Source of the DNA: Thermoanaerobaculales bacterium
GTDB lineage: Bacteria; Acidobacteriota; Thermoanaerobaculia; Thermoanaerobaculales; Sulfomarinibacteraceae
DNA length: 60,921 nt
Assembly: GCA_021107705.1 (NCBI GenBank)
Contig: JAIOSJ010000289.1
Location: forward strand, 1 to 60,921
Direction: 5' to 3'
The position numbers were made by a program, and so were the translations under genes. Below, piece after piece: positions 1 through 60,921 of the stretch (the stretch's first letter is position 1; every line of letters starts with the position of its first letter). The notes under the pieces were generated by a model, which saw only the letters and a program-made list of their open reading frames with translations, was not told the origin of the DNA and ran no database searches.

Positions 1-665
1 ATACCGGTGTCCACGCTTCAGCCCAATTGGCCCACTTCGATCTTCCAGTCGTGATCCCGGCGAGGGGCATGCTCAAAAGCCTCAATAGCCGTCTCCCGGA
101 AGCCATCCGAATCCGTCGAGTTGATCTCGTCCGTCCGACATTCCACGCGCAGAAATTCGCCCGCGCGAAACTCTATTCTTACCGAATTCGCTGGATGGAC
201 TGCCCGCCTGTCTCGCCCTGGACCATTCTCCGCTCGGCTATCCTGCGCCGGCCGGCCGACCTTCGGGACCTGCGCACGGCACTGGGGCGCCTTCAGGGAA
301 TTCATGACTGGGCCTCTTTTTCGGTCAACAACCCGGAGATCATCAACACCCGCCGACGGATTTTCTCCACCGGGATCAAAGAGAGCCGTCACGGAATCCG
401 ATTAGACTTCAAGGGTGATGGCTTTCTCCGCTACCAGGTCCGACGTATGGTTGGCGCCCTGCTCCAAGTTGCGTGGAGGCACCATGATCTCGAATGGTTC
501 GAGAATTTGACGGCCCGACCCGCACCCGGCAGCGCGGTCTTCAACGCACCACCACGCGGACTGACTCTCGAAAAAATCTACCTCCGGACGCCATCGGTCG
601 GAGGTCTCCCGGAACCAATCGGGGAAAGAGCGATGGTACACTCCCCAGCCTTGGAAAGGGACTGA
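1..665 (+). CDS. truA: tRNA pseudouridine synthase A, C-terminal part (5' end lies outside the window)
   Basis: The frame is open from base 3. Translation begins TGVHASAQLAHFD (TruA GVHA motif) and runs through ORF 27..665 (GFLRYQVRRMVGALL). Confidence 0.85.
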   Translation, partial: TGVHASAQLAHFDLPVVIPARGMLKSLNSRLPEAIRIRRVDLVRPTFHAQKFARAKLYSYRIRWMDCPPVSPWTILRSAILRRPADLRDLRTALGRLQGIHDWASFSVNNPEIINTRRRIFSTGIKESRHGIRLDFKGDGFLRYQVRRMVGALLQVAWRHHDLEWFENLTARPAPGSAVFNAPPRGLTLEKIYLRTPSVGGLPEPIGERAMVHSPALERD

Positions 666-666
666 T

Positions 667-1479
667 TTGGACAAGGATGGTATTGCGCTCCCGGGCACAC
701 CGGAAAGGGATCTTTTGGAACTGGTCCTTCCGGATGAGCTGCCTCAACACGTTGCCATCATCATGGATGGCAACGGCCGCTGGGCGCAGGCTCGCAACCT
801 CCCGCGGGTTGAAGGCCACCGCGCCGGTATCCGGGCAGTGAGGGCCTCGGTTGAAACCGCCGCACGGCTCGGAATACCAACGGTCACACTCTATGCGTTC
901 TCGACCGAGAACTGGAAGAGGCCCGCTCTTGAAGTCAAGGCCTTATGGGGTCTGGCGAAAAATTTCATCGACGCCGAGCTCGACACTTTCAAGAGGAACA
1001 ACCTCCGCTTCCGAACCATCGGTGATATCAGTCGACTCGACACGTCGGTTCAGCGCTATCTCAAACGGGCGATGACGGCCACGGCCGAATGTACCGGAAC
1101 TCTCGTGCAGATTGCCTTGAACTACTCTGGGAGAAACGAAATCACCCGCATGATCAGAAATGCGGTGAATCGTGCCGCCGACGGCGATCTCCAGCCCGAA
1201 TCGATCACCGAACAGTGGATCGATGACCATCTCGATACGGCGGGGACCCCCGATCCCGATCTCCTGATTCGAACCTCCGGCGAATTCCGTCTTTCCAACT
1301 TCCTGCTCTGGCAGGTGGCCTATTCAGAAATCTACATTTCACAGGTTTTGTGGCCGGATTTTGATGCTGCCGAGTTCCTCAAAGCTACTCTTTCTTATCA
1401 AAAGCGCGAACGCAGGTTCGGCGGTCTCTCATCCGAGCCAGCCGCCACCGCAGCCCCATCTGGAGAGTCCTCTGTTTAA
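667..1479 (+). CDS. uppS: undecaprenyl diphosphate synthase
   Basis: HVAIIMDGNGRWA, AFSTENWKRP and IRTSGEFRLSNFLLWQ are signature cis-prenyltransferase motifs. Confidence 0.95.
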   Translation: MDKDGIALPGTPERDLLELVLPDELPQHVAIIMDGNGRWAQARNLPRVEGHRAGIRAVRASVETAARLGIPTVTLYAFSTENWKRPALEVKALWGLAKNFIDAELDTFKRNNLRFRTIGDISRLDTSVQRYLKRAMTATAECTGTLVQIALNYSGRNEITRMIRNAVNRAADGDLQPESITEQWIDDHLDTAGTPDPDLLIRTSGEFRLSNFLLWQVAYSEIYISQVLWPDFDAAEFLKATLSYQKRERRFGGLSSEPAATAAPSGESSV

Positions 1480-2287
1480 ACGTGAACTCTTTGCCTTTGT
1501 CGCCGGTCCGCTGGTACTCGCCGGGATCATTTGGGCTCCAAGTTGGGTGTTTGTTCTCATTCTCAGTGGGGTTGTTCTGGTCGCCGGCGACGAATTGCTG
1601 CGCATGGCACAGGGGGCCGGGGTGCGCTGTGGGCGGGTGATTCCCCTCCTGGCCCTCGCCCTTCTCCTCGGCACGGCCGCTTTCGCGGGTCCCATCGAAC
1701 TTGCCGCGGGCGCCGCAGTCGTCATCCTGCTGCTCCCGGTCGTCCAACTGCTTCACCCGGACACTCCTCAGGGCGCACTCACGGGAATGGCGGTCGGTGT
1801 TTTTTCCGTTCTCTACCTTGGGTTCACTTGCGCCTCTCTCGGTTGGCTGCGGACGATGCCGACCGACTCGAACACGGGTGTCAAGGTCCTCCTTCTCTTT
1901 ATGCTCTCGATCTGGATTGGTGATTCCGGCGCCTATTACGTGGGCAAGAATCTCGGCCGTCACCGCATGTCGCCTCGGGTCTCACCCAAGAAGACCTGGG
2001 AAGGGCTGGCAGGCGGAATTGTCGCCACCTTCATGGCCGCGGTGGTTTTCAATCTTTTGTTTCCTCTTCCTTTCGCCTGGTTCCACATCATGGCCATTGC
2101 CGGGATTCTTTCGGTTGCCGCGCCGGTGGGAGATCTCATCGAGTCCCTGTTCAAGCGAGATACCGGAGTCAAGGACTCGTCCTCACTCATTCCCGGTCAT
2201 GGCGGCTTACTCGACCGAACCGACAGTCTGCTCTTCGCGGCGCCCCTCGTCCTTGCCTATCTGTTGGTTTCAGGCATCATCCAATGA
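1364..2287 (+). CDS. cdsA: phosphatidate cytidylyltransferase (start uncertain)
   Basis: Polytopic membrane protein with a C-terminal SxxKRDxGVKDSSxLIPGHGGxLDRxDS motif. An ATG at 1364 would overlap uppS by about 116 nt. There is no canonical start between 1479 and the GTG at 1547. Confidence 0.8.
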   Translation: MLPSSSKLLFLIKSANAGSAVSHPSQPPPQPHLESPLFKRELFAFVAGPLVLAGIIWAPSWVFVLILSGVVLVAGDELLRMAQGAGVRCGRVIPLLALALLLGTAAFAGPIELAAGAAVVILLLPVVQLLHPDTPQGALTGMAVGVFSVLYLGFTCASLGWLRTMPTDSNTGVKVLLLFMLSIWIGDSGAYYVGKNLGRHRMSPRVSPKKTWEGLAGGIVATFMAAVVFNLLFPLPFAWFHIMAIAGILSVAAPVGDLIESLFKRDTGVKDSSSLIPGHGGLLDRTDSLLFAAPLVLAYLLVSGIIQ

Positions 2288-3438
2288 AACGCCTCGCAGT
2301 TTTGGGCAGCACCGGGTCCATCGGCCGGTCGACTCTGTCCGTGGTCGAGTCTTTTCCCGGTCTTTTCGAGATCGAGGCGCTCGCCGCCGGCCGGAATCTC
2401 GAAATCCTACGCCCGCAGATTGCCCGCCACAGACCTTCGTTGGTGGCGGTCGCTCAACGTGAAGATGCCGTGGGTCTTGGCCGCGAGTTTCCGGACACAA
2501 AAATCACCTGGGGGTCCGACGGTCTGAACGAGATCGCCTGTGCCCCCAAGGCCGACACCGTTGTGGCTGCCCTCGTCGGTTCGATGGGCCTGCCCCCGAC
2601 TCTTGCCGCCATCCGGGAGGGGCGTCACATTGCCCTGGCCAACAAGGAGACCCTGGTCGTTGCCGGCGATCTGGTCATGGCGGAGGCCTCCAGCGCCGGG
2701 GTACAGATCCTGCCCGTTGACAGTGAACACAATGCGATCCATCAGGCATTACGGGTCGGGCCGGCCGACAGCGTCAAGAAGCTCATCCTAACCGCTTCCG
2801 GCGGCCCTTTTCGCACCTGGGACAAGGGCCGGATTCACACCGCCACCATTTCCGAGACGCTGGCTCACCCGACCTGGAAGATGGGTCCAAAGATCTCTGT
2901 TGACTCGGCATCAATGATGAATAAGGGACCTGAAATAATCGAGGCCCATCCCCTCTTCGGGGTCCCGGAAGATCGGATTGACGTACTTGTCCACCCTCAG
3001 AGTCTGGTCCACTCCCTGGTGGAGTACATTGACGGAACCCTGATTGCGCAGCTCTCGGTAAACGATATGCGATTCCCCATTCTCTATGCGCTTGCGTGGC
3101 CCGATCGCCTCACATCACCCCTGCCGGCCCTCGACCTGGTCAAGGCCGCTCAACTAACCTTTGAGGCGCCCGATCCGGTGCGCTTCCCGGCCCTCCGTCT
3201 GGCACGGGAGGCACTCCGCGCCGGAGGCGAATTGCCGGCTGTATTGAACGCCGCCAACGAAGAGGCGGTTACTGCCTTTCTCCAGGGGAACTGTCCTTTC
3301 GGAGCCATCAGCGAAACCGTTGAGAAGATCATGGAGGCCTGGCTCAGCCGCAACCATCCTCTGGCGGGCCTTGAACAGGTTCTCGAAGCCGACACCCAAG
3401 CCCGACGCCTCGCTCGGAAAGAACTCGGTTTGGGCTGA
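2284..3438 (+). CDS. dxr: 1-deoxy-D-xylulose 5-phosphate reductoisomerase
   Basis: N-terminal LGSTGSIGxSTL NADPH motif, LANKE, PVDSEH and HPxWxMG. ATGA overlap with the cdsA stop. Confidence 0.95.
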   Translation: MKRLAVLGSTGSIGRSTLSVVESFPGLFEIEALAAGRNLEILRPQIARHRPSLVAVAQREDAVGLGREFPDTKITWGSDGLNEIACAPKADTVVAALVGSMGLPPTLAAIREGRHIALANKETLVVAGDLVMAEASSAGVQILPVDSEHNAIHQALRVGPADSVKKLILTASGGPFRTWDKGRIHTATISETLAHPTWKMGPKISVDSASMMNKGPEIIEAHPLFGVPEDRIDVLVHPQSLVHSLVEYIDGTLIAQLSVNDMRFPILYALAWPDRLTSPLPALDLVKAAQLTFEAPDPVRFPALRLAREALRAGGELPAVLNAANEEAVTAFLQGNCPFGAISETVEKIMEAWLSRNHPLAGLEQVLEADTQARRLARKELGLG

Positions 3439-3621
3439 GTTTTTCCGGGCCTGAATCACTCAGTTTAGGTTTGATTATGGACGGCCCGGAGGAAGAGTCC
3501 ACTCTTGAGTGGTCCCAGTATGTATAATATGCGGATGGGCCTCGAAGGGCTTGAGTGTCCATGTTTTGTTCGTTGATAATGATGCGCTGGGCCTTTGGCC
3601 CTCGATAGCGGTGGTGTCGCA

Positions 3622-4953
3622 ATGTTCGTAAGTATTCTCGCATTTTTCTTTGTCCTCGGTGTGCTCGTGGTCCTCCACGAGGCCGGGCATTTCCTCGTGG
3701 CGCGTTTTCTCGGTGCGCCGGTTGAAGTTTTTTCGGTCGGTTTCGGAAAGAGAATCTGGGGCTTTGAGCGAGGGGGAACCGATTATCGCCTGAGTATCGT
3801 TCCCTTTGGCGGCTATGTTCGGATCGTGGGTCTGGGTCCTGACGAGTCGGACCTCGTGGGCGACAGCGACGTCGAGCCGGAGCTTCTTCCCCGTTGGCAG
3901 CGCGCTCTCATTTTGCTTGGCGGACCACTGACGAACGTCGTGGCGGCCGTCGTGCTCGTTGCCATTGCATTCATGATCGGTGTTGAAGTTCCGGCCTATC
4001 GAACTGGTGTGCCGAGTGTGGGTTGGGTCGAGCCTACCGCGCCGGCCGCCGCCGCGGGCATTCAACAGGGGGATCTCGTTCTGTCCGTGGATGGGGTCAT
4101 GACCGACAACTGGCAGGAACTGGAGGTCGAGATCTTGTCCTCGGGCGGACGAGAAGTCGTCCTCCTCCTTGAGAGAAACGGCAAGCAAATCGAAATCAGC
4201 CTGACTCCCGAGAAGGTGTCTCGCTACGGTTTCGGCTACTCCGGAATGCTGCCCCCGCTGAGTTCGGAGATCGTGAAGATTCAGCCCGGGTCTCCTGCTG
4301 CTGCTGCCGGCCTCCAGCCCGGTGACCGAATTCATGCGGTCAACGGCGAGACCGTCGAGCAATTTTACGATCTGATCCGGCTGATCTCACCCCACCCAAA
4401 TGAAGAGATCACCCTACTCATAGCACGCTCCGGCGAGAACAAGACGGTCGCCATAACTCCCCGCGAGAGCGGCGGAGAAGGCAAGATCGGAATCGCGCTC
4501 ATTTTCCCCAGTCGGTTTGAACGCCTCGGTCCGGTGGCCGCCACCGGCACCGCCGTTCGTGAATGCCGTCGCATGACCCGCGAGACCTTCCGGGTCCTTG
4601 GTCGGCTCCTGACCGGCAAGGCCTCACTGAACCAGGTGTCGGGTCCAATCGACATCGCAAGGATTTCCGGTGAGGCCGCCAAGGCCGGCATCCACTCACT
4701 CATTTGGTTGATGGGCGTCATTTCGCTCCAGTTGGGCATTTTCAATCTGCTGCCGATCCCTGTTCTCGACGGGGGCCATCTCGCGATTCTCAGCGTCGAA
4801 TCGGCTCTGCGCCGAGATCTTTCGCTCAAGCTCAAGGAACGCATCCTCGAAATCGGATTCGTTGCGTTGATCTTGCTGATGGTTGTGGTGCTTTTCAACG
4901 ATGTCCTGAAAATCTTGCCCGAAAACCTCTACCAGATGTTCTCCCGCGGTTGA
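3622..4953 (+). CDS. rseP: RIP site-2 zinc metalloprotease (M50) with PDZ domains
   Basis: HEAGHF (HExxH) lies about 19 aa from the ATG at 3622, and NLLPIPVLDGGH lies near the C-terminus. The ORF could also start at the TTG at 3595. Confidence 0.9.
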   Translation: MFVSILAFFFVLGVLVVLHEAGHFLVARFLGAPVEVFSVGFGKRIWGFERGGTDYRLSIVPFGGYVRIVGLGPDESDLVGDSDVEPELLPRWQRALILLGGPLTNVVAAVVLVAIAFMIGVEVPAYRTGVPSVGWVEPTAPAAAAGIQQGDLVLSVDGVMTDNWQELEVEILSSGGREVVLLLERNGKQIEISLTPEKVSRYGFGYSGMLPPLSSEIVKIQPGSPAAAAGLQPGDRIHAVNGETVEQFYDLIRLISPHPNEEITLLIARSGENKTVAITPRESGGEGKIGIALIFPSRFERLGPVAATGTAVRECRRMTRETFRVLGRLLTGKASLNQVSGPIDIARISGEAAKAGIHSLIWLMGVISLQLGIFNLLPIPVLDGGHLAILSVESALRRDLSLKLKERILEIGFVALILLMVVVLFNDVLKILPENLYQMFSRG

Positions 4954-4976
4954 AGGTCGGAGGAAGATCACCAGCG

Positions 4977-5705
4977 ATGAACCTTCGTGCTAAATTCCTC
5001 AATGTGATGGCTCGCCTTCTGGTGGTCGGCGCCTTTCTTTTGGCGGCAGGGGTTGTTTCCTGGTTTTCACTGGTTTTTACCGTTCATCTCGGAACCGTTG
5101 CGGTTCCGGAACTCCGCGGAGCAACCCAAGAGGAGGCCGATCGGCTTGCCCACGATCTTGGTCTCGTCATGGATGTTGACCAGTCCGGGGTGTTCAGCGC
5201 CACGATTCCTGCCGATAAGATCGCCTTCCAAAGACCGCTCCCGGGGTTCCACCTGAAGGCCGGAAGCACGGTAACGGTCCGACTCAGTCTTGGGGACGAG
5301 CAACTGGAGGTTCCCGACATCGGTGAGGAAAGCTTGCGGGCCTCCATTCGAATTCTCGAGGGGATCGGCCTTCGTCCGGGGCTCAAAGCCGAGATTTCCG
5401 GACAGGGCGGCGGCGACGCTCTTCTCGCCACGAGTCCGGGACTTGGCGCCAAGGTGGCGCCCGGGACTGAGGTCGACCTGCTCATGAACCGCGCGCCCAA
5501 ACAACAGCTGTGGGTCATGCCCTCTTTGTTGTCGCAACGCATCGGCGTGGTGCGGACTTTTACTCAAGCCAACCGCCTTCGCCTTGGCAGGGTGCACGAT
5601 GTAGACTACCCAGGCCTCCAGGCGGGCCTCATTTTGCGCCAGTATCCGCCGTCGGGAAGCCCAGTGTCCCGGTCGGATATCATTACTCTTTGGATCAGCA
5701 AATAG
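4977..5705 (+). CDS. membrane-anchored PASTA-repeat protein
   Basis: ATG at 4977 preceded by GGAGGAAG. N-terminal TM helix, then three repeats resembling PASTA (VPELRGATQEEA..., VPDIGEESLRAS..., MPSLLSQRIGVV...). Confidence 0.7.
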   Translation: MNLRAKFLNVMARLLVVGAFLLAAGVVSWFSLVFTVHLGTVAVPELRGATQEEADRLAHDLGLVMDVDQSGVFSATIPADKIAFQRPLPGFHLKAGSTVTVRLSLGDEQLEVPDIGEESLRASIRILEGIGLRPGLKAEISGQGGGDALLATSPGLGAKVAPGTEVDLLMNRAPKQQLWVMPSLLSQRIGVVRTFTQANRLRLGRVHDVDYPGLQAGLILRQYPPSGSPVSRSDIITLWISK

Positions 5706-5708
5706 GTC

Positions 5709-6377
5709 ATGGACATCCGTATTGCACCGTCGTTGTTATCCGCCGATTTTGCTCGCCTGGATCGAGAGGTGGCCGAAATTCATGAAGCAGGCGCAGACCT
5801 GCTTCATCTCGACATCATGGACGGCCACTTTGTTCCCAACCTCACCTTCGGCCCACAAATTATCGCGGCGCTGGCCCCACACGCGCGGACTGCACTGGAC
5901 GCTCACCTGATGGTGACGGATGCCGACGCCCTCCTCAGCCCTCTCGCCGATTGCGGAGTCAGTCGGGTTGCCGTTCACGTCGAAGCCTGCACTCACCTCA
6001 ACCGCACTTTGAGCACGATTCGCACCTTGGGCATGATTCCCGGCGTTGCCCTCAACCCTGCAACCCCGGCATCAACCCTCGAAGAGGCACTCAATTGGGT
6101 GGACTTCGTTCTCGTCATGTCGGTCAATCCGGGTTTCGGAGGACAGTCGTTTATCTCGGCCTCGATCAAGAAAATCGCCCTTATCCGAAAGATGGCAAGC
6201 GGCCGGACTCTTGATATTTCGGTGGATGGCGGTGTTGGGCCGGGAAATGCCGAAGAGATCGTGCGGGCCGGGGCAACGACCCTGATCGCCGGCTCTTCGG
6301 TATTTGGTCAGACCGATCGAAGGGCGGCCATCCGAAAATTGCGTGCCCTCGGTCAAAAAGGAGTCTCTCAATGTTGA
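5709..6377 (+). CDS. rpe: ribulose-phosphate 3-epimerase
   Basis: PSLLSADFARL, HLDIMDGHFVPN, MSVNPGFGGQ and VDGG motifs. Confidence 0.95.
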   Translation: MDIRIAPSLLSADFARLDREVAEIHEAGADLLHLDIMDGHFVPNLTFGPQIIAALAPHARTALDAHLMVTDADALLSPLADCGVSRVAVHVEACTHLNRTLSTIRTLGMIPGVALNPATPASTLEEALNWVDFVLVMSVNPGFGGQSFISASIKKIALIRKMASGRTLDISVDGGVGPGNAEEIVRAGATTLIAGSSVFGQTDRRAAIRKLRALGQKGVSQC

Positions 6378-7168
6378 ACCAACGCTACTTCATTGTTTTC
6401 GCTTTGCTCGTCGGAACATTCACCGGTTGTGCGAGTGCAATTCGCGAGGATCAACTCCTCACCGAGGTTGCGAATATGGACAAGCAGGAGGTCTTCGACA
6501 GGGCCGAAGCGCTCTACGCCCAGGGCGATGTCGTTGATGCGCGGAAGTACTTCAGCTTCGTGTACGACACCTTCCCGAATGACCCCCTGGGCCATAAGGC
6601 AGCGCTGAGGGTGGCGGACACCTATGCGGCCAAGCGCGACACTGCCAGCCTCACCGAGGCCAGACTGCGATTCCGCGATTTCGCCAATCGCTATCCCAAT
6701 GATCCCGACCGGGATTACGCCCTTCTCATGGTGGGCCAGACATACTCGGCAAAACAGATGAAGCCCGATCGTGACCTTTCGACTCTCCACGAAGCGCTCC
6801 ACGCCTACGAGCAGATGATCACCCTGTACCCGGACTCGGTCTACCGCGAAGAAGGCGAGAAACGGATTGGCCAGTTGCGAGACGTGCTTGCCGAACACGA
6901 ACTGATTACGGCCGAGTACTATTTCCGCAACAAACGATGGCTTGCGGCCCAGTGGCGGATCGAATATCTCAAAGAGAATTACCCGGATTACGCCCGCATT
7001 GAAGAGGCCGATGCCCTTCTCGAAGAATCCAAACGCCAGGTCACTGAAGTTCAGGAGAAAATGCAGAAGATCATTGACGCGAAACGCAAATCCATCGAAA
7101 AGAACAAACAGCAATCAGCCGAGGACGAGAAACCCGCCGGTGACGGCCAGAACTCACCTGGTCAGTAG
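6371..7168 (+). CDS. bamD: outer membrane protein assembly factor BamD/YfiO-like lipoprotein (TPR)
   Basis: Lipobox LVGTFTGC, TPR-like repeats and typical BamD strings (RVADTYAA, FRDFANRYPNDP, LITLYPDS). Confidence 0.8.
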   Translation: MLNQRYFIVFALLVGTFTGCASAIREDQLLTEVANMDKQEVFDRAEALYAQGDVVDARKYFSFVYDTFPNDPLGHKAALRVADTYAAKRDTASLTEARLRFRDFANRYPNDPDRDYALLMVGQTYSAKQMKPDRDLSTLHEALHAYEQMITLYPDSVYREEGEKRIGQLRDVLAEHELITAEYYFRNKRWLAAQWRIEYLKENYPDYARIEEADALLEESKRQVTEVQEKMQKIIDAKRKSIEKNKQQSAEDEKPAGDGQNSPGQ

Positions 7169-7364
7169 CAATTTTAATCTATACAAATAAACGGGTTGCA
7201 CATTAATGAATGTATTTTGACATCACGGTACATCCCATGCAACGATCTCCAATCGGACAATTTCGCGGCACATTGGGCCGCAAGTGATTCAGACAGGAGA
7301 CGTTGACGCCATATCCAGCGTGGAGTACCCTATTGTTGTGCTTCCACGTAAAGGGAGAGGAACC

Positions 7365-8459
7365 ATGAAGATCACAGTGTCGGTCACCATTGCCGTAATG
7401 ACCCTGGTTCCCTTGGTCGTCGCGGCTCAGTCGGTTGCGCCTCCACCACAACCGCTTCACCTGGTTGGGGACCATTGGACTCCATACGATCCCCCGTCCG
7501 ATTTTCCTGAGGGGACCCAGGTCCACATCGTCGAAAAGGGCAACACCTTGTGGGATCTTGCGCGAACCTACCTCGGCGATCCCTACTTATGGCCCCAGAT
7601 TTGGGAGCGTAATCCTTACATCAGGGACTCTCATTGGATCTATCCGGGTGACCCGATCGTCATCGATCTCGCGGTTGTTGAACCGGAGCCGATAGAGGTG
7701 GAGGTGGTTGAGGAAGAGTTCGACGTTTCGGAAATCACCGACGAATTCGAGGATTCGGGTCACGTAGGAGTTCCCTATCCTCTCGCCTCGTCGGCTGATA
7801 TTTACTGTTTTGCGATCCTCGTCGAGGACGAAAGCATCTTTCAATACAAGATTGCCTCGGCGGAACGCATCCAGTTCCAGGATCATTATTCCGTCGGAAA
7901 TGTCGTGTATGTCAACGCCGGCGCCGAACAGAACATGCGCGCGGGCGACCGTTTTTTCGTCTATCATCGGGAAAGGAAGCTTGTTCACCCGATATCGCGC
8001 AGCAAGATGGGCTACATCTATGAGCGCGTGGGTCAGTTGAAGATTCTGTGCGCTCAGGAGGGTACCTCGATAGCCGAAATCACCTTCGCCTGTGATTTCA
8101 TAGGAATCGGCGACGTGCTTCTCCCCTTCAGGCCAATTCCGGTGCCGCTTGTGCTGGACGCCGAACCGACCGACCAATGCGATCCCCCGACCGGTAAGCC
8201 GACTGGGTACGTCATCCATTCAAAAGACCGGGTGATCGAAAGCGGAACCGGCCAGGTCGTCATGATCGACCTCACCGAGGCCGAGGGGGTCTACCCCGGC
8301 CAGTTCGCAACGGTCTTTCGGGACAACCCGGTTGAGGGCATGCCCCGCCTTCTCGTGGGTGAGCTCGGCATCTTGACGGTCGAGGAGAATTACTCAACGG
8401 CCATTGTCCATGACTCGTGGACACCCGTATTTATCGGGGACCGGCTGGAGTTGAAGTAG
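7365..8459 (+). CDS. secreted LysM domain protein
   Basis: ATG at 7365 after AAGGGAGAGG. Signal peptide MKITVSVTIAVMTLVPLVVAAQS. LysM-like HIVEKGNTLWDLARTYLGDPYLWPQIW. Confidence 0.75.
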   Translation: MKITVSVTIAVMTLVPLVVAAQSVAPPPQPLHLVGDHWTPYDPPSDFPEGTQVHIVEKGNTLWDLARTYLGDPYLWPQIWERNPYIRDSHWIYPGDPIVIDLAVVEPEPIEVEVVEEEFDVSEITDEFEDSGHVGVPYPLASSADIYCFAILVEDESIFQYKIASAERIQFQDHYSVGNVVYVNAGAEQNMRAGDRFFVYHRERKLVHPISRSKMGYIYERVGQLKILCAQEGTSIAEITFACDFIGIGDVLLPFRPIPVPLVLDAEPTDQCDPPTGKPTGYVIHSKDRVIESGTGQVVMIDLTEAEGVYPGQFATVFRDNPVEGMPRLLVGELGILTVEENYSTAIVHDSWTPVFIGDRLELK

Positions 8460-8469
8460 ACCACCTACA

Positions 8470-8949
8470 ATGCTGCCCCCTTGGGTATTCAATGATGATG
8501 ATCGTCTGTTCATGGGGGGCGCCTTGGTTGAAGCAGAGGCAGCCGCCGAACGAAACGAGGTCCCCGTCGGAGCGGTATTGGTGCGCGACGGCGAGGTCCT
8601 CGCCCGAGCCGGAAATCAACGTGAGCTTTCCGGAGATCCGACGGCACATGCCGAGATCCTGGTTCTGCGAGAGGGAGGTCGGTCCACAGGAGATTGGCGG
8701 CTGTCGGACGCGACTCTCTACGTCACCCTCGAACCCTGTCCAATGTGCCTTGAAGCGTGTCGGCAGGCGCGGATCGGTCTCATTATCTGGGGCGCCGCCG
8801 ACCCCGTCATGGGTGCCTGCGGCTCGGTTGTGGATTTTGCGGAGGATCCACGGTTGACCCCTCGCCTCGCCCAACGGGGGGGGCTTGAATCCGAGAAATG
8901 CGCCCGGCTTCTCCAAAGATTTTTTGCCAAGCGGCGCGATCCATATTAA
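8470..8949 (+). CDS. tadA: tRNA adenosine(34) deaminase
   Basis: CMP/dCMP deaminase zinc motifs HAE...PCPMC in a protein of about 160 aa. Confidence 0.9.
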   Translation: MLPPWVFNDDDRLFMGGALVEAEAAAERNEVPVGAVLVRDGEVLARAGNQRELSGDPTAHAEILVLREGGRSTGDWRLSDATLYVTLEPCPMCLEACRQARIGLIIWGAADPVMGACGSVVDFAEDPRLTPRLAQRGGLESEKCARLLQRFFAKRRDPY

Positions 8950-8966
8950 TATGCGCCTCTTGGTAC

Positions 8967-9056
8967 GGAGAGGTGCCAGAGTGGTCGATCGGGGCGGTCT
9001 CGAAAACCGTTGACCTTTCACGAGGTCCAAGGGTTCGAATCCCTTCCTCTCCGCCA
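8967..9056 (+). tRNA. tRNA-Ser (anticodon CGA)
   Basis: Hand-folded cloverleaf: acceptor GGAGAGG/CCTCTCC, anticodon loop CU-CGA-AA, long variable arm, T-loop GGTTCGAATCC, encoded CCA. Confidence 0.9.
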
Positions 9057-9078
9057 GTTCTTTGTCAGTTATTTATGC

Positions 9079-9168
<90 letters not shown>

Positions 9169-9180
9169 GTGAGTCTTTCA

Positions 9181-9307
9181 GGGGCCCTTGGTGGAGTCCG
9201 GGCCCTGTGCATCGTCGCTCTTCGAATCGTGTCAGGCCCGGAAGGGAGCAGCACTAAGAGGAATTCCGGCGAGTGCCGCAGGGTACCCGGGCTCCATCAA
9301 GGGCCTC
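9181..9307 (+). ncRNA. ffs: signal recognition particle RNA (small bacterial 4.5S type)
   Basis: Contains GTCAGGCCCGGAAGGGAGCAGCA, matching the conserved helix-8 motif GUCAGGUCCGGAAGGAAGCAGC. The 5' GGGGCCCTTGGTGGAGTCCGGG pairs with the 3' CCCGGGCTCCATCAAGGGCCTC. Confidence 0.85.
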
Positions 9308-9316
9308 TTTCTACGC

Positions 9317-9416
9317 TACCCCGCATTTCTTATCAATGATCTGGTGCGGCCGGCGATGCACCATGCCCAGCGGCCCTTCGACGCCCTCGTGACGAAAGCC
9401 GGTGAAGTGCGGGCTA
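9317..9416 (+). repeat. short (about 100 nt) degenerate member of the intergenic inverted-repeat element family (copy C)
   Basis: TACCCCGCATTTC (5') and GAAGTGCGGGCTA (3') are near-complementary. They resemble the termini of the copies at 18.4 and 53.7 kb. Internal GCACCATGCCCAGCGG and GACGAAAGCC resemble blocks of those copies. Confidence 0.5.
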
Positions 9417-9497
9417 CCCACCCCTCGACTGATTTCTGGTTCTGCCTTGCTCGGTATGGCGGTAACACCGAATCCGTTGTGATGTTAAGATGCACCT

Positions 9498-10352
9498 ATG
9501 TTGCGTCGGTACCTCTTTACGTTTTCACTTGCTCTGGTTGCGGTTGTCTGCTCGGGTGAGAGCGCACCCCTTCGGGCCTGGCAACAGAGAATCGACGTTG
9601 ACATTCCCCTGCCCATCCCTCAGGTAGAGCTCCAGTCGGCAAATCCGTTCGCGTCAAACGTTGACGTCGTGCCGCGGATCGTTCATTCCGAGCCGCCACG
9701 GAAGATTTCTGTGGTCGGGCATGCGTTGGTCGCGGCCCATGTCGATGCCGATGGAGAATGCAGCGGCGCGGTCCCTTTGGAAATGCCGTTCCCCGGGCTT
9801 ACGCGGACGGTTCTCACGGCCTTTGAGGCTGGACGGTTTGACCCGGCCCAGTCCGGCGGTCGTGCGCGTCCTTCCTGGGTCGTGGTTGATGTCAGAATCG
9901 AGGGAAAGGTGAGGGAGGCTTCGGTCATCAGCAAAGACCTGGCTCTACCTGACCCCAACGATCCTCCAAAACCCGTCACTCCGGCTTTGGCGGCCCCCAC
10001 GGGGAGGCTTCGTCAACTTCCGGCGGCCGATTCCACCGAACTCACGGCCCTCGCCGCCCTCAAACGCCTCAAGGTTCGAGCCCCATCCGGCGAACCGGAG
10101 GTGTCGATTCAGGCACTGGTTCATGTCACCGCGGTGGGCCGCTGCGATAAGTTCGTTCCCCTGGTTTTGGATTCAGGCCTTGATCGGTGGTTCTCTGGTT
10201 TCCTCGCGACCTGGCGCCTCGAGCCGGCGACCCACGAGGGCTCTCCGGTTGACGCATGGGTGGTTTACACCGCCCGCCTACGGATGAAACTCTCGACTCT
10301 CCAGAGTACTTCTTGTCAAGTCCTCGCTGACCGCAGGTTCGAACCCAAATAG
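9498..10352 (+). CDS. hypothetical secreted protein, possibly two degenerate TonB-C-like repeats
   Basis: Signal-like N-terminus MLRRYLFTFSLALVAVVCSG. Two segments loosely follow the TonB_C pattern (for example AGRFDPAQSGGRARPSWVVVDV). Confidence 0.6.
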   Translation: MLRRYLFTFSLALVAVVCSGESAPLRAWQQRIDVDIPLPIPQVELQSANPFASNVDVVPRIVHSEPPRKISVVGHALVAAHVDADGECSGAVPLEMPFPGLTRTVLTAFEAGRFDPAQSGGRARPSWVVVDVRIEGKVREASVISKDLALPDPNDPPKPVTPALAAPTGRLRQLPAADSTELTALAALKRLKVRAPSGEPEVSIQALVHVTAVGRCDKFVPLVLDSGLDRWFSGFLATWRLEPATHEGSPVDAWVVYTARLRMKLSTLQSTSCQVLADRRFEPK

Positions 10353-10383
10353 AGGCGAGGTTTTTGAGTCGTCAGAACACGAC

Positions 10384-12294
10384 TCAGCGCTGCCTTCCGA
10401 TCACGCGACGTCTATTTCCCGTTCGCACCGTGATCCTCTCCGAATCCAACCACTCAAGGATCGGAATCGCCAGCTTTCTCGTCAATCCGAATTCCGCTTT
10501 AAAATCAGCGACGCCGAAATCCTTCAGTGACCAACCCCGCAAAACCCGCACAATCTCATCAAGGGCCGACCGGTGGATGTACCACCGTCCCTCGAGACGA
10601 ACCAGCACTCCCTGCTGAACGAGAAACTTGCACACGCCCTCGACCATCGCCGGGCGCGCATGAATGCGCTCGGCCGCTTCGCCGGGAGATGGCGGCTCCA
10701 GAGAAGCCTCGCGGTAGAGGTCATCCAGTCGCCGGCTCAACTTCGCCCCGGCATCGCTCATGTGACTGTTCACCCCCGGCGGAAGAACTCGACCTTCAAC
10801 CAATTCGAGGACTTTTCGGTAACGGAGTTCATCCAGGTACTGCGGGGCAAGGAAGCGGGCAGGAGGAGAGAGAAGCGAACTCATGAAATCCCTTGCCGGA
10901 ACTCCGGATGAAACCGTTTCGTCCTGTAAACGGCGACCGATTTCACAACGCGCACGCTCCACCAGGTCAACGAGTGTGTCTTCTTTCACAAAGCGCGGCG
11001 GCTGAGTTTCCAGCGAACGAATGTTCTTGGCCGCGAGCAACCGCCCAAGAGTCGCCTCGGCGATTTCGGGCAACACGCCGAGTCGGCCGGAAAGATCATC
11101 AAGCGAAGGCGCCACGAGGCCGGCCTCTCCGATCCAACGGTCGAAGAGTTGAGGCCATGCACCCCGCTGAACGGTGGGCAGATCGTGAAGATCGGCAGCC
11201 TCTTTTCGTCGGAAGCGGCGCAGCCTGGTGTCCAAAACCAAACCTCCGGCGAAGGTGTTCACCGGGGCTGAACGGCGGAGGACAACACGGTCGCCGGGAA
11301 ACAACATCATCGGCCGGCTAAGGGAGATCTGGGCCGTCACCGTGTGCCCCGGCATCACCGGGCGATCCGAAAGCCGGTCGATGCGGGCGATGGACCGCGC
11401 CGCAAGCGCGTGTAACTCGACCTCGTCGCCTTCATCCAGGGAACTTGGCGCCGAGGCAAGGACCTCCAATCGAAGGCTGAGCAACCGGGTTGGGACCCAC
11501 GGGCCCGGCGTCATAATCTGAGATCCTCGATCACAATCGCCTTTGGCCAGACCGACTATGTTGAGAGCGACCCTCTCTCCGGCTTCCACATCCTTTCGTT
11601 CCTCTCCGTGCACGTGGAGCCGCCGGACGCGAGCTTCGAGTCCTGAAGGCAGAACAGTCACGGTTCGGCCAACCTCAAGGCGCCCCCACAACGAGGTCCC
11701 CGTTACGACAGTACCGGCGCCCGACAGACTGAAAACCCGATCGATTGCCTCTCGGAAGGGCCTCCCTTCCACCTGATGGGGCCGAGCGCTCAGGGCTTGG
11801 TGCAACAGGGTTTTGCGAAGTTCACTCAGTCCCTCCCCGGTCGAGGCCGACACCGGCAGAATGGGAACTTCCGCAAAAGGCGTCCCTTCAAGGATTTCCC
11901 GCACCTCCTCGATCGCAAACTCGGCCGTCTCCCGATCGACGAGATCCACCTTGGTAAGAGCGACGGCGCCTCCTGCCACCCCCATAAGCCGGATGACCTC
12001 GAGATGCTCTCGAGTCTGAGGCATCACCCCCTCGTCGGCGGCCACCACGAGCAGGGCGAGATCAATACCCGACGCCCCGGCGATCATCGTGTGGACCAAC
12101 CGCTCGTGACCCGGCACATCCACGAAATGCAGAACCAGCTCTTGGTCTTCGAGGTGAGCAAATCCAAGATCAATGGTAATACCGCGATCGCGTTCCTCGG
12201 GAAGTCGATCGCAATCTATTCCCGTAAGGGCCTTCACCAGTGAGGTTTTCCCATGATCAATGTGCCCCGCCGTACCATAAACCACATGACGCAT
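10384..12294 (-). CDS. selB: selenocysteine-specific translation elongation factor
   Basis: [37 protein letters not shown] and DVPGHERL G-domain motifs, plus a long winged-helix C-terminal extension. The start is taken at the internal MRHVVYG; the ORF extends to 12354. Confidence 0.9.
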
Positions 12295-12394
12295 TGCGCC
12301 ATGGTACACCCTCGACCGAGGTCCAGAGATCCCCCGGCCTTGGGATTGGACCACCTATAGACTTCGGTGACCGTGACCAACTACTCTGTGTGCG

Positions 12395-13360
12395 ATGCCA
12401 GCTGATCATGATTCAGATGTGACGATCGCAATGGTTCTGGCCGCCGGTAGGGGTAGCCGTCTGCGTCCATTGTCCAACACACTCCCGAAACCGGCCCTTC
12501 CCCTTCCCGGTGGTCCGGTCATCGGGTGGAGTCTCCGCCAGGCGGTCGCGGCTGGGGTCCGGCGTACGGTGGTCAATACTTGGTGGTTGGCTGAGGCGAT
12601 GGAGAAAGCAGTGCTTTCCGCTGCACCTTCCGAACTGCAGCTCGCCTTCTCCCGAGAAAAGGACCTCATGGAAACCGCCGGCGGACTCGCCTTGGCCAGA
12701 GACCGAGGCCTTCTCGACGGAAAGGGTCCCATTCTGGTCGTCAATGGAGACGGAATTTTGAATCTCGACCTGGACCCCGTCCTCTCCCGGCACGCCGCTT
12801 CGGGCGATGAGGTCACCCTCGCCCTGTTGCCCCACCTCGCACCCGAACGATGGTCACGTGTGTTTCTGGACGGTAACGGCTTCGTCAAAACAATTCGGTC
12901 GCCCGGTCTTCCAAAGACCGGAGAGGTTCCTCTCCTCTACCCCGGCGTGATGCTTGTGTCCAGAACAGCCCTGGCGGCCCTTCCCTCTCTTCCTTGCGGT
13001 GCGGCCTCCGCCCTGTGGGAACCGGCCATGGAGCGTGGGCGCCTTGGTGGAGTGGTCGTTAGCGGCCACTGGCGCGAGGTAGGCACCCCCAACGACTACC
13101 TCGAGGCAGTCCTGGCCCTCCTCGGTGATCGCGGGGTATTCGAACCCGATGCCCGAATCCATCCGGACGCCCATGTCGGGCGTGCTTATGTGGGTACGCG
13201 GGTCGAGATTTCGAAAGGCGCCGTGATCGGCGACTCGGTGATCAGCCACGGTGTGTCGGTCGGCGCCGGCGCCAAAGTCATCCGCTCGGTTCTGCTGGGT
13301 CGCCTCCAAATTCGACCCGGCGAGACAGTTGTCGATGACTTTCGTTCCGCCGATATTTGA
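12395..13360 (+). CDS. NDP-sugar pyrophosphorylase family nucleotidyltransferase with C-terminal left-handed beta-helix
   Basis: LAAGRGSRLRPLSNTLPKPALPL signature. C-terminal hexapeptide-like repeats (VGTRVEISKGAVIGDSVISHGVSVGAGAKV). The start could be at 12419 or 12431. Confidence 0.8.
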   Translation: MPADHDSDVTIAMVLAAGRGSRLRPLSNTLPKPALPLPGGPVIGWSLRQAVAAGVRRTVVNTWWLAEAMEKAVLSAAPSELQLAFSREKDLMETAGGLALARDRGLLDGKGPILVVNGDGILNLDLDPVLSRHAASGDEVTLALLPHLAPERWSRVFLDGNGFVKTIRSPGLPKTGEVPLLYPGVMLVSRTALAALPSLPCGAASALWEPAMERGRLGGVVVSGHWREVGTPNDYLEAVLALLGDRGVFEPDARIHPDAHVGRAYVGTRVEISKGAVIGDSVISHGVSVGAGAKVIRSVLLGRLQIRPGETVVDDFRSADI

Positions 13361-13361
13361 C

Positions 13362-13955
13362 CTAGCGCGCAATTCGCCAACGATCCCAACCGACGCTCCA
13401 AGCCAGCGTCCGCATTCGGCCTGTGACACCGAAGATCCGGATCGCCCGCATGGAACTCTTGCGATCCGTCAGGTATATCGAACCCGAACTTGATGTTCCC
13501 TGGGCGGTAAATGTCAGTATATTCCCCGATCCCGCGCGCACAGGATCGTCCATGTTTCCGCCGAGCGATCCGCTGCCACCAGGGTCAGGAATTCGAATTC
13601 CCTGGAGGATGCCGAAGCCCACAGCTCCCACCTCCAACTCCAATACTCTGCCGACGACCAGATCTCGGCCTGCCGCCAGATCGGCTCTTCTGACACCGTC
13701 TCCATCTCCGTCCCTGCACACGTAACATTGCCAGCCGCCACCGGAAAGACGGTCGAAAACCAAAGCCGTGGCCATACCGGTGTTCACGGCCTCGGCACGG
13801 GCGCGCCAAAGCTGTGAGCGAACATTTTCGGTTGCCCTTCGAAGGGCTGCGCCTCTCTGGGCCGAACCCAATTGAGGAATGGCAATCGCTGCACTCAAAC
13901 CGATCAAAAGAACCATCCCGAGCATTTCAACCAATGTCTGTCCTCGTTGAACCAT
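13362..13955 (-). CDS. prepilin-type N-terminal cleavage/methylation domain protein (GspH/FimT-like pseudopilin)
   Basis: ATG at 13955 after GGAGG. MVQRGQTLVEMLGMVLLIGLSAAIAIP is a class III signal plus a hydrophobic helix. Confidence 0.75.
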   Translation of the reverse strand: MVQRGQTLVEMLGMVLLIGLSAAIAIPQLGSAQRGAALRRATENVRSQLWRARAEAVNTGMATALVFDRLSGGGWQCYVCRDGDGDGVRRADLAAGRDLVVGRVLELEVGAVGFGILQGIRIPDPGGSGSLGGNMDDPVRAGSGNILTFTAQGTSSSGSIYLTDRKSSMRAIRIFGVTGRMRTLAWSVGWDRWRIAR

Positions 13956-14055
13956 GAAAACCTCCGTGATCTTGCGCCGAGAAAGAAAGCGGCCCCGAAA
14001 GGCCGCTTTCCCCATCCACGCTGCAGTTGTTGATAAACCTCTTAGAACTCCATTC

Positions 14056-14400
14056 TTATGATTTTTCGTTCTTCTGAGCCTTGGCCCGCGGCAGGCGCAC
14101 CTTCTTGACGAGGGTCGTCTCTCCCTCAACGCTCAGGTAGGGCAGGATCTTGCTCAGCGATTTCTCGCCGATTCCCTTCACCGCCACGAGTTCATTCACT
14201 CCCCGAAAGGCGCCGTTGGCGTCACGGAATTCGATGATCCTCTGAGCCAAAGAGGGTCCCACCCTGGGCAACAGTTGAAGTTGCTCCGCCGAGGCGGTGT
14301 TTAGATTGACCTTGCCGGCCTGACTCGCTTCATCAGCGAAGGCGCCCGGTGTTGCGATCAGAGCCGCAACTACGATAACGATCGGAATCAAATGTTTCAT
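14056..14400 (-). CDS. ComEA-like helix-hairpin-helix DNA-binding protein (secreted)
   Basis: Signal peptide MKHLIPIVIVVAALIATPGAFA, then VNLNTASAEQLQLLPRVGPSLAQRIIEFR...LVAVKGIGEKS (tandem HhH). AGGAGAG lies upstream. Confidence 0.8.
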   Translation of the reverse strand: MKHLIPIVIVVAALIATPGAFADEASQAGKVNLNTASAEQLQLLPRVGPSLAQRIIEFRDANGAFRGVNELVAVKGIGEKSLSKILPYLSVEGETTLVKKVRLPRAKAQKNEKS

Positions 14401-14783
14401 CATCTCTCCTTTTGTTTCGAATGGTTGGTGTTGGTTCCAGACGCTGGTTTTCTTGCTTCTCAGGTCGTATCCATAGGCTGCCTCCCTCATTCGTTCTGCC
14501 TGGGGTATGGCAAGGTCCATGCCAAGACCGGAAAAAAGCTGGAAAATATTGATTTTAAATGGGTTGTTGGCGTTTTGGCCGGAAACGAACTCGGGGCATG
14601 AGGAGAAAATTATTACAGATCGTCACCAAGATGCCGGTGGGGATAGTGTAAGAGAATTCATACAGCGTCGAATTGTTATACTCCCGGGGTTCGGCATTGC
14701 CCGAACCCAGGAATTCCATGCACTCTTTCGGTGAAGATTCAGAAGTCGTCCGGCCCACCCGGTCTCGCCTCGAGACCGGAGAG

Positions 14784-15410
14784 ATGCGGGGTAATCCCCG
14801 AGAATTTGCGCTAATTGTTTCCGGGGCTTCGGGAATGGTTCTGGCCAGACGCTTCGCTGAGATCGTGCTCGAGAACACACCAATTGACGTCCTCCACCTC
14901 GTTGTGACCGCTGCAGCCGCCCAGGTTCTGGCTCATGAACTCGGAGGAGCGTGGGCCACTGCGGATGGTTTTCGGGACCAACTCGCCCTGTCTGACGAAG
15001 AGAAGGGGCGTGTTCAGACGTGGTCAGATGCTAACCTTGGAGCGCCGATTGCCTCTGGTTCCCATCTTCTGGAGGGCACTGTTGTCCTACCCTGCTCCGC
15101 CGGAATGGCGGGGGCCATTTCTCTCGGAATTTCACGAGGACTCGCTCAAAGGGCCGCCGATGTCGCGCTCAAACAGCATCGACCTTTGGTGATCGGCGTC
15201 CGGGAAAGTCCACTTTCGGAGATTCTCCTGAAGAACCTCTTGAGACTGGCGCGTGCCGGTGCGCACATCGTGCCGCCGATGCCGGCCTTCTACCTGAAAA
15301 CGGATGAGGGAAGGACCATGGACCGCTTTGTCGACCATTACTGTCTGCGGGTGTTGGATCTTCTCGGAATCCATCTTGAGGGCAGCAACCTCCGGTGGCC
15401 CCCACGATGA
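14784..15410 (+). CDS. ubiX: flavin prenyltransferase UbiX/Pad1 family
   Basis: FALIVSGASG start, VVLPCSAGMAGAISLG and PLVIGVRESPLS are typical UbiX strings. ATG at 14784 after GGAGAG. Confidence 0.85.
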   Translation: MRGNPREFALIVSGASGMVLARRFAEIVLENTPIDVLHLVVTAAAAQVLAHELGGAWATADGFRDQLALSDEEKGRVQTWSDANLGAPIASGSHLLEGTVVLPCSAGMAGAISLGISRGLAQRAADVALKQHRPLVIGVRESPLSEILLKNLLRLARAGAHIVPPMPAFYLKTDEGRTMDRFVDHYCLRVLDLLGIHLEGSNLRWPPR

Positions 15411-16303
15411 AAGGCAACCGGCTTTTTCTTACCAACCTTCTTGAAACCGGGGAGATGATCAAGTTTCAGCACACCGTCTTTGCCCTGCCTTTCGCTGTGA
15501 TTGCACTGGTCAGTGCGTTCCCAGGCGCCTACCCTCCACTCAGAATCTGGCTCTTGGTCCTTGCGGCCATGATCACCGCCAGGACCGCTGCTATGGCCTT
15601 CAACCGCCTCGTGGATCACGGGGTCGATCTTGAAAATCCGCGCACAGCGAGCCGTTCCCTTCCGGCCGGGAGACTCGGTCGGGGCTATGTCTGGGGAGTC
15701 ACCCTGGTTTCATCATTTCTTTTTGTGGTGGCTGCCGGGATGCTCAATCGCCTGTGCCTGATACTTGCCCTACCGACGCTCGTCTTTCTGCTCGGCTATT
15801 CCTATACCAAACGCTTTACGGCGGCCTCTCATTTATGGCTCGGCGCGTCGCTGGGCCTCGCACCCGTCGGCGCGTGGGTCGCGGCCACCGGCCGCCTGCA
15901 GGCGCCCGCGGTGATTCTCGGCGCGGGGGTACTGATGTGGGTCGCCGGTTTTGACATCATCTATTCCCTCCAGGACGAGGCTTTTGATCGCCTCCACGGG
16001 CTCCATTCGGTCCCGTCGTATTTCGGCGCACAGCGTGCGCTTCTGCTCTCCCGCCTGCTGCACATCGGGGCATGCCTCGGCTTTGCCGTCTTTGCCGTGC
16101 AGACCGGTGGCGGGCCTTTGCGTTTTTCGGCGGTTGCGGGCGCGGCAGCACTTCTGACGTGGCAACACAGCCTTGTCCGTCCCGGTGATTTGAGCCGAGT
16201 CGATGCCGCGTTCTTTACCGCAAACGGTGTTTTGTCGGTCATCATGGGCCTTCTCTTTGTCGCCGCCGGTTTCACCGACGTTGTAGTATTGGTTCGGCCA
16301 TGA
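15407..16303 (+). CDS. UbiA-family aromatic prenyltransferase (4-hydroxybenzoate polyprenyltransferase or MqnP-like)
   Basis: NRLVDHGVDLENPRTASRSLPAG (NxxxDxxxD region), a second Asp-rich DIIYSLQDEAFD, and about 8 TM helices. ATGA overlap with the ubiX stop. Confidence 0.85.
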   Translation: MKGNRLFLTNLLETGEMIKFQHTVFALPFAVIALVSAFPGAYPPLRIWLLVLAAMITARTAAMAFNRLVDHGVDLENPRTASRSLPAGRLGRGYVWGVTLVSSFLFVVAAGMLNRLCLILALPTLVFLLGYSYTKRFTAASHLWLGASLGLAPVGAWVAATGRLQAPAVILGAGVLMWVAGFDIIYSLQDEAFDRLHGLHSVPSYFGAQRALLLSRLLHIGACLGFAVFAVQTGGGPLRFSAVAGAAALLTWQHSLVRPGDLSRVDAAFFTANGVLSVIMGLLFVAAGFTDVVVLVRP

Positions 16304-16983
16304 GTTCCGAGCAAATGCCATTTCGCCACATCGCCGTCGAGGGACCCATCGGCGTCGGCAAGACGTCCCTGGTTGAGTTGCTGACGAAAAGATTCGAAGG
16401 GGTTATGGTTCTGGAAGACATCAGCAACCCCTTCCTGCCGGCCTTCTATGAAGGACGGCCCGGCGCCTCGTTCCAGGTTCAGGTGTATTTCCTGCTCTCT
16501 CGTTTCCAGCAGCAGCGGGAAATTCGCCAGATGAATTTGTTTCAGCGACTGGTTCTGGCTGACTACATCTTTCCGAAGGACCGGATCTTCGCCTACCTCA
16601 ATCTCGATGACGACGATCTGAAGGTGTATGAGAAGCTGTACCCGGTCCTCGAACAAGAGGTTGCCAAGCCGGATCTCGTAATCTATATGCAGGCTTCGGT
16701 TCCGGTTCTCAAGGAACGCATCGCCCATCGAGATCGGCACTACGAAAGAGATATGGACACCGAATATCTCGAGCGTCTCAGCGAGGCCTACTCATATTTC
16801 TTCTTTCACTACCAGGAGACGCCGCTTCTGGTGGTCAATACCGACGACATAGATTTTGTCAACGACTCCAATGACCTCGATGCCCTCATTCAACAGATCA
16901 TCCACTGCCGGAGAGGAACCCAAGTGTATGTGCCGCTGGGATCGACCAGGACCCGATTGACGGAAGATTCTGGGGATTTGTGA
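16300..16983 (+). CDS. deoxynucleoside kinase family protein
   Basis: P-loop EGPIGVGKTS, ERIAHRDRHYE (DRH/ERS-type motif), about 227 aa. ATGA overlap with the upstream stop. Confidence 0.8.
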   Translation: MSSEQMPFRHIAVEGPIGVGKTSLVELLTKRFEGVMVLEDISNPFLPAFYEGRPGASFQVQVYFLLSRFQQQREIRQMNLFQRLVLADYIFPKDRIFAYLNLDDDDLKVYEKLYPVLEQEVAKPDLVIYMQASVPVLKERIAHRDRHYERDMDTEYLERLSEAYSYFFFHYQETPLLVVNTDDIDFVNDSNDLDALIQQIIHCRRGTQVYVPLGSTRTRLTEDSGDL

Positions 16984-17001
16984 TTCGGGCTTGGAGGGAA
17001 A

Positions 17002-18291
17002 ATGCTGCTGCGTGATTTATTTCGCCGTGATCCTGAGCGCATCCGACGGATGTTGGCCGAACGTCATACAGACGCGCCTTTTGATCGTCTGCTCGAAGTC
17101 GACGGCTCCTGGCGGGAACTCGTACTTCAACTCGACGAACTCAAAGCGCGTCGCAATATCGGATCCAAGGAAATAGGCGGCCTCTTTCGTGAGGGCAGGG
17201 GCCAAGAGGCCGAAAGCCGAAAGGCTGAGATGAGCCGGATCGGCGATCAGATCAAGGAGATCGAAGAAAGGGCACACCTTCTCGAGCAGGAATTGGCTGA
17301 ACTCGAACTGAGTTTGCCCAATCTGCTTCACGAGACCGTGCCGGCGGGCGCCACCGAAAATGACAATCTCGAAGTCCGCACATGGGGCGTGCCACCCACC
17401 TTCTCCTTCGAACCACAGGCTCACTGGGATCTCGGCCCCTCTCTCGGGGTGGTCGATTTTGAGCGCGCCGCCAAAGTGGCCGGTGCTCGATTCGCAGTAC
17501 TCAAAGGCGCCGGCGCAGCCCTTGAACGAGCCCTGATCTCCCTGATGCTTGACATCCATACCCGTGAGCACGGTTACACCGAAGTGCTCACGCCCTACAT
17601 CGTCAATTCGGCGTCCCTTCAGGGCACCGGCCAACTGCCGAAATTTGCCGATGATCTCTTTCATCTCGACGGCCACGATCTCTATCTCATTCCCACCGCC
17701 GAGGTCCCGGTCACCAATTTGCACCGCGATGAGACTCTCGACGAGGCTCAGTTACCACTTCGATATTGTGCCTTCACACCGTGCTTTCGCTCGGAGGCGG
17801 GATCTCACGGCAAAGATGTTCGCGGACTCATTCGCCAGCACCAATTCCACAAGGTCGAGCTGGTGCAGCTGACCACGCCCCAACAGTCGATCGAGAGCCT
17901 TGAAGAACTCACCGGCCATGCCGAGCGTGTGCTGCAGGTGCTCGAGCTGCCCTATCGGGTGGTGATTCTGTGTGCGGGAGATGTCGGCTTCTCAGCCGCC
18001 AAGACCTACGACCTCGAAGTTTGGCTTCCCGGTCAGAATCGCTATCGTGAGATATCGTCCTGTTCCAACTTCTCAGACTTTCAGGCCCGCCGGGCCCTCC
18101 TCAGGTATCGACCCGACGAGGGCGGAAAGGCTCGTCTCGTCCACACCGTCAACGGTTCCGGCCTCGCCGTCGGCCGCACTCTGGTGGCGGTCCTCGAAAA
18201 CTACCAACAGAAAGACGGCTCTGTCGTTGTACCCACGGCCCTCAGACCGTACATGGGCGGCTTGGAGTTGATTGAGAAACTCGAGCCGTGA
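17002..18291 (+). CDS. serS: seryl-tRNA synthetase
   Basis: N-terminal coiled-coil arm, class II motifs ([49 protein letters not shown]). Confidence 0.95.
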
Positions 18292-18363
18292 GGGGGTCCC
18301 CTGCGGCCACAAAACAGGGTGCCTGTTCCCATCGACACCAGAATGCTACTCTGACCTGTGTTG

Positions 18364-18549
18364 TTGGCCCGCACTTCTCACCGTGTTTCGTCGCGAGGGC
18401 TGCGAAGGGTAGTTAGATGTTGGGTTTTTCGGGAATCGGGCGACGCAGTCGTAGCAACGCTCCGTCGAGGAGAACGATTTGCGAAAAGCACGACAAATGG
18501 CTGCCATGCGCCGCCCGCAGCAGACAGCTGGTGAGAAGCGCGGGTTAGG
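18364..18549 (+). repeat. 186-nt intergenic inverted-repeat element (copy A)
   Basis: CCCGCACTTCTCACC (18368-18382) pairs with GGTGAGAAGCGCGGG (18530-18544). It is collinear with the 53.7 kb copy, needing one 1-nt indel, with about 120 identical positions by hand count. Confidence 0.8.
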
Positions 18550-18556
18550 AGGTCCT

Positions 18557-19783
18557 ATGAGCCTGGAAAAACTTAACGCCGCCTTGGTTGACGAGGTCCG
18601 GAATCTCGAGCAGGAGGGACGGGCGAAAACGGCCGAGAGAGTCATCGTGGGTTATGAACCGCCACAAGGAGATTTTGGGCCCCGCTACAGGCTCAAGGGC
18701 TCCGGCATTGGTTTCATCCGCATGAACTCCAACTCATACCTGTCTCTCTCCCACCACCCCGAGGTCATATCGGAGGCCGACAAGGCAACACATATCTTCG
18801 GCGTCGGACCGGGAGCAGTCCGCTTTATCGACGGCACCTTCAACTATCACGTGGCCCTCGAACGAGACATCGCCGAATTTGTCGACAAGCCGGCAGCGAA
18901 GATCTTCAATTCGGCCTACACCGCCAACCTCGGTCTTGCGCTTGCGATCGCCGGCCCCCGGACCTACTGGGTGGGCGATGCGCTGAACCACAACTCCATC
19001 ATCCGTGCCATGCGTATCGCCGGGGTTCCGCGTGAGAACAAGGCGATTTACAAGCACAACGACATGGATGACCTTGGGCGCTGTCTCGACCACATTCCAG
19101 CCGGTATGGACCGGGTGGTTGTGATCTTTGACGGGATCTTCTCCATGCGTGGCGACAACGCTCCGATGACCGAGATCCACCGTCGATGTGAGCCTCACCG
19201 AGATCGGTTCTCCAGTGGTCTGGTGACGGTCGTCGACGACAGCCATGGTCTCGGCGCCTATGGCGCTACAGGGCGCGGTACCGAAGATTTCTGCGGTACC
19301 AAAGCCGACATCACGGTGGGGACCTTCGGCAAGGCATTCGGCGTCAACGGCGGCTTCGTCGCCGCCAGCCCCGAGCTCACCGAGACGATCCGCCAGAAAG
19401 CCGACACCTACATCTACACCAATCCGCTGAGTGTTGCCGATTGTGCCGCGGCCTCGAAGGCCCTCGACATTGCCGACAGTCCTGCGGGCGCCGAGAGGCT
19501 CGAACATCTGCGTGCCATGACGGGTCTTTTTCGCCAAGGCATCTCGGACCTCGGCTGGGAATCTATCCCGGGACCCCACCCGATTGTGCCGTTGCTGGTC
19601 CGCGAGACCGAAAAGACCAAGAAACTCGTCCGGCATTTCTACGACCATGGTGTACTGGTCGTCGGTCTCGCCTTCCCGGTCGTCCCCAAGGGTGACGACA
19701 CGATTCGGGTACAGATCAATGCCGCCCACACGGAAGCAGATATCAAAACGGCCTTGGGCGTGCTGGAGAGTTTTTCAAGTTAG
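18557..19783 (+). CDS. PLP-dependent alpha-oxoamine synthase family (2-amino-3-ketobutyrate CoA ligase / 8-amino-7-oxononanoate synthase-like)
   Basis: ATG at 18557 after TAGGAGG. NSYLSLS, DDSHGLGAYGATGRG and the PLP-lysine context TFGKAFG. Confidence 0.85.
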   Translation: MSLEKLNAALVDEVRNLEQEGRAKTAERVIVGYEPPQGDFGPRYRLKGSGIGFIRMNSNSYLSLSHHPEVISEADKATHIFGVGPGAVRFIDGTFNYHVALERDIAEFVDKPAAKIFNSAYTANLGLALAIAGPRTYWVGDALNHNSIIRAMRIAGVPRENKAIYKHNDMDDLGRCLDHIPAGMDRVVVIFDGIFSMRGDNAPMTEIHRRCEPHRDRFSSGLVTVVDDSHGLGAYGATGRGTEDFCGTKADITVGTFGKAFGVNGGFVAASPELTETIRQKADTYIYTNPLSVADCAAASKALDIADSPAGAERLEHLRAMTGLFRQGISDLGWESIPGPHPIVPLLVRETEKTKKLVRHFYDHGVLVVGLAFPVVPKGDDTIRVQINAAHTEADIKTALGVLESFSS

Positions 19784-19968
19784 AAGCCCTGTGAACATGT
19801 CATCCGCGAAGCGAAAGGCTCGAGAGGCTGTGAGATGTGTCTTTCTCGCGAAGTCGTAACCCGAAGGCGTATCAAGAGATACGTTGAGGGTAACGACGAG
19901 CGAAAATCGCGTAGATTGCTGTGAATCGAGCATTGCAGCCGCGAGAGGCATTTTCACAGGGCTTTTAG
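19782..19968 (+). repeat. 187-nt intergenic inverted-repeat element (copy D, divergent subfamily)
   Basis: 19781-19795 pairs with 19953-19967 (14 Watson-Crick pairs plus 1 G.T). Same 90+97 nt layout as the 53.7 kb copy, with shared blocks GCTCGAGA, AGGCGTA, CGTTGAGG and CGAG..GCGAAA. Confidence 0.7.
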
Positions 19969-20531
19969 TCGTCAGGCAAACCCAGATCCGCCGCAATGCC
20001 TGCCATGGCGTCGCGAACAAATTCGATGTGCTCGTCCAGATCCACGCCGAGGTCCTCGACTCCCGAATACACGTCCTCGCGGTTGACACCCCGGGCAAAC
20101 GCCTTGTCTTTGAGTTTCTTCTTGACCGATTTGACCTTGACTTCGGCAATACTCTTGTCGGGACGCACCAGGGCACAGGCAGTCAGAAAACCGGAGAGTT
20201 CGTCCACGGCAAACAGGGTCTTGCGAATCGGCTCTTCGCGTGGAACCTCCATGTAGTCCGCATGAGACGCCACCGCGAGGACCCACTCCTCCGGCCAGCC
20301 GCGATCACGCAGAATCCTGCATCCCACGTGCAGGTGGGTCTGTTCGGTGTAGTTTTGCTCATAGTCGAAGTCGTGAATCAGGCCGACGACTCCCCACACA
20401 TCCTGATCGTCCCCGAAGCGAGCTGCATAAGCCCTCATCGCCGCCTCCACCGCCAAGGCGTGCTTCAACAAGCTCGGGTTGGTTGTAAACTCGTTCAACA
20501 AGGCCCATGCGTCGTCGCGTGTAGGTTGCAT
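19965..20531 (-). CDS. HD-domain (HDIG-like) phosphohydrolase
   Basis: ATG at 20531 after GGAGG. LLKHALAVEAAMRAYA...GLIHDFDY (H...HD motif). Confidence 0.8.
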   Translation of the reverse strand: MQPTRDDAWALLNEFTTNPSLLKHALAVEAAMRAYAARFGDDQDVWGVVGLIHDFDYEQNYTEQTHLHVGCRILRDRGWPEEWVLAVASHADYMEVPREEPIRKTLFAVDELSGFLTACALVRPDKSIAEVKVKSVKKKLKDKAFARGVNREDVYSGVEDLGVDLDEHIEFVRDAMAGIAADLGLPDD

Positions 20532-20568
20532 CTCAATCCTCCGATTTTCTTTAAGGCCGCCCTGGAGA

Positions 20569-22794
20569 TTATCCCCCCGGGTTCTTATGGGCTGTGGTTC
20601 CCGGTGACGGCTGGCGATAGGGCCGGCCCTGGCGATAGCTGCGTAATCTGGTTTCGACTTCCAGCGCAAACGGGTTCCTTCGGTCACCAAGTTCGGCCAG
20701 GGCCCTTTCGGCCGCGACCACCGCTTCGGAGTATCGTCCGGCCTCGGCATAGGCGGCCGCCAGAGTGTCCAGTGTCGAAGCCGAAGCGCCCGATGCAACG
20801 ACCCGTTCGGCCAATACCACAGCATACTCTCCGTCTCGAAGCTCCTGTTCCGGCGCCGTTGCCAGGAGCCATGCCAAATTGTTGGCGACCGACCGATGAC
20901 CGCCGTCAAGAGCCAACGCGGATTCATAGGCTACGACGACATCGCTGCGATTTCCCATCCGCTCCCGGCAGATTCCCACGTTCGCCCAGGAGTCGGCATT
21001 GGTCGGCGCCCACTTCAGGGCGGCCATGAAAGCCTCCTCGGCCTCGAACCACCGGCCCATTCGGGCCAAGACCAACCCGCTATTGGAACGTGCGACGGGA
21101 TCTTTGGGCTTGAGCGCCGCGGCCTGTGAGAAGTGGCGCAAGGCCCCCGCGAGATCACCACTCTCCAAGAGGACCTTCCCGACGCCGTTGTGAGCGGGTG
21201 CGTGGCTGGGATTCTCGGCCAACGCTCGACGAAAACTCTCGGCCGCTCGCTCCGGCTGAGCCTCGTATATCCATGCCAGACCTCGATCGTAGTACCACCG
21301 GGCCATCCCGACCTCCGCCGAAACAATTGGGATGTGAGTCAGACCCACCGCCACCACCAACGCTCCAAGCCATCCCCAGAAAGCCCGGCGCCGACGCTGA
21401 ATACTGCGCCCAACCTCGACCAGCGCCACCGCCGATCCCAACAACAAAAAGGGCAGAACCGGCACCCGGTAGAGCGAGGCAGCAGAAAACGGCAAGAACG
21501 ATACGAACCACGTCATGACGAACAGACCCAGCGCGACCAGGGTCTCCAACGTCCCCTTATCCCTCAAAAAGCCGGAATGAGCATCCCGGCGCCACCATAC
21601 CACCAGCACCGCCAGCCCCACCAAGGCGCCTCCCAGAGCAGTGGGAAATCCAACCGGTATCATCCTCAGCAACGGCGACTGGGCCCGGTCCGCACCGACA
21701 ACGTGATTGTGGGCGACCTCATCCGGCCCCCAGAAGAGGGCCGCTCGGCGTCCGATTAAGACCATCTCTCGACCGGGATTGTCGATCATCCACGCCAAGG
21801 CGCGACCACCGAAGATCTTCGAAGTCTCACCAAAGGTCAAATCGCGACCCAACTCCATTTCCATGCGGGCTATGAAGTCCGGAATCACCCATGGTGAACT
21901 CATAACACCGAGCCCACCGGCGCAGCTGGTCGAAAACCCGGCGGCATCTTCGTTGTTGGCATGATAGAGCGTCAGGCCCCCATTGGCCGAAACCAGGGCG
22001 AAGGTGCCTTCGACTCTCCAATTCCGGAGAGCCGTCGGCGTCAAAACCACCGCCCCCACGACCGCCGCCGCAACTGCCATCGGCCAGAATCGATTCGTCA
22101 ATCGTCGTCGGCGAACGACCCACCATCCCCACACAACGAGTACCGGCGCAAAGAGCAGGGCATTCGGACGAACCAACGCCAACAGGCCGAGGACCGCCCC
22201 CGCCGAAGCAGCCCAAGGCCAATTCGGCTGCTTCGCCAGTCGAAAGAGCAGGACTGTCAGAACCAAAGACAGGAGCACCAACAGCCAGGCGCCGTTGAGT
22301 CCTCCCTGGAAGTAGAGCAGAGGCCAATTGAGGACCATCAGCGCCGCCCACACCACCCCGACCACCGGCCCCAAGAGGCGGCGGCCGATCAGCCATGCCA
22401 GGACGACACTGACCAGTCCGAGACCCATTTGGACCACCCGGAGACCCAGGGCCTCGCCCCCGACCAGACGGAAGATCCCCGCCAGAACGAAGGCATAACC
22501 CGGAGGCCGGCTGTAAGCGGTCGTTCGAATGCCGGGATCCCGGCCCCATGCGTCGGGGGGGAGAGCCCAATCAGCGGTGGCCAGCCCCCTGGCCCAGTAG
22601 AGGTTGAAGCCTTCGTCCACCGGCGGATGATTCAATTCCGGCATCTCACGGAGTTCGCCGAGGTAAAGACCCCGAAGGATGACGCCGATCACCAGAACCA
22701 ACAAGATGGCCATCAGTTCCCATCGGCTCGGTCGAAGGAACCGGTCCGCCCTTGTGGCGCGATCGTGACCCGAACCTGTCCACGAGAATTTCAT
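20569..22794 (-). CDS. GT39/ArnT-like membrane glycosyltransferase fused to C-terminal TPR repeats
   Basis: More than 10 TM helices with an N-terminal DEGFNLYWA-type loop. The C-terminal roughly 230 aa are TPR units (AESFRRALAENPSHAPAHNGVG..., ALKPKDPVARSN...). Confidence 0.8.
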   Translation of the reverse strand: MKFSWTGSGHDRATRADRFLRPSRWELMAILLVLVIGVILRGLYLGELREMPELNHPPVDEGFNLYWARGLATADWALPPDAWGRDPGIRTTAYSRPPGYAFVLAGIFRLVGGEALGLRVVQMGLGLVSVVLAWLIGRRLLGPVVGVVWAALMVLNWPLLYFQGGLNGAWLLVLLSLVLTVLLFRLAKQPNWPWAASAGAVLGLLALVRPNALLFAPVLVVWGWWVVRRRRLTNRFWPMAVAAAVVGAVVLTPTALRNWRVEGTFALVSANGGLTLYHANNEDAAGFSTSCAGGLGVMSSPWVIPDFIARMEMELGRDLTFGETSKIFGGRALAWMIDNPGREMVLIGRRAALFWGPDEVAHNHVVGADRAQSPLLRMIPVGFPTALGGALVGLAVLVVWWRRDAHSGFLRDKGTLETLVALGLFVMTWFVSFLPFSAASLYRVPVLPFLLLGSAVALVEVGRSIQRRRRAFWGWLGALVVAVGLTHIPIVSAEVGMARWYYDRGLAWIYEAQPERAAESFRRALAENPSHAPAHNGVGKVLLESGDLAGALRHFSQAAALKPKDPVARSNSGLVLARMGRWFEAEEAFMAALKWAPTNADSWANVGICRERMGNRSDVVVAYESALALDGGHRSVANNLAWLLATAPEQELRDGEYAVVLAERVVASGASASTLDTLAAAYAEAGRYSEAVVAAERALAELGDRRNPFALEVETRLRSYRQGRPYRQPSPGTTAHKNPGG

Positions 22795-22897
22795 TGCCTG
22801 AGCCTACCAAAGTACTCCGATCGGGACCCTTTCGTTCCTGTCCTTGGAAAACTTCCACAATGAACTGTAGTCTGCTCTCAAAACGCAAAAATGGCCC

Positions 22898-22925
22898 TTG
22901 ACAGGCCAGAAACCTAGACTACACT
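22898..22925 (+). promoter_or_regulatory. candidate sigma70-type promoter of glnA
   Basis: TTGACA (22898-22903), 16-nt spacer, TACACT (22920-22925). The palindrome ATGTGATCCACAT (22931-22943) follows, then AGGAGG and the ATG at 22956. Confidence 0.5.
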
Positions 22926-22955
22926 CAACAATGTGATCCACATTTAGGAGGCAAC

Positions 22956-24287
22956 ATGTCAGTCTTGTCGAAAGAGGTCATGAGCAAAATCGTGGAGGAA
23001 GATGTCCACTTCATGAGTCTCCAGTTCACCGATATCGACGGTGTCGCGAAGAATGTCGAGATTCCCGAGTCCCAGTTCGAGAAAGCTCTCGACGGCCAAA
23101 TCATGTTTGACGGATCGTCCATCCAGGGTTTTACCCGCATTGAAGAGTCCGACATGCTGCTGATTCCCGACCTCGACACCTTCCAGATTTATCCCTGGGA
23201 AGACCGGCACGGCAAGGTGTGCCGCCTCATCTGCGATGTCCAGACGCCGGACGGAAGGGCCTTTGCCGGCTGCCCGCGGACGGTACTCAAGCGAATCGTG
23301 GAAAAGGCAGACGCGATGGGATACCGGCTGATGGCGGGGCCCGAGGCCGAATTCTTTCTCTTTCATCGCGATGAAGGGGGCGCCCCCATGGTCGTCACCC
23401 ACGACGCCGGCGGCTATTTTGACCTCGGCCCCGTCGACATGGGCGAAGAGGCGCGGCGAGACATCGTTCTGGTGCTCGAGGCCATGGGCTTCGAGGTCGA
23501 GGCCGCCCATCACGAGGTCGCTCCCGGCCAGCACGAGATCGACTTCAAATATGGTGAGGCCGTGGCAACCGCCGACGCCATCGTGACCTTTCGCGACGTT
23601 GTCAAACGGGTCGCCCATTTTCACGATCTCCACGCCACCTTCATGCCGAAACCGATTGCCGGCGTCGCCGGCTCCGGCATGCACACCCACCAGTCTCTCT
23701 TCACCCGAGATGGAGAGAATGTCTTTTATGACCCGGGTGGCGAGTGGGAACTCTCGACCATCGCCCGCGCATATATCGGCGGCCTCCTCGAACATGCAAG
23801 AGCTTTTGTTGCCATCACCAATCCCCTGGTCAATTCCTACAAACGCCTGGTGCCCGGATACGAGGCGCCGGTAAACGTTGCCTGGTCCGAAAAGAACCGT
23901 TCTCCCATGATCCGCGTTCCCGCCCGTCGGGGTATCGGCACCCGTTGCGAGGTCCGCATCCCGGATCCTTCCTGCAATCCCTACCTGGCCATTACTGCCA
24001 TGCTGGCCTCAGGCCTCGACGGCATCGAAAGAGGACTCGACTGCGGGGCGCCTGTCAATCGCAACATTTTCGAGATGAGCGCTCGTGAAAAGAAGCGCCT
24101 CAAGATCAAGCAACTTCCGGGATCCCTCGACGAGGCCATCGATTTCCTCGAAAAGGACACGCTTCTTCGCGACGCCCTTGGGGATCACATCTTTGACCAC
24201 TTCATCTTCAACAAACGACGCGAGTGGGCGGACTACATCAAGGAGATCCATGACTGGGAGTTGGAGAGGTATCTGGAGCGGTATTAA
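22956..24287 (+). CDS. glnA: glutamine synthetase type I
   Basis: FTDIDGVAKNVEIP, DGSSIQGF, HHEVAPGQHEIDF, MPKPIAGVAGSGMHTHQSL and NRSPMIRVP motifs. Confidence 0.95.
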   Translation: MSVLSKEVMSKIVEEDVHFMSLQFTDIDGVAKNVEIPESQFEKALDGQIMFDGSSIQGFTRIEESDMLLIPDLDTFQIYPWEDRHGKVCRLICDVQTPDGRAFAGCPRTVLKRIVEKADAMGYRLMAGPEAEFFLFHRDEGGAPMVVTHDAGGYFDLGPVDMGEEARRDIVLVLEAMGFEVEAAHHEVAPGQHEIDFKYGEAVATADAIVTFRDVVKRVAHFHDLHATFMPKPIAGVAGSGMHTHQSLFTRDGENVFYDPGGEWELSTIARAYIGGLLEHARAFVAITNPLVNSYKRLVPGYEAPVNVAWSEKNRSPMIRVPARRGIGTRCEVRIPDPSCNPYLAITAMLASGLDGIERGLDCGAPVNRNIFEMSAREKKRLKIKQLPGSLDEAIDFLEKDTLLRDALGDHIFDHFIFNKRREWADYIKEIHDWELERYLERY

Positions 24288-24412
24288 GATTGGTCAAAAG
24301 GTCAAAAGGGTCGTTCAGACCGGCTTTTTCGTCAAACCCCCGGATGGTGGCGTGTCTCGGAATCAATACACGAGTATCAATTCGTCACGCCCGCTTTGCC
24401 TGTTGCTCGTCC

Positions 24413-24907
24413 CTACTGGCCTTGTGGAGCAATTGCGTTGAATTCCTCCCAGATTCGCTGAAAATTGTCGTACTGGTTCGACCAAAGAGTGACAAGCCGA
24501 CCTCGACCCAGCCCCCAAGACGTGGAATGGGAGGGATGCAATCGAATGCTCACGTATCCTTCACGGTTCGCGTCTGTTGGCGGCCGCCCTGAAACGGACA
24601 TGATTTCCGAAATGGCCACGTCTCCAACGCCGGGCAGCTTGACCGATCCACTGCTGAAGGTAATGTCGCACGACCCGGAACGAAGGCGACGCAGGTCTCT
24701 GGCATTCCGAATCGCCAGAAAGACCAACAGCGGGGTCAGAAGGACCAAGATTCTCCCAACGGTCCCCACTTGACCGGACTTGGATGCCAGAACTGCAACG
24801 AGACCACAAGAAGGGAGGACCACAGCGGAAATTGTGCTGACGAGGGAGTGCCTCTCCATAGCCCGGATCCATTTTGGAGAAATCTGGAATGTTCGCATCA
24901 TCGTCAT
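24413..24907 (-). CDS. hypothetical membrane protein
   Basis: Start taken at the internal MTMMRTF, because the longer ORF runs into the divergent gene. Two predicted TM helices, then a soluble domain. No motif recognised. Confidence 0.4.
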   Translation of the reverse strand: MTMMRTFQISPKWIRAMERHSLVSTISAVVLPSCGLVAVLASKSGQVGTVGRILVLLTPLLVFLAIRNARDLRRLRSGSCDITFSSGSVKLPGVGDVAISEIMSVSGRPPTDANREGYVSIRLHPSHSTSWGLGRGRLVTLWSNQYDNFQRIWEEFNAIAPQGQ

Positions 24908-25079
24908 TTGACTGGCCCCCCGGGTCACTCTTCGATTTGAGTTCGGGCCACGCTCCCTCTCGCCGACGCCGGTTGAGAGCAGACACGATTGCCGGAACAC
25001 GAAGATGTGACCGCCAAGCAATGATAGCCTGTCCGGCGACTGCGAGGGTCTAAGGGCCCTCGGGTGGTTTGGAGGAGCG

Positions 25080-25610
25080 ATGAATCCATACAAAGACATG
25101 TCCCGAGAGGAACTGCTCAAGGCCCTTGAGATGTTCGCCAAAAACTGGCTCGCTCATGACGGCTGCTGGTTCCTCGCCGCTGAGGCCGAGCACGGAATGG
25201 AAACGGCCATCCACCTCGACGAATTGGCCTGGCACCGCTTTGCGACCACCGAGGCACGGCGCATCGTGAGGGGTTACGGGCTACCTGAGAACGGCGGCCT
25301 GGAGGCCCTGGAAAAGGCCCTCAGTCTGCGCATGTACGCCGTGATCAACATGCAACATGTCGAGTGGTCCGATGATCGCAAGACCCTTCGGTTCTTCATG
25401 GATATCTGCCGGGTCCAGGAGACACGTCGCCGCAAGGGTCTGCCTGATTTTCCCTGTAAGAGCGTGGGTGTCTTTGAATTCACAGCCTTCGCCAAAGCCA
25501 TCGACCCACGGATTCAAACCCATTGCATTCACTGCCCACCCGAGGCCCCGGAGGGACTCTACTGCGGTTGGGAATTCACCTTGGCCGAACCGGTGGACGA
25601 CGAGGGCTGA
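25080..25610 (+). CDS. conserved hypothetical protein with Cys-rich C-terminus
   Basis: GGAGGAG lies before the ATG. The ORF is coherent (WLAHDGCWFLAAE, CKSVG...HCIHCPPE...YCGWEF). Family not confidently recognised. Confidence 0.65.
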   Translation: MNPYKDMSREELLKALEMFAKNWLAHDGCWFLAAEAEHGMETAIHLDELAWHRFATTEARRIVRGYGLPENGGLEALEKALSLRMYAVINMQHVEWSDDRKTLRFFMDICRVQETRRRKGLPDFPCKSVGVFEFTAFAKAIDPRIQTHCIHCPPEAPEGLYCGWEFTLAEPVDDEG

Positions 25611-25631
25611 GGGGTCCGGCCGAAAAGACCG

Positions 25632-26684
25632 ATGCCCGCTGTATGCAACGCCGATCTGGCCGAGGCCCTTTTTGCTCTCTCCGAAATGGAACAACCGGGC
25701 GAACGCCGCCTGGCGTTCTTGAAGGCGGGCTACGCCGCATTTGACGCCTACGTCCCGGCACGACAGCTCATCCTTGACGATGCTCCCACATGGCTTCAGC
25801 CGCTCATTATCCAACTTCTGGGGTGTGACGGTGTGGACGCCCTCGAAGCCGCGGTGCAACGCTTATCCGGGGGAGGCCGTCCCGGGCGCCGAGCACTCCG
25901 TGAAAATTTTCTGTCCGGGGAAAATGTCCGGCAGATTCTGGACAGGGCGGACGCCGACCTCCATCCGAAGCGCATGCGTGGCGCCTTCCACTGGCATACT
26001 TCCGATTCGGACGGCAAGGCACCGCTCGAAACCATGGCTCGGGCATGCCTGCGAAGAGGTTTTTCCTGGGCAGTGGTCTGTGACCACTCTCGCGGTCTTG
26101 AAGTCGCTTCGGGACTCGACCACGAAGGCGTCTGTCTGCAACAACGAAGAGTCGAGCGCTGGAACCAACACAATGCTGAGGACCTCCGCCTCTTTCAGGG
26201 TCTCGAAGTGGAAATACTCGAGGATGGGACCATCGACATTCCGACCTCGGAAAGGCTGGAACTCGATTGCATCGTGGCTGCCGTCCATCGGTACTTCGAT
26301 CCCGACCGGGACCAGACGGAACGATTCTTGCGGGCGATTTCAGCCCCTGGCGTCCACGTAATCGCCCACCCAAGGGCGCGACACTTCCATCATCGCGCCG
26401 GCCTGCGAGCCCGCTGGGAAAAGGTTTTTTCGGCCTGCGCCGAAGAAGAGGTCGCCGTCGAGATCAACGGCTTTCCACGGCGCCAGGATCTTGAGTGGGA
26501 CCTTGCCCGCCTCGCCTCCGACTGTGGTTGCACCTTCATTCTTGCCTCCGACGCCCATGCCCCCAATCATCTCGAATTTGATTCTTACGCGTCAGCCATT
26601 GCCGCTCGTGCCGAATTGAAACCGGAGCAAATCCTCAATGCCCGGCGGGCGGAGGTGTTTGGGGACTGGCTGGGGGTTGGGTAG
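25632..26684 (+). CDS. PHP-domain phosphoesterase (PolX C-terminal-like, no polymerase domain)
   Basis: FHWHTSDSDG (PHP motif I), VCDHSR, IAHPRARH, ASDAHAP. Short HhH-like N-terminal region. Confidence 0.75.
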   Translation: MPAVCNADLAEALFALSEMEQPGERRLAFLKAGYAAFDAYVPARQLILDDAPTWLQPLIIQLLGCDGVDALEAAVQRLSGGGRPGRRALRENFLSGENVRQILDRADADLHPKRMRGAFHWHTSDSDGKAPLETMARACLRRGFSWAVVCDHSRGLEVASGLDHEGVCLQQRRVERWNQHNAEDLRLFQGLEVEILEDGTIDIPTSERLELDCIVAAVHRYFDPDRDQTERFLRAISAPGVHVIAHPRARHFHHRAGLRARWEKVFSACAEEEVAVEINGFPRRQDLEWDLARLASDCGCTFILASDAHAPNHLEFDSYASAIAARAELKPEQILNARRAEVFGDWLGVG

Positions 26685-26740
26685 TGACTCCAGCCCCCTG
26701 GTTCGGACAACAGTGTCGACTCAAGGTTGATGCCGCTTGA

Positions 26741-28708
26741 TCAAAACCCCTGGCCCTTCTTCCTGGATTTCTTGGTTCCACCACGCGAAGCGTGACGGTA
26801 TCCTGAACGGGATGGAGCATCGCCGTCTTTGGTCCGGGTTCGACGGCCCTCCTTGCGCCAGGCGCCTTGGGGAGGCTTCGCCGAGATGAGGCATCCCGGG
26901 GTCGAACCGATCAAATCCTTTCGCCCCGCTTTGAGGAGGATCTCCCGCACCTCCGCCCAATTCTCGGGCTTGAAGAACTGCAACAAGACCCGCTGCACCT
27001 TGCGGTCCGTCAATCTCTTGGCCGAAAAGACTCTTTTCATGGTGTGGGGATCGAGATCGGTGTGGTACATGCATGTGGCGACGTCCATCGGCGCCGGGAT
27101 GAAGTCCTGGACCTGGAGAGGCTTGTAGCCGTTTTTCTTGAGAAATACCGCCAGCTCGATCATCTCCTTGACGCCACTGCCCGGGTGGCTGGAGATGAAA
27201 TACGGCACCAGATACTGCTCCTTGCCGACCCTTCGTGACACCTCCCGGAATTTCTCCGAAAAGTCCTCGAAAGTGTGCTGTGGCGGTTTCTTCATCAGAC
27301 TGAGTACGGTGTCGCTCGAATGTTCCGGCGCGACCTTGAGATGGCCTCCGACGTGGTGCTCGACCAGCTCCTCGAGGTACTCCCGGTCCTGACGAGCCAG
27401 GTCCATGCGAATGCCGGAGGCGATGTTGACCTTCTTCACCCCCTGGACCCGGCGGCTCTCGCGCATCAGGCCGATCAACGGCTTGTGACTGGTGTCCAGG
27501 ATTTTGCAAATCGTCGGATGGACACAGGAGGGCCGCCTGCACATGGCCTCCACCTCCGGCTTGGAACAGCGCATGCGGTACATGTTGGCCGTCGGTCCTC
27601 CCAGATCGCTGATATGACCCCCAAAGCCCGGGCGCTCGGCGATATGGCTGATCTCCGCGACCACCGACTCCCGGCTTCGGCTCTGGATCGGCCGGCCCTG
27701 GTGGAGGGTGATCGAGCAGAAGGTGCATCCGCCGAAACAACCGCGCATGATCTGGACCGAGTCCTTGATCATGTCCCATGCCGGGATGGGATCTCGGTAA
27801 CGGGGGTGGGGCCCTCGGGCATAGGGCAGGTCGTGGAGGGCGTCCAACCCCGGCGTCGACAACGGCAAATCGGCCGGATTGACCACGACTCGGCGGTCGC
27901 CGTGGGCTTGCACCAAACGTCGGGCGTTGAAGGCGTTGGTCTCTCGATGGATCATCCGCGTCATCACGGCGAAGGACCGCGGGTCCCCTTGCACATCCTC
28001 GAACGTCGGCAGCTCGAGGGTCATGTTGTCACCGGCCGAGTCCTCCCATCGGTGGTCGGGCAGCGCCTCCTTCTTGCCCAGTAGGTAGGCCACACCGCGC
28101 ATGTCCCGAAGGTTTTCGACCATCTCCCCGCTGTTGAGCCGCCGGGCGATCTCGAGGATCGGCCGTTCTCCCATACCGAAGACCACAAGATGCGCCTTTG
28201 AGGTCAGGAGGATGCTCGGCCACACCTTGTCCGACCAGTAGTCGTAATGCGCCAATCGCCTCAGGGATGCCTCGACCCCGCCGGCGATGACCGGCACACC
28301 TTTGAATGCCTCGCGGCATCGTTGGACGTAGACGTTCGTCGCACGATCCGGCCGCAGATCGATCGCGCCGCCCGGTGAGTAGGCGTCGGCGTTTCGCTTC
28401 TTCCGGTTCGCCGTGTAGTGGTTGATCATCGAGTCCATGTTGCCGGCGCTGACGCCGTAGAACAGGCGCGGGCGTCCCAGAGCCTTCCATGCTTGAGCCG
28501 AACGCCAGTCCGGCTGGGCAAGGATGGCCACCCGAAAACCGTTCTTCTCAAGCCATCGTCCAAGGATCGCTGCGGCGAAAGAGGGATGGTCGATGTAGGC
28601 GTCGCCCGAAACCAGAATGACATCCGGCTCGTCCCAACCGCGCGCCTCGATCTCTTCACGGGTTGTGGGCAAGAAGTCTTGGTTACGGTGGTGAGTGCGG
28701 CGGGCCAT
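26741..28708 (-). CDS. ygiQ: YgiQ-family radical SAM protein (UPF0313)
   Basis: [34 protein letters not shown]-terminus. The radical SAM cluster CFGGCTFC is typical of YgiQ. Confidence 0.9.
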
Positions 28709-28722
28709 GGGGCGATACTACA

Positions 28723-28928
28723 CCTAGAGGCCCGGCCGGAAACCCCCTCGCGGCTGCAAATCGCGAATGAGGCGACGCCCACTCTGGGGCCGGCGACCCA
28801 GAGCGGGTCCCTATCTGTGTTTCCGTAAGTCATTGAAGTAGAACGACTACGCCTGCGGCCTTCCGGAAGCACATCGCGCACCTCCCCATAATTTCGCTTC
28901 GCAAGGGGTTTTCGGCCGGGTCTCTAGG
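28723..28928 (-). repeat. roughly 206-nt intergenic inverted-repeat element (copy E, inverted orientation)
   Basis: CCTAGAGGCCCGGCCGGAAACCCCC (28723-28747) versus GGGGTTTTCGGCCGGGTCTCTAGG (28905-28928). The minus strand carries GCGAAGCGAAA, AGGCGTA and TGCAGCCGCGAG in the same order as copy D. Confidence 0.7.
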
Positions 28929-28961
28929 GTAACGAGTACCGCACGTTGACAATCTCGTTCA

Positions 28962-30566
28962 CTATTCCAGGCTGAACCGCATTGTTAGGACGTAGCTCTC
29001 CTCAATCGCAACTCCGTCGAGAAGAGCCGGCTCGAAGACCCATTGTTCGACCGCCGCAACAGCGGCTTCGGTGAGGCCCAGAGGAAGGCCCCGCACGATC
29101 TTTGTGTCATTCACGCGGCCGTCTTCCCCAATGCCACACATCAGAACAACATTACCTTGAATTCTGGCCAGACGTGCTTCCTCCGGATAGACCGGGTCGG
29201 GTCCGCTCAGTCTCTTGGGTTCGGTCGTGGCAACGTCGATAAAATAACGAAAAACTGTTACCCCGGCATTTTCGGGTCCCGCGTCCGTCAACCCTTGATC
29301 CTTCTTCGCAGCCTTCACATGACCCTCGCCCGGCCGCACAATGAGTCGGTTGCCGTCCATCGAGTACGTCAGACCATTTTCGGTCAACACCTGATGGAGC
29401 ACCTCATCCCACGGTACCCTGTCTGCTGCAATCGACACCTTCACCTTCAATGACGGTTCAGTGAGAATATCGAGCCCGGTGAGGACCGAAAAGGTCGAGA
29501 GAACATCGTCGAGGTCCGCATCCTTGAGATGTAGGGTGATGGGGTCGCCCGAGAATTCGGTGTTGGAGATTGCCTGATCAGAAGGAGCGCCCGCCTCCCG
29601 GGCGGTCAACATCGGGCTCAGACCGAGAACGACAACGGTAGTCAGGATCACAAGCAACCGAGCAGGCAGTCCAAGGGGCAGAAAATTCTTCTTGGCAAAC
29701 ATGGTAACGATTCTCCTTTCGATCAGGGCCGGTCGCCCGAGTCCGCTCGCAGCAACCAAAGGTGAGGGTTCGGGCGTCGTCAAGTGACGAATGGTATGCA
29801 CCAAACCCTGTGCATAGTCTTCGACCTTGGCGGGGAGAGCCTGGGTAACCATGGCGTCGCAACAGGCCTCCTCCGCGTCCCGCAGGAAACGCGATGCGAC
29901 CCAGGTCGTCGGATTCCACCAGAAGACGATTAACGCCAACAATTCAATCCAACGCACTCGATCATCGCCCCGCTTGAGATGAGCCAATTCATGGGCCAGT
30001 ATGGTGTCAAGCTGTCCGTCACTGAGCCTGGTCACCAGGGCTCGGGGCAGAACCAACCGCGGTCGGCCGAGGGCGCTCCACACCAAAGGCGACACCTGTG
30101 CTCCGGTCATCACCACCCTGGGCCGTCTCGAACAGCCCATCGTCTCAGCTATGTGCTCGATTCTCCGATCGAGCGCTGGATCCGCGGGGGTCGCTCGATC
30201 GATCAGGCGCTTGAACCCGCGCAGTCGGATCAGGGTCACAACGAGAACCGTCAGACTGCCCAAAACCCACAGGCCGACGAGAGACCAACCCAAGAAAACG
30301 GTCCAGTCCACTGCCGGAGAGGTGGGCAAGACTTCTCCGGAAACGACAGCAAGGCCGACTGCCTCGACAGTGACCAACGTCGTCTGCGGTACCGGGAGAA
30401 GACCGAAGTCAAAAACGGGCGGCATGAAGAGCCTGATCAGAATGACCAACCACAGGAGGTGCAAAACCGTCGGTCGCTTGAGGCGGAGACTCAGGAGGAC
30501 TACTCCTACTGCCATCGCAACTGCGACCATCGCATTGCTGAGGACCGAGAGGAGGAAGGGGTTCAT
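28962..30566 (-). CDS. BlaR1/MecR1-family M56 metalloprotease sensor with periplasmic STN (secretin N0-like) and TonB C-terminal domains
   Basis: HELAHLKRGD zinc motif in a 4-TM N-terminal half. ITLHLKDADLDDVLSTFSVLTGLDIL...VPWDEVLHQVL resembles the secretin/TonB short N-terminal domain. The last roughly 85 aa are a TonB_C domain. Confidence 0.8.
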   Translation of the reverse strand: MNPFLLSVLSNAMVAVAMAVGVVLLSLRLKRPTVLHLLWLVILIRLFMPPVFDFGLLPVPQTTLVTVEAVGLAVVSGEVLPTSPAVDWTVFLGWSLVGLWVLGSLTVLVVTLIRLRGFKRLIDRATPADPALDRRIEHIAETMGCSRRPRVVMTGAQVSPLVWSALGRPRLVLPRALVTRLSDGQLDTILAHELAHLKRGDDRVRWIELLALIVFWWNPTTWVASRFLRDAEEACCDAMVTQALPAKVEDYAQGLVHTIRHLTTPEPSPLVAASGLGRPALIERRIVTMFAKKNFLPLGLPARLLVILTTVVVLGLSPMLTAREAGAPSDQAISNTEFSGDPITLHLKDADLDDVLSTFSVLTGLDILTEPSLKVKVSIAADRVPWDEVLHQVLTENGLTYSMDGNRLIVRPGEGHVKAAKKDQGLTDAGPENAGVTVFRYFIDVATTEPKRLSGPDPVYPEEARLARIQGNVVLMCGIGEDGRVNDTKIVRGLPLGLTEAAVAAVEQWVFEPALLDGVAIEESYVLTMRFSLE

Positions 30567-30568
30567 CG

Positions 30569-30976
30569 TCAGCCCCCTTCGCCCAAGGTTGAACGCTCAC
30601 GCGACAAACGTTTCACCAGCCGCTCAAGGGCCTCGGCCTCTTCGGGCGTCGGGTCGGACACCCGAACAAGGTGAGACAGGAGGGGCGCCATCGAGCCGTC
30701 GCACAGGGCATCGGCGGTTTCCCGCAACCGCCGAGAGACGAGTTCGGTTCGGCTGATTGTCGCGGTGAAAACGTTGACCCGGCCCTGTTTCTCCCGGCGA
30801 ACGCAGTTCTTCGCCTCCAGCCGGTCGAGAAGGCTCTGAACCGTCGCGTACTCGGAATGCGAACCCGCCGGGTAGAGCTGATCGGTCAGCTCCCGGATGG
30901 TTGAAGGTCCGCTCTTCCACAACAAGCGCAGAAGGGCCAATTCGGTCTCGGAGATATTCTTGGGTTTGAGCGACAC
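30569..30976 (-). CDS. BlaI/MecI/CopY-family transcriptional repressor
   Basis: Winged-helix N-terminus ELALLRLLWKSGPSTIRELTDQL...TVQSLLDRLEAK, about 135 aa, immediately upstream of the M56 sensor gene. Confidence 0.85.
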   Translation of the reverse strand: MSLKPKNISETELALLRLLWKSGPSTIRELTDQLYPAGSHSEYATVQSLLDRLEAKNCVRREKQGRVNVFTATISRTELVSRRLRETADALCDGSMAPLLSHLVRVSDPTPEEAEALERLVKRLSRERSTLGEGG

Positions 30977-31009
30977 GTCGAAACCCCCTCAAGCAATTTG
31001 CCTGAGATT

Positions 31010-31038
31010 AATATAAGGCACGTTGCCTGAGTTGTCAA
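31010..31038 (-). promoter_or_regulatory. candidate sigma70 promoter of the blaI-blaR1-like operon, with overlapping repeats (possible operator)
   Basis: On the minus strand: TTGACA (31038-31033), 17 nt, TATATT (31015-31010). The dyad TGCCT-N12-AGGCA (30999-31020) spans the -10. TTGCCTGAG occurs twice (30998-31006, 31023-31031). Confidence 0.55.
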
Positions 31039-31108
31039 GGGAGAGGGTTGACGGAATATGGAGCCCCGACGTTCTGGAGCGCCTGGGGACGCTCCAGCGT
31101 CGGCAGAC

Positions 31109-32461
31109 TCACTCCGCTTGTGGCGCCCGCAGCTCTCCGACCCAAAGATGCTCGATGTAAAAAACTCGGATCACCTGAGTCTTAAAAAAGGATTGGATCA
31201 GACGCCGGGATCTTTCGGAAGCGGGCGCCCAGTAGTCATCGACCCGGCGAATCCGAGCCATTCTTTCAATCTCTCTTTCGTTGACCAGAATGTGGGTGAC
31301 GCCGAGCCGACGCAGGCGCCGGACCAGGTCCTCGGCCGAGCTTGCGGCTCCAGCCATTTCGACCAGGAGAGGCGCCCGGTACGGATCCTCAACGATCACC
31401 TGTCGCTTGAGCCCGAACGAACGGGCTTCGGCGACCATCAGGACCCGAGCATCGGAGGGGAGAGAGGCCGAGATGAAGTCGGTGGCGGGGGCAACGTCGA
31501 TCCACCGAGCCCGATAGTCCCTGTCGCTGAGGAAGCCGGTAACCGTGGTCAGCCGGTCGATGTTGAGCTTGGACAGGAGTCCGCTGGCATTCCAGGCGAA
31601 GACCAACACCAGGAGGGCCGTGAAAGCGCCTCGCGTCAGGCCGCTGACCTTCCGGCCGAGAGCGGGAGGAACGACGCCGGCCAATGCCGCAGCCGGCACC
31701 AGGACCGGCAGCAGGAACCGCACGTACTGAACCAGAAAACCCCAACAGAGAAAACCGACGAGGGTTGCTGCCCACAACGGGCTGCGAAGGCGGGGTCTGA
31801 GACCGGTGACCATTGCGGCGACGGGTAGGAGAAACAGCCAATGCGGACCGAGGAGACCCTCTTCGTAGCGCGGCGTGAAGGTGCGGCGGACCACAGCACC
31901 GGCCGATGCCGCCAGCGCCCCCACCTTCGAGTGGGGGAGGTCGATGTTGAGGTTTCTCTCGTTGCCGATACTCAATCCCGAAGGAGGGCCCCCGAAAAGG
32001 TCGGTGAGGTATGGGTAGACCGGATTGCCCGTCCATACAAGGTTGCGAGCGATCCAGGGGGCCATCGGTACTGTGGCGCCGACAACCAGGACCAGAAGCA
32101 GGACAACAGCCCGGACCCTGCTCCCAGACCGAAACCTCCACAGCCTCATCACAGCGGCCGCCGCCAGGGGTGTCAAAACGGTCGCTAATGCCAGATACTT
32201 TGATGCGGCGGCCGTGCCTCCCAGGAAGCCCGCCAGTGCCATCATGCGGCACGTCGGCATGCGATCGACCTCGTGGGTCAACGCCACCAGCGCAACGCCT
32301 GCCCATGCGGCTACGGCGTGGTCGGTATTGGCGTAACCAATGGCTTCCAGCGTTGCTGGGGTCAGGGCGTAGCAAGCCGCTGCCCATGGAGCGGCGCCGG
32401 CCCCTCCCAGCCGGCTCTGCCCAGCGTGGCGGCGGCGATGATGGCAACTGCCGCCATCCAC
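31109..32461 (-). CDS. membrane protein, C-terminal part of an apparently frame-split large glycosyltransferase-like gene
   Basis: Multi-TM ORF with a soluble C-terminal domain. Its first roughly 33 codons overlap the end of ORF 32362..33036 in another frame. Confidence 0.6.
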   Translation of the reverse strand: MDGGSCHHRRRHAGQSRLGGAGAAPWAAACYALTPATLEAIGYANTDHAVAAWAGVALVALTHEVDRMPTCRMMALAGFLGGTAAASKYLALATVLTPLAAAAVMRLWRFRSGSRVRAVVLLLVLVVGATVPMAPWIARNLVWTGNPVYPYLTDLFGGPPSGLSIGNERNLNIDLPHSKVGALAASAGAVVRRTFTPRYEEGLLGPHWLFLLPVAAMVTGLRPRLRSPLWAATLVGFLCWGFLVQYVRFLLPVLVPAAALAGVVPPALGRKVSGLTRGAFTALLVLVFAWNASGLLSKLNIDRLTTVTGFLSDRDYRARWIDVAPATDFISASLPSDARVLMVAEARSFGLKRQVIVEDPYRAPLLVEMAGAASSAEDLVRRLRRLGVTHILVNEREIERMARIRRVDDYWAPASERSRRLIQSFFKTQVIRVFYIEHLWVGELRAPQAE

Positions 32462-33015
32462 CAGCTGATGGCGTTTGCACCCCAGGGACCCACCGTCGAC
32501 AGGGCAAAGGTGAAGAGGATGCCATGTGCCGAAAAGTAGTAGGAAAAGGATTCACGGGCGAACTCGACGAAACCGCCGGCCATCAGCCACTGTTCCGGGA
32601 AGGCTAAGTGGTAGTGAAGGACATCGTACATCACCGGCGGGGTGGTCAGCAGGAGGAGGGTGGCGCCGACGGGCATCATCAGGGCGCCCCCGAGTGGTGA
32701 CACCAGACCCTCGGGCAGAATTTCGATCTGCCGGCGAAAGCGTCTCAGGACAAACAATCCGCCCAGAGCCGAGATGGCCTGCAAGCCGATCAGGAGGGGG
32801 CCGAACAGGAGGTGAGTCAGAGCCAAGCCGGTCCCGACCAGCGCCAACACCGCCGCCCCCGTCGCAACGATCAAAACCAGAGGTGTGCGGGCGCCGTTAG
32901 AATTTTTCGACAGCGTGGCAACCACCGGCCATCCGGCGCCGGTGCAGGCGAGGGTCCAAATGCTGAGCCAGAACGCGGGAAGGGCGACGGCCCGGATGAT
33001 GACATCGAGCGTCAT
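32362..33015 (-). CDS. membrane protein, N-terminal part of the same frame-split gene
   Basis: Six to seven TM helices, start taken at MTLDVII. It ends at a TGA 100 nt inside the downstream ORF. Confidence 0.55.
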   Translation of the reverse strand: MTLDVIIRAVALPAFWLSIWTLACTGAGWPVVATLSKNSNGARTPLVLIVATGAAVLALVGTGLALTHLLFGPLLIGLQAISALGGLFVLRRFRRQIEILPEGLVSPLGGALMMPVGATLLLLTTPPVMYDVLHYHLAFPEQWLMAGGFVEFARESFSYYFSAHGILFTFALSTVGPWGANAISWWMAAVAIIAAATLGRAGWEGPAPLHGQRLATP

Positions 33016-33144
33016 GACGTCTCTCGACTCAACCACAGAACCACGACCGCCAGCAGGGTGGCGGCGGCGGCAACGGATTGCGTGACCGTCGGTGTGATCT
33101 GTCCACGAGCCATGGCCCGAGTATAGCGGGGCGCCGACAGTTAA

Positions 33145-34446
33145 CTAGTACAGCGGAAAACCTGCCGTCAGCGCATGCACCTCGGCCTTGACGGCTTCCA
33201 TCTCGGCGTGGAAGGCATCGAGCTTGGCCTGATTATCCTTGTCCTCATCGGCTCTGAGGACTCGGTCGATCAGGGTGGCGATTGTTTCCATCTCGGCGAC
33301 GCCCATGCCCCTTGAGGTGATGGCCGGGGTGCCGATGCGCAGGCCCGAAGCGATGTAGGGCTTGCGGGTGTCGAAGGGAACGGTGTTCTTGTTGACGGTG
33401 ATGTCCGCCAGACCCAGCCACCTTTCTGCCTTCTTGCCCGAAATGAAGTCGGTCCCCAAATCGATCAGGAAGAGGTGGTTGTCGGTGCCACCGGAAACAA
33501 TGCGCCAGCCCTTGGTCTTCATTGCCGTGCACAGTGCGGCCGAGTTTTCGATGACCTTTTGCTGGTATGTCTTCCATTCCGGTTCGAGCGCTTCGGCAAA
33601 GGCCACCGCCTTGGCGGCGATGACGTGCATCAACGGCCCACCCTGCACGCCCGGAAAGACCGCCTTGTCGATCGCCGCCGCCCACTCCTCGGTGCACAAG
33701 ATCATGCCGCCGCGAGGACCGCGCAGGGTCTTGTGGGTCGTCGTGGTAACGAATTGGCAGTGGGGTACCGGCGAAGGATGGAGGCCCGTGGCCACCAGGC
33801 CGGCGATGTGGGCGATGTCGGCCATCAAGAGCGAGCCCGCCTCGTCGGCGATCGCCCGCATCCGCTCAAAGTCAATCGTACGGGGGTAGGCCGAGGCGCC
33901 ACACACAATCAGGCGAGGCCTGTGTTCGAGGGCGAGTTCCTGCACGGCGTCATAGTCAATCGTTTCGGTGTCCTTACGCACTCCATAGGCAACGACGTTG
34001 TATTCCATCCCGGAAAAATTCAGTGGGTGTCCGTGTGTGAGATGACCTCCGTGGGTCAAGTCCATGCCGAGCAGGGTGTCACCTGGCTTCATCACCGCTA
34101 GGTAAACGCCCATGTTGGCCTGGGCGCCGGAGTGAGGCTGGACGTTGGCGTGGTCGGCGCCGAAGAGTTCCTTGGCCCGGTCACGAGCGAGGTCTTCGGC
34201 AACATCGACGTGTTGACACCCACCGTAGTAACGTTTGGCTGGATAGCCTTCGGCATATTTGTTGGTCATGACCGAGCCCATGGCCGCCATCACGCCGGGT
34301 GTTACGAAATTTTCGGAAGCGATCAGCTCGAGACCCTCGTTCTGACGCGTGCGCTCGGCTTCGAGAGCCGCAGCGACTTCAGGGTCGGAGAGCGCAACGA
34401 AAATATCGTGCATTCTAAAAAAGTCGTGCCTGTTGAATTCGGTCAT
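33145..34446 (-). CDS. glyA: serine hydroxymethyltransferase
   Basis: [23 protein letters not shown] and the PLP site [14 protein letters not shown]. Confidence 0.95.
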
Positions 34447-34488
34447 TCTGTCCCCCTTGGGTCGAGCCGCACGCAACGGCTCAGTTGT

Positions 34489-34914
34489 TCAGATTTCGAT
34501 TTTATCGACTCGCCGCTGATGACGGCCACCCTCGAATGCAGTCTTGAGAAAAACGGAGGCAATCTGTTCAGCCACGCCCAAGCCGAGGACCCGAGACCCC
34601 ATGCACAAGATGTTGGCATCGTTGTGGCGCCGGGCCATTTCGGCGGTGTAGGCGTCGTGGCATAGGGCCGCCCGGACTCCCGGATGTCTATTTGCCGTGA
34701 TACTCATTCCGAGACCGGTGCCACAGATGAGAATTCCTCTGTCAGCCTGTCCGTGGGCAATCTTCTCCGCCAATTCATGAGCGAAATCCGGGTAGTCGAC
34801 CGATCGTCCGTCCTCGACCCCGAGGTCCTGGACGTCAAAACCGAGCGTTACGACGTGTTCGGCGATACTTCGGCGAAGGTTTACGGCGGCATGATCTGAA
34901 GCGAGCAGAATCAT
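34489..34914 (-). CDS. rpiB: ribose-5-phosphate isomerase B
   Basis: LASDHAA, GILICGTGLGMSITANR and RHNDANILCMG motifs. Confidence 0.9.
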   Translation of the reverse strand: MILLASDHAAVNLRRSIAEHVVTLGFDVQDLGVEDGRSVDYPDFAHELAEKIAHGQADRGILICGTGLGMSITANRHPGVRAALCHDAYTAEMARRHNDANILCMGSRVLGLGVAEQIASVFLKTAFEGGRHQRRVDKIEI

Positions 34915-36260
34915 CGAAGGTCTCCCGTAAGGCTCTGGTCAAGTCCAGGTTGTTCGAGGGACCGGTACTCTTCAAGGGCGTAGCGATCGCTCATTCCCGC
35001 GAGGTGGTCGGTTACCAGCCGGACAAATCCCGGAGAGGTATGGTAACGACCACGGACCTCCTCCGCAACCCGGCCGAAGGCGACCTCGCGAAGGTAGGGA
35101 AAACCGAGTTCTTCTCGTGCCCGCAAGAGAACATAGGTGGGCAGATTCAAGGGGCTGATCCAGAAGGCCCTGAAGAGTCCGACCATGACCTTGTGCGCTC
35201 GCCAGTCCTGCCTGTTCACTCGGGGGTGGTTGATGATGCCCTCGTAAATGAAGTTCTTCAAACCTTCAAATAAGGGTTGAACCCCGGGGGAAAACCAGAT
35301 GGCTGTACGGGGAAGATAAGAACTCACCGCCAAGAACTCCTCACGGTTTTTGAATTGATGGAGGCCGGCAAGTTGCCTCAGCCCGTCGGCCGCTTGCTGA
35401 ATGACATCGGTAACGAAGAGCTGAATGATGCCTCGAATGAGAATGTTCTGGCGTATCCAACGCCGCTCTTGGGTCTCGTAGATGTTCTTGTGTGCGCCAA
35501 TCACGCGGCGCGCCACATCGAGTTCCTCGACAGACGACAGCTGCACCGACTTGACGCGCAGGCCATCCTCCAGATCATGGGTCTGCTGAGCGATTTCGTC
35601 GGCCACGGCAACGACCTGACCCTCGAGGTGACAGGGAAGATCCAGTCGCAGACCCTCTTCGCGGGAAAGGGGAAAATCATAATCGACCCTCCAACCGGTG
35701 TGCTTGAGAATGCCCTCTCGGACCTGGTCGGTCAGATCCAATCCTGGCTTTTCATACCGTCGCTCGAGCAAGTCCACCACCCGCAGGCTCTGGTAATTGT
35801 GTTTGAATGTTCCCACTTGGGCAACCACCTCCGGCGGCAGTGGAACCTCTTCGACTTCCCCGGATAGAACCTTCCGCAGCACCCCTTCGCCGGTGTGGCC
35901 GAACGCGGTGTGGCCGAGGTCATGACCCAGGGCAATCGCTTCAACGAGATCTTCATTGAGAGCCAGGGCTCGAGCGATGGTGCGCGCCAGCTGTGCCACC
36001 TCAAGGGTGTGGGTGAGGCGGGTTCGGGGATGATCGGCGAGATGGGGAACAAAGACCTGGGTCTTGTGTTTGAGCCGTCTGAAGGCCCTGGAATGGAGAA
36101 TTCGGTCCCTATCGCGTTGAAAAGCGGGCCGCAGATCATCGTCGGTGTGCACTTCTGACCTTCTCGAACTTTCGGTGGAGAACATTCCCCAGGGCGCAAG
36201 GCGACCGACTTCACCCGCTTCGAGTTCTTTTCGCCCGTGAATCTTGAATTCATCCCACAT
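34911..36260 (-). CDS. dgt: dGTPase-like deoxynucleoside triphosphate triphosphohydrolase (HD domain)
   Basis: FQRDRDRILHSRAFRRLKHKTQVF, RLTHTLEVAQLAR and GHDLGHTAFGH. Tandem ATG at 36263/36260 overlaps the folC stop. Confidence 0.85.
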   Translation of the reverse strand: MWDEFKIHGRKELEAGEVGRLAPWGMFSTESSRRSEVHTDDDLRPAFQRDRDRILHSRAFRRLKHKTQVFVPHLADHPRTRLTHTLEVAQLARTIARALALNEDLVEAIALGHDLGHTAFGHTGEGVLRKVLSGEVEEVPLPPEVVAQVGTFKHNYQSLRVVDLLERRYEKPGLDLTDQVREGILKHTGWRVDYDFPLSREEGLRLDLPCHLEGQVVAVADEIAQQTHDLEDGLRVKSVQLSSVEELDVARRVIGAHKNIYETQERRWIRQNILIRGIIQLFVTDVIQQAADGLRQLAGLHQFKNREEFLAVSSYLPRTAIWFSPGVQPLFEGLKNFIYEGIINHPRVNRQDWRAHKVMVGLFRAFWISPLNLPTYVLLRAREELGFPYLREVAFGRVAEEVRGRYHTSPGFVRLVTDHLAGMSDRYALEEYRSLEQPGLDQSLTGDLR

Positions 36261-37501
36261 CATGACCTCCCGAGATCCGGGCCGGCGGCGCCTTCCTCCA
36301 GCAACATCCCGACGACCCTTAGACTGCCCGCCGCAACGACCGGATCTCTCAGCAAGGCGAGGGCCTCCCACGGACTCTGCGCACACAAACTTGAAGGAAA
36401 GGCTTCGGAGAGCCGCTCGAGCGGCATGGCGCGTTCGTCATCCAGGGGGAAGACCGCCACCTCCCCGACGACGGGTCCGAGTACCCTGGCCATCGCGGCA
36501 ACCGGCTTGTCTTCAAGACAGGAAAACAAAAGGTTGTACGTCCCGGGGAGATCCCGAAGGTGTGTTGCCAGGGCTTCGGCCGCTTCCAGGTTGTGAGCTC
36601 CGTCGAGTAACACCGTTCGCCCTTCGACCTCGGTCGAGGAGAATCGGCCCGGCCAGTGAACCTCGGCGAGGCCGCGCCTGACATCCTCCCCATTCAACTC
36701 CCCTTCCCACCCCTCTTGCAATTCAACCAGGGCCAGAGCCAGGGCGAGGTGCAGATTGTCTCTCTGATGTCTTCCCTCCAGCGGCAAAGACAGGCCACAC
36801 CAGTCACTGCCATCCCAACGGGCTCGCATAGACCGTGAATGATCCCCGCTTTCCAGCTCGATGATTTCGGCCGCGAAACGGGCCTCCGGCGCAAGCAAAT
36901 CGGCCACCACGGCTGGGTTCACACCGGGCCCCAGGATGGCTGATGAAGCCGCCGCCAACGCAGCACCTTTGTCTGAGGCCACTTCGGACGGAGTCTCGCC
37001 GAGCCACTTTCGGTGGTCGCTGCCGATATTCGTCAGGCCGGCGACCCGACTTCCGGCAAGACGAGTTGCATCCCAGCGCCCACCCATACCGGCCTCCAGC
37101 ACCACCACATCAACTCCACTCTCGGCAAAACACAGAAAGGCTGCTGCGGTTAGGGTTTCGAAGAAGGTGAGGTCGGGGAAGCCGTCCAAGCGCCCCAGAA
37201 TCTCGGCCAGCGTGTCGTCGCTGACGGGTGCTCCGCTGCTGCGTATTCTCTCGTTGACTCGCACGAGATGGGGCGAGGTGTAGAGGCCGGTCTTCAGTCC
37301 CGATGCGGCCAGAATGCGCTCCAAAATAACAGCCGTGGAACCTTTGCCGTTGGTGCCCACCACCAGGACCGAGCGGAATAACTCCTGCGGTTTCCCGAGT
37401 TGATTTAGGGCCACCGTCAAACCATCGAGGCTCGGTCGGATTCGCCCCGGGCCCCGGCGCTGGAGCCTTTCACGCAGGGTCAGCGAAAGTACCCCAGGCA
37501 T
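36260..37501 (-). CDS. folC: bifunctional folylpolyglutamate synthase / dihydrofolate synthase
   Basis: Mur-ligase P-loop VVGTNGKGST, YTSPHLVRVNERI and LLDGAHN motifs. Confidence 0.9.
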   Translation of the reverse strand: MPGVLSLTLRERLQRRGPGRIRPSLDGLTVALNQLGKPQELFRSVLVVGTNGKGSTAVILERILAASGLKTGLYTSPHLVRVNERIRSSGAPVSDDTLAEILGRLDGFPDLTFFETLTAAAFLCFAESGVDVVVLEAGMGGRWDATRLAGSRVAGLTNIGSDHRKWLGETPSEVASDKGAALAAASSAILGPGVNPAVVADLLAPEARFAAEIIELESGDHSRSMRARWDGSDWCGLSLPLEGRHQRDNLHLALALALVELQEGWEGELNGEDVRRGLAEVHWPGRFSSTEVEGRTVLLDGAHNLEAAEALATHLRDLPGTYNLLFSCLEDKPVAAMARVLGPVVGEVAVFPLDDERAMPLERLSEAFPSSLCAQSPWEALALLRDPVVAAGSLRVVGMLLEEGAAGPDLGRS

Positions 37502-38280
37502 GTGGCGAGCGTCTCCTTCAGCTCGTGCCTATGGACCACAAGGTCAAGCATGCCGTGTTCAAGAAGAAATTCGGAACGCTGGAAGCCCGCAGGAAGGGTC
37601 TGCCGAATGGTTTGCTCGATCACCCGCGGTCCGGCAAACCCGATCAGGGCCCCGGGTTCGGCAATGTTCAGATTGCCGAGCATGGCAAAGCTCGCCGTGA
37701 CCCCGCCAGTCGTGGGATCCGTCAGCACTGAAATATAGGGCAGCTGTTTCTCGCGCATTCGGGCCAGGGCCGCCGACACCTTTCCCATCTGCATCAGAGA
37801 CAGAATGCCCTCCTGCATGCGGGCCCCCCCAGAACATGAGACGATCACCAGTGGAAAACGTCGGTCCAAACACCTCTCGGCAGCGAGGGCAAGTTTCTCG
37901 CCCACGACGGATCCCATGGAACCACCCATGAAACCGTATTCCATCGCGGCAATGACCGTCGGACCCCGGTCGATTTCTCCCTGTCCAACGAGAAGGGCAT
38001 CCTGAGGACCGATTCTTTTCTGATACGTCTTGAGCCGGTCGGAGTAGGCTTTCGAATCCACAAACCCAAGCGGGTCCGTCGAGCGAACTCGGTTGAACAG
38101 GACTTTATACCGATCACCGTCAAAAAGGGACGCCAAACGCTGACTCGCGGTCAAGCGGAAATGGTGGTCGCACTTGGGGCAGACATGGAGATTGTCGGCG
38201 GCCTCCTTGTGGTAAAGAATGGCCCCACACGAGTCACATTTGATCCACAGGCCCCGGGGAACCCCTTGTCCCTTCTTCAT
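37480..38280 (-). CDS. accD: acetyl-CoA carboxylase carboxyltransferase beta subunit (start uncertain)
   Basis: Zinc ribbon CDSCGAILY...CPKCDHHFR, GGSMGSVVGE, GGARMQEG and PTTGGVTASFA. ATG at 38280 after GGAG. A GTG at 38343 would give a more typical N-terminal length. Confidence 0.9.
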   Translation of the reverse strand: MKKGQGVPRGLWIKCDSCGAILYHKEAADNLHVCPKCDHHFRLTASQRLASLFDGDRYKVLFNRVRSTDPLGFVDSKAYSDRLKTYQKRIGPQDALLVGQGEIDRGPTVIAAMEYGFMGGSMGSVVGEKLALAAERCLDRRFPLVIVSCSGGARMQEGILSLMQMGKVSAALARMREKQLPYISVLTDPTTGGVTASFAMLGNLNIAEPGALIGFAGPRVIEQTIRQTLPAGFQRSEFLLEHGMLDLVVHRHELKETLATCLGYFR

Positions 38281-38378
38281 TGAACGCTCCAGTTCACTCC
38301 CGTCATCGAATGGGCTCAAGCCCGATCTCTTGACATCAATCACCAAGACTTCACTTTTGTGTCGGCATTTCCACAAAG

Positions 38379-38405
38379 GCAAACCCCGGCCGAACCGGGG
38401 TTTGC
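38379..38405 (-). terminator. hairpin downstream of the small coiled-coil gene (probable intrinsic terminator)
   Basis: 11-bp stem GCAAACCCCGG/CCGGGGTTTGC with a 5-nt loop. On the minus strand it is followed by CTTTGTGG, a modest U-tract. Confidence 0.55.
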
Positions 38406-38424
38406 TTGCGAGAAATCGCCGTCA

Positions 38425-38649
38425 TCAGCCCTGAGAACTTTCCTCTTCAAGATCGTTCGGGATCCCAAGCCGCAGGCAGGCCGCGTCATACATCTGGCGG
38501 GCGGCCTTTTGCGCGCCTTGAAGATCAGCGATCTTCTGCTTGACCGCAGCGAGCTCATCCTGGATCTCGGATTCGAGTTCTGCGATCTCGGTCTTGGTCT
38601 GGTTCATCGCTTCTTCGTAAAATTTTCTCTGGGTGTCGGAAAGGGTCAT
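38425..38649 (-). CDS. small (74 aa) coiled-coil protein, function unknown
   Basis: Strong SD GGAGGAGACA-ATG. Heptad-like TKTEIAELESEIQDELAAVKQKIADLQ. It starts 21 nt after the kinase gene stop. Confidence 0.7.
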   Translation of the reverse strand: MTLSDTQRKFYEEAMNQTKTEIAELESEIQDELAAVKQKIADLQGAQKAARQMYDAACLRLGIPNDLEEESSQG

Positions 38650-38670
38650 TGTCTCCTCCTCATAAATTGA

Positions 38671-41454
38671 TCATTTGATTTTGAACGGCACGCGGACCGG
38701 AATCCACATGCGAACCTTGACACCATGTTTGGTCGCGGCTTTGTAGCGCCACTTGCTCACCGCCGATTCCGCGGCCTTCTCGAAACCAACTCCAGGTCGA
38801 GTGGACTTTACCACTTTCACCTGCTCGACGACACCATCGATTCCGAGCAAGATTTCAAGGTTCACAGTACCCTGCGCTTGCAACTTGAGCGCCATCGGTG
38901 GGTACGACGGCGTTTTCTGGCTTATCGGTACGGGAAGAACCACCCCGCGGTCACCCGGCTGGACGATGTCGCCTTCCCTCACCGAAGGTGTGGGCGTGGG
39001 TGGAATCGGCGTCGGTGTAGGCGTGGGTGGAATCGGCGTCGGCGTAGGCGGTACGACCGTCGGCTCAGGCGCCACTTCCTCCGGCTCGGGCGTCGGTTCG
39101 GGCGTCGGCTCAGGCGTCGGCGTTGGGGGTATCGGCGTCGGTGTCGGGAAATCCTGTTGGAGGCGCTCCCGAATTTCTTCGGTCTTTTCTTCGACCATCT
39201 GCGCCGCCGCCAGGGCGGCAGCCTCTGCCATCTCTTCTTCGGTCAAAAGGCCGGCCCCGGTATCGGGAGTTCCCGGTTCTTCAACATCCGCGGAAACGGC
39301 CGGCAGGGGCGTCGGGGTTGTCGGCGGACCTTCGCCGCCACCACCGCCCAAAATTGCATAGAGCCCGACGGCAACCACGACCAAGGCCGCGAAACCGATC
39401 AACAACCATTTTACTCCCGACTTGCTTTTCTCCGGTTCTTCTTGTGGAGCTTCCTCGACGATGACCTCAGGTTCAGGCGGCGACTCGGGCTCAACCGGCA
39501 CTTCGGACTCAACCGGCACCTCTGGCTCAACCGGTACCTCGGGTTGGGCTTCCTCAGGAATATCAACGGCCGGCACAGCATCACTTTCCTCGACCTTGGG
39601 GGGTTCGGGCAGGATCGCTCCTGCCTTCTTGCCTGTCTTGCGCCCCTCGATAGGCGTAATGACTTCGCCGGCAACCAGTTCCTGTATGAATCGCGCAATG
39701 GTAATTGAATCAACGGCCCAACCATGTTTTCGCTGTGCCTTTTCCAGGTCTCGGTGGAAGTTCCGAGCGGACTGATAGCGCTTTTCTTTGTCCGAAGCGA
39801 GGGCTTTCAAAACGATTTTTTCTACGTCTTGAGGCACATCGGGGTTGATCTTGGAGGGCGACTTGACCTCTGGATTGCGAACTTGTTCGAGAATCGACAG
39901 TTCAGAATCACCGGCAAAGAGCTTGGCGCCGGTCAACATCTCAAACAACACCAAACCAAGAGAAAAGATATCCGACCGGTGGTCGATGCTCTTGCCCCAT
40001 GCCTGCTCGGGAGACATGTATTGGAGCTTGCCCTTGAGAGCGCCGGCGCGAGTGTGAGATGCCTTCGAGGCCGCTTTCGCAATTCCGAAGTCGCACAGCT
40101 TGATGTCACCGTCGAGGGAGATCAGCACATTCTGTGGGGACACGTCACGGTGAACCAGCCCGAGATCACGATTCTCGAAGTCGCGTTTACGGTGCGCATA
40201 GTCCAAGGCCGAAGCCAACAGATTCGTGATGTGGACGCAGATCGGAGTCGGCAGGATGATATCGCGGTCACGGCAACTCTTGAGCAAGGAACGCAGATCC
40301 CGGCCCTCGATATATTCCATCGCGATGTAGTAGGACCGATCGATCTTGCCGAGGTCATAGATGTGAATAATGTTGTTGTGGTTCAGCTGTGCGGCCAGCT
40401 TCGCCTCGTCAATAAACATTGTGACGAATTCATCGTTATCGGTCAGGTGAGGCAAGATTCGCTTGATGGCTACGGTCTTTTGAAAGCCCTCCATACCCAT
40501 CATACGAGCCTTGTGAACCTCCGCCATGCCGCCTGTCGCAATGTGGTCCTGCAGTACGTATTGGCCAAACTGAGACCCCTCGGCAACCGGTTCTTCAGCT
40601 TTGGGAATCGGCGTCTGTTCCGGCGGCGGTGGTGGTGCGGCCTTGGGTGGCGGAGCGTCGGCGGGCGTTTCGACCAAGCCTTTCACCTCCGCCTTCGCCT
40701 CCTTGGCCTTCCTACGAACCGGCTGAATATCGAGGCCTGCCAAGGTCTGGGAGAGAATGGCATCGACATCGGTCTCGGTCGGAGGCGCAACCCTCTTGAT
40801 CGGACGGACCGTTTGACTCTCCTTCAAGACCTCCGACAACACATCATCCGCCGCACCTGTGGTCGGGGCTTTCTTTTCGAGGGGCTGGGACGTCGGAGGG
40901 GCATCGTCGGTCGACGTGGCCTTTTCTTCATCGCCGACATGGTCGTCGTCTTCGACATCCGACAGGATATCTCCGAAGAGTTCGTCGGAAGTCAGGCTCT
41001 TGGCTTCGCCTTCAAGACCCGCACCTCGTCGGAGAGCATCCAACGTGGCCCGGGGAATGGCCTGGGTCGCTGCGGGGTCTTTTGAGCGTTCAACAAGGTC
41101 ATGGACCCGTTGCACCAACGCCTCTCCCGAAAAGGGTCTTTCGAGGATGTCCTGGGCGCCATACTGCTTGGCATCCTCCGGAGAATCTCCTCCACGATAA
41201 CCCGACATCAAAATAAGAATCGACGTCGATTGCAACCCTGCCCGCGCACGCAACTGTGTAATGGCATCCTCGATCTTAATCCTCGGCAGAACCGAGGTGA
41301 TGACCACAACCTTTGGTTCGAAAGTGGCACAGCAGTCCACGGCGGCATCGACATCAGCAACAATCTCGAGCCGATACTCCGAACTCTCCAACGCCTTTTG
41401 AACCCGTTCTATGTATCGCGGCTCGTACTCAATGAGAAGGATATTCGCGCTCAT
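38671..41454 (-). CDS. pseudo-receiver / Ser-Thr protein kinase / TM / Pro-rich linker / TonB C-terminal domain fusion protein
   Basis: Hanks kinase motifs GGMAEVHKA...AIK, HRDVSPQNVL, DFGIAKA and SPEQ. TM helix WLLIGFAALVVVAVGLYAIL. (PTPxP)n linker. C-terminal TonB_C-like domain of about 85 aa. The ORF can extend to the GTG at 41490. Confidence 0.85.
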   Translation of the reverse strand: MSANILLIEYEPRYIERVQKALESSEYRLEIVADVDAAVDCCATFEPKVVVITSVLPRIKIEDAITQLRARAGLQSTSILILMSGYRGGDSPEDAKQYGAQDILERPFSGEALVQRVHDLVERSKDPAATQAIPRATLDALRRGAGLEGEAKSLTSDELFGDILSDVEDDDHVGDEEKATSTDDAPPTSQPLEKKAPTTGAADDVLSEVLKESQTVRPIKRVAPPTETDVDAILSQTLAGLDIQPVRRKAKEAKAEVKGLVETPADAPPPKAAPPPPPEQTPIPKAEEPVAEGSQFGQYVLQDHIATGGMAEVHKARMMGMEGFQKTVAIKRILPHLTDNDEFVTMFIDEAKLAAQLNHNNIIHIYDLGKIDRSYYIAMEYIEGRDLRSLLKSCRDRDIILPTPICVHITNLLASALDYAHRKRDFENRDLGLVHRDVSPQNVLISLDGDIKLCDFGIAKAASKASHTRAGALKGKLQYMSPEQAWGKSIDHRSDIFSLGLVLFEMLTGAKLFAGDSELSILEQVRNPEVKSPSKINPDVPQDVEKIVLKALASDKEKRYQSARNFHRDLEKAQRKHGWAVDSITIARFIQELVAGEVITPIEGRKTGKKAGAILPEPPKVEESDAVPAVDIPEEAQPEVPVEPEVPVESEVPVEPESPPEPEVIVEEAPQEEPEKSKSGVKWLLIGFAALVVVAVGLYAILGGGGGEGPPTTPTPLPAVSADVEEPGTPDTGAGLLTEEEMAEAAALAAAQMVEEKTEEIRERLQQDFPTPTPIPPTPTPEPTPEPTPEPEEVAPEPTVVPPTPTPIPPTPTPTPIPPTPTPSVREGDIVQPGDRGVVLPVPISQKTPSYPPMALKLQAQGTVNLEILLGIDGVVEQVKVVKSTRPGVGFEKAAESAVSKWRYKAATKHGVKVRMWIPVRVPFKIK

Positions 41455-41806
41455 TTCACCATCCTCAGCAGTGGAACTGGACAAAGACACCTATCTCATT
41501 ATGTTCGAGCCTTCCGTGAAGTCAACCACAAAACTCGCGAGAGGAATCAAAGTTCTTGAGATGCGGCGTCTCGGGCTTCCAATCGCTCTGTCTGTCGTTG
41601 GCCGCGTCTGCTTTTCGGGTCAGACCGGCGGTGGTCGATTTCCAGCGCAATTTCCGGGATAATGGCGTCGATCGGGATGAGCGTCGATTGTGTTGGGCGG
41701 CATGAATCGAACGAAGGGTCGTTCGGCACCCTCGCGCGGTCTTGCGGAGACACCTTCGACGCATTCCGAAATTTCGGGCCACCGAGCCCAGCCGCAGGGA
41801 GGCGTA

Positions 41807-42556
41807 ATGTCCGGCCACAGCAAATGGAGCACCATCAAACATAAGAAGGGCCGTGCCGACGCCAAACGCGGCAAGATCTTCACCAAGATTCTTCGCGAAA
41901 TTACCGTGTCTGCCCGCCAAGGAGGCGGCGACCCGGCGGGCAACCCCAGACTGCGTGCAGCCGTGGCGGCGGCCAAGGCGGCAAATATGCCCAGCGACAA
42001 CATGAAACGGGCCATTCAGAGGGGCACGGGAGAATTGCCCGGCGTCACCTATGAAGAGGTCAACTACGAAGGGTACGGTCCCGGAGGCGTAGCGATGATG
42101 CTCGAATGCTTGACGGACAACCGGAATCGGACAACGCCCGAGGTTCGCCACCTCTTTTCCAAGAGCGGGGGTAATCTGGGCGAAAACGGCAGCGTCTCTT
42201 GGTTGTTTACCCGCAAGGGACTGATCTTGATTTCCTGCAGCGACGACCTTGACGAAGATTCTCTGATGGAGATGGCTCTCGAGGCCGGCGCCGACGATCT
42301 TGATACCGAGGATCCTGAGTATTTTCGGGTGTTCACCGCGCCCGAGGAACTCCACATGGTCAAAGAGAGCCTCGAAGCCCAAGGTGTGAAGGTCGATGTC
42401 GCCCAGTTCGACATGGAACCGTCCACGACGGTACGGCTCGAAGGAAAAAGGGCCCTGCAGATGATTCGTTTGATGGATGCCTTTGAGGATCACGACGACG
42501 TCCAGAATGTGTGGGCGAACTTTGACATCGACGAAGAAATTCTGGCGGGCGTCTGA
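41807..42556 (+). CDS. yebC: YebC/PmpR-family transcriptional regulator
   Basis: [32 protein letters not shown] is the canonical N-terminus. GGGAGG lies before the ATG at 41807. Confidence 0.9.
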
Positions 42557-42562
42557 CAGAGC

Positions 42563-43039
42563 ATGGTCAGAGTTCTTGGAATCGATCCTGGATCTGCCGC
42601 CACCGGGTGGGCCGATATTTCCATCAGCGGCAATCGGTACACTCTCCATGATTGGGGAGTCATTCGACCGCGGGGCCCGAACCGACCCGCCCGCCTCGCC
42701 GATCTTAGGTCGAAGCTCGAGGATATTCTCCTGCGAACCAATGCAGAAGAAGCGGCTGTCGAAACCACTTTCTCCGGGCGTAATCCCAAATCCGCGATTG
42801 CCCTGGCCGAAGCGCGGGGAACCATTCTCTCGGTTCTCGGCGGCGGGACCCTCGAAGTGGCCGGCTATTCTCCTGCAGAAGTGAAGAAATCGATTGTGGG
42901 AAACGGCCGAGCGGAGAAAAGACAAGTGGTATTCATGGTCAAGCAGCTCCTCGGTCTGGAGGAAAACCCTGCTGCCGACGCCGCTGACGCGATGGCGGTT
43001 GCCCTCACACATCTTCATCTTCGACGACGCCCAACATGA
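42563..43039 (+). CDS. ruvC: crossover junction endodeoxyribonuclease RuvC
   Basis: VLGIDPGSAATGW, EEAAVE and DAADAMAVALTH catalytic acidic motifs. Confidence 0.9.
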   Translation: MVRVLGIDPGSAATGWADISISGNRYTLHDWGVIRPRGPNRPARLADLRSKLEDILLRTNAEEAAVETTFSGRNPKSAIALAEARGTILSVLGGGTLEVAGYSPAEVKKSIVGNGRAEKRQVVFMVKQLLGLEENPAADAADAMAVALTHLHLRRRPT

Positions 43040-43220
43040 CCTTGACGCCCAGAAAAGCCTCGTGCTACGATTCCTTGCCTTTGAAAGGGGCGAATCGACA
43101 AACAGATCGGAGCGGAGGATTTCTCCTTGTGGGACTCTCCGAAATCGGTCACAATAATTATTCTGAACGTGATTGGAACTTTTGGACGTTCGAAAACTCG
43201 TAACTTAGAGGAGGAAGACC

Positions 43221-43889
43221 GTGCACTTCGGAACATTAGCAACTTATTTCCGCCAGGGTGGGCCCATGATGTGGCCCTTGTTGTTCTTCTCGCTCCTCGC
43301 TCTGACCTTCATCATTGAGCGGTTCATCGTTTTCACGAAAGCGAAAATTAACGTCAATGAGTTTCTTACCAAGATTCGCAAGGCGTTGCTCGTCAATCGC
43401 AATGTCAAAGAGGCGATCAAGGTTTGTGAACAGAGCAAGGGCCCCGTCGCCTCGGTGATGAAGGCTGGTCTGTTGCGGTACGGTCACACCCGCGACGACA
43501 TCGAGAAGACTATTGAAAACGCTGCGATGTATGAACTCGACCGTCTCGAGCGTCGAATGGGCGTGCTCGCAACGACCGCCAACGTCGCTCCCATGCTCGG
43601 TTTCCTTGGAACCGTGACGGGGATGATCAAGAGCTTCGCAACTCTGGCGGAAGCCGGACTGACCAACCCGGGCGCCGTTGCAGCCGGTATCTCCGAAGCG
43701 CTGATTACGACCGCAACCGGTCTCATCGTCGCCATTCCCGCCCAGTTGGCTTACAACTGGTACAACACCAAGATCACCCGATTCGTCCGGGACATCGAGA
43801 CCGCAACCAACATGCTCATGGAAACTTTCATCGAGATGGATTCCCAGCGATACGGTGAAGCCCAGGGGAGCGAAGCTCCGCAGGCGTAA
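43221..43889 (+). CDS. exbB: MotA/TolQ/ExbB proton channel protein
   Basis: GGAGGAAGACC-GTG start. Three TM helices. ATTANVAPMLGFLGTVTGM and ISEALITTATGL motifs. Confidence 0.9.
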   Translation: MHFGTLATYFRQGGPMMWPLLFFSLLALTFIIERFIVFTKAKINVNEFLTKIRKALLVNRNVKEAIKVCEQSKGPVASVMKAGLLRYGHTRDDIEKTIENAAMYELDRLERRMGVLATTANVAPMLGFLGTVTGMIKSFATLAEAGLTNPGAVAAGISEALITTATGLIVAIPAQLAYNWYNTKITRFVRDIETATNMLMETFIEMDSQRYGEAQGSEAPQA

Positions 43890-43912
43890 AGCGATGAGGA
43901 AGGGAGGCCGCG

Positions 43913-44353
43913 ATGGCAGTCATCCGCGGTAGAGAGAAAAAAGGCGGCGGCGAGATTTTCACGGCGTCGATGGCGGATATCGTCTTCCTGCTCATCGTCT
44001 TCTTCGTGTTGACTTACAACACCGAAGTGGACAGAACTCAGGTAGACCTTCCCGAAACCTGGGTGCGCACCGAGGTTCCAAAAAAGGCCGCGGTCATTTC
44101 GATTTCTCCGCCCGATCAGGGTGAGGTCATCCGGGTTTCGACCGGTGAAGAAATGTCTCTGCCCGTGAGTACCATCGAAGAGGTCGTGACCTTCGCGTCC
44201 ACCGTGGTAGCCCAGGATCCGGAGAAAGAATTCATCATCAAAGCCGATTATGGGGTCCACTACGAGAAGATCGACTCGGTACTCGATGCTCTCAAGCAGT
44301 CCAAGGTGAAGATCATCTACCTGCTTTCGCAGCAAAAGACCGTCGGCACGTAA
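43913..44353 (+). CDS. exbD: ExbD/TolR biopolymer transport protein
   Basis: MADIVFLLIVFFVL N-terminal TM with the conserved Asp. Periplasmic domain ...IIKADYGVHYEKIDSVLDAL. Confidence 0.85.
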   Translation: MAVIRGREKKGGGEIFTASMADIVFLLIVFFVLTYNTEVDRTQVDLPETWVRTEVPKKAAVISISPPDQGEVIRVSTGEEMSLPVSTIEEVVTFASTVVAQDPEKEFIIKADYGVHYEKIDSVLDALKQSKVKIIYLLSQQKTVGT

Positions 44354-44364
44354 CGGGGGAGATC

Positions 44365-44841
44365 ATGTCGGTTTTTAAAGGAATGAAACGAGAGATCGAG
44401 AGCGAGATTTTCACTGGCTCAATGGCTGACATCTCCTTTCTTCTCATCATCTATTTCATGGTCACCTCGGTATTTTCCGCGACTCGTGGGTTGGATTTCG
44501 CCCTTCCCGATGACGACCGTGAAACCCCCGAGATCAAGCAGGAAGATTCGATCGACGTCTTTGTCCAACCTGGTGGAGACATCATGCTCGACGGCAATCT
44601 TATGCCGGCCGATCAGATCGATGAACAGCTCCTGAAATACATCGCGGACACGCTCAAGGACAACCCGAAGAAGCCCGTGATCCTCAGGACCGACCCTGAA
44701 GCCACCTACGGCAACATGATTTTCGTATTCGACATCCTTCGAACTCCTGTTGAGGATGGAGGAATCAAGATCGAAACGATTTCAATTCCAACCCAGCGCG
44801 AAATGCAGAATATTTGGACGATGCTGGGTATCGCCCAATGA
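44365..44841 (+). CDS. exbD: ExbD/TolR biopolymer transport protein (second paralogue)
   Basis: MADISFLLIIYFMV TM segment. ILRTDPEATYGNMIFVFDIL. Confidence 0.85.
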   Translation: MSVFKGMKREIESEIFTGSMADISFLLIIYFMVTSVFSATRGLDFALPDDDRETPEIKQEDSIDVFVQPGGDIMLDGNLMPADQIDEQLLKYIADTLKDNPKKPVILRTDPEATYGNMIFVFDILRTPVEDGGIKIETISIPTQREMQNIWTMLGIAQ

Positions 44842-44854
44842 TCAGGAGGATGGG

Positions 44855-45580
44855 ATGACTGACACTCCCAAGCCCGCACAGCCGAAAGGGCCGCAACTTC
44901 CGCAAACGGTGATGGAAATCATCGCCATGGAAGAAGCTCAGGACACTCGGTTCGCACGCATAGCGTTCGTCTCGGCCATCGTCCTGCACGTGATCTTTTT
45001 CCTCATGAACTGGAACTTCCTCGTCTGGGGCGGGGATTCCGGTGACCACGACCAACAAAAAAATAAGATTTACGTGGTCAAACAGGTGAAGTTCAAGCAA
45101 CCGCCGAAGCGCGAGATGCAGCAGATCCCGAAACCCAAGACCAAGAAGGTGCCCATCCCAGATCCGACCCCCGATGAGCCTGAACCAATCCGGGATGAGG
45201 ACCCCGATGACGATTTGGATTTCGACCTGGACGACAGCTTGATTCTCGGTATTCCGGACGCGCCGCCGGCGCCTGAGCCGGAGGGGCCGGTACGTTTCGT
45301 CGTCGGTGGAAACATCACCGAGCCTGAACGTTTGAGCGGACCAAATCCAACCTATCCGGAGGCGGCACGCCGTGCCAGAATCCAAGGTGTTGTCGTTCTC
45401 GAATGTACGATCGGCAAGGATGGTCGGGTGAATGAGGTCAACGTTTTACGCGGACTTCCTCTCGGGCTCACCGAAAGTGCCGAGAACGCTGTGCGGAAGT
45501 GGAGATTCAAAGCTTCGACTCTTAACGGGAAGCCGGTTGAGGTCCTCTATATCCTCACCGTTCGATTCAACCTCCAGTAG
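44855..45580 (+). CDS. tonB: energy transducer TonB
   Basis: ATG at 44855 after CAGGAGGA. TM helix, K/P/E-rich linker (KQPPKREMQQIPKPKTKKVPIPDPTPDEPEP), then C-terminal YPEAARRARIQGVVVLECTI... Confidence 0.85.
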   Translation: MTDTPKPAQPKGPQLPQTVMEIIAMEEAQDTRFARIAFVSAIVLHVIFFLMNWNFLVWGGDSGDHDQQKNKIYVVKQVKFKQPPKREMQQIPKPKTKKVPIPDPTPDEPEPIRDEDPDDDLDFDLDDSLILGIPDAPPAPEPEGPVRFVVGGNITEPERLSGPNPTYPEAARRARIQGVVVLECTIGKDGRVNEVNVLRGLPLGLTESAENAVRKWRFKASTLNGKPVEVLYILTVRFNLQ

Positions 45581-45589
45581 AAAGAACTC

Positions 45590-46423
45590 ATGGCACTTCA
45601 AGGGTCCCTGACGGAACTTTCTCTTCCCGACGTTATTCAGTTGGTCAGCGTCTCCGGAAAATCCGGGGCATTTAAACTGGATCGTGAGGGTGAAAAAGGC
45701 CAGATCTACCTGAAGGACGGTCAGATCGTCGATGCTTCGGTGGGTAACCTCCGGGGTGAACACGCCGTCTATGAGATGGCGATCTGGTCCAGTGGAGAGT
45801 TCTCCTTCGTTGCTGGATTGAGTTCTCCTGAGGTGACGGTTCACCGTTCAAATGCAAACCTCATGATGGAGGCCGCAAGGCGTCTGGACGAGTGGCGCGT
45901 CCTTTCTCGGAGAATTCCGTCCCTCGACCTGATCCCTTATTTCTCGCCTCGCGAAGGTCAGGACCAGGTCACCCTCAGTCCACAGGAATGGATCCTTGTG
46001 ACTCGCGTGGATGGCGAACGGTCGATTGAAGAAATCGGCCACATCCTTCGGTGGTCAGCGTTCGATGTTTCCAAACTACTGTTTGGAATGATCACCTCCG
46101 GCCTGGTGGCTCTTCAGGACCCAGGAAAATCGAAGGACGGCGAAGGCCGAATCAAGGCCGGCCCAAGTCCTATCACCTTGCTCGGTTTGGCTGAGAAGAT
46201 TCGCTCAGTCGCCCTCGACGTGGTCGGTCCAGGCGGGGAAAAAACCATTGAGAAACAATACGCCGGCGCCCGAACAATGATCGAGCGCGGCGAAGGAATC
46301 GACACCATCAAGGAAATGGTCCAGCAAAACAGCAAAGCCATTTCCTTGCTCAAAGGCGCCGATGTTGCCGCTATGTTTGATGAGCAGGTTCGCCCTCTGC
46401 TCGGTGATAACGAGGGTTCATGA
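45590..46423 (+). CDS. DUF4388-domain protein
   Basis: N-terminus MALQGSLTELSLPDVIQLVSVSGKSGAFKL...IYLKDGQIVDA is the characteristic DUF4388 (PATAN-like) opening. Confidence 0.75.
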   Translation: MALQGSLTELSLPDVIQLVSVSGKSGAFKLDREGEKGQIYLKDGQIVDASVGNLRGEHAVYEMAIWSSGEFSFVAGLSSPEVTVHRSNANLMMEAARRLDEWRVLSRRIPSLDLIPYFSPREGQDQVTLSPQEWILVTRVDGERSIEEIGHILRWSAFDVSKLLFGMITSGLVALQDPGKSKDGEGRIKAGPSPITLLGLAEKIRSVALDVVGPGGEKTIEKQYAGARTMIERGEGIDTIKEMVQQNSKAISLLKGADVAAMFDEQVRPLLGDNEGS

Positions 46424-46449
46424 CGAAGGTGAACCATAGGGAGGCGTTC

Positions 46450-47664
46450 ATGAAGAAGCCAGGGTCTCGGTTTTGCGCAGTCATCGCTGCCGGCGTCTTG
46501 ATTATTGCTGTAACACTGCCGGCTGGAGCCGACTATAACAAGGGTGTCGAAGCGTATAGGGCTCGGGACTATTCGACCGCGGTGAAAGAATTCCAAGCTG
46601 TGGTCCAGCAGAGCCCGGACCATGCCGGCAGCCACTATATGCTGGGGCTCTCCTTGCGCGGCGCCAAACAGACGTCCAAGGCGCTTGCCAGCCTTCGAAA
46701 GGCGACCGAACTCGACCCGGCGAATGCTTCTTTCGCGATTGCCTTGGGTCAGACCCTCGTGAAGGCGAAACAGTACAACGACGCCTATCTCACTCTCAAA
46801 AAGGTTCGTTATGGCAACCTTGATGCGCGAACCAAGGCCACCTATGCGCCAGCCTTCGGCATGGCCGCCATCAAAGCCGGGTTCCCGGGTGAAGCAATTC
46901 CGGTTCTCGAAGCACAGGGCAAGGCCAGTCCCCGCGACGCGAACCTCTTTTACACGCTGGGGTATGCCTACAGCACCGAAGGTGAGTCGGCAAAGGCTTT
47001 CACCGCATTCAAGAAAGCGTTCGAGCTAAATCCCAAAGACAACAAGAACGCCACTTCTGCGGTCAAGGCTGCGATTTCGGCCGGGCGGAGAACTTCGTCC
47101 GCAACCCAGAAAAGGGCCTTCTACACTCAGGGCGCCGCAATTGCCGAGATCTTGGCGGAATCAACACCGACCTTTGACAATCTCCTGCTCGCCGGCGAAA
47201 CCTGGCTCGGCGGGAAACAATACAGCAAGGCTTTGGGCTGGTTTGACAAGGCAGTCGCCAAGCAGAGTCAAAATGCTCTAGTGCGGTTTTATCGGGCTCA
47301 ATGTCATACGTCTCTCAATCAGTACGACGCCGCGACAAAGGAATTGCAGAGCGCACTCAAGATCGGGGTCAGCGGTAAGCTGAGGACTCAGGTCTACAAT
47401 CAGATGGGCTTTGTCTATGACAAGACCAAGCAGTATGACAAAGCGATCAGCGCTTACCGGAATTCCGGAAACACCGCGATGGTGACAAAGGTCGAAAAGA
47501 AGAAGGAGACCGCTGCAGAAAATGCCGCGGCCGAGGCGGCCTTGAGAGACTACGAGCGGAAATTGCGGGCTCTCGAAGCGCAAATAAACGAACTCGAGGC
47601 GATTGGTGAAATGGAAGAAGCCGCCGAGCTTCGGCGACATCTCGAGGGTCTTCGTAATCAGTAA
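46450..47664 (+). CDS. secreted TPR-repeat protein with C-terminal coiled coil
   Basis: ATG at 46450 after GGGAGG. Signal peptide, multiple TPR units (AGSHYMLGLSLRGAKQ..., ANLFYTLGYAYSTEGE...), C-terminal EKKKETAAENAAAEAALRDYERKLRALEAQINELE. Confidence 0.8.
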   Translation: MKKPGSRFCAVIAAGVLIIAVTLPAGADYNKGVEAYRARDYSTAVKEFQAVVQQSPDHAGSHYMLGLSLRGAKQTSKALASLRKATELDPANASFAIALGQTLVKAKQYNDAYLTLKKVRYGNLDARTKATYAPAFGMAAIKAGFPGEAIPVLEAQGKASPRDANLFYTLGYAYSTEGESAKAFTAFKKAFELNPKDNKNATSAVKAAISAGRRTSSATQKRAFYTQGAAIAEILAESTPTFDNLLLAGETWLGGKQYSKALGWFDKAVAKQSQNALVRFYRAQCHTSLNQYDAATKELQSALKIGVSGKLRTQVYNQMGFVYDKTKQYDKAISAYRNSGNTAMVTKVEKKKETAAENAAAEAALRDYERKLRALEAQINELEAIGEMEEAAELRRHLEGLRNQ

Positions 47665-47686
47665 CCGCAGCCAGATTTTTGATCCG

Positions 47687-47714
47687 GGGCGTCCCTTTTG
47701 GGGCGCCTTTTTTT
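47687..47714 (+). terminator. rho-independent terminator after the TPR gene
   Basis: Stem GGGCGTCCC / GGGGCGCC (8 pairs including one G.U), loop TTTT, followed by TTTTTTT (47708-47714). Confidence 0.8.
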
Positions 47715-47721
47715 GTGGGGA

Positions 47722-48579
47722 TCACTCCCCCTCCTCAGAACGGGCATGGCGGACCAGGGTCACAACCGCGGCAAGGATCGACAAAAGGAATCCCGCGGAG
47801 ATTTCAATGGCGACGATCCAGGGCGGAACCACTGGGGGATGGAGACCGAATCGAATGGCCACGTCCTCCACAGAACTGACCAGATAGAGGGTTCCGAGCA
47901 CGGAAGCAACTCCCGCACCGATACCCGGCACCGCGGCCGCAACAACGAAAGGACTGCGGATCGCACTTTCCGTAACCCCCACCAGCCTCATGATTGAAAT
48001 CTCCTCGGCGTGTCGGTACACCTCGAGGTGAATCCAGGTTGCGGCAAGGATGAAAGCCGACGCCAACAGGACCACGCTGAGCATGGTCGCCAGCCCCACG
48101 AGTGTTTTTGCGCCTCTGCCGAGCGCCCGGTGTACCGAAGACTTCGGACCGACGGCAATGACAGCGGGTCCGTCTGAGAGCGCGTCCACCTCTTCGGGGC
48201 GTGGGGCTTGAACCTCGACCAGCGGTGGAAGCTCAACCGCATTCTCTCCCTTCAGCAGATCCTCAAGGTAGGGAAACCAGATTCGGAGACGTTCAGCCAA
48301 TATTTCCTTGGGTACCTCGCTCAAGATCCAGTCGGGATGGGTTCGTCTTTGGTCCTCGAGCCACTGTTTCCGTTGAGCCTCATCCATCCGAGGATGTAGG
48401 AGGACTCGAACTACGACCTTTTCGCTCTCCAGGGTTGTCAACGGCCCCGACCAGAGCCCGAGAGAGGCGGTAAAACCAGCGAGAGAAAGGGGAACCGCCA
48501 GGGAGAGTGCAAGCACAAAACTTACTCCAGCTCGCCTTCGCAGCAAGGCCGACCCTTCTCGAAAGGCCTGCGCGATCAT
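47722..48579 (-). CDS. ftsX: cell division ABC transporter permease-like protein FtsX
   Basis: Four-TM FtsX topology with a periplasmic loop. EISIMRLVG motif. ATGA overlap with the ftsE stop. Confidence 0.85.
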   Translation of the reverse strand: MIAQAFREGSALLRRRAGVSFVLALSLAVPLSLAGFTASLGLWSGPLTTLESEKVVVRVLLHPRMDEAQRKQWLEDQRRTHPDWILSEVPKEILAERLRIWFPYLEDLLKGENAVELPPLVEVQAPRPEEVDALSDGPAVIAVGPKSSVHRALGRGAKTLVGLATMLSVVLLASAFILAATWIHLEVYRHAEEISIMRLVGVTESAIRSPFVVAAAVPGIGAGVASVLGTLYLVSSVEDVAIRFGLHPPVVPPWIVAIEISAGFLLSILAAVVTLVRHARSEEGE

Positions 48580-49244
48580 GGTGGCCAGCTCCCGTCATAT
48601 TCGATCCGACCCTGATGCAAAACGAGGGTTCGGGCCGGGAGTGCCTCGAGGAGACTGTGGTCGTGGGTTGCCACAAGAACGGTGGCCCCTTGATAATTGA
48701 TATCACACAACAAACTCAGCAATTCTCCCGCCAAGTCGGCGTCCAAGTTTCCCGTGGGTTCATCGGCAAGAATCAACCTCGGCTGGTAGGCCAAAGCCCG
48801 GGCAATCGCAACCCGCTGCTGCTCTCCGCCGGACAGAACCTCAGGCAAGGCCGATTGGCGATGGTGAAGGCCGAGACGCTTCAGAACCTGATAGGCCCGC
48901 CGGTGGGCGTCTCGACTGGTCAATCCATGAAAACGCAGGACGAAGGTGATATTTTCGAGCACTGTCTTGTGCCGTAGCAGCTTGAAATCCTGGAAGATAA
49001 CTCCGATCTTCCTCCTCAGGTGCGCCAACTTGTTCCGGGAAAGGAGATCGACCCTTTCTCCGGCGACCCAGACCTGTCCCTCGCTTGGCTGCTCATTCGC
49101 ATACAACAGCTTGAGGAGCGTGCTCTTACCCGCGCCCGAGGCACCAGTAAGAAAGATGAATTCCCCGGTCTCAACGTGGAGATCAAGTCCGCGGAGGATC
49201 CTGCGACCGTCATAGGCCTTGGTGAGGTTTCGAAGGCGTATCAT
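48576..49244 (-). CDS. ftsE: cell division ATP-binding protein FtsE
   Basis: Walker A GASGAGKST, signature LSGGEQQR, Walker B LILADEPTGNLD. Start at MIRLRNL. Confidence 0.9.
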   Translation of the reverse strand: MIRLRNLTKAYDGRRILRGLDLHVETGEFIFLTGASGAGKSTLLKLLYANEQPSEGQVWVAGERVDLLSRNKLAHLRRKIGVIFQDFKLLRHKTVLENITFVLRFHGLTSRDAHRRAYQVLKRLGLHHRQSALPEVLSGGEQQRVAIARALAYQPRLILADEPTGNLDADLAGELLSLLCDINYQGATVLVATHDHSLLEALPARTLVLHQGRIEYDGSWPP

Positions 49245-49428
49245 ATGGGAAAACAGTGTACAGAAATTCAAGGGCGCCCGCGGCGCCTCTTTGTCGATGT
49301 GATCCGGCTCAGGAGATCGTGATTCTCTGAAGGATCAAGCCATAGGAACGAATACAGCAAGCTCAAACCCACAAGATCGGTGCCTGCACCGCTTGCGATC
49401 CCGGGCCAAGAGGGTGTGGGGCATCGAG

Positions 49429-50460
49429 TCAGCGCGCGGGTTGTCGTCCTTTGAGCTGACCGCACGCCGCAGCAACATCTGCCCCCTTGGACCAGCGTAC
49501 CGTTACCACATGGCCCAGATCCCGAAGGGTTCGGGCAAAGGCGTCGACTGTTTCGGCGGAGGGTTGGTGAAGCTCAGGAAAATGGTCTGCATCTTCGTTC
49601 AGCGGTATGACATTGACCTTCGATGGAACGCCGTGAATCAACTTGGCGACGGCGCTTGCGTCGCTCACGGCGTCATTGAAATCCTTAATCAAGACATACT
49701 CGAAGGTAATCCTCCGCCCCCTTTCCAGGGGGAAGTTGCGGATTGTCCGGATGAGTTCCTCGAGAGGATACTTGCGGGTGATCGGCATGATCGCTTCACG
49801 CCGCTCCTGATCTGGAGCGTTCAGGCTAACGGCCAACTTCGGCCGGCGGGCAAGAGCGGCGAGCCACTCGATGCCGGGGATAATCCCCACCGTCGACACC
49901 GTGATCCGCTTTGGGCTCACCCTTTCATAAAGAACCGAGAGGGCTTGTTCAAGGTGAATCGTATTGAGTAGCGGCTCTCCCATCCCCATGAAGACGATAT
50001 TCACCCTTTCGGTTTCTTCCCCAAGCGCGCGGCGCAGGCGCCGGTATTGGCCGACAATCTCGCAGGCACTTAGGTTTCGTCCCGAGCCCATCGCCCCGGT
50101 AACGCAGAAGGTACAGCCGACAGCACAGCCGGCCTGGCTGGAGAGACAGAAGGTCGCCTTGGCGCCCTCCGGCATCGAGACACTCTCCACCGTGACCCCA
50201 TCTTCAAACCGGAGGAGGAACTTGGCAGATCCATCGCCGCTTTCACATATTTCCAGAATCTCGGGTTCGCGAAGAGAGAATTCCCTTTCGAGGGCCGCGC
50301 GGAGGCTCTTTGGAAGGTTGTCCATCTCATCAAATTCCTGAGCGCCCCTCTGGTGGACCCAATTGGCCACCTGGCGCCCCCGATAACCATGATCCACAAG
50401 GGGTTGAAGGAGGTCCTCGATCTCTGTTGATGTTTTTGCGATCAAATTCGTCACATTCAC
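49429..50460 (-). CDS. rlmN: 23S rRNA/tRNA adenine-C2 methyltransferase, radical SAM (RlmN)
   Basis: CLSSQAGCAVGCTFCVTG (CxxxCxxC), FMGMGEPL and the C-terminal AACGQL motif. Confidence 0.9.
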   Translation of the reverse strand: MNVTNLIAKTSTEIEDLLQPLVDHGYRGRQVANWVHQRGAQEFDEMDNLPKSLRAALEREFSLREPEILEICESGDGSAKFLLRFEDGVTVESVSMPEGAKATFCLSSQAGCAVGCTFCVTGAMGSGRNLSACEIVGQYRRLRRALGEETERVNIVFMGMGEPLLNTIHLEQALSVLYERVSPKRITVSTVGIIPGIEWLAALARRPKLAVSLNAPDQERREAIMPITRKYPLEELIRTIRNFPLERGRRITFEYVLIKDFNDAVSDASAVAKLIHGVPSKVNVIPLNEDADHFPELHQPSAETVDAFARTLRDLGHVVTVRWSKGADVAAACGQLKGRQPAR

Positions 50461-50576
50461 TCCCGATTCAACGAATCCGGGAACAATCCATCACCCGGGC
50501 TTCCCGGAAAACCCATTCGTACCCACCCATCTTCCCAAAAGCTCGCAAAATTGCAATTTTCAGGGAGAATACTCAC

Positions 50577-51563
50577 ATGACGAAGCCGCGTCTCCTGCCA
50601 ACGAGAATCGGAAGCTTGGATATATACCACCCAACGAGAATAGCGGGCGATGCCTCATCGCGACGATATTGGCGTGTCCAGCTCGAAGATTCCGGTTCTG
50701 CAGTTCTCTGTGGATATCCACCGAATCAAACCGCTACCGTTCGCAGAGACCTCGAAGTCCTTTCCTGGCTTTCGGGGCGAGACCTACCGGTGCCGAGGAT
50801 CCTCGGCTCTGAGCTGGACGCCGGATGGGTCCTCCTCCAGGACCTCGGCACCGAGGACGGGGAGGCCACTCTTCAGAAACTCCCCCCCGAGGCCCGTCTC
50901 GATATGGCACGGACCTTGATTGGGCCGCTGTTGGTCCTGGGCCACATTCCCTGCCCTCAGCTTCCACGTTGGAACCCACCCCTGGACGAATCCGGGCTTC
51001 GGTGGGAGCTCTCTGGTTTCGAGTTGTGGGTCGGTGGAAACACCCCGGAGTGCGATGCGCAACCAGAACTCGGCCTCTGGTTCGACCGCCTTGCGAAGAA
51101 AATCGGCCGACACCCGCAACGGATCTGCCACCGTGATTTTCATCTCAACAATCTCCTGATGGATCACCGGGGTCGACTGGGCGTTATCGACGTTCAGGAT
51201 GTACGGTTGGGCCCGGACACCTATGACCTTGCGTCCTTCCTGGTGGATCGGGCCATGCCGGACCTCCTCGGAGAGAACAATCAGGAAGATCTCACCGAGT
51301 TTTGGGCGACGGAGACCGGCGCCGCCCCTGGCTGGCGAAGGCGGCTCGTCGAATCCAAGCTTCAACGGAGTCTCAAAGTGGTGGCGACTTTTGTCTTCCT
51401 TTCTCGGCAGGGCGCTATTGGATACCAAAAATGGATTCCTTCGCTCGCCCGACGTACCATCCGCCTTGCCGAGGAGTTCGATGACGCCTCCGCTCTGGCA
51501 GCGATTCTGTTAAACTTGGCTTCCGCTGGAGGTTGTGATGTTCGGCACACTTGGTCTTCCTGA
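50577..51563 (+). CDS. aminoglycoside phosphotransferase (APH) family kinase, AmgK-like
   Basis: [12 protein letters not shown]-terminal motif. Catalytic [10 protein letters not shown] and IDVQD (Brenner/DFG-like). Confidence 0.75.
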
Positions 51564-51717
51564 GCTTCTGATAATCCTGGTCATCATCGTCGTTCTCTTC
51601 GGAGTCAACAAGTTGCCTCGGCTCGGCAAGGGGCTTGGTGAAGGTATTCGTAATTTCAAGGACTCCATCAAGAGCGGCGGACAGAACGAGGATCAGGACT
51701 CCCAAAAGCCTGAGTAA
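51538..51717 (+). CDS. tatA: twin-arginine translocase subunit TatA/E
   Basis: [41 protein letters not shown] is canonical TatA. GGAGG lies upstream. Overlaps the 3' end of the kinase gene. Confidence 0.9.
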
Positions 51718-51764
51718 CCTACCCCGCCAACCTGAAGCGGCGCTTTCCCCCGTCAACCTACCTC

Positions 51765-51793
51765 TTGACATTAGCCCGTCTCGGCCATATCCT
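51765..51793 (+). promoter_or_regulatory. candidate sigma70 promoter of fur
   Basis: TTGACA (51765-51770), 17-nt spacer, TATCCT (51788-51793), about 40 nt before the ATG. Confidence 0.45.
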
Positions 51794-51834
51794 TGTTTGA
51801 GATATTGAAACTGAGACTGGATAAGGTGAGGTGA

Positions 51835-52299
51835 ATGAGTAAACTTGCCCAACGCGCTCAGAAGCTGTTCATTCAGTACCTTCGAGAGAACAACCTGAAA
51901 GTCACTCAGGAACGTCTCGCCCTGCTGGATGAGATCTTTGCCACCAACGAACACCTTGATGCCGATGATCTGTTGGCCTGCATGAAGACGAAGCAGCGCA
52001 AGGTTTCACGGGCCACGGTTTACCGCACCCTGGACCTCTTGGTTCAATGCGGGCTGGTTCGCAAAAGTCGCCTTGGCCGGGAGCACTACTATTACGAGAA
52101 AATGGAGCCGGGCGGGGGTCATCACCACATGGTCTGTACCGCCACCGGGCGGATTATCGAGTTCTGGGATTCGGACCTCGATGAACAGTTGCGGCGTATT
52201 TGCCAGGACCACAAATTTCGCCCATCCTTCATTTCGATCCAAATCCAGGGTCTCAGTGAAGAGGGACAGAAGGTGGAGCAGGAGACGTCGTTCTTCTGA
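51835..52299 (+). CDS. fur: Fur-family metalloregulator
   Basis: LKVTQERLALLDEIF, SRATVYRTLDLLVQCGLV, HHHMVC... Confidence 0.85.
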   Translation: MSKLAQRAQKLFIQYLRENNLKVTQERLALLDEIFATNEHLDADDLLACMKTKQRKVSRATVYRTLDLLVQCGLVRKSRLGREHYYYEKMEPGGGHHHMVCTATGRIIEFWDSDLDEQLRRICQDHKFRPSFISIQIQGLSEEGQKVEQETSFF

Positions 52300-53515
52300 A
52301 GGAAATCCTGGCGAAACGCCGTTTCCCTACCTGGATCAGAATTCCATGGGAATCGCCGGTACATAAGGTCGCTTTTGGATCCTTCACCGGCTCACCCTCA
52401 AGCTTGACTCCACCTTGAGTCATGAGTCTGCGGGCCTCGGAATTTGAGGCGGCCAGCCCAGCCTCCACCAAAACCTTTGAAACCAACGGCGCTTCCTCGT
52501 CGAAGCTGACTTCAACCTCGGGGATGTCGGAGGGCAGGTTGCGCGACGAAAAAACTCGGGCGAACTCAGCCTCCGCTTCCCGGGCGGCGCCCTCATCATG
52601 GAATTCCATCACAATCGATCGCGCAAGGCTCTTTTTCGCATTCATTGGATGCAGGCTGCCTTTTCCCACCTCTTGACGCATTCCTTCTATTTCTTCGGCC
52701 GTGCGATCCGTGAGGAGAAGCCAGTACTTCCACATCAATTCATCGGACACCGACATGACTTTTCCGAACATTTCATTCGCCCCGTCTTCAACGGCGATGG
52801 TGTTGCCAAGACTCTTCGACATCTTTTCCACGCCATCGAGACCCTCGAGCAACGGCAACGTCATCACAACCTGCGGCGCCATTCCGTGCTCCCGCATCAG
52901 ATGTCGTCCCATGAGTAAGTTGAAGAGCTGATCCGTTCCCCCAAGTTCGACGTCACAGCCCAATGACACCGAATCAAAAGCTTGTGCCAGGGGGTACAAG
53001 AACTCGTGGAGAGCGATGGGTTTCTGAGCGTCGTATCGTCGCCGGAAATCGTCCCGCTCAAGCATTTGAGCCACCGTCACCTTGGCTGCCAGCCGAATCC
53101 AGTCGGCTGAACCCAGCTCACCCAACCACCTCGAGTTGAAATCGACGACCGTGGTTTCGGGGTCGAGGAGTTTGAAAATCTGCCGTCGGTAGGTTTCGGC
53201 GTTCGCCTGAATCTCATCGGTCGTGAGCTGTGGTCGTGTGGCGTTCTTTCCGGTTGGATCCCCGATGAGACACGTGAAGTCCCCGATCAGAAATATCACG
53301 CGGTGCCCGAGTTGCTGGAAGTGACGCATCTTGCGGATGATGACCGTGTGACCGAGATGAAGGTCGGGCGCAGATGGGTCGAATCCTACCTTGACCGTCA
53401 GGGGGTTTTCATCTGCCAGAGACTTTTCGAGCTTCTTCTGCAGTTCCTCGCGCGGGATTACGTCCACACAACCCTTGGTCAGGTAATCGAGTTGCCGCTT
53501 CAGTTCGGTATTCAT
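52253..53515 (-). CDS. tyrS: tyrosyl-tRNA synthetase
   Basis: HIGH-type motif (DLHLGH), KMSKS (KMSKSLGN), C-terminal S4-like domain. GGAGGA lies upstream. Confidence 0.95.
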   Translation of the reverse strand: MNTELKRQLDYLTKGCVDVIPREELQKKLEKSLADENPLTVKVGFDPSAPDLHLGHTVIIRKMRHFQQLGHRVIFLIGDFTCLIGDPTGKNATRPQLTTDEIQANAETYRRQIFKLLDPETTVVDFNSRWLGELGSADWIRLAAKVTVAQMLERDDFRRRYDAQKPIALHEFLYPLAQAFDSVSLGCDVELGGTDQLFNLLMGRHLMREHGMAPQVVMTLPLLEGLDGVEKMSKSLGNTIAVEDGANEMFGKVMSVSDELMWKYWLLLTDRTAEEIEGMRQEVGKGSLHPMNAKKSLARSIVMEFHDEGAAREAEAEFARVFSSRNLPSDIPEVEVSFDEEAPLVSKVLVEAGLAASNSEARRLMTQGGVKLEGEPVKDPKATLCTGDSHGILIQVGKRRFARISFRRTTSPAPPSVPLH

Positions 53516-53596
53516 TCGCTTCCTCCATGGCCGCGAATTCCCCGCGATCCATTCAGACCACAGTGTACCGAACCCGGTGGAGCCGGGGACTGTCCT

Positions 53597-53783
53597 CTAG
53601 CCCGCACTTCTCACCAGTTTTCGTAGCGAGATGCTCGAGACGCCGTGCCATGCTCGGTTTTTCGTGGCTTGGCCAACGTAGGCGTACTTGACAGTCCGTT
53701 GAGGCGGGCGAGTTGCGAAAGGCACGGCAGGGTACAGTGTATCGGGTGTCGTAGTAGATCACTGGTGAGAAGTGCGGGCTAGG
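53597..53783 (+). repeat. 187-nt intergenic inverted-repeat element (copy B, best-preserved)
   Basis: CTAGCCCGCACTTCTCACCAGT (53597-53618) is the exact reverse complement of ACTGGTGAGAAGTGCGGGCTAG (53761-53782). Confidence 0.85.
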
Positions 53784-53841
53784 TCTCTGTGGTTTCTGTT
53801 GTTGCAGTTCTGCAGAAGGCTCAGCCGACAGCCACGGGGCC

Positions 53842-55863
53842 TCACTCACTCGACAGAATGACGGGGAGGGGACCGGAGGATGTCCTCTCCATCGTCTCGG
53901 TCTGGAGAATTCGGGTCAGGGTGGCGTTCACTGCCTCAAGCTCAACGGTCAGCACCGTCATTTCCGCCTTGGCCGGCTCCCGCCAGGAATCCTCACCAGC
54001 GGCCACCTGGGCACAGGCCCGAGCCCGGCCCATTACACCGCTCGCGGTACTGATGACCGACGCCGCCACCTTGCGGCGAACACCTTGAACCTCGTCTTCA
54101 GTGGTCAAAGAGAAAAGATCGGACCAGCTCTGCTCCAGCAGGGTTTCGAGCTCATCGATACTTCCCTCTCGTTCAACCAACATCACGAACACCGTACGGC
54201 CCGGGAGCAAGGGGTGGAGAATATCCACCCGCGCTCCTTCGAGCACCGTCTCCGCCCTTTGGTTAACGATCTGCGCAACCATCTCGGGAATGGGAAAACC
54301 TTCTTCGAAATAGATCGCCGCTGCGACAGCCGCTTTTCTGCCCGCGGCGGGGAGACGACGGCGGGCCTGGTCCACAAGTGACGCCGACAACCGCGGAGCG
54401 CCGGAAGATGTGCCTCCGACGCCGAATTTGCGCAGGGCTTCTACGGCTGCCTCGGCATCGGGAGTCACCGCACCGATCACAAGGTTCTCGGATGCCAGAA
54501 CCCCGGCCGGGCTGACGACTGAACTGCTGTCGAGTCCGAACACACCAGCCATCAAACGCAGCGCACGTGCTCGGGCTGTCTCACTTGAGGTCACCTCCTG
54601 ATGATCGTTCGCGACAACTTCAAGGGCCTCCTGTAATGCCTCCGTCAAGGACGCAAAGTCATCCGACGAGGTGGCCAACTCCAACCGGGGCGGATGCACC
54701 TCGACTTTGATGAACGGCGGCCTGGTCTCCTGGGTCCTGAGGGCCGCCGCGACCCTGGCCAGGATTACCGCCTCCACATCGCCCGCGAGACCCGACAGCA
54801 ATACCGGGCGCATGACCAATGCCGACAGGCTAGCGGTCGGTCGTTCGAGAACTGCGACGGCGAGATCGTTGTCGAGCCGAACTTCGAGTGGACCGGGAGC
54901 AAAACGAGGACGAAAAACCCGTGGGGGCAAGACCAGAACCGCATGGCCCGGGTGACTCGGCAACCACCCACGAGCCGCCTCCCGCACCGAAAGCACAGTA
55001 ACTCCATCGGGGCCGAACAGATGGTGCCGCACCGCATCCGCGCCGCCGCGTCTCCACAAATCCAGCAACTGCCGGGTCGCCGGTTCAACCCTCTCCAGCT
55101 CGGCCTGACGACCAATTCGTAGCCGCCGCGCCTCATTTTCAACCTCCGACCCGATCAAAGCGGGATCTCCCGCCAGGCGGGCCAGACTTAACCGCAGTTT
55201 CCGCAGAGTCACATCGGCCAGCTCCGGGTCAACAGAGGTTTCGACGTGCCCAACATCCCCAACAATCCCGCTGCGCAAACCTGGGTGCTCCACTCGAAAA
55301 TATCGCGGTAACAGATGCCACAGGACCTCGATCGCCGAGCGTTGCGCACTTTCGGGTGGCGGCAAAGGCACCTCGAGCCGCAGAGTGGAAGGCGCACCAA
55401 GGGTGCCCAGTCGGCGTTCCTGGCCGCCTTCCTCAAAGGCATTGGTCCGCCTTTCGTCAAGCGGTGACAGGAGTCGATCCCGGAGAGTCCGGCGAAGGAG
55501 GTCGATCAGGGCGGATCGTCCGACGCCTCCCACGACGACCACAACCGGCGGAGCATCGCCCTCAACAATTTCCTTTTCAAGCTCTCCCAGAAAGACGAGC
55601 TCGCTGCCCATGACACAGTGTGCCTCAAGAACTTCATTCGCCCGCGGCCAGCAGGCCGCCGACGCCTCGGCCAACGGCTCGGTCACCAGGATTACTTCGG
55701 TTCCACCCTCCAGGGTCTCCACCGCCAGGGCCTGGGCCGAGGCATCAGAGGAAAAGAAACCAAAACACAGAAAAATAAAGGCACCCATGAAAGCCCGAAA
55801 AGCTCTCGGATCAAGCTGGCCAATTATTCCCATAAGACGCATAACTCCCACGCCATCAATCAT
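53842..55863 (-). CDS. hypothetical secreted protein (about 670 aa; possibly a distant inactive M16-peptidase-like fold)
   Basis: Long coherent ORF with an N-terminal signal-like FMGAFIFLCFGFFSSDASAQA. No HxxEH motif seen, so the function call is weak. Confidence 0.6.
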   Translation of the reverse strand: MIDGVGVMRLMGIIGQLDPRAFRAFMGAFIFLCFGFFSSDASAQALAVETLEGGTEVILVTEPLAEASAACWPRANEVLEAHCVMGSELVFLGELEKEIVEGDAPPVVVVVGGVGRSALIDLLRRTLRDRLLSPLDERRTNAFEEGGQERRLGTLGAPSTLRLEVPLPPPESAQRSAIEVLWHLLPRYFRVEHPGLRSGIVGDVGHVETSVDPELADVTLRKLRLSLARLAGDPALIGSEVENEARRLRIGRQAELERVEPATRQLLDLWRRGGADAVRHHLFGPDGVTVLSVREAARGWLPSHPGHAVLVLPPRVFRPRFAPGPLEVRLDNDLAVAVLERPTASLSALVMRPVLLSGLAGDVEAVILARVAAALRTQETRPPFIKVEVHPPRLELATSSDDFASLTEALQEALEVVANDHQEVTSSETARARALRLMAGVFGLDSSSVVSPAGVLASENLVIGAVTPDAEAAVEALRKFGVGGTSSGAPRLSASLVDQARRRLPAAGRKAAVAAAIYFEEGFPIPEMVAQIVNQRAETVLEGARVDILHPLLPGRTVFVMLVEREGSIDELETLLEQSWSDLFSLTTEDEVQGVRRKVAASVISTASGVMGRARACAQVAAGEDSWREPAKAEMTVLTVELEAVNATLTRILQTETMERTSSGPLPVILSSE

Positions 55864-55890
55864 GTCGAAGCGCCATGGTAGCATGCTCCA

Positions 55891-56877
55891 ATGAGTTCGA
55901 GACCGGATGCAAACGCTCCCCAAGCCTTCCTTGTGAGCTGGATGGCGGCACTTGGGAGCATGCTTGGCGCAATTGTGTTTACCGTGATAGGCCAGGCATT
56001 TGGGGCGGCACTTGGTGGTTGTGTTTGGATTGGCGCTACCCTACCGATTCATCGACAGCCGTGGGCTCTGGTCAACCAGCCGTCGCTGGCCTTCGCGTCT
56101 CAAGCATCAGGCCTGGGTTATTGGCTTGGCGGCGTGGCGCTCTGTCTCGCGATTTCACTGCTTGCCGTCAATATTCTGCCACGCCCACGCGGCCTGGTCT
56201 GGGAACTCGCCACTATTCAAATGGCTTGGGGGGCAGCAGTCGTCGGTCTTGGTTGGATTCCTCTGATCGATCCTTGGGACGGTCATGTCTCGAAACTCCT
56301 CCGTCTCTACGGCCATTCCACGGCTTGGGTGTGGGTCTTTCCGGTTCTTGGCGCCTGGGCCGGTCTCATCGCGACCATTCGCTTGCTTGCCCTCGTACGC
56401 AGCGCTCGTCCGCGACATTCTCGCGCTGATCGCCTCGCTACCGTCATTTTTCACCAGGCTGTTCCTGTCGCGGTTTGGATCGGGGCCGGAACGATGCTCG
56501 CCGCGGTCAACGAAAGCGGAACAACCTCCGGCACTTCATCTGATCCCACCGCAATTCTCTTTCGCCTCTGGGCGCCGGCCTTCGGCGCGGCCCTGCCGGT
56601 CATCGCCGCCATATCTCTCGCTTGGTTCGCATATCCCCGACCCTGGGTCGGACGGCTCGAGGACCTGAGATCCGGCGGGTTCGTAGTCATGGCGGCCGGA
56701 GTCGCTTTGCTCCTGAGTCTCTGCCTCTTCTTTGGTCGACCCATTCCTCCCGGTTCTTGCAGCGGAGTCTTGTGGGCGCCTGCAAATTCGAGGAACAACG
56801 TACGTCCATGGATCAAGCCGATCGATTTCACCGCGGACAGGGGACTGTCGGTTCAGCCTTCGCAATCGGTGGAATAG
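55891..56877 (+). CDS. hypothetical polytopic membrane protein
   Basis: About eight hydrophobic helices, divergent from the upstream gene. No motif recognised. Confidence 0.6.
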   Translation: MSSRPDANAPQAFLVSWMAALGSMLGAIVFTVIGQAFGAALGGCVWIGATLPIHRQPWALVNQPSLAFASQASGLGYWLGGVALCLAISLLAVNILPRPRGLVWELATIQMAWGAAVVGLGWIPLIDPWDGHVSKLLRLYGHSTAWVWVFPVLGAWAGLIATIRLLALVRSARPRHSRADRLATVIFHQAVPVAVWIGAGTMLAAVNESGTTSGTSSDPTAILFRLWAPAFGAALPVIAAISLAWFAYPRPWVGRLEDLRSGGFVVMAAGVALLLSLCLFFGRPIPPGSCSGVLWAPANSRNNVRPWIKPIDFTADRGLSVQPSQSVE

Positions 56878-56955
56878 ACGGAGACATCCGAACGTTGACC
56901 GAGAGCAGGTATGGTTCCAATACCGCTCAATCACCCATGACCCAAGGAGGACTCA

Positions 56956-57549
56956 ATGTGTAATCTCGTCGCCGAAAAGGCACCAAATTTCACCGCCCAA
57001 GCCGTGATGGCCGACAACAGCATCGAAGAACTGACCCTTTCCTCGTACAAGGGAAAGTACGTGGTGCTCTTCTTCTATCCCTTAGATTTCACCTTTGTCT
57101 GCCCGTCGGAGATTATCGCCTTCGATGACAAGCTCGACGAGTTCAAGAAGCGCAATTGTGAAGTCATCGCCGTGTCCGTCGATTCTCAGTACAGTCACTG
57201 GGCGTGGAAGAACACCCCGCGCAATCAGGGTGGACTCGGGGAGGTTCGTTTCCCCATCGTTGCCGACCTCAATAAGAAAATTTCCAAAAAATACGGGGTC
57301 CTTCTCAAAAAGCCGGGCGTCGCTCTGCGTGGCCTTTTCATCCTTGACAAGGAAGGCGTGATTCACCACTCGACAATCAACAACCTGGGCCTTGGTCGAA
57401 ACGTGAACGAGGTGCTGCGCGTGGTCGATGCCCTTCAGTTCACGGAAGAGCACGGAGAAGTCTGCCCCGCCAACTGGAACCCCGGCGATGATGGCATGAA
57501 ACCGACCGCCGAAGGCGTGGCCGAGTATCTTGAAGAGCACATGAGCTGA
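56956..57549 (+). CDS. typical 2-Cys peroxiredoxin (AhpC/Tsa family)
   Basis: AAGGAGG before the ATG. FFYPLDFTFVCPSEI peroxidatic Cys motif and a resolving Cys in EHGEVCPANW. Confidence 0.9.
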   Translation: MCNLVAEKAPNFTAQAVMADNSIEELTLSSYKGKYVVLFFYPLDFTFVCPSEIIAFDDKLDEFKKRNCEVIAVSVDSQYSHWAWKNTPRNQGGLGEVRFPIVADLNKKISKKYGVLLKKPGVALRGLFILDKEGVIHHSTINNLGLGRNVNEVLRVVDALQFTEEHGEVCPANWNPGDDGMKPTAEGVAEYLEEHMS

Positions 57550-57576
57550 ATTTCTTGCCGTATACTTCGGCTCTGA

Positions 57577-57858
57577 ACGAGATGGGCTTCACCTTCGGCT
57601 GCCTTTCAGGCTGTGCTGGCCCATGAGGTGTACATCACCGACCGCATCAATACCTTGGTCGATGTCTCCACCCAGGAGAAAGACCACGCCACAACCGTCA
57701 TGTTGCACTGGTACGTCGAGGAGCAGGTGGAAGAGGTCGCAACCGCAGACACACTTGCCAACCAGGTGAAGATGGTTGAAGACTCGAACCACGGTTTGCT
57801 GATGTTGGATCGCGAACTCGCGGCGAGACAATCTCCAGGCACAGCAACGCCCGAATAG
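57577..57858 (+). pseudogene. 5'-truncated ferritin-like gene (C-terminal half only)
   Basis: The translation AFQAVLAHEVYITDRINTLV...MLHWYVEEQVEEV...LLMLDRELAAR matches ferritin helices C-E. The N-terminal half, with the first ferroxidase residues, is absent. The frame is closed by a TGA at 57574. Confidence 0.6.
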
Positions 57859-57861
57859 ACC

Positions 57862-58797
57862 TCAACCGGGTTGGTCCGCACGTTTCACTGCAAAACGTAC
57901 GACCGCCCCGGCCACGTCGATTCCCGTGGCTTTCTCGAGGCGCACAAATCCCGCTGTCGGGTTGACCTCGCACACGACCGGCCCCTGGGGCCCGCTGAGA
58001 AGATCGACTCCGCACACGCCAAGCGCCGTTGCCTGTGCTGCAGCAATGGCCATTTCTGTTTCCACGGTGTCGAGGGTGATTCCGTGCGCCGTTGCGCCTC
58101 GAGCACCGTTGGATCGCCACTCGTCACTTCCGGCGTCGAAACGAGCCGCTGCAACAACACGCCCACCGACGACGACAGCCCTGACCGAAGTCCCACCGGG
58201 TGGAATGAACTGTTGCACGATGAATTCATCCCCTACTCGCCACAGGGAGTCCAAGACGCTTTCCAAATGGTCGAGTTGACGGCATAAGATGACACCAACC
58301 CCCATGCGGGATCTCCTCACTTTCACCACCACAGGAAAACCGAAGCGCTCTGCCGCGGCTACCGCCGTGGCCTCAGGGTCCATTCCGGCCATCGTTCCCG
58401 GCGCCGCAATCCCTGCGGCCCCGAGGCACAGAATCGTCCGCCAATGATCGCGACCAAGCCGGATTGCCTCGGGAGAATTCGGCGTGAACACGCCACCGGC
58501 CACGGCAACTTCCAGGGTGGCCAGCAGGGTCTCCGGACGCCAGTTTCCAATCCTGGCCAGGATTCCCGCCGGTCTTGGGTCCAAAAGGTCACTGCGCTCG
58601 ACACGTAGGACCGCACGGCCATCCCGGATCTCTGCCGTCGTCCTGGAGGCATCAACGATAACGGCGTCAAAGCCGGCCGTCTGTGCGGCCTCGGCTAGGC
58701 GCCGATTGGTGGCGATCTCGGGGCGAGCCGTAAGAATGATCAGAGTCACCGACCTACTATACTGGCTCCTGGAACTGAACGCCCTTGTCGACACCAC
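57862..58797 (-). CDS. RimK-like ATP-grasp ligase (start uncertain)
   Basis: ATP-grasp strings FPVVVKVRRSRMGVGV, FIVQQFIPP and GVDLLSGPQGPVVCEVNPTAGF. A GTG at 58749 (VTLIILTARPE) is a plausible true start. Confidence 0.8.
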   Translation of the reverse strand: MVSTRAFSSRSQYSRSVTLIILTARPEIATNRRLAEAAQTAGFDAVIVDASRTTAEIRDGRAVLRVERSDLLDPRPAGILARIGNWRPETLLATLEVAVAGGVFTPNSPEAIRLGRDHWRTILCLGAAGIAAPGTMAGMDPEATAVAAAERFGFPVVVKVRRSRMGVGVILCRQLDHLESVLDSLWRVGDEFIVQQFIPPGGTSVRAVVVGGRVVAAARFDAGSDEWRSNGARGATAHGITLDTVETEMAIAAAQATALGVCGVDLLSGPQGPVVCEVNPTAGFVRLEKATGIDVAGAVVRFAVKRADQPG

Positions 58798-58838
58798 CGA
58801 AAGAAGGCGGCAGTTTCAAGCCCTTTAGGGAGGTGTTG

Positions 58839-59225
58839 ATGCCCCATCTGATTCTCGCCGGGAAAATGGATCTTGGAGCAGCGGCCGGTGTTCTTGACTC
58901 GACGGTCCATCGGTGGGGCCGTGCCGTACTCAAGAGTGAAAACCGCTGGGTCCGCTCGGACGGCGCCGCTCTGCTCGTGGAAGGCGTAGTCGTTGAGTTC
59001 TCTCGGCCCCTTCATCCCGTAGCATTGGTGGCCCCCCATCACGGAGATACCATCATCCGTTTGTGGTCTCCCGTTTCGGTCGAGAGGACCGACGCTGTCC
59101 AACGTTGGTTGGCAATCATCGCTGCCACTCTGCACGGTGCCGGGTTCGGCCGCTTCAAAGGGTCAAATATTGCCGAGAGATTGTGGCAAGACTTGTTGAA
59201 TCAATACGCCTCTTCGAGTTCCTGA
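58839..59225 (+). CDS. hypothetical protein
   Basis: ATG at 58839 after GGGAGG. 128-aa ORF, no motif recognised. Confidence 0.5.
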   Translation: MPHLILAGKMDLGAAAGVLDSTVHRWGRAVLKSENRWVRSDGAALLVEGVVVEFSRPLHPVALVAPHHGDTIIRLWSPVSVERTDAVQRWLAIIAATLHGAGFGRFKGSNIAERLWQDLLNQYASSSS

Positions 59226-59725
59226 AGGTGTTCGCGGTGGGCTTGCTCGAGATTCTGAAGTCGATCCCTCAAGGCATCGGTGGAACTCCCGACCGGCCGA
59301 CCGCCTTCAAGGGCGACCCGAGCCTCCTGCAGCTGTCGACGGGCTCGGCTGATCGTTCCTTCTGATGGATGAAGGGCGTAGTCGCGGAGCGTCAGCGCCG
59401 CTTTTCGCAGGGCCACAGCCGCAGTCAATTCGGGGCTGGGCGTCGGCGCTCCCGCCGCCCAGGAGGCCGCCTTTGCCGCGACCTCGCGGAGTCGTGGAAC
59501 CTGTTCCGAAATGAGTGAAGGCATTCGGCACATCGTTTCGAGTTCCTCGATCGTCTCTCGAGCCTCTCGATGGCTCATGACCCTGGCCTCAACCCCGTTC
59601 TCCAGGAAATGAGGCGCCATGTTCCGTACGCCCTCATCGACATGTTTGATCTCCTGAATCCGGAGAATCATAACTATCGCCAGAGCAATCAGGAGGACCA
59701 GCATCAAAACTCCTGAAATCTTCAT
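59201..59725 (-). CDS. hypothetical membrane-anchored helical protein
   Basis: N-terminal TM MKISGVLMLVLLIALAIVMIL, then an Ala/Glu/Arg-rich helical region. GAAGG lies before the ATG. Confidence 0.55.
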   Translation of the reverse strand: MKISGVLMLVLLIALAIVMILRIQEIKHVDEGVRNMAPHFLENGVEARVMSHREARETIEELETMCRMPSLISEQVPRLREVAAKAASWAAGAPTPSPELTAAVALRKAALTLRDYALHPSEGTISRARRQLQEARVALEGGRPVGSSTDALRDRLQNLEQAHREHLQELEEAY

Positions 59726-59857
59726 CCTTCGATTGTACTGTAATTTCCAAGAGTCCCCTTTAGGTGACAGTTCTCGGGCGACCAGTCCTCCGACAATCGA
59801 CAGATCTGGCCCGAATCATGCAATATTCCAGGGCGGGAAAAACCACTGGAGGTTCTC

Positions 59858-60745
59858 ATGTTCAAACAAGGTCGTGTTTTCTTGGGTGGAATCGCAGCCC
59901 TTCTGCTCTGCGTTTCGACTTCTTACGCTCAGCTGTCCGATGCATGGATGGTTCCCGCGGCCGCAAACACCGGCGGCGTCGGCGGCACCTATTGGCGGAC
60001 CGACATCTCCATTCACAACCCACAGGACGTCACCCTCCCGGTTGTGGTCCAGTTTCTCGAGACCGGATTCGACAACACCGTGGTTCCCACACTCGATCTA
60101 GATATTTTTCCATGGGAAACGGTCAATCTCTGGGATGTCTTGGGCCCGGATCTCTTCGCAATCCAGGGCACGGGCGCCTTCCTGGTCTATGTGCCTCTTG
60201 AAGTCGTGTGTCCGGAGAATTCGTGTGATTTCCTCGTAACCTCAAGGACCTACACCATTGACCCCTGGGGGGGGGTGGGCGAGTTCGGCCAGGCGATACC
60301 CGGTGCAGCTCTGCTCGAAGGGACCGATTGGTATACTTTCGGCTACGCGACCGGGATCCTGAATGACGGGGCCGGCTTTCGCTGCAACATCGGGGTTGCT
60401 TCATGGACCGGGGATTGGACGATGGTTCAGGTGGATGTGCAGGATGAATTCGGGAACATTCTCGACAGCGAGATCTTCGATCTTCCGCCCTTCGGTCACC
60501 TCCAGAAACGGTTGCGCCAGACCGTGACCGGCGGAACCCTGGTCTTCTACGTCATCGACGGCCCCGCCGACGCCTTTGTCTATCCCTACGCGTCGATCGT
60601 GGATCAAGACACCGGCGATCCCTCGTATTTCTTCGCGAAGTACTCCGGGGTCGGCGCATCCGCCAAGTCCGGTCAACGACTTTCGGCCGATTTTCCGGGG
60701 CGTGGACGAATGGTCACCCCACCGAAGCTCAGCTCAAGAAAATAG
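59858..60745 (+). CDS. hypothetical secreted protein
   Basis: CTGGAGG before the ATG. Signal peptide FLGGIAALLLCVSTSYAQ. Coherent beta-rich composition. No family recognised. Confidence 0.6.
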   Translation: MFKQGRVFLGGIAALLLCVSTSYAQLSDAWMVPAAANTGGVGGTYWRTDISIHNPQDVTLPVVVQFLETGFDNTVVPTLDLDIFPWETVNLWDVLGPDLFAIQGTGAFLVYVPLEVVCPENSCDFLVTSRTYTIDPWGGVGEFGQAIPGAALLEGTDWYTFGYATGILNDGAGFRCNIGVASWTGDWTMVQVDVQDEFGNILDSEIFDLPPFGHLQKRLRQTVTGGTLVFYVIDGPADAFVYPYASIVDQDTGDPSYFFAKYSGVGASAKSGQRLSADFPGRGRMVTPPKLSSRK

Positions 60746-60921
60746 CCCGGGTCCAACGCCTCTACGTTTTGGGGCATGGAAGCCGGAACGGGCTGAGGTC
60801 GTTGCGCTGTTCAGAAGTCCTTGTGGGATCGTGATTTGCAACAGGGGTCAAAACTTCTTTACCCCAGACAGGTCCCGTCACCATTGACTCTCAGGGCTCA
60901 GACAGTGCGATTCCTGCCAAA

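Follow-up and report, generated by a model that had tools for sequence, protein, structure and literature searches.

A foldback MITE of Thermoanaerobaculales keeps a one-strand hairpin by compensatory substitutions in genomes labelled as four phyla

The window, which is the whole stretch of 60,921 nt analysed here (Thermoanaerobaculales bacterium, GCA_021107705.1, contig JAIOSJ010000289.1, positions 1-60,921, forward strand), contains several related elements with a hairpin at their centre. It raises the question of whether these hairpins are kept by selection on a fold or on sequence alone, and, if on a fold, which molecule carries it and for whose benefit. The original prediction compared three full-length copies, named A, B and D, and argued for selection on the fold from base changes that compensate each other. 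That part is strongly supported, whereas the object was found to be a miniature transposable element (MITE) and not an RNA gene family. The best explanation overall, to which we give a probability of about three in four, is a foldback MITE in which the fold of one strand has been selected in the source copies that propagate.

The boundaries and flanks of the element were defined in the draft genome that holds the window (4.32 Mb in 444 contigs). The main-type element has exact boundaries of CCCG...CGGG, and is 175-178 nt long without any ORF. The terminal inverted repeats (CCCGCACTTCTCACC / GGTGAGAAGTGCGGG) form helix 1, which is 95-96% paired in three alignment sets. The flanks are NTAN, mostly YTAR, and N1 was the same on both sides in 52/65 copies (26 expected) and N4 in 47/65 copies (32 expected). 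The base just outside this 4-mer matched in 18/65 copies, which is the chance level. Since the outer bases of the 4-mer are duplicated and the next base is at chance, the flanks represent a 4-bp target-site duplication and neither a TA duplication nor an extension of the inverted repeat. The covarying hairpins are the tip and the inner helices of a non-autonomous transposon of 175-178 bp, a foldback MITE. No empty orthologous site was found when the flanks of the copies of 26 relatives were compared with this genome, these flanks being too diverged. The closing helices had been cited as further support for the fold, and they are indeed of three kinds (A/B, D and E), mutually unrelated and complementary within each copy. 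However, they are the terminal inverted repeats of the MITE and make the weakest evidence for a fold, because complementarity there is expected from transposase binding.

The element is abundant and variable in this genome. An nhmmer search, in which the better strand was kept for each locus, gave 207 loci, of which 112 were full-length, mostly of 181-184 nt including the flanks. The nhmmer model matches each copy on both strands (155 versus 114 bits), and thus the whole element is an imperfect palindrome. The covariance model gave at least 128 matches in the genome, and the terminus GCCCGCACTTCTCACC was found 361 times with up to 3 mismatches. The repeat breaks the assembly, as seen from 21 nhmmer matches that touch contig ends. 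Length variants include a form of 229-233 nt carrying an insert of 50 nt, forms of about 250 nt with a three-hairpin module of 70 nt next to the tip, and internal deletions of 50-100 nt, and truncated and nested copies are also present. In the 70-nt tip module, the A-type and B-type hosts differ by compensatory changes in all three hairpins. When 90 full copies were clustered at 17% divergence, 27 clusters were obtained, 8 of them with at least 3 members, and the divergence inside clusters was 10-14%. The consensus sequences of the subfamilies have conserved terminal repeats and interiors that are 30-40% different, and all 8 fold to the same rod (-88 to -114 kcal/mol for the sense strand versus -64 to -94 kcal/mol for the complement). 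One real copy from each of these 8 subfamilies was used for a covariance model, R1, which has 176 positions and 57 pairs and includes the apical hairpin of the original prediction. The whole length forms one rod-like hairpin, made of the 57 modelled pairs and a variable sub-apical region.

Five members of this group of elements lie in the window. Copy A (18368..18544, + strand, 177 nt) is a full-length main-type MITE with its apical hairpin at 18448-18466, and its flanks read from the sequence are TTGG on the left (18364-18367) and TTAG on the right (18545-18548). The second full-length main-type MITE, copy B (53601..53778, + strand, 178 nt), has its apical hairpin at 53681-53700 and lies between duplicated CTAG sites (53597-53600 and 53779-53782). 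Copy D (19784..19964, + strand, 181 nt, apical hairpin at 19866-19885) is a D-type MITE between duplicated TTAG sites (19780-19783 and 19965-19968), both of which overlap the stop codons of the convergent ORFs 18479-19783(+) and 19965-20927(-). Compared with the main type, its body is related and its termini (AAGCCCTGTGAA / TTCACAGGGCTT) are unrelated. Copy E (28728..28923, - strand, 196 nt) is an E-type foldback MITE with a CTAG duplication on either side and termini AGGCCCGGCCGGAAAC...; it has the motifs GCGAAGCGAAA and GCAGCCGCGAG in common with the D type and gave no match to R1. In addition, an internally deleted main-type remnant of about 95-100 nt was matched by nhmmer at 9320..9413 on the - strand, directly downstream of the SRP RNA gene (9196-9295), and scored 48.7 bits with R1.

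The distribution of the family was monitored with R1 in related genomes and beyond. R1 found the family in 32/41 relatives, with up to more than 60 copies per relative, and these included 24/24 of the other tested genomes of the same taxonomic family. A wider search was carried out as a motif scan of one genome per species followed by R1. Full-length R1 matches were obtained in genomes labelled Acidobacteriota (Thermoanaerobaculia, Holophagae, Vicinamibacterales and Bryobacterales), Gemmatimonadota (Gemmatimonadetes), Nitrospirota (Nitrospira) and Gammaproteobacteria (Ectothiorhodospiraceae, Chromatiaceae, Sedimenticola and Woeseiaceae); the spread over four phyla rests on these labels, and the taxonomic labels of MAGs can be wrong. 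Several such genomes contain copies on multiple contigs, and some copies are on closed chromosomes.

The maintenance of pairing was measured in three sets of copies by counting alignments that had been fitted to the model, which is offset by slid-partner controls, tree controls and a structure-blind prediction. In the 44 copies of this genome, 91.9% of the cells were paired, 35/57 pairs had changed on both sides and the covariation score was 0.425. The corresponding values were 94.0%, 46/57 (the upper end of a 35-46 range) and 0.525 for 26 copies taken one each from related genomes, and 92.6%, 41/57 and 0.500 for 39 copies from the genomes of the motif scan of all species. When the partners were slid by 1-3 columns, only 33-47% of the cells were paired (35-47% in the 44 copies of the own genome, against the 91.9% observed), 17-27 pairs had changed and the scores were 0.04-0.13, and none of 500 shuffles reached any observed value in any of the three sets. 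From 52 real copies aligned with plain MAFFT, RNAalifold predicted 28 pairs, 22 of them changed on both sides. The number of events was estimated on a tree of 109 copies with each column reconstructed by parsimony, which is approximate as these columns also gave the tree. In 230 cases, spread over 50/57 pairs, both sides changed on a single branch and one standard pair was replaced by another, compared to 7-25 cases in six slid controls. An explanation by two or three clonal subfamilies fails, as the compensation comes from at least 27 clusters here and from dozens of lineages elsewhere. Independent compensatory substitutions, in their hundreds, have preserved the pairing across many lineages and across genomes bearing four phylum labels.

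The hairpin that raised the question behaves in the same way. The sequences quoted for A, B and D were all found at their positions: GGCGTATC-AAGA-GATACGTT in D (19866-19885), GGCGTACT-TGAC-AGTCCGTT in B (53681-53700) and GTCGTAGC-AAC-GCTCCGTC in A (18448-18466). The hairpin of D has 6 Watson-Crick pairs and 2 G.T pairs, whereas that of B has one T.C mismatch, which had gone unmentioned, and that of A has two mismatches (T.T and T.C). The two loop-proximal pairs differ on both sides among A, B and D as claimed, the sole indel between A and B is located in the apical loop, and the minimum-energy folds do contain the 4-bp helices that flank the hairpin (ATCG/CGAT, GTCG/CGAC and CTTG/CGAG). In one copy from each of 26 other genomes, 7/8 pairs of the apical hairpin had changed on both sides with 96.6% paired, and 20 pair-keeping double-change events were mapped on the tree. 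An alternative apical hairpin, CTYGAC-AGTMC-GTYGAG, was the choice of RNAalifold on one alignment. It was rejected, since its only changes are C/T wobbles and neither D nor subfamily 8 can form it, whereas the hairpin of the 19866-19885 type covaries. A column-pair dynamic programme applied to the apical third returned only noise. The 4-bp helix lies in the sub-apical region, whose register differs among subfamilies and which is outside R1. This region pairs nonetheless; its mean duplex energy was -11.7 kcal/mol versus -8.2 kcal/mol for shuffled partners, and 85% of copies were below their own shuffle mean.

Compensation on this scale could also arise mechanically, by fold-back synthesis or mismatch correction within the hairpin, in which complementarity is regenerated without any selection. 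The palindromy over the whole length and the many double changes on the same branch are what copying templated by the opposite arm would leave. However, templating gives Watson-Crick pairs, whereas in 14 pair columns G.T is carried by 20% or more of the copies, and these columns switch between G.T, G-C and A-T from lineage to lineage. Furthermore, asymmetric internal loops and bulges have been kept and not erased. We therefore regard mechanical regeneration as scarcely credible beside selection on the fold in source copies.

The distribution of the wobble pairs indicates the strand. G.T wobbles make up about 13% of pairs and A.C oppositions are rare, and so the hairpin is good on one strand only. 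The ratio of G.T to A.C in the modelled pairs was 340:44 in this genome, 191:27 in the related genomes and 256:53 in the set from other phyla, and in this genome 14 pair columns have at least 20% G.T and none has at least 20% A.C. On the tree, changes from Watson-Crick pairs to G.T numbered 236 versus 74 to A.C, and 90 versus 20 on internal branches only, while the slid controls gave about 1:1. R1 also separates the strands, with 105-180 bits in forward and 20-81 bits in reverse orientation. In the window, copy A scored 138.1 bits on the + strand versus 45.3 bits on the - strand, copy B 154.8 versus 56.2 bits, and copy D 69.8 bits on the + strand. The predicted folds of the sense and antisense strands were -94.7 versus -77.8 kcal/mol for A, -100.8 versus -69.0 kcal/mol for B and -87.1 versus -69.0 kcal/mol for D. 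The sense strand was the more stable in 81/81 main-type copies (means of -92.0 versus -69.6 kcal/mol), 7/7 D-type copies and 14/15 oriented E-type copies, in which sense was defined by motif; copy E itself showed no strand asymmetry (-95.7 versus -95.2 kcal/mol). The gap between strands in the window copies was 17-32 kcal/mol with RNA parameters and 2-5 kcal/mol with DNA parameters, with none for copy E. The original prediction had held that the wobbles favour no consistent strand; this does not survive the count over the whole element, where the 340:44 ratio favours the strand shown for A, B and D. The ambiguity came from a single terminal-repeat position (C.A in 18/44 copies) that favours the opposite strand.

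These ratios bear on the possibility that only a double-stranded symmetry is selected, either for a protein that binds both arms or for the DNA-level cruciform that the original prediction had kept in play. Such symmetry would fit the terminal 15-17 bp, where three terminus types are wholly different yet complementary, and the one C.A position lies in the terminal repeat. In the body, however, the arms are 30-40% diverged between subfamilies with the pairing kept, which binding of a conserved sequence cannot explain. A cruciform or duplex binding site would penalise G.T and A.C alike; yet G.T exceeds A.C by 5-8-fold in three independent sets and by 90:20 on the internal branches of the tree, which disfavours a symmetric cruciform. 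Selection on duplex symmetry is thus very improbable. What the data require is the fold of one particular single strand, DNA or RNA.

The copies on which selection acts were sought in mutations private to single copies. Within subfamilies, the rate of singleton mutations was 0.0216 in paired columns versus 0.0228 in unpaired columns; 62 transversions and 37 transitions among them break pairs, and 55 transitions lead to wobbles (p = 0.08 versus 1:1). The equal rates in stems and unpaired positions indicate that the resident copies decay about neutrally, and that selection on the fold is confined to the lineage that continues to transpose. The compensatory changes trace back to the source copies from which the subfamilies arose. 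The position of copies relative to genes was also recorded. Of 99 copies, 34 overlap a stop codon that ends an ORF of 80 codons or more, because the YTAR target contains TAA or TAG, and the sense strand of the element was the same as that of the overlapped gene in 18 cases and opposed in 19. Adjacent copies were on the same strand in 15 cases and on opposite strands in 11 (15/26) in this genome, and in a relative of 10 contigs a hand count gave 14/24 on the same strand. No link was found between local GC skew and copy orientation (p about 0.2).

These observations weigh on the view that each transcribed copy is selected by the host as an mRNA 3'-end stabiliser, terminator or RNase III site. 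Such roles have been described for REP, ERIC and Correia elements. Roles of this kind are documented for other MITEs as well (PMC3184786). In keeping with them, 34/99 copies sit exactly on a stop codon, copy D lies between two convergent stops, the tolerance of G.U is RNA-like, and the gap between strands is far larger with RNA than with DNA energies. However, the stop-codon siting follows from the YTAR target, and with the random orientation to the overlapped gene (18:19) half of the copies would put the poorly folding strand in the mRNA. Stems, moreover, collect private mutations no less often than loops do, and most of these mutations break a pair. Neutral decay together with random orientation to genes and neighbours argues against a host RNA function of each copy, which we consider improbable. 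The fold appears to act in cis for the propagation of the element itself, as a requirement or a strong advantage, and not to serve a host function.

Another RNA-based view is that these are genes of a trans-acting structured non-coding RNA that merely look repetitive. The extensive covariation, the defined strand and the conserved unpaired purines would agree with it, and the inserted hairpin modules covary too. Against it stand the terminal inverted repeats with 4-bp target duplications, more than 100 copies with 10-14% divergence within subfamilies and neutral decay, the truncated and nested copies, and the patchy spread across phyla. In addition, an internal promoter is not possible, as the fold takes up the element from end to end. 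Rfam gave no match in the whole window at gathering scores except the SRP RNA and two tRNAs, and for the elements and inserted modules no match at E <= 1, with only sub-threshold miRNA-hairpin noise; thus no Rfam family matches the elements. Genes for a trans-acting RNA are accordingly a most improbable source of the pattern, and the foldback MITE with a fold selected in its source copies is retained.

Among 109 copies, the most conserved unpaired bases were found in asymmetric internal loops just inside the terminal repeats. They are T20, G23, T24, G28 and A29 in the 5' arm (...TTCGTnGCGAG...) and G149, C150, A151 and A154 in the 3' arm (...CGCAGCAGA...), with A79 and G100 near the tip. A few purines of the loops near both ends are nearly invariant, and G28-A29 opposite G149-(C)-A151 could form tandem G.A pairs. 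One kind of body is present on three unrelated sets of termini, the main, D and E types, all flanked by YTAR. The D type (AAGCCCTGTG...) has 7 copies in the genome with R1 scores of 60-80 bits, and the E type (AGGCCCGGCCGGAAAC...) has 16 paired copies in two size classes (161 nt and about 195 nt) without R1 match. Tentatively, the rod hairpin with its invariant loops may be a portable cis-acting module acting as a folded single strand, used with at least three sets of termini and across phyla by a DDE family that makes 4-bp duplications and has a single-stranded step.

An enzyme that could mobilise the element was searched for. When termini lying 0.8-15 kb from each other were paired in this genome, no autonomous partner emerged and only ordinary genes lay between them, and the same search in the relative of 10 contigs (G005) gave no partner with the same termini. 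Orphan MITEs are common, and an absent partner does not exclude membership of an element among MITEs. The 4-bp YTAR duplication and the CC...GG termini point to a DDE transposase of the IS1380 type (related to piggyBac), and such an enzyme acting in trans is the best candidate, at somewhat better than even odds. The closed chromosome of G043, which carries the MITE, has five IS1380-family copies, with CTAG on both sides in the 4/4 copies read and ends CCCCAATAATTC... and CCGCACCTATTC... (CCCCAA.../CCGCAC...). The target, the duplication length and the first bases match those of the MITE, while the shared termini amount to only about 5 bases (CC[CG]CA).

Other candidates were considered, and most were rejected. 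The sole IS1380-family gene of the present genome, on contig C388, belongs to an element that abuts CTAG but has different ends, and the IS1380 copies of G041 have other ends and another duplication. No IS1380-family gene was found in G005, G011 and G017, among which two near-complete relatives hold more than 50 MITE copies; some copies in near-complete relatives with more than 50 copies have identical scores. The sole DDE_Tnp_1 (PF01609) gene of G005 is from another IS with unrelated CTAGTGTCCATCCA ends, and no PF01609 match was found in G011. A MITE of the IS630/Tc1-mariner type was discarded, as the bases beside TA are also duplicated (4 bp) and the genome has no DDE_3 (PF13358) match. The counts of Y1_Tnp (0-11) do not track MITE copy number, with none in a relative with at least 61 copies, and Y1/HUH transposases were discarded likewise. 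IS5 elements have GG/GA... termini and a DDE_Tnp_1 transposase, and IS5-type enzymes also target YTAR; the YTAR target of the MITE matches that of the IS5 group, and its termini begin with CCC, not GG. An IS5-type enzyme is a possible, less favoured candidate.

The mechanism that we propose is that the fold would be selected only in source copies, for the element's own spread, and that the selected form would be a single-stranded state, to which the G.T tolerance and the defined strand point. This state would most likely be the + strand as folded single-stranded DNA, for example at the replication fork or on entry into the cell. In the folded strand the two terminal repeats would pair as one duplex "end", and the conserved loops would be shown to a transposase or host factor. 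A less likely state would be a read-through transcript acting on the transposition machinery. Within the foldback-MITE explanation we favour folded single-stranded DNA, at a little under even odds, because a fold that takes in both end bases leaves no room for an internal promoter that could make it as RNA, and because the copies lie at random with respect to genes and selection goes with copying. Against a replication-linked form of this model, the orientation bias that it predicts was not detected (15 same/11 opposite; GC skew p about 0.2). The small gap between strands with DNA parameters (2-5 kcal/mol) also counts against the model. The read-through RNA is possible and, in our estimate, rather unlikely.

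The hairpins of MITEs are usually dismissed as a by-product of inverted repeats. Here the fold itself appears to be selected, on one strand and only in transposing copies, across three terminus types and four labelled phyla, and a fold selected in this manner looks like a part of the transposition mechanism or of its control. The case bears on how non-autonomous elements beat their autonomous parents and on whether transposons with terminal inverted repeats and target-site duplications use folded single strands. Use of a single-stranded or folded substrate is not known for DDE transposases of the IS1380 type, which speaks against the proposed mechanism. If the portable module suggested above were true, a DDE (IS1380/piggyBac-like) family would have an obligatory or strongly favoured single-stranded step, as fold-back DNA or as an RNA cofactor, of a kind not known for these elements. 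As a practical gain, a calibrated covariance model and the anatomy are available to annotate an abundant repeat that lies on many stop codons and breaks up the assemblies of environmental bacteria, Acidobacteriota among them.

Integron attC sites and the ends of IS200/IS605 are recognised as a folded single DNA strand, with conserved structure, a defined strand and a few invariant unpaired bases. They are shorter, serve tyrosine or HUH enzymes and make no target duplication, and in contrast no tyrosine or HUH enzyme is linked to the MITE described here. The IS1380 family resembles it in the 4-bp CTAG/YTAR duplication and CC termini, as read on copies in a MITE-bearing chromosome, but the two have only about 5 terminal bases in common, a copy of IS1380 with the MITE termini was not found, and several MITE-rich genomes are without the family. 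The Correia/nemis (Neisseria), ERIC, Chunjie and Nezha (cyanobacteria) elements are similar in being intergenic, high-copy repeats of 100-250 bp with terminal repeats, duplications and stable hairpins; they differ in their termini and duplications (TA, or 9 bp), and their hairpins are generally seen as a consequence of inverted repeats. Chunjie of Geobacter, for example, has 178-235 bp and about -98 to -130 kcal/mol (PMC3184786). In REPINs, a hairpin-forming inverted doublet is the unit of selection with compensatory changes on either side, and a single-stranded DNA intermediate has been proposed; they make no target-site duplication and are tied to a single-copy HUH (Y1) RAYT transposase (PMC3116915). 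Unlike REPINs, the present MITE has classical terminal repeats and a 4-bp duplication, and Y1_Tnp does not follow its copy number. The bcr1 repeats have reportedly been studied by Okstad (2004) and Klevan (2007). They are mobile repeats of about 155 bp in the Bacillus cereus group with a 5-bp duplication and a two-stem-loop shape, and their predicted single-strand structure is kept by compensatory changes, with stability lost in some copies; they are known in one genus group only and reported as transcribed (PMC3184786). Both bcr1 and the MITE described here are non-autonomous with short target duplications and a compensated structure, whereas the latter has the 4-bp YTAR duplication, a single rod, a presence in several phyla and a quantified strand asymmetry. 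In a limited literature search, no description of the present family was found, and no report of strand-specific covariation kept across phyla was found for foldback MITEs. The combination of terminal repeats with a 4-bp duplication, a measured strand asymmetry and conservation across phyla, which this element shows, is present in neither bcr1 nor REPINs.

Some MITE variants in the draft genome containing the window (G000) are ~250-300 nt long and carry an extra module of ~70 nt made up of three short hairpins (loci L212-L215; C222:3280-3580, C329:5720-5968, C390:8138-8387 and C427:26987-27235). This module is inserted immediately 3' of the apical hairpin of the MITE without target duplication, and compensatory changes distinguish all three of its stems in A-type hosts from those in B-type hosts. 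A match for the three-hairpin module was not found in Rfam. A different subfamily of ~9 copies in this genome (locus L216; e.g. C106:4532-4760, C170:11607-11835 and C194:2763-2991) is 229-233 nt long and holds a conserved insert of 50 nt, CGCTGGCACCGCTTTGCGGCTTGCGTCTCTCCGCCTCCGGCTCCGAGGT..., in the 5' arm only, the 3' arm being without an equivalent. Furthermore, at ~18 loci of G000 (e.g. L217-L220; C319:7623, C32:6155, C47:17537 and C253:68) the right terminus of MITE copies is replaced or interrupted by a repeat, GGTGAGAAGCTTCCCACGAGCCGCCCTCGGCTCGACCCATCGGAAGGAAACTCGAGG..., which is frequently located at contig ends. This repeat has inverted ends of its own, AGAAGCTTCCCACG / CGGGGAAGCTTCT, and its cargo varies. 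It may represent either a chimeric family or an element nested in the MITE.

The D-type copy of the window (copy D, 19784-19964, +) exactly fills the gap between ORFs 18479-19783 (+) and 19965-20927 (-), which converge on it, and its TTAG duplicates at 19780-19783 and 19965-19968 contribute one stop codon each, TAG and, on the minus strand, TAA. Genome-wide in G000, stop-codon overlap was observed for 34 of 99 MITE copies. Copy A stops 2-3 nt short of a Shine-Dalgarno-like AGGAGG and the start codon ATG of the next ORF downstream (18545-18560), which is the same ORF that copy D terminates. Thus, one gene is bracketed by two copies on the same strand. Elsewhere in the window, two tRNA genes (8967-9053 and 9079-9165) and the SRP RNA (9196-9295) are directly followed by a deleted MITE remnant on the minus strand (9320-9413). 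The window also contains in-register short direct repeats that are GGC/GTC-rich, with periods of 27 nt and 18 nt (38979-39147 and 39464-39535); their probable product is a repetitive stretch of protein of low complexity.

Two relatives with MITE-rich, nearly closed genomes (G005 and G011) have 9-11 ORFs each in which a Y1_Tnp (HUH) domain is weakly to moderately matched. These ORFs are ~330 aa long, some of them are clustered (G005 C6:657-663 kb), and no link of these ORFs to the MITE was seen in either genome. The only IS1380-family transposase gene of G000 is on contig C388 (locus L001). It belongs to an element with CTAG adjoining the left end, and the contig stops at the apparent right end of this element (CGATACTCCGCACCC... 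/ ...GGTGGATTATCG).

Follow-up and report, generated by a model that had tools for sequence, protein, structure and literature searches.

Our analysis identifies the 187-nt element at 53597-53783 as, very probably, a MITE, a DNA transposon that is not autonomous and depends on a DDE-type transposase supplied in trans, which would act through a 4-nt stagger at YTAR. It lies in a window of 60,921 nt (the whole stretch of Thermoanaerobaculales DNA that was analysed) and belongs to a family with a non-coding body of 178-181 nt, terminal inverted repeat (TIR) pairs in 47 copies and a target-site duplication. Five copies are present in these 61 kb and many per genome elsewhere, in keeping with the dispersed family of MITE-like abundance that had been proposed from the window alone. 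The original prediction had found the family not assignable to a known class, and on this point we disagree: with TIRs, a 4-bp YTAR duplication, a high copy number and near-identity among the copies of one genome, it is a standard MITE.

To describe the copies in the window we used R1, a covariance model of 29 diverse family members with which the whole window was scanned with filters off. The 187-nt intergenic element, which we call copy A, is closed exactly as had been described, by a perfect 22-nt inverted repeat whose arms (53597-53618 and 53761-53782) are 142 nt apart. Each arm comprises 18 nt of TIR and the palindromic CTAG. Read on the + strand, the left target-site duplication CTAG (53597..53600) is followed by the body (53601..53778, R1 183 bits), with TIRs CCCGCACTTCTCACCAGT and ACTGGTGAGAAGTGCGGG around a rod-forming interior, and then by the identical 4-mer of the right duplication (53779..53782). 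At the centre of the body, an apex module (53669..53711, + strand; apex model R2, 49 bits, E=2e-12) consists of a 7-8 bp hairpin, GGCGTA..TACGTT, over G/A-rich internal loops, and then GAGG. The host site is intergenic, between tyrS (52253-53515, - strand) and an ORF of 693 aa (53842-55923, - strand) without a Pfam match, and copy A is antisense to both of these neighbours.

Copy B (18364-18549, + strand, R1 180 bits) is of the B-type, the commonest sub-family among MAGs, and lies between the serS stop (18291) and an aminotransferase gene, the neighbours being assigned by Pfam. Copies A and B align end to end with 129 identical positions, where a hand count had given about 120, and the alignment of A, B and C is nearly gap-free. 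Furthermore, the 30-nt core CGTYGAGGNNNNCGANNNGCGAAANNCNCG has three exact matches in the window, in A, B and C, against 0.07 expected by chance. Copy C (19780-19968, + strand, R1 103 bits) represents the C-type, which combines its own TIR, AAGCCCTGTGAA.., with the shared interior. Between a radical-SAM gene and a BlaR1/TonB-like gene lies copy D (28723-28928, - strand), a distant 204-nt relative with the TIR AGACCCGGCCG.., in which the apex model R2 finds no match. Copy E (9315-9418, - strand, R1 41 bits, E=1e-8) has a body of 94 nt, with 7 nt in place of about 88 apical positions of the R1 model. The five window copies are all related, as the five-member family of the original prediction implied, but D only marginally so (R1 18 bits, E=0.004). 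Similarly, the short copy that had been placed at 9317-9416 does belong to the family, but it is an apex-deleted derivative and sits on the minus strand, not the plus strand. The start of copy E is 20 nt downstream of a small SRP RNA gene (9196-9295, 72.5 bits), which itself follows two tRNA-Ser genes at 8967-9056 and 9079-9168 (anticodons CGA and GGA).

The family is lineage-specific. A core-pattern scan of a species-representative genome collection yielded 68 loci, about 55 of which are true copies. The true copies outside the window are 187 nt each. One strand folds as a near-continuous rod (-90 to -132 kcal/mol), and the fold of the other is weaker by 20-45 kcal/mol. The remaining loci (Dactylosporangium, Telmatospirillum and others) do not have this fold and were discarded as chance matches. 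The hosts are at least 14 species-level MAGs with the labels Thermoanaerobaculales, Thermoanaerobaculia, Holophagae, Acidobacteriota and Ca. Sulfomarinibacteraceae. One long-read MAG holds at least 17 copies with the exact core, near-identical to one another. Near-identity of the copies within a MAG is found elsewhere too, and many short contigs stop inside a copy, as is typical of a high-copy repeat.

Typical B-type copies were also seen in two MAGs with other labels, many of them in HYP3_US_05_8 ('Deltaproteobacteria bacterium'; loci L001, L002, L006, L030-L032, L037, L047 and L059) and others in SG_15_bin16 ('Desulfobacteria bacterium'; L046). Probably these are mislabels; otherwise the family reaches beyond Acidobacteriota. 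Locus L019 has three copies in less than 5 kb, one of which (4759-4958) is truncated by the end of the contig and contains about 45 nt of extra sequence beside the apex. In L062 (529-2871), two elements of different sub-families lie 2 kb apart in the same orientation, with CTAG at both outer ends. This layout could be composite-transposon-like, but CTAG is the commonest target and a coincidence is possible. Short units with YTAR and 16-nt inverted repeats, of sequences unrelated to the family, occur at L099 1535-1703 and L140 2993-3117, and may represent further MITE families in related metagenomic contigs.

The boundaries of the element establish that the target is duplicated. Elements of the A and B types run from YTAR and CCCGCACTTCTCACC.. 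to ..GGTGAGAAGTGCGGG and YTAR; that is, the 4 nt outside CCCGC...GCGGG are YTAR on either side. We obtained 47 TIR pairs, with 46 scorable flank pairs, and the flanking 4-mers were identical in 24 of these: 16 are palindromic, 8 match only as direct repeats and none matches only as an inverted repeat. The informative non-palindromic flanks are all direct (CTAA..CTAA, TTAG..TTAG), which proves that YTAR is not part of the inverted repeat. The direct-only 4-mers also rule out a 2-bp TA duplication of the IS630/Correia type, in which the outer R/Y base would be part of the TIR. The suspicion that the TA or CTAG ends were a target-site signature is borne out in the window, where matching 4-mers flank all five copies, read as CTAG/CTAG for A, TTGG/TTAG for B, TTAG/TTAG for C, CTAG/CTAG for D and, on its own strand, GTAG/GTAG for E. 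The flanks of copy E are a direct repeat that is not YTAR.

The duplicated 4-mer often coincides with a stop codon. At four loci (L054, L027, L035 and L052) the element separates a convergent gene pair in which each gene terminates in one copy of the 4-mer, the + strand gene in TAR of the left 4-mer and the - strand gene in the reverse complement of the right YTA. This is direct proof that a single YTAR, in which both stops once overlapped, was later duplicated. In the window, the left TTAG of copy C holds the TAG stop of the aminotransferase gene, whose relatives end the protein there with TGA or TAA. Overall, a long ORF has its stop codon in the 4-mer in 14 of 37 full-length copies (10 in sense, 6 convergent, 2 both). 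As a control, 39 of 194 other YTAR sites in the same loci (20%) are such stops. A cruder gene caller gave 16 sense and 11 convergent stop-codon junctions. YTAR is rare in these genomes of ~59-64% GC and about one fifth of its sites are TAA or TAG stop codons, so that the insertions that survive are intergenic and often placed exactly on a stop. We hence attribute the association mostly to a rare target and to the loss of disruptive insertions. Orientation with respect to the upstream gene is weakly biased (33 sense versus 19 antisense).

At the sites of copies B and C, no element was found in 80 metagenomic loci that encode proteins related to the aminotransferase (64-81% amino-acid identity), among them L069, which is syntenic from serS onwards. 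In the 424 kb of those 80 loci there are only three elements, all of them elsewhere. The closest relatives are ~73% identical at the DNA level, and no clean filled-versus-empty orthologous site was obtained at high flank identity. A copy upstream of tyrS in L007 was considered as an ortholog of A and rejected: its flanks are dissimilar and the neighbouring gene differs, and it is hence an independent insertion. Copies at L052 6429-6614 and L058 4088-4274 lie between the same convergent genes in distantly related MAGs (flanking proteins 47-57% identical). They are in opposite orientation, which again points to the same stop-codon target having been used repeatedly. In L069, the closest syntenic relative, an additional - strand ORF of 339 aa (1895-2914) occupies the place of the window's copy B between serS and the aminotransferase gene.

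No protein is encoded by the element. The minus-strand ORFs of 98-99 aa that cover A and B had been taken for non-coding, rightly so: of 29 representative copies, at most 5 have any given reading frame open, and the products of the A and B ORFs align over 49 residues only. We therefore reject the coding hypothesis, since the ORFs are not conserved. At the gathering threshold, the Rfam matches in the whole window are limited to the SRP RNA and two tRNAs, and at E<=10 there is nothing meaningful on an A-type copy and nothing on a B-type copy. The Rfam check that had been proposed, with Acido-1 and Acido-Lenti-1 included, thus gave no clean match, and neither these two covariance models nor that of 6S matched. 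In copy A we found no sigma-70-type promoter and no intrinsic terminator.

The fold of copy A reaches -111 kcal/mol on the + strand (z = -10.5) and -78 kcal/mol on the - strand, with values of -99.6 kcal/mol (z = -7.5) for copy B and -89.7 kcal/mol (z = -10) for copy C. An alignment of 29 sequences yields a consensus rod of 57 pairs, 34 of which show double compensatory changes. Standard pairs fill 93.7% of the cells, against 81.9% in column shuffles. Covariation scores 0.388, compared with 0.186 for the shuffles (0/500 reach the observed value) and 0.05-0.08 for slid partners. Among 14 sub-family representatives we counted 133 G·U pairs and 16 single (1x1) A·C mismatches, an excess proving that the fold is specific to one strand. 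The apex is not a free-standing motif, since R2 matches only inside elements.

This fold is retained in sub-families whose terminal arms are wholly different (CCCGCACTTCTCACC in A/B, AAGCCCTGTGAA in C, AGACCCGGCCG in D, CCCGCATTATTCATG in J and GACCTAAAGTGAGTGG in K). Common to all are YTAR-type flanks, a length of ~170-206 nt, identical asymmetric internal loops and a single type of apex, in which the 7-8 bp hairpin GGCRTA..TAYGTY rests on a 3x2 loop and a tandem GA/GA loop, both G/A-rich, with GAG after it. The positions of G·U pairs are likewise shared between sub-families with different TIRs. Covariation would come for free if each sub-family had been born as a foldback of one IS end. The shared asymmetric loops and G·U positions reject such independent origins and show that pairing was maintained while the sub-families diverged. 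On the other hand, the private substitutions of 18 young B-type copies include 14 that break a pair, 10 that keep it and none that is compensated, which is close to the neutral expectation. Individual copies thus decay neutrally, and it is the proliferating lineages that are under constraint, rather than every inserted copy. Apparently, the fold benefits the proliferation of the element and not the host.

A transposition cycle can be proposed for such an element. The TIRs (CCCGCACTTCTCACC.. in the A and B types) would be recognised by a DDE-type transposase whose gene lies elsewhere in the genome. This enzyme would make a cut staggered by 4 nt at YTAR, and insertion of the element there would duplicate the 4-mer. 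At a stop codon, the duplication would regenerate that stop. The whole-length rod, the conserved apex and the strand-specific G·U pairs (G·T in DNA) would be maintained in proliferating lineages, where a folded single strand, or a cruciform juxtaposing the ends of a stiff 187-bp element, may help mobilisation. As a secondary possibility, the RNA hairpin might render insertions in 3' UTRs harmless.

As for the enzyme, the TIRs of the family do not seem to resemble those of IS5 (GGAAGGTGCGAA..) or ISEcp1-type ends. The IS5 group does share with the family the presence of TIRs and a 4-bp YTAR duplication. A 4-bp duplication with this consensus (CTAG, CTAA, TTAG, TTAA) is an IS5 signature (PMC5009759, PMC10359306), and from it we infer an IS5-group transposase as the best documented match. 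The family differs from this group in that neither a transposase gene nor an IS with matching ends was found for it, and in that the whole element is a hairpin, unlike a typical IS end. An IS701- or IS1380/piggyBac-like mobiliser is also possible. IS701 produces repeats of 4-5 bp (PMC8024623). The piggyBac elements, of which IS1380 is the prokaryotic relative, use a 4-bp target of TTAA type (rarely TTAG or CTAA) and have TIRs starting with CCC (PMC10813416). A CCC start is found in the A, B, F, G, H, I and J types and not in C (AAGCCC), D (AGACCC) or K (GACC). However, the commonest target of the family is CTAG, and no IS1380-type transposase was found in the fetched loci. In those loci, ~0.8 Mb in total, no autonomous IS has matching TIRs. 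Searches for a parent IS through unpaired TIRs, through multi-copy proteins among the loci and through the odd end of L045 returned nothing. A search for YTAR direct repeats with 16-nt TIRs spaced 400-3200 bp apart also returned nothing, the L062 arrangement being just two MITEs ~2 kb apart, and plasmid blastn and a viral-contig scan gave no match.

The classical cut-and-paste mechanism of DDE enzymes works on double-stranded ends, and it does not by itself explain why G·U pairs are conserved on one strand along the rod. A bolder and unlikely reading, to which we nonetheless give some weight, is that of a MITE superfamily whose proliferation needs a strand-specific folded single strand (ssDNA or RNA), with the rod and its G/A-rich apex being recognised in mobilisation. 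Sub-families would then swap TIRs, and presumably their cognate transposases, while keeping the fold. If true, this would add to DDE-type transposition a structure-dependent step, or a hairpin-binding cofactor, that the reviews consulted do not document for bacterial MITEs.

The main rival to a MITE whose fold serves proliferation is a MITE that also functions as a structured RNA module, a reading that we find distinctly unlikely. Here selection would act on the transcript of the + strand, a rod whose apical loop motif is G/A-rich. Such an RNA might be a ligand of a host or transposon protein, a substrate of RNase III, or a stabiliser or terminator in 3' UTRs. Covariation, the strand-specific excess of G·U and an apex conserved between sub-families with unrelated TIRs all fit with it, as does the location of many copies in 3' UTRs in sense to the upstream gene. 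Moreover, transcripts of Correia and ERIC MITEs are known substrates of RNase III and RNase E (PMC10969869). However, the orientation bias (33 versus 19) is weak and stop-codon junctions occur at both ends (10 sense, 6 convergent). Copy A is antisense to both neighbours and has neither of the promoter and terminator signals sought, and no Rfam family matches. Young copies gain pair-breaking changes at an approximately neutral rate and without compensation. That there is constraint between sub-families, but neutral decay in single copies, speaks for a role in proliferation, and an RNA function for the host at each site is the less favoured of the two.

Two further explanations were considered. 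A hairpin moved as single-stranded DNA by an HUH/Y1 enzyme, as in REP/RAYT-like elements or PATEs derived from IS200/IS605, would have its TIR as the base of a long stem. This would suit a strand-specific fold, a structure conserved more than sequence and the GTAG tetranucleotides inside the element. Yet we hold it to be very improbable, because such elements make no target-site duplication and a 4-bp duplication is demonstrated in this family, and because neither a Y1 transposase nor a RAYT-like multi-copy gene was seen in the fetched loci. REP/BIME elements, mobilised by RAYT, are palindromes with a GTAG/CGTC tag and without target duplication, a class to which an element of 187 nt with a 4-bp duplication does not belong. 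REPs are 20-40 nt long (PMC3733652). Paralogous small-RNA genes, such as 6S-like rods, inherited vertically and immobile, would account for a rod of ~185 nt with covariation. Against them stand dozens of near-identical copies per genome, in both orientations, with target-site duplications and at sites that differ from one relative to the next. Some copies are truncated or apex-deleted, and neither 6S nor any other Rfam model matches. We regard this last possibility as scarcely credible. An integron attC site was also considered and rejected, for the family shows no array, lacks R'/R'' cores at its ends and has a target duplication.

Among known MITEs, the enterobacterial and neisserial families ERIC and Correia/NEMIS are, like the present one, whole-length imperfect palindromes dispersed in intergenic DNA, but they have no sequence similarity to it and duplicate TA, not YTAR. 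These elements are co-transcribed with flanking genes, and RNase E or RNase III processes their transcripts (PMC10969869). QMITE2 of Coxiella burnetii (~190 bp, with 7-9 bp direct repeats; PMC10969869) is alike in length, in lying chiefly in the 3' UTRs of ORFs and in having truncated derivatives, and differs in repeat length, in its unrelated sequence and in its host. A parallel in shape is Chunjie of Geobacter uraniireducens, a MITE of 178-235 bp with RNA hairpins of -98 to -130 kcal/mol (PMC3184786). The two are of similar size, have TIRs, sit mostly between genes and are predicted to form highly stable RNA hairpins, but Chunjie has 9-bp direct repeats, is A+T-rich and belongs to another phylum, whereas our family has a 4-bp YTAR duplication and ~60% GC. 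Whole-length hairpin MITEs of such size and stability are hence already known. What goes beyond the ordinary is the existence of many sub-families that share fold and apex yet differ in their TIRs, and the strong strand bias of G·U pairs. We found no description of the present family, and Acidobacteria go unmentioned in a 2024 review of prokaryotic MITEs.

These elements matter for annotation. They are frequent in Thermoanaerobaculia genomes, break MAG assemblies, create spurious ORFs of ~100 aa and sit on the stop codons or in the 3' UTRs of housekeeping genes, for example serS, tyrS and the SRP RNA gene. A covariance model of the family would clean up annotation, and the copies are usable as strain markers. 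For biology, they offer a clear natural example of how YTAR targeting makes stop codons safe landing sites in a GC-rich genome. Furthermore, hairpin shape, conserved G·U pairs and apical motif persist across sub-families with exchanged terminal repeats, and the long-standing question of why MITEs are whole-length hairpins becomes testable in the Thermoanaerobaculia lineage.

Two other repeats were noticed in the window. Imperfect tandem repeats at 38979-39147 (period 27 or 21 nt) and 39464-39535 (18 nt) lie inside a - strand ORF of 939 aa (38671-41490), whose product should thus contain a repetitive segment. Two versions of a 64-nt stretch with 75% identity, at 43950-44013 and 44402-44465 (452 nt apart), stand at the starts of two adjacent small + strand ORFs, which look like tandem paralogous genes.
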